Assembly (NCBI GenBank): GCA_030754595.1
Contig: JASLZZ010000008.1
Coordinates: 1 to 14,674, forward strand
Length of the DNA stretch: 14,674 bases
Direction: 5' to 3'
Origin: Nitrospinota bacterium
Lineage (GTDB): Bacteria; UBA8248
Of the stretch, positions 1 through 14,674 are shown piece by piece. The translations under genes were made by a program, and so were the position numbers. Positions within the stretch are counted from its first letter, which is position 1. The number at the start of each line of letters is the position of its first letter. The notes beneath the pieces were generated by a model. The model made no database searches. It was not told where the DNA came from and saw only the letters and a list, made by a program, of their open reading frames with translations.

Positions 1-59
1 TTGCGGGTCTTGCGACGGATGTCATTGACGATCTTTTCAGAGGACACTTCCTTGCTCAT
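1..59 (-). CDS. IS3-family transposase OrfA, N-terminal fragment (runs off window)
   Basis: ATG at 59-57 with AGGAG upstream. Translates MSKEVSSEKIVNDIRRKTR, resembling the 'EKxVxDIRRxTR(R/K)xxSAEEKIRIV' start of a common IS3 OrfA group. Only 19 codons are visible. Confidence 0.7.
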   Translation of the reverse strand, partial: MSKEVSSEKIVNDIRRKTR

Positions 60-145
60 CTCACGCTCCTTCCAAAGATGAATGGGTCAGAAAGTACCTC
101 TTAGCGTATCACCCCAAATGGTCCACTAGGTTCTGAACCCATACA
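1..145 (-). mobile_element. IS3-family insertion sequence, left end (IRL) plus start of transposase orfA; continues beyond the window's left edge
   Basis: The minus strand from 145 reads TGTATGGGTTCAGAACCTAGTGGACCA (5'-TG terminus typical of IS3). It is followed by an AGGAG RBS and an ORF start typical of IS3 OrfA. A 20/27-nt similar end occurs at 12458. Confidence 0.75.
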
Positions 146-171
146 GGCGAGAAAATGCTTGATTTCAGGTA

Positions 172-196
172 GAATTACTAACTCGCCATGCACAGG
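172..196 (+). repeat. 25-bp dispersed repeat, copy 1 (putative transposon/MITE terminal repeat)
   Basis: GAATTACTAACTCGCCATGCACAGG is 24/25 identical to 14511-14535 in the same orientation. Confidence 0.85.
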
Positions 197-202
197 ACCA
201 TA

Positions 203-547
203 TCAGGCGTTCAATCCCTCGATGTGGGAATCTTCGCTCTTCGCGCGGACCATGAAGCTCAGCTCGGTCATGCCCTCTTCGGAGTGGAGCGTGTGCTTCA
301 CGCCGGCGGGCGTGAGAACGAGGTCACCGGCCTCCACCTCGAATTCCTGGTCCCCGACGACCGCCGTGCCCCGGCCCGTCAAGATGAACCAGTACTCCTC
401 CTCCTCGTGGGAATGGAGAGGCACGTTGTCCGGACCGATCTTGCCGACCACCACGTGGTTCATCGTGGCGCTTTCTTGCAGCTCGTAAATGACATGCTCG
501 TGGGGGGCGAGCCCCTTCTCGGCATCGCGCCGAAACACGACGTGCAT
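203..547 (-). CDS. Cupin domain protein (114 aa)
   Basis: C-terminal part of ORF 203..1153. ATG at 547 is preceded by GGAGG. Cupin motif 1 PLHSHEEEEYWFILTGRG and motif 2 AGDLVLTPAGVKH give the His/His/Glu/His metal ligands. Confidence 0.9.
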   Translation of the reverse strand: MHVVFRRDAEKGLAPHEHVIYELQESATMNHVVVGKIGPDNVPLHSHEEEEYWFILTGRGTAVVGDQEFEVEAGDLVLTPAGVKHTLHSEEGMTELSFMVRAKSEDSHIEGLNA

Positions 548-579
548 CGCCACTTCCTCCCGATCAGCCCTTCGGGCCG

Positions 580-1332
580 TCAAATGGTGAATCCACCATC
601 CACCGAAATGGTCGCCCCCGTGGTCCAGTCCGACTCGGCGGAGGCGAGATAGGTGACCACACCCGCCAGATCGGCAGGGCGCCCGAAACGGCCCAGCGGC
701 GTCTGGCCGACCATCTGGGCGTGGATCTCCTCGTCTTGTAGAAGCTTGTAGTTCAGGTCCGTCTCGACCACCCCGGGCAGCACCGCGTTGACGCAGATCC
801 CATCGGGAGCGAGGGCCTGGGCCAGCGTCTTGGTCAGCAGATGCGCGGCCGCCTTGCTCGAGGCGTAGACCGCCACGCCCGGATCGGGGCGCAGGACCGT
901 GGCCGATATAATATTGATGATCTTCCCTCCGCCGCCCTGCTTGCGCATCTGCCGGGCGGCCGCCTGGGCCATGAAAAAGGGCCCCTTGAAGTTGACGCCC
1001 AGGACTCTGTCCAGGGTCTCTTCGTCGACGTCGAGGAAATCGCCCGCGTCGAAGGCCCCGGCGTTGTTCACGACCACGTCGACCCGGCCCATCCGGGAAA
1101 CCGCCTCTTCCATCAATCGGTCCACCTCCTCCTTTCGGGAGATGTCGGCGCAAATCGCCCAGGCCCTCCCTCCTCCTCTCTCAATCTCCTCCACCACCTT
1201 GTCCGCCTTGGCCTGGTGGGCAACGTAGTTCACGATCAGTTGGGCACCCTCCCGAGCCAAGCCGAGGGCGATGCCCCTGCCGATCCCTCGGGAGCCCCCA
1301 GTCACAACAGCCGCGCGACCCTCAAGTCTCAT
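580..1332 (-). CDS. Classical short-chain dehydrogenase/reductase (SDR1)
   Basis: TGGSRGIG, NNAG, catalytic S...YASSK, terminal VDGG; 250 aa. Confidence 0.95.
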   Translation of the reverse strand: MRLEGRAAVVTGGSRGIGRGIALGLAREGAQLIVNYVAHQAKADKVVEEIERGGGRAWAICADISRKEEVDRLMEEAVSRMGRVDVVVNNAGAFDAGDFLDVDEETLDRVLGVNFKGPFFMAQAAARQMRKQGGGGKIINIISATVLRPDPGVAVYASSKAAAHLLTKTLAQALAPDGICVNAVLPGVVETDLNYKLLQDEEIHAQMVGQTPLGRFGRPADLAGVVTYLASAESDWTTGATISVDGGFTI

Positions 1333-1414
1333 CTTCTCTCACCCCCCGGAACTCCCATAAGGCACCCTGGAAATTGCCCTTGGTTGCATGTGTCACGAAA
1401 CCTTCTAAAGAGCG

Positions 1415-1506
1415 TGTCAACTCCAAAGCTTGACATCGAGGGTAAATTGACATTAAGTTCTTTTTACTATATTCAGGGTGAATTGCCATTAAAATCTTTT
1501 TATTCT
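1415..1506. promoter_or_regulatory. AT-rich divergent promoter/operator region with tandem 32-bp repeat
   Basis: Lies between divergent SDR genes. TGTCAA (1415-1420)-N9-TTGACA (1430-1435) inverted pair, a further TTGACA at 1447-1452, and direct repeats 1439-1470 and 1475-1506 (26/32 identical). Confidence 0.6.
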
Positions 1507-1622
1507 GCTTTTGACCGGTTCCGCTTCCCCTTCGAGGTCGAACCGTCGGCGAAGGAGGCAATCTTGCCCCGATTTTATGCCTGTGGGCCGACCTCGTCGA
1601 GCGGTTCCGAAGGGAATGGCGA

Positions 1623-2375
1623 ATGAAACTCAAAGGACAATCGATCCTCGTGACCGGAGGCTCGCGCGGAATCGGGCGCGGCGTGGCCGTTGGCCTTGCC
1701 CGCGAGGGGGCGGACGTCGCGGTCAACTACGTGGAGCGGGCGGACGCGGCCGAGGAGGTGGTGAAGGAGATCGAATCCCTCGGAAGGAGGGCGCTTGCCG
1801 TCAAGGCGAACGTCTCCAAGCGAGACGAAGTCAATGCCATGGTGAAGACCATCGTCGACGCGTGGGGGAGGATCGACGTTTTGGTCAACAACGCCGGGGT
1901 CATCGTTTTCAAGGACTTCTTCGACACGACCGAGGAAGACTGGGATTGGATCCACTCGACCAACTTGAAGGGCTCCTTTCTCGTCACCCAGACTGTCGCG
2001 AAGGAGATGGTGAAGGCGGGGGGCGGTCGGATCGTCTTCGTCAACTCTGAGGCGGGCATCAAGGCCCACCCGGTCATCAGCGCCTACAACGCCTCGAAGG
2101 GCGGTCAACTCATGCTGATGAGGTCGGTCGCCCTGGCGCTCGCCCCCCATAAGATTCGGGTGAACTCGGTCCTGCCTTTCTGCGTCCCGACCGATCAGAA
2201 CGCCGAGCGAATGAGCGATCCCAAGATGGTAGAGGCCATTATCGACGCCACCCCCCTGGGACGGCTTGGTACTCCTGAGGATGTCCTGCATGCAATCGTC
2301 TACCTCGTCTCGGAGGATTCGAGTTGGATGACGGGCGCCTCGATTTCGCTTGATGGCGGGTTCACCATCACCTGA
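1623..2375 (+). CDS. Classical SDR (SDR2)
   Basis: TGGSRGIG, NNAG, S...YNASK, LDGG; 250 aa. Confidence 0.95.
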   Translation: MKLKGQSILVTGGSRGIGRGVAVGLAREGADVAVNYVERADAAEEVVKEIESLGRRALAVKANVSKRDEVNAMVKTIVDAWGRIDVLVNNAGVIVFKDFFDTTEEDWDWIHSTNLKGSFLVTQTVAKEMVKAGGGRIVFVNSEAGIKAHPVISAYNASKGGQLMLMRSVALALAPHKIRVNSVLPFCVPTDQNAERMSDPKMVEAIIDATPLGRLGTPEDVLHAIVYLVSEDSSWMTGASISLDGGFTIT

Positions 2376-2428
2376 GCCGAAAGGACGAAGGGCGCGGCTC
2401 CACGGCGAGCTCTCATGGAGGAGGCCCT

Positions 2429-3388
2429 ATGCAGCGGCTCCCGCTTGATCAGGCGATCGGCTACCTGTTGAGCAAGGACCTCCCTCCGGCACTGGGAGTA
2501 CAGCCGGGCGAGTCCTTCATCGTCGAGACCGAGGACAACGTCGAGGGCGGGCTTCGAAGTGAGGATCGCCTGCCCACCGTGGAGAATGTGCCGGGGCTTG
2601 CGTACACTCCTGCCAGGGCGAACCCGGTGGCGGGACCTATTTACGTCGAAGGCGCGAAGAAAGGGGATACCCTCGCGGTCCACATCGACCGGGTCGTGCC
2701 GGACATGCAGGGGGTGACTTTCTTCGGTATCGGCATCGGACCCCTCGACTTTTCGCCGAAGTGGCCCGAGCTCGGAAAACCTTTCACCAAAATCATCCGC
2801 CACGCGAATGGCCCGAGCGGCACGACGCGGGACGGCAGAGCGCTGTTCAGCGACAAGGTGAGCTGGGATCTCGAGCCGTTCATCGGAACCATCGCGACGG
2901 CGCCTGAATGGGAGGCGGAGTCCTCGGTGCTCGGCCAGGGGCTCTTCGGGGGCAACATGGACGTGCGCGACATCAAGGAGGGCAACACCCTTTTCCTCAA
3001 CTGTTTCGCCGAGGGCGGCCTCCTCTTCGTCGGAGACGTCCATGCCTCCCAATCCGACACCGAATGGTACGCCGCCGCCAACGAGTGCCGCGCTGAACTG
3101 GAGCTTCGGTGTGAAGTGATCGAGAACAAGCAGATCCCGAACCCACGCATCGAGACGCCCGACTCCATCATCCAGCTTTGCAGCGACAAGCCGCTTGAGG
3201 CCGCCGTCAACCGGGCCATGACCGATCTCGTGGATTGGATTGTGACGGACTACGGCTTGGACGTGAAGGACGCCTACATGTTCATGTCGATTTGTCCGGA
3301 CGTGAGGATCCGCATTTACCAGATGTGTCCGATCGGGCGGCTCCGCTTCACCGTGGGGGCCGAGATCGCGAAGCGTCACCTCGTCTAA
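2429..3388 (+). CDS. Acetamidase/formamidase (FmdA_AmdA) family protein
   Basis: GGAGG RBS. Motifs NPVAGPIYVEGAKKGDTL, PFIGTIATAP, GGNMD and GDVHASQxDxE. Confidence 0.9.
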   Translation: MQRLPLDQAIGYLLSKDLPPALGVQPGESFIVETEDNVEGGLRSEDRLPTVENVPGLAYTPARANPVAGPIYVEGAKKGDTLAVHIDRVVPDMQGVTFFGIGIGPLDFSPKWPELGKPFTKIIRHANGPSGTTRDGRALFSDKVSWDLEPFIGTIATAPEWEAESSVLGQGLFGGNMDVRDIKEGNTLFLNCFAEGGLLFVGDVHASQSDTEWYAAANECRAELELRCEVIENKQIPNPRIETPDSIIQLCSDKPLEAAVNRAMTDLVDWIVTDYGLDVKDAYMFMSICPDVRIRIYQMCPIGRLRFTVGAEIAKRHLV

Positions 3389-3402
3389 AGGAAGGGAACG
3401 CC

Positions 3403-3624
3403 ATGCCCACTATCGTGGTTAACCTGACGGAAGGTCGGACGGACGACCAGAAGCGCGAGATCATCAAGGAGATCACGAATATTTTCGTCCGCCAAGGGGT
3501 CCCCTCCAAGGGGGTCACCGTGATCCTGAACGAGATATCCGAGATGCACTATGGGATAGACGGAGAAGCGGTGGCGGACAAGTTCAAGAGTCCCGAGGAT
3601 GTCGCGGCCTACTTCGGAACGTAA
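3403..3624 (+). CDS. 4-oxalocrotonate tautomerase-family protein (73 aa)
   Basis: ATG at 3403 after AAGGAAGGG gives an N-terminal Pro1 after Met removal. Motifs EGRTDDQK (Arg11) and HYGIDG. Confidence 0.9.
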   Translation: MPTIVVNLTEGRTDDQKREIIKEITNIFVRQGVPSKGVTVILNEISEMHYGIDGEAVADKFKSPEDVAAYFGT

Positions 3625-3644
3625 GGGTGGATGGGGAGGCGAGC

Positions 3645-4400
3645 GTGGATTTCAGCGGCAAAGTAGCCCTCGTCACCGGAGGCTCCCGCGGAATGGGGCG
3701 GGAAGTCGCAATCTGCCTCGGGCGAGAGGGAGCGGACGTGGCCATCAACTACGCATCAGACGCCGCCTCTGCCGAGGAGGTGGTGGCCCAAATCAAGGCG
3801 ATGGGCCGCCGTGCCTTCGCGGTCCAGGCGGACATCCGGGATCGCGCCGCCGTCGAGGCGATGGCCGCGAGGACGCGGGAGGAGCTCGGGACCGTCTCGG
3901 TCCTCATCCTGAGCGCGGGTCAGCTCATCGTCCGCGATTTCCTCGAGACGAGCGAGGAGGATTGGGACCTCATGTGGGATATCCACATGAAGGGGAGCTT
4001 CCTCGTGACGCAGGCCGTGGCCCGCCAAATGCGGGAAGCGGGCGGGGGGAGCATCGTCATCGTCACCTCCAGCACCGCGGACAAGGTCGCCGACCCCGGC
4101 ATCGCGGCCTACGCTTCCTCGAAGGCGGGGCAGACGATGTACGCCAAATCCCTCGCCTTCGCCTTGGCCGGCGAGAACATCCGCGTCAACGTCGTTCTTC
4201 CGGGCTCGACCCGCACCGATATGATTGCCTCGTGGGTTGAAGATCCCGAAGTGGAGAAAAAGCTCATCGAACCCATCCCGATGAAGCGCCTCGGGACGGT
4301 GGAGGACGTCGCCGCTGCTTGCCTTTTCCTCGCCTCGGACCAGGCCTCGTTCATCACCGGCGCCACCGTCGCCGTCGACGGGGGCTATACACTCGCATGA
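3645..4400 (+). CDS. Classical SDR (SDR3)
   Basis: GTG at 3645 downstream of GGAGG (alternative start 3627). TGGSRGMG, SS...YASSK, VDGG. NNAG is replaced by LSAG. Confidence 0.9.
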   Translation: MDFSGKVALVTGGSRGMGREVAICLGREGADVAINYASDAASAEEVVAQIKAMGRRAFAVQADIRDRAAVEAMAARTREELGTVSVLILSAGQLIVRDFLETSEEDWDLMWDIHMKGSFLVTQAVARQMREAGGGSIVIVTSSTADKVADPGIAAYASSKAGQTMYAKSLAFALAGENIRVNVVLPGSTRTDMIASWVEDPEVEKKLIEPIPMKRLGTVEDVAAACLFLASDQASFITGATVAVDGGYTLA

Positions 4401-5176
4401 ATAAAGGGTTCAGCGTGAACCGGCGAATGGAGAACCAGGTGGTCCTCGTGACCGGCTCCTCCCGGGGCATCGGCCGCGGCATCGCGAACGACCTCGCCAA
4501 GGAGGGGGCCAAGATCGCGGTCAACTACGTTCATCAGGAGGACAAGGCCCGGGAGATCGTCGGGGAGATCGAAGCGGCCGGCGGCCAGGCCATCGCCTGT
4601 CAGGCCAACGTCTCCGACAAGGAGCAGGTCGACGCCATGGTGGTCAAGATCGTTGAGGCCTTTGGCCGCATCGACCTTCTGGTGAACAACGCCGGCGTCG
4701 TCGTCTTCAAGGAGTTCTTCGATTTCACCGAGGAGGACTGGGACTACACCTGCGACACGAACGTCAAGGGCGTTTTTCTCACGAGCCAGGCCGTGGCCCG
4801 GGAGATGGTGAAGACCGGCGGGGGCAACATCGTGGGAGTGGCCTCCATCTCAGGCAAGAAAGTGACCTCCCATACGCAGACCGCCTACTGTGCCTCCAAG
4901 GGCGGCTATCATATGTTGATCAAGTGCATGGCGGTGGCACTGGCCCCGTATAAAATCCGCGTGAACGCCGTGCTCCCGGGTGGCATCCCCACGGACCAGA
5001 ACATCGAGTTCCTCCAGGTCCCCGATATCCGCGATTACTTCGTCGGCCGAACGCCGGTCGGCCGGCTGGGCACGCCGGAGGACGTTTCGGGCGCAATCAA
5101 GTACTTCGTCTCCGAGGAGGCGGGCTGGGTGACGGGCTCCCTCCTCGTCATGGACGGGGGATATATCCTCCAGTAA
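4397..5176 (+). CDS. Classical SDR (SDR4)
   Basis: ATGA overlap with the SDR3 stop (alternative starts 4415 GTG or 4427 ATG). TGSSRGIG, NNAG, S...YCASK, MDGG. Confidence 0.9.
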   Translation: MNKGFSVNRRMENQVVLVTGSSRGIGRGIANDLAKEGAKIAVNYVHQEDKAREIVGEIEAAGGQAIACQANVSDKEQVDAMVVKIVEAFGRIDLLVNNAGVVVFKEFFDFTEEDWDYTCDTNVKGVFLTSQAVAREMVKTGGGNIVGVASISGKKVTSHTQTAYCASKGGYHMLIKCMAVALAPYKIRVNAVLPGGIPTDQNIEFLQVPDIRDYFVGRTPVGRLGTPEDVSGAIKYFVSEEAGWVTGSLLVMDGGYILQ

Positions 5177-5208
5177 GTGGTATTCTTCGCAGACGGTGAT
5201 GAGGGCAG

Positions 5209-5640
5209 ATGAAAATAACGGGCGTCCACCACTCCACGATCGGCGTGAGCGACCTCGAATGCTCGCTCGCCTTCTATCGTGACCTCCTGGGCCTACGGAA
5301 GGTTCGCGTCTGGGAGGAGGCTGACGCCCAACTCGATCTGATCGTCGGGCTGGAGGACGCCCGATTGCGGATCGCGCACCTCGACACGGGGGCGGGCGTG
5401 GTGGAGCTGATCGAATACGCTCATCCCAAGGGGAGACCGATCTCGCCCGAGTTCCGCCAGTGCGACATCGGCCCCACCCACCTTGCCTTCCTGGTCGAGG
5501 ACATCGAGGCGCTCCACGATAAGTTGAGGGGCGCGGGCGTGCGGTTCAGTTCCCCCCCGCAGGAGCGTCCCAACGGCTGGAAGGCGACATATTTCTTCGA
5601 TCCGGACGGGACGACGCTCGAGCTTCTCCAGGAGCCGTAG
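5209..5640 (+). CDS. VOC / glyoxalase / methylmalonyl-CoA-epimerase-like protein
   Basis: HHSTIGVSDL..SLAFYRDLLG, VELIEY, HLAFLVEDI and FFDPDGTTLEL give a His/Glu/His/Glu metal-ligand pattern. Confidence 0.9.
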   Translation: MKITGVHHSTIGVSDLECSLAFYRDLLGLRKVRVWEEADAQLDLIVGLEDARLRIAHLDTGAGVVELIEYAHPKGRPISPEFRQCDIGPTHLAFLVEDIEALHDKLRGAGVRFSSPPQERPNGWKATYFFDPDGTTLELLQEP

Positions 5641-5850
5641 GGATGCGCCCGCTGGGACTCGCCGGGCGGGCCGCAACGGCCTGGTGCTGGCCGGATAGAA
5701 GTTGGTTTTGTGGGGGAGAACTCGCTTGGAGAAAAAGGCAGTTCCCGTAGAGTCCTGGAAGAAGAGGAGGAGCCATATGGAGGAGTCCTCAAACGCCTCG
5801 TGAAAGCCAAAACGAGGAACTTTCTCAAACTACAGGGGAGGAGAATTGAG

Positions 5851-6999
5851 ATGATTTCCCGAAGGATTTTATGCCTCATCAGCGTGTTCGTTTTCGCCCT
5901 CGGCCTGGTCGCGGGCGTAGGAGTGGCGGCGGCGGCAAAAGGCAAGGATCTCGTCATCGGCTACGCGAGCCCTCTGACGGGTCGAGCGGCCAAGTATGGG
6001 GCCTCCCAGAAGCGGGGGGCGGCCATGGCCATCGATGAGATCAACGCGAAGGGCGGCGTGAACGGCGTCAAGCTCAAGCTCGTCTGGGAAGACTCGAAAT
6101 GTATCCCGGTCGAAGGGGTCAACGCCGCCGAGCGGCTGGTCGTGAAGCACAAGGTCGACATCCTCATGGGGGAGACCTGCAGCTCCACGACGCTGGCCAT
6201 GCTGAAGGTCATCGAGGAGCACAAGATCCCCTTGGTGGTCCAGACCTCCACGGCGCCCGCCATCACCGCCTGCAACGCGCCCACCAAGGGATATGTCTTC
6301 CGCATAGTGCCCACCAATGACCTCTTGGCGGAACAGCTGGCGGCGTATATTCTGGATAAGAAAAAGTTGAAGAAGATCGCCGCCGTCACCGACGTGAGCA
6401 ACGATTGGAGCGTCACGTTGCGCGATGCCTTCGTCAAGGAGGCGAAGAAGCGAGGCATCAAACTCATTGCCAGCGAGTCGGTCCAGGGGCGCGAGACCGA
6501 CTTTTTCGCCGTGCTGAACAAAGTGAAGGCCAAGAGGCCCGAGGCTTTGTTCGTCAACGTGATGATCGATCAGGGCCCCCCCATGGTGCGGCAGGCGCAC
6601 GAGATCGGCCTGAGGACCCAGTTGTTCTCGGCTCAGGGGCTCAGCACGCCCGACATGGAGCGGGGCGCCGGAAAGGAAGCCGAAGGCATGGTGGCTTTGG
6701 CCTTCTACCACCCGTCCAATCCGGACGCGCTTTCGAAGAAGTTCACCCGCGCTTTCGCGAAGCGCTATTCGGGGAAGCAGGCCGATCACTATGACGTCCA
6801 GCCGTATGATGCGATATTCGTCATCGCCGATGCCCTTAAGCGGGCAGGCGGGGACAAATCCAAGCTCCGGCAGGCGTTGAAGGAGACGAAGAATTTTAAG
6901 GGGGTCCTCAGCAACATCACGTTCGACGAGTGTGGCCAGGCCCCCGGGGAGATGATGAAGATCCAGTTCCGGGGCGGCAAGATGGTTCCCATGCTCTAG
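5851..6999 (+). CDS. Liv/HAAT-type ABC transporter periplasmic substrate-binding protein
   Basis: ATG at 5851 after GGAGGAG. Sec-type signal peptide. Motifs PLTG, INAKGGVNG, GETCSS, FRIVPT and terminal GVLSNITFD. Confidence 0.92.
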   Translation: MISRRILCLISVFVFALGLVAGVGVAAAAKGKDLVIGYASPLTGRAAKYGASQKRGAAMAIDEINAKGGVNGVKLKLVWEDSKCIPVEGVNAAERLVVKHKVDILMGETCSSTTLAMLKVIEEHKIPLVVQTSTAPAITACNAPTKGYVFRIVPTNDLLAEQLAAYILDKKKLKKIAAVTDVSNDWSVTLRDAFVKEAKKRGIKLIASESVQGRETDFFAVLNKVKAKRPEALFVNVMIDQGPPMVRQAHEIGLRTQLFSAQGLSTPDMERGAGKEAEGMVALAFYHPSNPDALSKKFTRAFAKRYSGKQADHYDVQPYDAIFVIADALKRAGGDKSKLRQALKETKNFKGVLSNITFDECGQAPGEMMKIQFRGGKMVPML

Positions 7000-7043
7000 T
7001 AGCCCGCAAAACGGCAGGACTGAAGGCCAGTTGTACTTCTCCT

Positions 7044-7091
7044 CGGGCCGCCGGCCCGGCACGTGTGCGGCTCCGAGCGGCCGGCGGCCCG
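7044..7091 (+). other. Strong GC-rich intergenic stem-loop after the binding-protein gene
   Basis: CGGGCCGCCGGCC (7044-7056) is perfectly complementary to GGCCGGCGGCCCG (7079-7091). No U-tract follows. Confidence 0.65.
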
Positions 7092-7229
7092 GGAGATTCG
7101 CGAGAGAAGGGGTTGATTCCTCTCCCTTTTCCTATTTGTGGGGGCCAGGGAACCCCGTTTCCGTCGAAACGATGAGTTTCCCTCTCGGGCACCCTCTTGA
7201 CCGCCCGCGCCGCACCCAGAGAAAGGCCC

Positions 7230-8105
7230 ATGTGGGAATTCCTTAACTACCTCATGAACGGCATAGTGAGCGGCAGCGCCTACGTGATGGTGGCGCTCGG
7301 CCTCACCCTGATTTTCGGCATACTCGAAATCCTCCATTTCGCCCACGGCGAGGTGTACATGCTGGGGGCGTATTTCGCCTGGACCATCCTGCGAGTGTAC
7401 GACGTAAACTACCTTCTGGCCGTTTTCCTTTCGATGGTGATCGCCGCCGTGCTGGGCGTCGTCATGGAGTTCCTTTGCTTTCGGCCCCTCCGTGGGAAAC
7501 CCCTCTTCCTGCCGTTGATCAGTGCCGTGGGCCTCTCTTTTTTCTTCACCGATGCGGCGCGTATTCTGTGGAGCCCGAATCCCGAAGCGATCAGCACCGG
7601 CTTCAACCGTTCCATCGTTCACATCGGCGAGTTCTACATTTCGCAACAGCGCATCCTCATGTTCACCGTCGCGGTGGCGAGCATCGTGCTGCTCTACCTG
7701 TTCATCCAGAAGACCTTCATGGGTAAGGCGATGCGCGCGGCCTCCATGGATCTGGAGGCCACGGCGCTGATGGGGATCAACATCGATGTCGTGGTGAGCG
7801 TCACCTTCGCCCTTGGATCGGCGTTGGCGGCGGCGTCAGGCGCCCTCCTGGGTCCCATCTTCGTCCTGGTCCCCCACATGGGGACCCTGGTGGGATTGAA
7901 AGCCTTCGTCTGCGTCATCCTGGGAGGATTCGGAGACGTTCGGGGCACCATCCTGGCGGGATTTCTCATCGGTTTGACCGAAAGTCTCACGGTGGGCTAT
8001 GTCGACAGCCAGCTCAAGGATGCCAGCACATTCGCCGTCCTCATCCTGGTTCTTCTCGTACGTCCTTCGGGGCTGTTCGGCACGAAGGCGGGGAAATTTT
8101 ATTAG
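7230..8105 (+). CDS. livH: LivH-like ABC permease
   Basis: ATG at 7230. Motifs ALGLTLIFGI..HFAHGE, GKAMRA, ILGGFG and LLVRPSGLFG. The symbol is family-level only. Confidence 0.92.
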   Translation: MWEFLNYLMNGIVSGSAYVMVALGLTLIFGILEILHFAHGEVYMLGAYFAWTILRVYDVNYLLAVFLSMVIAAVLGVVMEFLCFRPLRGKPLFLPLISAVGLSFFFTDAARILWSPNPEAISTGFNRSIVHIGEFYISQQRILMFTVAVASIVLLYLFIQKTFMGKAMRAASMDLEATALMGINIDVVVSVTFALGSALAAASGALLGPIFVLVPHMGTLVGLKAFVCVILGGFGDVRGTILAGFLIGLTESLTVGYVDSQLKDASTFAVLILVLLVRPSGLFGTKAGKFY

Positions 8106-8118
8106 GAGGCATCCGCAA

Positions 8119-9123
8119 GTGGAGGTTCCGAGTCGACTGATATCCCCTTCCTTGATCTGGGCCGGGGTCGGCATTCTTGGTCTCGTGATCTGGCCCTTTC
8201 TCATCGGCCAGTACTGGTTGCAGATTACCATCGTCAGCGGCGTGTTCGTCATTCTGGCGGTGAGTTTGAACCTGATCATGGGGATCGCCGGGCAACTCTC
8301 CATCGCCCATGCGGCGTTTTACGGCATCGGAGCCTACACCTCCGCCCTCTTGACCCTCCGGCTCGGCCTTTCCTTTTGGGTGAGCTTGCCCTTGGCGATG
8401 GTGTTCACCGCTTTTCTAGGTTACCTGATCGCCATCCCCGCCTTGCGCTTGCGCGGGCACTACCTGGCGATCGTAACGTTGGGCTTCGGGGTACTCATCT
8501 ACCAAGTGCTCGAGCGCTGGGAGAGCATGACCCGGGGCGTCATGGCGCTCACGGGCATTCCGCGGCCCACTCCCTTCCTCGGGATCACCTTCAGAACGAA
8601 ACTTCCCTACTACTACCTGCTGTTGATCTTGATCGGAATCGTCGTGTTCGTCGTCCACCGGATCGTCAACTCCCGCGTGGGTTTGGCGTTGAAGTCCGTC
8701 CGGGAGGATGAGGTCTCCGCCCAGGCGCTGGGCGTCAACACCTATCACTACAAGGTCGCCGTCTTCGCCGTCGGAACCGCCTTGGCGGGAATCGCCGGAG
8801 GCTTCCACGCCCACTATCAGCGTGTGCTCGCGCCGGACGAATTCAGCTTTGTCGATTCGGTGCGCATCCTGATGATGGTAATCGTCGGCGGGATGGGCAG
8901 CGTTTCGGGCAGCATTCTCGGAGCGCTGGTCCTCATTTGGTTGCCCGAGATCCTCCGGGCCATGGGTGATTTTCGAGACCTGGTGTATGGGCTCGCCGTA
9001 ATCCTGATCGTCATCTTCATACCTGGCGGTCTGATGGAGATGTTTCGCCGCTCGGTCGCCTTCCTCCAGAGGCAGTTCGGCTTGTCGGCCTCGGGCGATG
9101 ATTCTGTGGTGAGGCGCGATTAG
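8119..9123 (+). CDS. livM: LivM-like ABC permease
   Basis: GTG at 8119 after AGGAGG. Motifs GQLSIAHAAFYGIGAY, LRLRGHYLAIVTLGF and VREDE. The symbol is family-level only. Confidence 0.9.
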   Translation: MEVPSRLISPSLIWAGVGILGLVIWPFLIGQYWLQITIVSGVFVILAVSLNLIMGIAGQLSIAHAAFYGIGAYTSALLTLRLGLSFWVSLPLAMVFTAFLGYLIAIPALRLRGHYLAIVTLGFGVLIYQVLERWESMTRGVMALTGIPRPTPFLGITFRTKLPYYYLLLILIGIVVFVVHRIVNSRVGLALKSVREDEVSAQALGVNTYHYKVAVFAVGTALAGIAGGFHAHYQRVLAPDEFSFVDSVRILMMVIVGGMGSVSGSILGALVLIWLPEILRAMGDFRDLVYGLAVILIVIFIPGGLMEMFRRSVAFLQRQFGLSASGDDSVVRRD

Positions 9124-9131
9124 GAGTTCTC

Positions 9132-9896
9132 ATGGGTTTTCTGGAGTGTCAGGGGTTGACGAAACGATTCGGCGGGCTTCACGCCGTGGACATGCTCGAT
9201 TTTCGCGTGGAGGAAGGAGAGATTTTGGGCCTCATCGGGCCCAACGGCGCCGGCAAGACCACTCTCTTCAACGTCATCACGGGGTCGTTGGTCCCCGAGG
9301 AGGGGAGGCTGACGTTTCAGTCACGCGACATCGTCGGCATGCAGCCCCACCAGATTGCGGAGATAGGCATCGGGCGCACGTTTCAGCAGGTCCGGCTGTT
9401 CGAGAATCTGAGCGTCTTGGAGAACGTCATGTTGGGCCGGCACTGCCGCACCCGGACGGGATTTCTGGGGGCCATCGTGCGCGGGGCGAAGGTGACCGTC
9501 GAGGAGCGCCAGACCCGCGAGCGGGCCGCGGAGTTGTTGGAATTCGTCGGCTTGAGCGGCCGCAAAAACGATTTGGCCAAGAACCTGCCTCACGGCCACC
9601 AGCGGTTCCTGGAGATCGCCCGGGCGATGGCGACCGATCCCCGTCTCTTGCTGATCGACGAGCCCACCTCTGGATTGAATGAGGCAGAAGGCCAAGTCGT
9701 CCTCTCCATGCTTCGCAAGATTCGGGAGGGCGGCGTCACATTGTTTGTTATTGAACATCACATGAAAGTGATCATGAACCTCGCAGACCGTATAGTGGTC
9801 CTGAACTACGGCTCGAAGATCTTCGAGGGCACGCCGGCGGAGACCCAGCAAAGTCCCGAGGTGATTTCTGCCTATCTGGGAGAAGAAATCGAGTGA
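9132..9896 (+). CDS. livG: LivG-like ABC ATPase
   Basis: Walker A GPNGAGKT, RTFQ, LPHGHQR, LLLIDEP, EHHM, terminal AYLG. Confidence 0.93.
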   Translation: MGFLECQGLTKRFGGLHAVDMLDFRVEEGEILGLIGPNGAGKTTLFNVITGSLVPEEGRLTFQSRDIVGMQPHQIAEIGIGRTFQQVRLFENLSVLENVMLGRHCRTRTGFLGAIVRGAKVTVEERQTRERAAELLEFVGLSGRKNDLAKNLPHGHQRFLEIARAMATDPRLLLIDEPTSGLNEAEGQVVLSMLRKIREGGVTLFVIEHHMKVIMNLADRIVVLNYGSKIFEGTPAETQQSPEVISAYLGEEIE

Positions 9897-10618
9897 TGCT
9901 CAAGCTAGATGGCGTGTCGTGTGGCTATGGCAACGTGCAGGTCTTGTGGGACATCAGCCTGGAGGTGCGGGATCGGGAGATCGTCACCATCATAGGACCC
10001 AATGGGGCGGGGAAGACGACCATTCTTCGCACCATCTCGGGCCTGATGAAGCCCTCCGCGGGGACCATCGAGTTTGATGGGAAAGTGATCAGCGGCGTTC
10101 CTGCCCATAAGATCGTCGATATGGGTATTTCTCAGATCCCCGGGGGCCGCAGGTTGTTCCCCTTGATGACCGTCATGGAGAACCTCGACCTGGGCGGGTA
10201 CAGGTGGCGCAAGACACCGACCTTCGACGAGGCCCTGGTGGAGGTCTTCCAGCTTTTCCCGAGACTGGAGGAGCGAAAGGACCAGCAAGCGGGCTCCCTC
10301 AGCGGAGGGGAGCAGCAAATGCTGGCCATCGGAAGGGGGCTCATGAGCCGGCCCAAATACCTCCTTCTCGACGAGCCCTCCCTGGGGCTCGCCCCATTGA
10401 TCATCAAGGAGATAGGGAACATTATCACGACGATACGCCAGCGCGGGACCACCATCCTCTTGGTGGAACAGAATGCGAATCTCGCCCTCAAGCTGTCCGA
10501 TCGGGGATATGTGCTGGAGACGGGCCGGATCGTGCTTCACGACGAGGGGAAGAACCTCCGGGACAACCCCATGGTCAAGAAATCGTATCTTGGGGAGAGC
10601 ACCGTGGAAGGGGCCTGA
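9893..10618 (+). CDS. livF: LivF-like ABC ATPase
   Basis: GTGA overlap with livG (or ATG 9896). GPNGAGKT, LSGGEQQM, LLDEPSLGLAP, VEQN. Confidence 0.93.
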   Translation: MMLKLDGVSCGYGNVQVLWDISLEVRDREIVTIIGPNGAGKTTILRTISGLMKPSAGTIEFDGKVISGVPAHKIVDMGISQIPGGRRLFPLMTVMENLDLGGYRWRKTPTFDEALVEVFQLFPRLEERKDQQAGSLSGGEQQMLAIGRGLMSRPKYLLLDEPSLGLAPLIIKEIGNIITTIRQRGTTILLVEQNANLALKLSDRGYVLETGRIVLHDEGKNLRDNPMVKKSYLGESTVEGA

Positions 10619-11175
10619 GTGACTCGGTGCCGGTTCAAGAGGGCTGTCATCGAGAGGCGCACGGGGTGATCGCGGAAAACTTGCTCTTGAGAAAGCGCGT
10701 CCCGGGATTTCGCTCCGGCACTGGTTTGGCCCTGGATTTTCCCTTCTCTTGAACCTGCGATTTCTCTTGGGTCGAGGACGACTTCTGGTTGTATTTCAAA
10801 TCATTCTTTCCAACCGAGGCTGGAGTTCAGAGGAGCGACCACGAAGGCAGGCGCCGGATTCCTCGCCTTTCGGCGACCAGATGGTGCCTTTCGGCATTCG
10901 GCCAGGTGGTTGGGAAATATTGGTGAAAAAGCGGAGAGAATGAGAACCAGATCGTTTTCAGACGGGAGAATGGAGATGGCAGAACAGCCATGGGGAGTTC
11001 CCTTGCGTCTTGGAAACCTCGAGAACTGGCGACGAAGACCAAAAGAAACCACTTGATTTTCGCGGTTGCCATTGCGCTGCGCGCCGTCCTGGAGGGCAGT
11101 TCGCTATTCGATTAATATAGTGAGTCCCCACTGCTTTGCTCAGAAGTCAATCGGGTCCCGGACCCGCCGGGGTGG

Positions 11176-11646
11176 CTAGGGATGGATCTGGAGCGTGAGG
11201 ATCGTCTCTACTGGGGCGTCGTAGGTAAGTTCGTTGATGTTGAGCGCCGCGCGCGCGTGTTTGCCCCTCTCGTCGCCGAACACCTCGACCAGGAAGTCGC
11301 TCTCCCCGTTGACAACCCAGGGCGCTTCCTTGAAGCCGGGCGCGCTGTTTACGTAACCGACGAGACGCACCATACGGACGATGCGGTCGAGGTCGCCCTC
11401 CAGGCAGTGCTTGGCCATGGCGAGGTGGTTGAGGCCGCAAAGGCGCGCCGACTGGTAGCCCTGCTCGACGGTGACTTCCGCCCCGAGCTTTCCCTTGATG
11501 GGAAGATCGCCGTTCACTTCACCGATGCAGCCCGAGAGATGGAGAATATCGCCCACGACCACGCCCGGGATGTAGTTCGCCACCGCCTCCGGCACGTGGG
11601 GCAGTTCAATTCCGAGTTCCTGCAACCTGTCGTCCACAACGCCCAT
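11176..11646 (-). CDS. Rid (YjgF/YER057c/UK114) family protein, long Rid1-like type (156 aa)
   Basis: ATG at 11646 with GAGGGAG RBS. Motifs RLQELGIELP, ANYIP, GKLGAEVT, VVNGESD and HAR (catalytic Arg)...PVE. Confidence 0.9.
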   Translation of the reverse strand: MGVVDDRLQELGIELPHVPEAVANYIPGVVVGDILHLSGCIGEVNGDLPIKGKLGAEVTVEQGYQSARLCGLNHLAMAKHCLEGDLDRIVRMVRLVGYVNSAPGFKEAPWVVNGESDFLVEVFGDERGKHARAALNINELTYDAPVETILTLQIHP

Positions 11647-11848
11647 GCCAATTCTCCCTCGATGGAGTGGTCCTGGAACACAGAGATCCCGGGCGCGCCG
11701 GCCCGACTCCGCCCAGTCGCAATGAAAACCGCGTTGCATGGAACATCCGTATTGACTATAAATCATTCACCGTCGGATGTCTTGAAGCGGCGCTCCTGGC
11801 GCGGACATCTGGCCCTCCCACCGTCCTCTTCTTCCATGGGGAGACCCG

Positions 11849-12367
11849 ATGGCAAAACGAATTGCTCTCTCCTTCTCGCGCGGCGGAACGCTCACGGCCG
11901 ATCTTTTCGAGGTCAAAGCCCCCCTCACCTGCGACCTCATCTCGCGCCAGCTTCCCGCCAAGGGCCCCGTCTTTCATGCGCGCTGGACGGGCAGGGAGTG
12001 CTTTCTTCCCGTCAAGCTCCAGGAAAAGCCCGACCGCGAGAACGCCCAGTTCGTCATTAGCCGCGGCGAGGTAATGTACTGGCGCGAGTTCGAGCGCGAC
12101 TACGGGCCACACGAGATGGTGGGCGCCGAGGTCATCGCTTTCTTCTATGGGCCCGAATACCTGCGGGGCGAGTGGCGCGGCTACGAGCGGGCGAACGTCT
12201 TCGCCCAGATTCCCCAGGCCGAGTGGGAGCTCATGGAGGAGATCGGAACCCGCGTTTGGCGCGAGGGCTCGGAGGAGATGGAGGTCCGCCTCATCCGGCC
12301 AGGCCGGCGCGCGGCGCCAATATCTTCCCGGAAGAAAGCGAGCCGCGCGCGGAGGAAGCCCGGGTGA
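11849..12367 (+). CDS. DUF3830-like (cyclophilin-like fold) protein
   Basis: GGGAG RBS. APLTC...LP...HARWTGRE...EN......GEV pattern recalled for DUF3830. Basic C-terminal tail. Confidence 0.75.
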   Translation: MAKRIALSFSRGGTLTADLFEVKAPLTCDLISRQLPAKGPVFHARWTGRECFLPVKLQEKPDRENAQFVISRGEVMYWREFERDYGPHEMVGAEVIAFFYGPEYLRGEWRGYERANVFAQIPQAEWELMEEIGTRVWREGSEEMEVRLIRPGRRAAPISSRKKASRARRKPG

Positions 12368-12459
12368 GCCGCTCTCTCCTCGTGGGGGCCGACATCGGAG
12401 GGACCTTCACCGATCTTGTCTTCCTCGATGAAGAAGGAACCCTCCAAACGCGCAAGGTG
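12364..12459 (+). pseudogene. Hydantoinase A / 5-oxoprolinase alpha-type gene, N-terminal ~32 codons only
   Basis: GTGA overlap with the upstream stop. VSRSLLVGADIGGTFTDLVFLDEEGTLQTRKV carries the DIGGTFTD signature. Family similarity ends at the IS end (12458). Confidence 0.85.
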
Positions 12460-12646
12460 TATGTCATCAGAACATTTTGGACAACAAGCGCTTATAACCA
12501 AGAGACACATGAGTTGTTTCCATGGCGGTTGGCCACCATGGTATTCAGATTCTCTTGTTTTCTCCTTTCGAGTGTTTCGCGTTTGATTTTTTATCGTGCT
12601 GAGAGGGCCGCTCAGTTTCGTAGGTGCGTTTCCCTAGGGATTCGTG
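12458..12646 (-). mobile_element. Decayed IS3-family right end with transposase OrfB C-terminal remnant
   Basis: Terminus TGTATGTCATCAGAACATTTTGGACAA at 12458 is 20/27 identical to the end at 145. The minus strand encodes HESLG (12646-12632) and, in another frame, LSAR*KIKRETLERRKQENL (internal stop 12593-12591). GC content drops here. Confidence 0.75.
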
Positions 12647-12756
12647 AAGGGTAGCATAGCCCCCGTCCCGGAGCCAATGCGGGCGGTTCGTCTGATGCGC
12701 AACCGCGGGGTGGTGGTGTTTTTGCGTTCTCGCGCCCTTCATCCATGGAGGAGATC

Positions 12757-13506
12757 ATGGCCGGAAACACACGGTTTCAGGGAGAGGTCGTCGTGGTCAC
12801 CGGAGGCTCTCGCGGCATTGGTCTCGGCACCGCCCGCGCCTTCGCCGAAGAGGGCGCGGCCGTCGCCGTAGGGGCTCGCGACGCTCAGGCGGCGGAGCGC
12901 GCCGCGGAGGAGATCGGAAGGGGCGCGATGGGCTTCGCCCTCGATGTGGCGGATGAGGCAAGCGTCGCGCACTTTTTCGCCCAGGTTCGCGAAACCCTCG
13001 GACCCGTGGACGTTCTGGTCAACAACGCGGGAGTCTGTCCCACAGTGGAATTTGAGGACATCCATTCAGACGAGTGGGACGCGGTGCTGGCCGTCAACCT
13101 GAAGGGGGTCTACCTCGCATCGCGGGAGGCGATGGAGGACTTCAAAAAGAGAAAGAAGGGAGCCATCGTGAACCTCGCCTCCATCGCCGGCCAGGTGGGC
13201 GGCTTGGTGGTGCCACCCCACTACGCCGCATCCAAGGCGGGCGTCCTGTGCCTGACCAAGTCGCTCGCGCGCTACCTCGCGTCCCATGGCGTGCGGGTGA
13301 ACGCGGTGGCGCCCGCCAACATCGAGACCGACATGACCGACGCCTGGCCGGAGGAGAAAAAGGAACTCATGCGCACCATGTGTCCATTTCACCGCTTTGG
13401 CCGGGTGGGCGAAACTACGCGCACCATTCTCTTCCTTGCTTCGGAGGAGGCGAGCTACATCACGGGAGAGACCATCAACGTGAACGGAGGCATTTTCATG
13501 GACTGA
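12757..13506 (+). CDS. Classical SDR, FabG-like (SDR5)
   Basis: ATG at 12757 after GGAGG (alternative 12745). TGGSRGIG, NNAG, S...YAASK, VNGG. Confidence 0.93.
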   Translation: MAGNTRFQGEVVVVTGGSRGIGLGTARAFAEEGAAVAVGARDAQAAERAAEEIGRGAMGFALDVADEASVAHFFAQVRETLGPVDVLVNNAGVCPTVEFEDIHSDEWDAVLAVNLKGVYLASREAMEDFKKRKKGAIVNLASIAGQVGGLVVPPHYAASKAGVLCLTKSLARYLASHGVRVNAVAPANIETDMTDAWPEEKKELMRTMCPFHRFGRVGETTRTILFLASEEASYITGETINVNGGIFMD

Positions 13507-13515
13507 GGCGCGGCC

Positions 13516-13896
13516 TCACCCTTCGATGCCGAGCCCCATGAGGGCACGGAGGCCATAGTGCAGGGTAGGCATCCCGCCGGCCACCGAAGCGGTCTCGAGG
13601 GCTTCCTGGATCTCCAGCTCGCTCGCCCCGTTTCGCATCGCGCGGCGCATGTGGATCTGGATCGCGTCCACCGGCGCCATGCGGAAGCAAAGCAGGGCAA
13701 TGTGGATTAGCTCGCGCGTCTTGGCCTGGAGCGCCTCGCCGCTGGCAAAGGTGACCGGCGCCATGTGGGAGTAGGCTTCAAAATAGGCCGGGTCGCGTTC
13801 TGCTCCCCATTCCCATTCGGCCAGCATGAAGCCGCGATCTCCGCGCATCCTATCTATGACGGCATGTGCACGCTCACGCCTCTTCTCTTCGTCCAT
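13516..13896 (-). CDS. Carboxymuconolactone decarboxylase / AhpD-like protein
   Basis: GGAAGGAGG RBS. LQAKTRELIHIAL...HMRRAMRNGASELEIQEAL...GG.P. No CxxC motif. Confidence 0.88.
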   Translation of the reverse strand: MDEEKRRERAHAVIDRMRGDRGFMLAEWEWGAERDPAYFEAYSHMAPVTFASGEALQAKTRELIHIALLCFRMAPVDAIQIHMRRAMRNGASELEIQEALETASVAGGMPTLHYGLRALMGLGIEG

Positions 13897-14140
13897 GCTT
13901 CCCTCCTTCCTCCGGCAGCCTTACAAAAGGCTTCGGGCAGCGATATACCGGATACATCTCGCATGAAGATCATGTCCTCTTTCGGGCCATCTTCTCACAT
14001 TTTCGATGGGTTTCCTGGCGTGGGGACGCACCATCCCACGGGTGGAGGAGGTCGAGAGTGACCGAAGGCCCAATCGCGTCTTGTCCAAATATTCGAACGA
14101 ACCTAAATGTCTTGTTTTTCGCAGATAACTGCCAGGCGAT

Positions 14141-14289
14141 TTCCCTGATAAGTCCCTGTTATTCCCTGTTCCGTATTTAGGGGAATATCTCTGAAACCCT
14201 TTATTGACAGGCGAATCCGGGCGATTTTGGCGAATTTCGGGCCCTGAAAATGGAAAAATTCCCTGTATTTTCCCTGTTAAACAGGGAAA
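14141..14289. repeat. Cluster of phased TCCCTG repeats ending in a perfect inverted repeat
   Basis: TCCCTG at 14142, 14153, 14163, 14260 and 14271. TTTCCCTGTT-A-AACAGGGAAA at 14269-14289. Confidence 0.85.
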
Positions 14290-14354
14290 TTAGCGGAGAA
14301 GGGTTCGCAGGGGACTGCATCCACCACCAAGAAAAACAATCACTTGCCATGATT

Positions 14355-14395
14355 ACCTTACATTTTAAAATTGTCGTGTAAGGTCAATGTAAGGT
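14355..14395. repeat. TGTAAGGT repeat trio (one inverted, two direct copies 11 bp apart)
   Basis: ACCTTACA at 14355-14362; TGTAAGGT at 14377-14384 and 14388-14395. Confidence 0.8.
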
Positions 14396-14498
14396 GAGTG
14401 GTGAAGATTGGGGCCACCAGGAATGGTAGCCTCTTTTATTTGTAGCCGCACCGGACAGATTGATGTGCCCTCCCACACAACACAGCCGCACGTTCTGG

Positions 14499-14535
14499 CC
14501 TGTGGGTGGCGAATTACTAATTCGCCATGCACAGG
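14499..14535. repeat. 37-bp imperfect palindrome containing copy 2 of the 25-bp dispersed repeat
   Basis: CCTGTGGGTGGCGAATTA-C-TAATTCGCCATGCACAGG has 18-bp arms with 16 Watson-Crick pairs. Confidence 0.85.
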
Positions 14536-14674
14536 GTCTTCACCGACGGGGAGGGCAACGTCGGTGAGGGCTCTAACATGAACATGGCCTTTGTCACCCG
14601 GGACGGGGTTTTGAAACACCCCCGTTTCGAGAATATCCTCTCGGGATGCACCGTGGTGCGCCTCCTGGAGTTGG
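14536..14674 (+). pseudogene. 5'-truncated class IV PLP aminotransferase (D-amino-acid transaminase/BCAT-like); runs off window
   Basis: Frame from 14536 reads VFTDGEGNVGEGSNMNMAFVTRDGVLKHPRFENILSGCTVVRLLEL, with the EGxxxN and ILxGxT PLP-binding motifs. An in-frame TAA lies at 14518-14520 and the N-terminal half is absent. Confidence 0.82.

What the first reader, a model, noticed from the sequence alone, without database searches (positions are those of the whole stretch)
14141..14329. Helically phased TCCCTG array ending in a tRNA-3'-like core (GGTTCG...CCACCA)
Seen: two blocks of TCCCTG repeats at 10-11 bp spacing, closed by an inverted copy (degenerate at about 14178-14185, perfect at 14280-14289). 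They are followed by GCGGAGAAGGGTTCGCAGGGGACTGCATCCACCACCA (14293-14329), which has a T-loop-like GGTTCG, a small GCAG/CTGC hairpin and a CCA end, but no cloverleaf. Inference: protein-binding boxes plus a crossover core, i.e. an att-like end of an integrative element. From memory, similar TTCCCTG/CAGGGAA-plus-tRNA-like ends occur next to serine-recombinase islands, but I cannot verify that here. No recombinase gene is in the window.
Basis: partly seen in the sequence, partly recalled or inferred. Interest (0 to 1): 0.7.

Follow-up and report, generated by a model that had tools for sequence, protein, structure and literature searches.

The report
Orphan end of a serine-recombinase island
This 190-base stretch of repeated TCCCTG boxes ending in a tRNA-like tail is most likely the leftover far-end attachment junction of a mobile genomic island that inserts at tRNA gene ends using a large serine recombinase, and no such recombinase remains in this genome.

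Summary
Six of the window's ten TCCCTG sites lie in 14142-14287, in two phased blocks each closed by an inverted copy, followed by GGTTCG...CCACCACCA (14293-14329). It is not a tRNA, and I found no RNA structure.

It belongs to a multi-copy non-coding family with six copies in this genome. Relatives occur in Alphaproteobacteria, Acidobacteriota and Nitrospinota, and similarity always stops at ...CCA.

In homologues, a large serine recombinase (LSR) gene preceded by a DUF2924 gene lies 0.2-0.9 kb beyond the CCA on the opposite strand: 12 of 54 right flanks against 1 of 52 left flanks. The same LSR modules also abut intact tRNA-Ser, -Gln and -Met 3' ends.

In three long assemblies a tRNA|LSR junction is followed 26-52 kb on by array-core|LSR junctions in the same orientation. 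This is tandem island accretion.

The window's genus shows all four combinations of left and right arms. The window is array-core joined to a sequence that elsewhere trails tRNA genes, an attR-type junction.

This genome encodes no LSR or DUF2924, so the junction is orphaned. What binds the boxes is unknown. The same scan met this family earlier on other DNA.

The parts
14139..14186 (+). Block 1 of the array: three direct TCCCTG boxes (14142, 14153, 14163) and a degenerate inverted box GGGGAAT (14180-14186). This is the left limit of the conserved element.
   Evidence: Similarity to the C33 and C48 copies starts at TTTCC(C/T)TGATAA. The same block architecture is present in G001:C142, in an Acidobacteriota copy and in an alphaproteobacterial copy.
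14187..14255 (+). Conserved spacer between the two box blocks (GAAACCC...GATTTTGG...).
   Evidence: Invariant columns in the three-copy alignment. Similar spacer motifs appear in copies from other phyla.
14256..14292 (+). Block 2 of the array: two direct TTCCCTG boxes 11 bases apart (14260, 14271) and a perfect inverted box (14282-14287), forming the palindrome TTTCCCTG-TTAA-ACAGGGAAA.
   Evidence: This is the most conserved part of the family: the palindrome pairs are invariant in 90-92 of 92 aligned copies. Those copies were partly selected with this very pattern.
14293..14329 (+). Core: GAGAAGGGTTCGC-N4-GACTGC-N3-CACCACCA. It mimics a tRNA 3' end and is the inferred recombinase half-site, with the crossover at or just after the terminal CCA.
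   Evidence: Family consensus GAGAC-GGGTTCGC-N4-AGACTGC-N3-CACCGCCA. Similarity between copies ends at CCA. In G044 eight ~95% identical LSR elements start just after ...CCGCCA(+6) of tRNA-Ser (3 copies), tRNA-Gln (1), this type of core (3) or another sequence (1).
14330..14455 (+). tRNA-trailer-like module: TGTAAGGT repeats and a GGGGCCACC/GGTAGCCTC hairpin followed by a T run. It is the inferred host side (B') of the junction.
   Evidence: 76-89% identical sequence directly follows tRNA-Arg(CCG) in G000:C34 and G004:C23, tRNA-Pro(CGG) in G004:C362 and a 5'-truncated tRNA-Ala in G004:C166. It also follows cores in G003:C20 and G004:C249. G004:C362 is a housekeeping context: SurE, PCMT, GroES/EL.
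14499..14535 (.). REP-like palindrome (CCTGTGGGTGGCGAATTA/TAATTCGCCATGCACAGG), multi-copy in the genome. It is not part of the element.
   Evidence: inverted repeat I1; matches in C48, C30, C40, C94 and C53.
14578..14674 (+). 5'-truncated class IV aminotransferase gene fragment. It continues into contig C12 and is ordinary chromosomal flank.
   Evidence: Pfam Aminotran_4 profile positions 139-223 of 223 on the C12 continuation. The C8-to-C12 link is supported by metagenome contigs L213 and L214.
13516..13896 (-). Carboxymuconolactone decarboxylase-family gene, transcribed away from the array. Its start lies 243 bases left of the array. It is the nearest gene on the inferred island side.
   Evidence: Pfam CMD 2.4e-13. 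In 7 of 79 other copies this position holds a ParB-DNA methylase gene in the same orientation.

Best explanation
The feature is the distal (attR-type) attachment junction of a genomic island of the large-serine-recombinase (LSR) + DUF2924 family, which integrates at the 3' ends of tRNA genes.

The island carries, at the end far from its recombinase gene, a conserved non-coding arm. That arm is two blocks of helically phased TTCCCTG boxes followed by a tRNA-3'-like recombinase half-site (GGGTTCGC...GACTGC...CACCACCA). Recombination at or next to the terminal CCA joins this arm to whatever followed the target tRNA. In the window that is the 125-base tRNA-trailer module.

The island body would then lie to the left of 14139, and the ordinary chromosome resumes to the right. 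Because the arm itself looks like a tRNA 3' end, further islands can dock onto it. This gives the tandem arrays and the 'array-core | recombinase' junctions seen in other genomes.

This genome has lost, or never assembled, the recombinase, so the junction is a fixed relic.

Shown: family membership, the geometry relative to LSR/DUF2924 genes, the breakpoint at CCA, the four arm combinations and the tandem order. Inferred: that the island lies to the left in this window, that the crossover is within the CCA region, and that the boxes bind an island-encoded protein. DUF2924, a RAMA-like DNA-binding domain, is the obvious candidate. The boxes could control recombination directionality or the leftward island operon.
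For: (1) Fixed geometry. Of 88 core copies from the genome-collection scan, 12 of 54 with at least 1 kb of right flank have an LSR gene to the right on the opposite strand. Only 1 of 52 with at least 1 kb of left flank has an LSR fragment to the left. In the window's own genus, G001:C142 has an array-core 83% identical to the window's, then 273 bases, then an LSR (Resolvase 1.4e-39, Recombinase 2.5e-14) and DUF2924 (1.7e-47).

(2) The same modules abut tRNAs. tRNA-Ser(CGA), tRNA-Gln(CTG) and tRNA-Ser(GGA) are followed by an LSR after 194-305 bases in the genus. The same holds for tRNA-Met in G041 and for tRNA-Ser(GGA) and tRNA-Ser(TGA) in G042. In G044 eight ~95% identical elements begin after ...CCGCCA(+6) of four tRNAs, three cores and one other sequence.

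(3) Four arm combinations occur in one genus: tRNA|trailer, tRNA|element-left-end+LSR, array-core|element-left-end+LSR, and array-core|trailer (the window). The same element-left-end families occur after tRNAs and after array-cores.

(4) Tandem order and orientation. G041:C5 reads tRNA-Met|LSR, 52 kb, array-core|LSR, 28 kb, array-core|LSR, 60 kb, array-core alone. G042 reads tRNA-Ser(TGA)|LSR, 26 kb, array-core|LSR, and also tRNA-Ser(GGA)|LSR, 31 kb, array-core, all co-oriented. The two G042 tRNAs were predicted from the model before they were looked up.

(5) In the record of temperate phage AcaML1, whose LSR is the closest phage LSR by identity (47.9% over the 73% of the query matched) and is followed by a DUF2924 homologue (39%), a GGGTTCGGTTCCGTGTTCCGCCACCA segment sits at the end far from the LSR, with a CCACCATTTA repeat at both record ends.

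(6) In 7 of 79 copies the gene just left of the array is a ParB-DNA methylase transcribed away from it. The same gene type lies in one co-directional block with terminase, DUF2924 and LSR in G001:C158.

(7) The right flank of the window is ordinary chromosome.
Against: No LSR or DUF2924 homologue exists anywhere in this 96.9%-complete assembly, and no tRNA or LSR lies on the 14.7-kb contig. The island's other end was therefore not found, and island status of the DNA to the left is inferred only.

The genes to the left (SDRs, LIV-type ABC transporter, CMD) are not typical mobile-element genes, and no closely syntenic empty site was found in the genus.

In G044 no array-core was seen within ~4.5 kb beyond DUF2924 of 12 LSR copies, so not every element of the family demonstrably carries the arm.

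The trailer module could itself be the left-end remnant of a decayed neighbouring element rather than native tRNA trailer. Most other 'solo' copies do keep such remnants.

The complete genome G010 has eight copies with no LSR within 8 kb.

The exact pattern was not found in 2.9 million viral contigs, and blastn found nothing in phage or plasmid collections. No free circular element carrying the array was seen.

A synteny test of the G041 island ends in 30 relatives was uninformative.
Confidence: 0.72

Rival explanations
1. Independent landing pad. The array-core is not carried by the islands. It is a separate dispersed chromosomal repeat whose tRNA-like end happens to be used as an alternative attB by LSR elements, and the window holds an unoccupied or rearranged pad.
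For: In G044 the LSR elements start right after the CCA, with the array outside the 95%-identical unit. L042 and L035 share more than 2 kb of left flank plus array, then diverge into different LSR elements. Many copies have no LSR nearby. There was no hit in viral, phage or plasmid collections.
Against: It does not explain why array-cores follow tRNA|LSR junctions at island-size distances in the same orientation in G041 and G042. It does not explain why the window's copy is fused to a tRNA trailer, or why a ParB-methylase gene of the island module recurs just left of the array. It also does not explain how a host repeat would stay conserved across phyla.
Confidence: 0.17
2. Small RNA gene. The boxes are a regulated promoter, and the core is a short tRNA-like RNA processed at CCA and terminated in the trailer module. 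Integrases target it as they target tRNAs.
For: The end at CCA and a tRNA-type trailer with a hairpin plus T run. Two read-length contigs of one metatranscriptome (X18) cover 14051-14337. The 211-nt stretch folds better than shuffles, z = -3.9.
Against: ARAGORN and Rfam found nothing. RNAalifold on 92 copies predicts only the invariant palindrome, with 0 of 7 pairs showing compensatory change and no structure in the core. The TTGACA in the spacer is not conserved in the other copies. RNA-library contigs cannot show transcription or strand. Conservation is of sequence words (boxes, AGACTGC), not of pairs.
Confidence: 0.04
3. Regulator-binding array or operator for the neighbouring gene(s), or a replication-origin or partition iteron field, unrelated to recombination.
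For: Direct repeats at 10-11-base spacing with an inverted copy resemble response-regulator or iteron sites. The array lies 243 bases upstream of the divergently oriented CMD gene. Variant arrays with other box words exist on the same core.
Against: Flanking genes and their orientation differ from copy to copy. The only recurrent neighbours are LSR/DUF2924 on one side and ParB-methylase on the other. No replication genes are nearby. The element always ends in the tRNA-like core at which similarity breaks.
Confidence: 0.05
4. Miniature non-autonomous transposable element (MITE-like), spread by a transposase.
For: Multi-copy and about 72-190 bases with sharp ends. Contigs break at the copies.
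Against: There are no terminal inverted repeats and no target-site duplications at four compared copies. Copies within one genome are only 76-78% identical, with conserved motifs rather than recent bursts. No transposase is consistently associated.
Confidence: 0.02

Closest known systems
Dehalococcoides ssrA-specific genomic islands (serine recombinase DsiB; McMurdie et al. 2011, PMC3146451, passages read)
   Same: A large serine recombase gene on the reverse strand lies next to attL at the 3' end of a tRNA-like gene. Tandem islands are each closed by a short repeat of the target's 3' end, and there is extra conserved sequence just upstream of each repeat. Some islands lack integration modules. 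A ParB-domain gene and a methylation gene sit in the integration module.
   Different: The target there is the single tmRNA gene with insertion in the T-loop and a 20-base repeat. Here several tRNAs (Ser, Gln, Met) are used, with the break at the CCA end. The partner there is a second small serine recombinase (DsiA), here DUF2924. No phased box array is described in the passages I read. The host phyla differ.
Attachment sites of phage large serine integrases (phiC31, Bxb1, TP901-1, A118); description recalled, not from a call
   Same: The enzyme class is the same (Pfam Resolvase + Recombinase). TP901-1 integrase is a distant hit of the family LSR, 29% identity. The gene lies next to the attachment site.
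   Different: Those sites are described as short (about 40-50 bases) and free of accessory sites. Here about 150 bases of phased repeat boxes are conserved next to the half-site. The target is a tRNA end, which the Islander paper (PMC4383910, passage read) said was not known for serine integrases.
Acidithiobacillus caldus temperate phage AcaML1 (JX507079.1)
   Same: It has the closest phage LSR by identity (47.9% over the 73% of the query matched) with a DUF2924 homologue directly upstream. A GGGTTCG...CCGCCACCA tRNA-like segment lies at the end of the record far from the LSR, and a short CCACCATTTA repeat is at both ends.
   Different: It is a 59-kb phage. Its LSR is annotated as split into large and small subunits. 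No TTCCCTG boxes were seen in the last 330 bases, and the family HMM gives no hit there.
Tycheposons and related cryptic elements of Prochlorococcus (bioRxiv 10.1101/2020.12.28.424599, passages read)
   Same: They are marine tRNA-targeting integrative elements that form tandem junctions and carry cargo. A minority (27 of 937 by the paper's figures) use a large serine recombinase.
   Different: They are mostly tyrosine recombinase elements. I made no sequence comparison with them, and no box array is mentioned in the passages I read.
Arm-type and Xis sites of lambda-type tyrosine integrase attP (recalled)
   Same: Helically phased direct repeats flank a crossover core. This is the architecture the boxes resemble.
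   Different: The recombinase class differs. Binding of any protein to the TTCCCTG boxes is untested.

Membership tests
Attachment junction of a tRNA-targeting LSR + DUF2924 island | Homologous copies lie next to an LSR gene in a fixed position and orientation | tested here: met
   12 of 54 right flanks against 1 of 52 left flanks. Same-genus examples are G001:C142, G001:C158, G001:C247 and G004:C27.
Attachment junction of a tRNA-targeting LSR + DUF2924 island | The same recombinase modules are joined to tRNA 3' ends (attL) | tested here: met
   tRNA-Ser, -Gln and -Met followed by an LSR after 194-419 bases.
Attachment junction of a tRNA-targeting LSR + DUF2924 island | All four arm combinations (attB, attP-like, attL, attR) can be found, with the breakpoint at one place | tested here: met
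   within the genus. The breakpoint at ...CCA is seen. Caveat: the attP-like form was seen only inside chromosomes, not as a free circle.
Attachment junction of a tRNA-targeting LSR + DUF2924 island | A cognate recombinase is encoded in the same genome or island | tested here: not met
   tblastn of LSR and DUF2924 against all 138 contigs gave no hit at E <= 1e-5. The junction is therefore filed as an orphan relic, not an active site.
Attachment junction of a tRNA-targeting LSR + DUF2924 island | Recombination at the site is catalysed by the LSR | not testable with these tools
   This needs in vitro or in vivo recombination assays.
tRNA or tmRNA gene | Cloverleaf, or a tRNA-like domain recognised by ARAGORN or Rfam | tested here: not met
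   0 genes and 0 Rfam matches at gathering score. There is no T-stem pairing in the core.
Structured small RNA | Conserved base pairs with compensatory changes | tested here: not met
   Seven predicted pairs, all in the invariant palindrome, with 0 compensatory changes among 92 copies.
Classical minimal serine-integrase att site | A short site without accessory repeats (recalled definition) | tested here: not met
   About 150 bases of conserved phased boxes accompany the half-site in copies from several phyla.
MITE | Terminal inverted repeats and target-site duplication | tested here: not met
   Neither was seen at the ends of four compared copies.
Dehalococcoides ssrA-GI type | Integration into ssrA with a 20-base repeat and the DsiA/DsiB pair | tested here: not met
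   The targets here are tRNAs and the partner gene is DUF2924. The resemblance is in architecture only.

The most novel reading that the evidence does not exclude
The TTCCCTG array plus tRNA-3' mimic would be an island-borne 'portable docking site'. Each LSR island carries at its far end a decoy tRNA end flanked by arm-type sites for its own DUF2924 (RAMA-like) DNA-binding partner. This would make a serine-integrase system with lambda-like accessory sites that control direction. It would let successive islands stack onto one another rather than onto the essential tRNA. The box words would swap (TTCCCTG, CATAGGTTCA, GTCCCACTTG) as binder specificity changes.
Probability: 0.25. Interest if true: 0.7.

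Novelty: new variant of a known kind. Interest (0 to 1): 0.5.

Why it matters
Serine integrases are prized genome-engineering tools precisely because their sites are thought to be short and free of accessory factors. tRNA targeting, in turn, has been credited mainly to tyrosine integrases.

This finding points to a family found in several phyla whose islands dock at tRNA ends. The family carries a conserved, helically phased box array beside the half-site and always travels with a DUF2924 DNA-binding partner. That would give a testable case of accessory-site control in serine recombination. It would also give a mechanism for building tandem island arrays in marine and soil bacteria.

For this window itself the practical value is annotation. 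The feature marks a probable island boundary and explains why assemblies break there.

Tried and rejected
tRNA/tmRNA and Rfam scans found nothing.

I checked sigma-54 and sigma-70 promoter readings of the core and spacer by eye and with the consensus scan. The only promoter-like matches lie outside the array, and the TTGACA at 14205 is not conserved.

RNA structure: alignment folding gave only the invariant palindrome.

A dyad reading (AGACTG ... CAGTCT around CACCGCCA) holds for only 13 of 92 copies. It reflects one family of element left ends and is not a general feature.

I first took the crossover to be after AGACTGC, from L042 against L035. I dropped this because intact tRNAs with different 3' ends precede near-identical elements, and the L042/L035 differences are copy-specific mismatches.

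The 'array is the left end of the LSR element' reading was rejected because the elements begin after the CCA next to tRNAs that have no array.

Transposon-end (Tn7/Mu-like) and MITE readings were rejected: there was no inverted partner and no target duplication.

The exact-pattern scan of viral contigs and blastn against phage and plasmid collections gave no hits.

A synteny test of the G041 island ends in 30 relatives failed because only the tRNA was conserved.

Same-genus searches for an empty site found only paralogues at about 70% identity.

Reads and contigs from four public runs showed contig breaks at the repeat boundaries but no alternative junction. Parts without RNA cover say nothing.

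A search for the two box words in papers returned only unrelated primer hits. One search failed on a mis-framed reference and was repeated without it.

Full report
**Observation**

The window is one whole 14,674-base contig (C8) of a 138-contig assembly that is 96.9% complete.

TCCCTG sits at 14142, 14153 and 14163, and again at 14260 and 14271. A perfect inverted copy lies at 14282-14287 inside the palindrome TTTCCCTGTTAAACAGGGAAA, and a degenerate inverted copy GGGGAAT at 14180-14186. GCGGAGAAGGGTTCGCAGGGGACTGCATCCACCACCA occupies 14293-14329.

The window holds 10 TCCCTG sites in all, no more than shuffles give (mean 11.2), but 6 of them fall within 146 bases.

ARAGORN finds no tRNA or tmRNA. 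Rfam has no match at gathering score. The best sub-threshold match is 19.2 bits against a threshold of 39.

**A conserved, dispersed family**

The 190 bases from 14139 to 14329 recur in the same genome at C33:838-1026 (78% identity) and C48:366-534 (76%). Similarity starts at TTTCC(C/T)TGATAA and stops at ...CCA. A profile built from relatives finds three more short copies (second box block plus core) in C40, C6 and C98.

Among 41 related genomes, 13 have matches. That is 12 of 24 in the same family and 0 of 16 outside it, with up to 19 matches per genome.

By record title these are mostly Alphaproteobacteria, plus Acidobacteriota, Nitrospinota/Nitrospinaceae, Marinimicrobia and a deltaproteobacterial MAG.

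The oriented copies share this consensus: AATTCCCTGTAT-TTTCCCTGTTAAACAGGGAA-N5-8-GAGAC-GGGTTCGC-N4-AGACTGC-N3-CACCGCCA. After that the flanks differ.

Long forms with a first block of three or four boxes also exist in an Acidobacteriota genome and an alphaproteobacterial MAG.

**Not an RNA by the available tests**

RNAalifold on 92 copies predicts only the palindrome hairpin. Its seven pairs are invariant, partly because the copies were selected with that pattern, and none shows a compensatory change. Nothing is predicted in the core.

One metatranscriptome holds two read-length contigs over 14051-14337. That cannot show transcription or strand.

**Association with a recombinase**

Pfam on flanking ORFs, followed by tblastn, showed a large serine recombinase (LSR) to the right of the CCA end, always on the opposite strand with its 3' end towards the core.

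Counted over 88 copies, 12 of 54 with at least 1 kb of right flank have it. Only 1 of 52 left flanks has an LSR fragment.

In the window's genus, G001:C142 carries an array-core 83% identical to the window's. It is followed after 273 bases by an LSR of 575 aa and, directly upstream of the LSR, a DUF2924 protein. G004:C27, G001:C247 and G001:C158 repeat this arrangement.

A passage in PMC11342252 describes DUF2924 as partly matching the RAMA DNA-binding domain.

In G001:C158 the block reads ParB-N6/N4 methylase, a small ORF, terminase large subunit (Terminase_6C, 4e-14), DUF2924, LSR, then the core.

**The same modules sit at tRNA ends, and the break is at CCA**

The LSR is highly multi-copy in two long-read MAGs.

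In G044 eight ~95% identical elements begin a few bases after ...CCGCCA. The sequences they follow are three different intact tRNA-Ser genes, a tRNA-Gln, one TTCCCTG array-core, two cores preceded by other triple repeats (CATAGGTTCA or GTCCCACTTG at 10-base spacing) and one unrelated sequence. Because the tRNA 3' ends differ and are intact, the crossover must lie at or after the CCA region.

In the window's genus, tRNA-Ser(CGA), tRNA-Gln(CTG) and tRNA-Ser(GGA) are followed by an LSR after 305, 194 and 296 bases.

The non-coding element left ends fall into families that occur both after tRNAs and after array-cores. They also persist, without the gene, after 'solo' copies such as C48 and C40 and after tRNA-Ser(CGA) of this genome.

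**Which side is the island**

Three co-oriented series answer this.

- G041:C5 reads tRNA-Met|LSR, then 52 kb to array-core|LSR, 28 kb to array-core|LSR, and 60 kb to a lone array-core.
- In G042, 13 of 19 array-core matches adjoin an LSR or LSR fragment, 12 of them within 400 bases.
- From the model I predicted tRNAs beside two G042 LSRs that lacked a core, and found them. These were tRNA-Ser(GGA) 275 bases and tRNA-Ser(TGA) 273 bases from the LSR stop. Co-oriented array-cores follow 31 kb and 26 kb further on.

This is the architecture printed for Dehalococcoides ssrA islands: a serine recombinase next to attL, and tandem islands each closed by a repeat of the target end with extra conserved sequence upstream (PMC3146451, passages).

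The array-core therefore behaves as the far end of each island.

Two further observations fit this. A ParB-methylase gene of the island block starts 270-930 bases left of the array and points away from it in 7 of 79 copies. Six of the seven have Pfam support for ParB_N and/or N6_N4_Mtase, four of them for both domains.

The AcaML1 phage record, which has the closest phage LSR by identity (47.9% over the 73% of the query matched), has a GGGTTCG...CCGCCACCA segment at the end far from its LSR-DUF2924 pair.

**The window's own junction**

Right after CCACCACCA comes a 125-base module (14330-14455). At 76-89% identity this module directly follows tRNA-Arg(CCG) in C34 and G004:C23, and tRNA-Pro(CGG) in G004:C362, which lies between SurE/PCMT and GroES/EL. 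It also follows a 5'-truncated tRNA-Ala next to a DUF2924-LSR pair in G004:C166. It follows cores in G003:C20 and G004:C249 as well.

The genus therefore shows four combinations: tRNA|trailer, tRNA|element end, array-core|element end and array-core|trailer. The window is the last of these, an attR-type recombinant.

Beyond the module lie a REP-like palindrome, a 5'-truncated class IV aminotransferase and ordinary genes on C12. Two metagenome contigs join C12 to C8.

The stretch occurs near-identically in seawater metagenomes from at least ten studies, so the junction is stable.

**What argues against, and what is open**

- The assembly has no LSR or DUF2924 at all, and neither a tRNA nor a recombinase lies on the contig. 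The island's other end is unknown, and the left-hand DNA (SDRs, an ABC transporter, CMD) does not look mobile.
- No empty site was found.
- In G044 no array-core was seen within about 4.5 kb beyond DUF2924.
- G010 has eight copies without an LSR within 8 kb.
- No free viral, phage or plasmid record carries the array.
- The trailer could be a remnant of a decayed neighbouring element rather than native tRNA trailer.
- A weaker rival remains: that array-cores are independent landing pads.
- What the boxes bind is untested. DUF2924 is a candidate by position only. An operator role for the leftward island operon is equally possible.

**Comparison and novelty**

Serine-recombinase islands at tRNA-like genes are in print. 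Examples are the Dehalococcoides ssrA islands and a minority of tycheposon-like elements (passages). An older database paper stated that serine integrases were not known to target tRNA genes (passage).

My four literature searches found no description of a phased box array beside a serine-integrase site, or of the DUF2924 partnership beyond incidental mentions. Supplements were not examined.

Earlier notes of this scan on other genomes describe the same family. One note records phased AACAGGGAA motifs flanking an LSR crossover, and several record tRNA-end islands with LSR, DUF2924 and terminase. They agree with this report but are not independent proof.

I class the feature as a new variant of a known kind. 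The window's copy itself is an orphaned relic.

Noticed in passing
window 12455-12606: A second dispersed repeat of about 150 bases, containing the palindrome CCATGGCGGTTGGCCACCATGG, starts exactly where a hydantoinase gene is cut off after about 30 codons. Copies at 79-86% identity occur in G000:C60 and in several contigs of G001 and G004.
   Followed up: no
window 12370-12460 and 14578-14674: Two truncated genes bracket the SDR-CMD-array segment: a hydantoinase N-terminal stub (Hydant_A_N, 7e-5) and a class IV aminotransferase lacking its 5' part. This suggests rearrangement around the junction.
   Followed up: partly
window 14499-14535: A REP-like 18+18 palindrome is present in many contigs of the genome (C48, C30, C40, C94, C53) and of its relatives, often close to array-core copies and to recombinase modules.
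   Followed up: partly
window 14531-14674 and 1-145: The last 144 bases overlap the starts of both C12 and C65 (reverse), which is an assembly-graph fork. The first 145 bases recur in C7, C107, C38 and C102. Two metagenome contigs support the C12 continuation.
   Followed up: partly
window 11176-11620 (minus strand): The RidA/YjgF-like gene has a 76% identical paralogue in C34, 5 kb upstream of tRNA-Arg(CCG) and its trailer module. The same RidA-to-tRNA-Arg spacing occurs in G004:C23. The window locus may be a diverged duplicate of that neighbourhood.
   Followed up: no
L188 and L190 (G044), about 100 bases left of the core: These are variant arrays. Three CATAGGTTCA or three GTCCCACTTG repeats at 10-base spacing replace the TTCCCTG boxes on an otherwise similar core. 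A conserved small ORF starts just to the left and reads away from the array.
   Followed up: partly
L198-L211 (G042): A 319-base, 99% identical segment that appears by eye to encode a MazF/PemK-like toxin fragment lies 70 bases left of five array copies and right of one recombinase unit. Five 'solo' arrays there keep up to 165 bases of the recombinase element's left end.
   Followed up: partly
G000:C109, after tRNA-Ser(CGA): In the window's own genome this tRNA is followed by a sequence resembling the non-coding left end of LSR elements, although no LSR gene remains anywhere in the assembly.
   Followed up: partly
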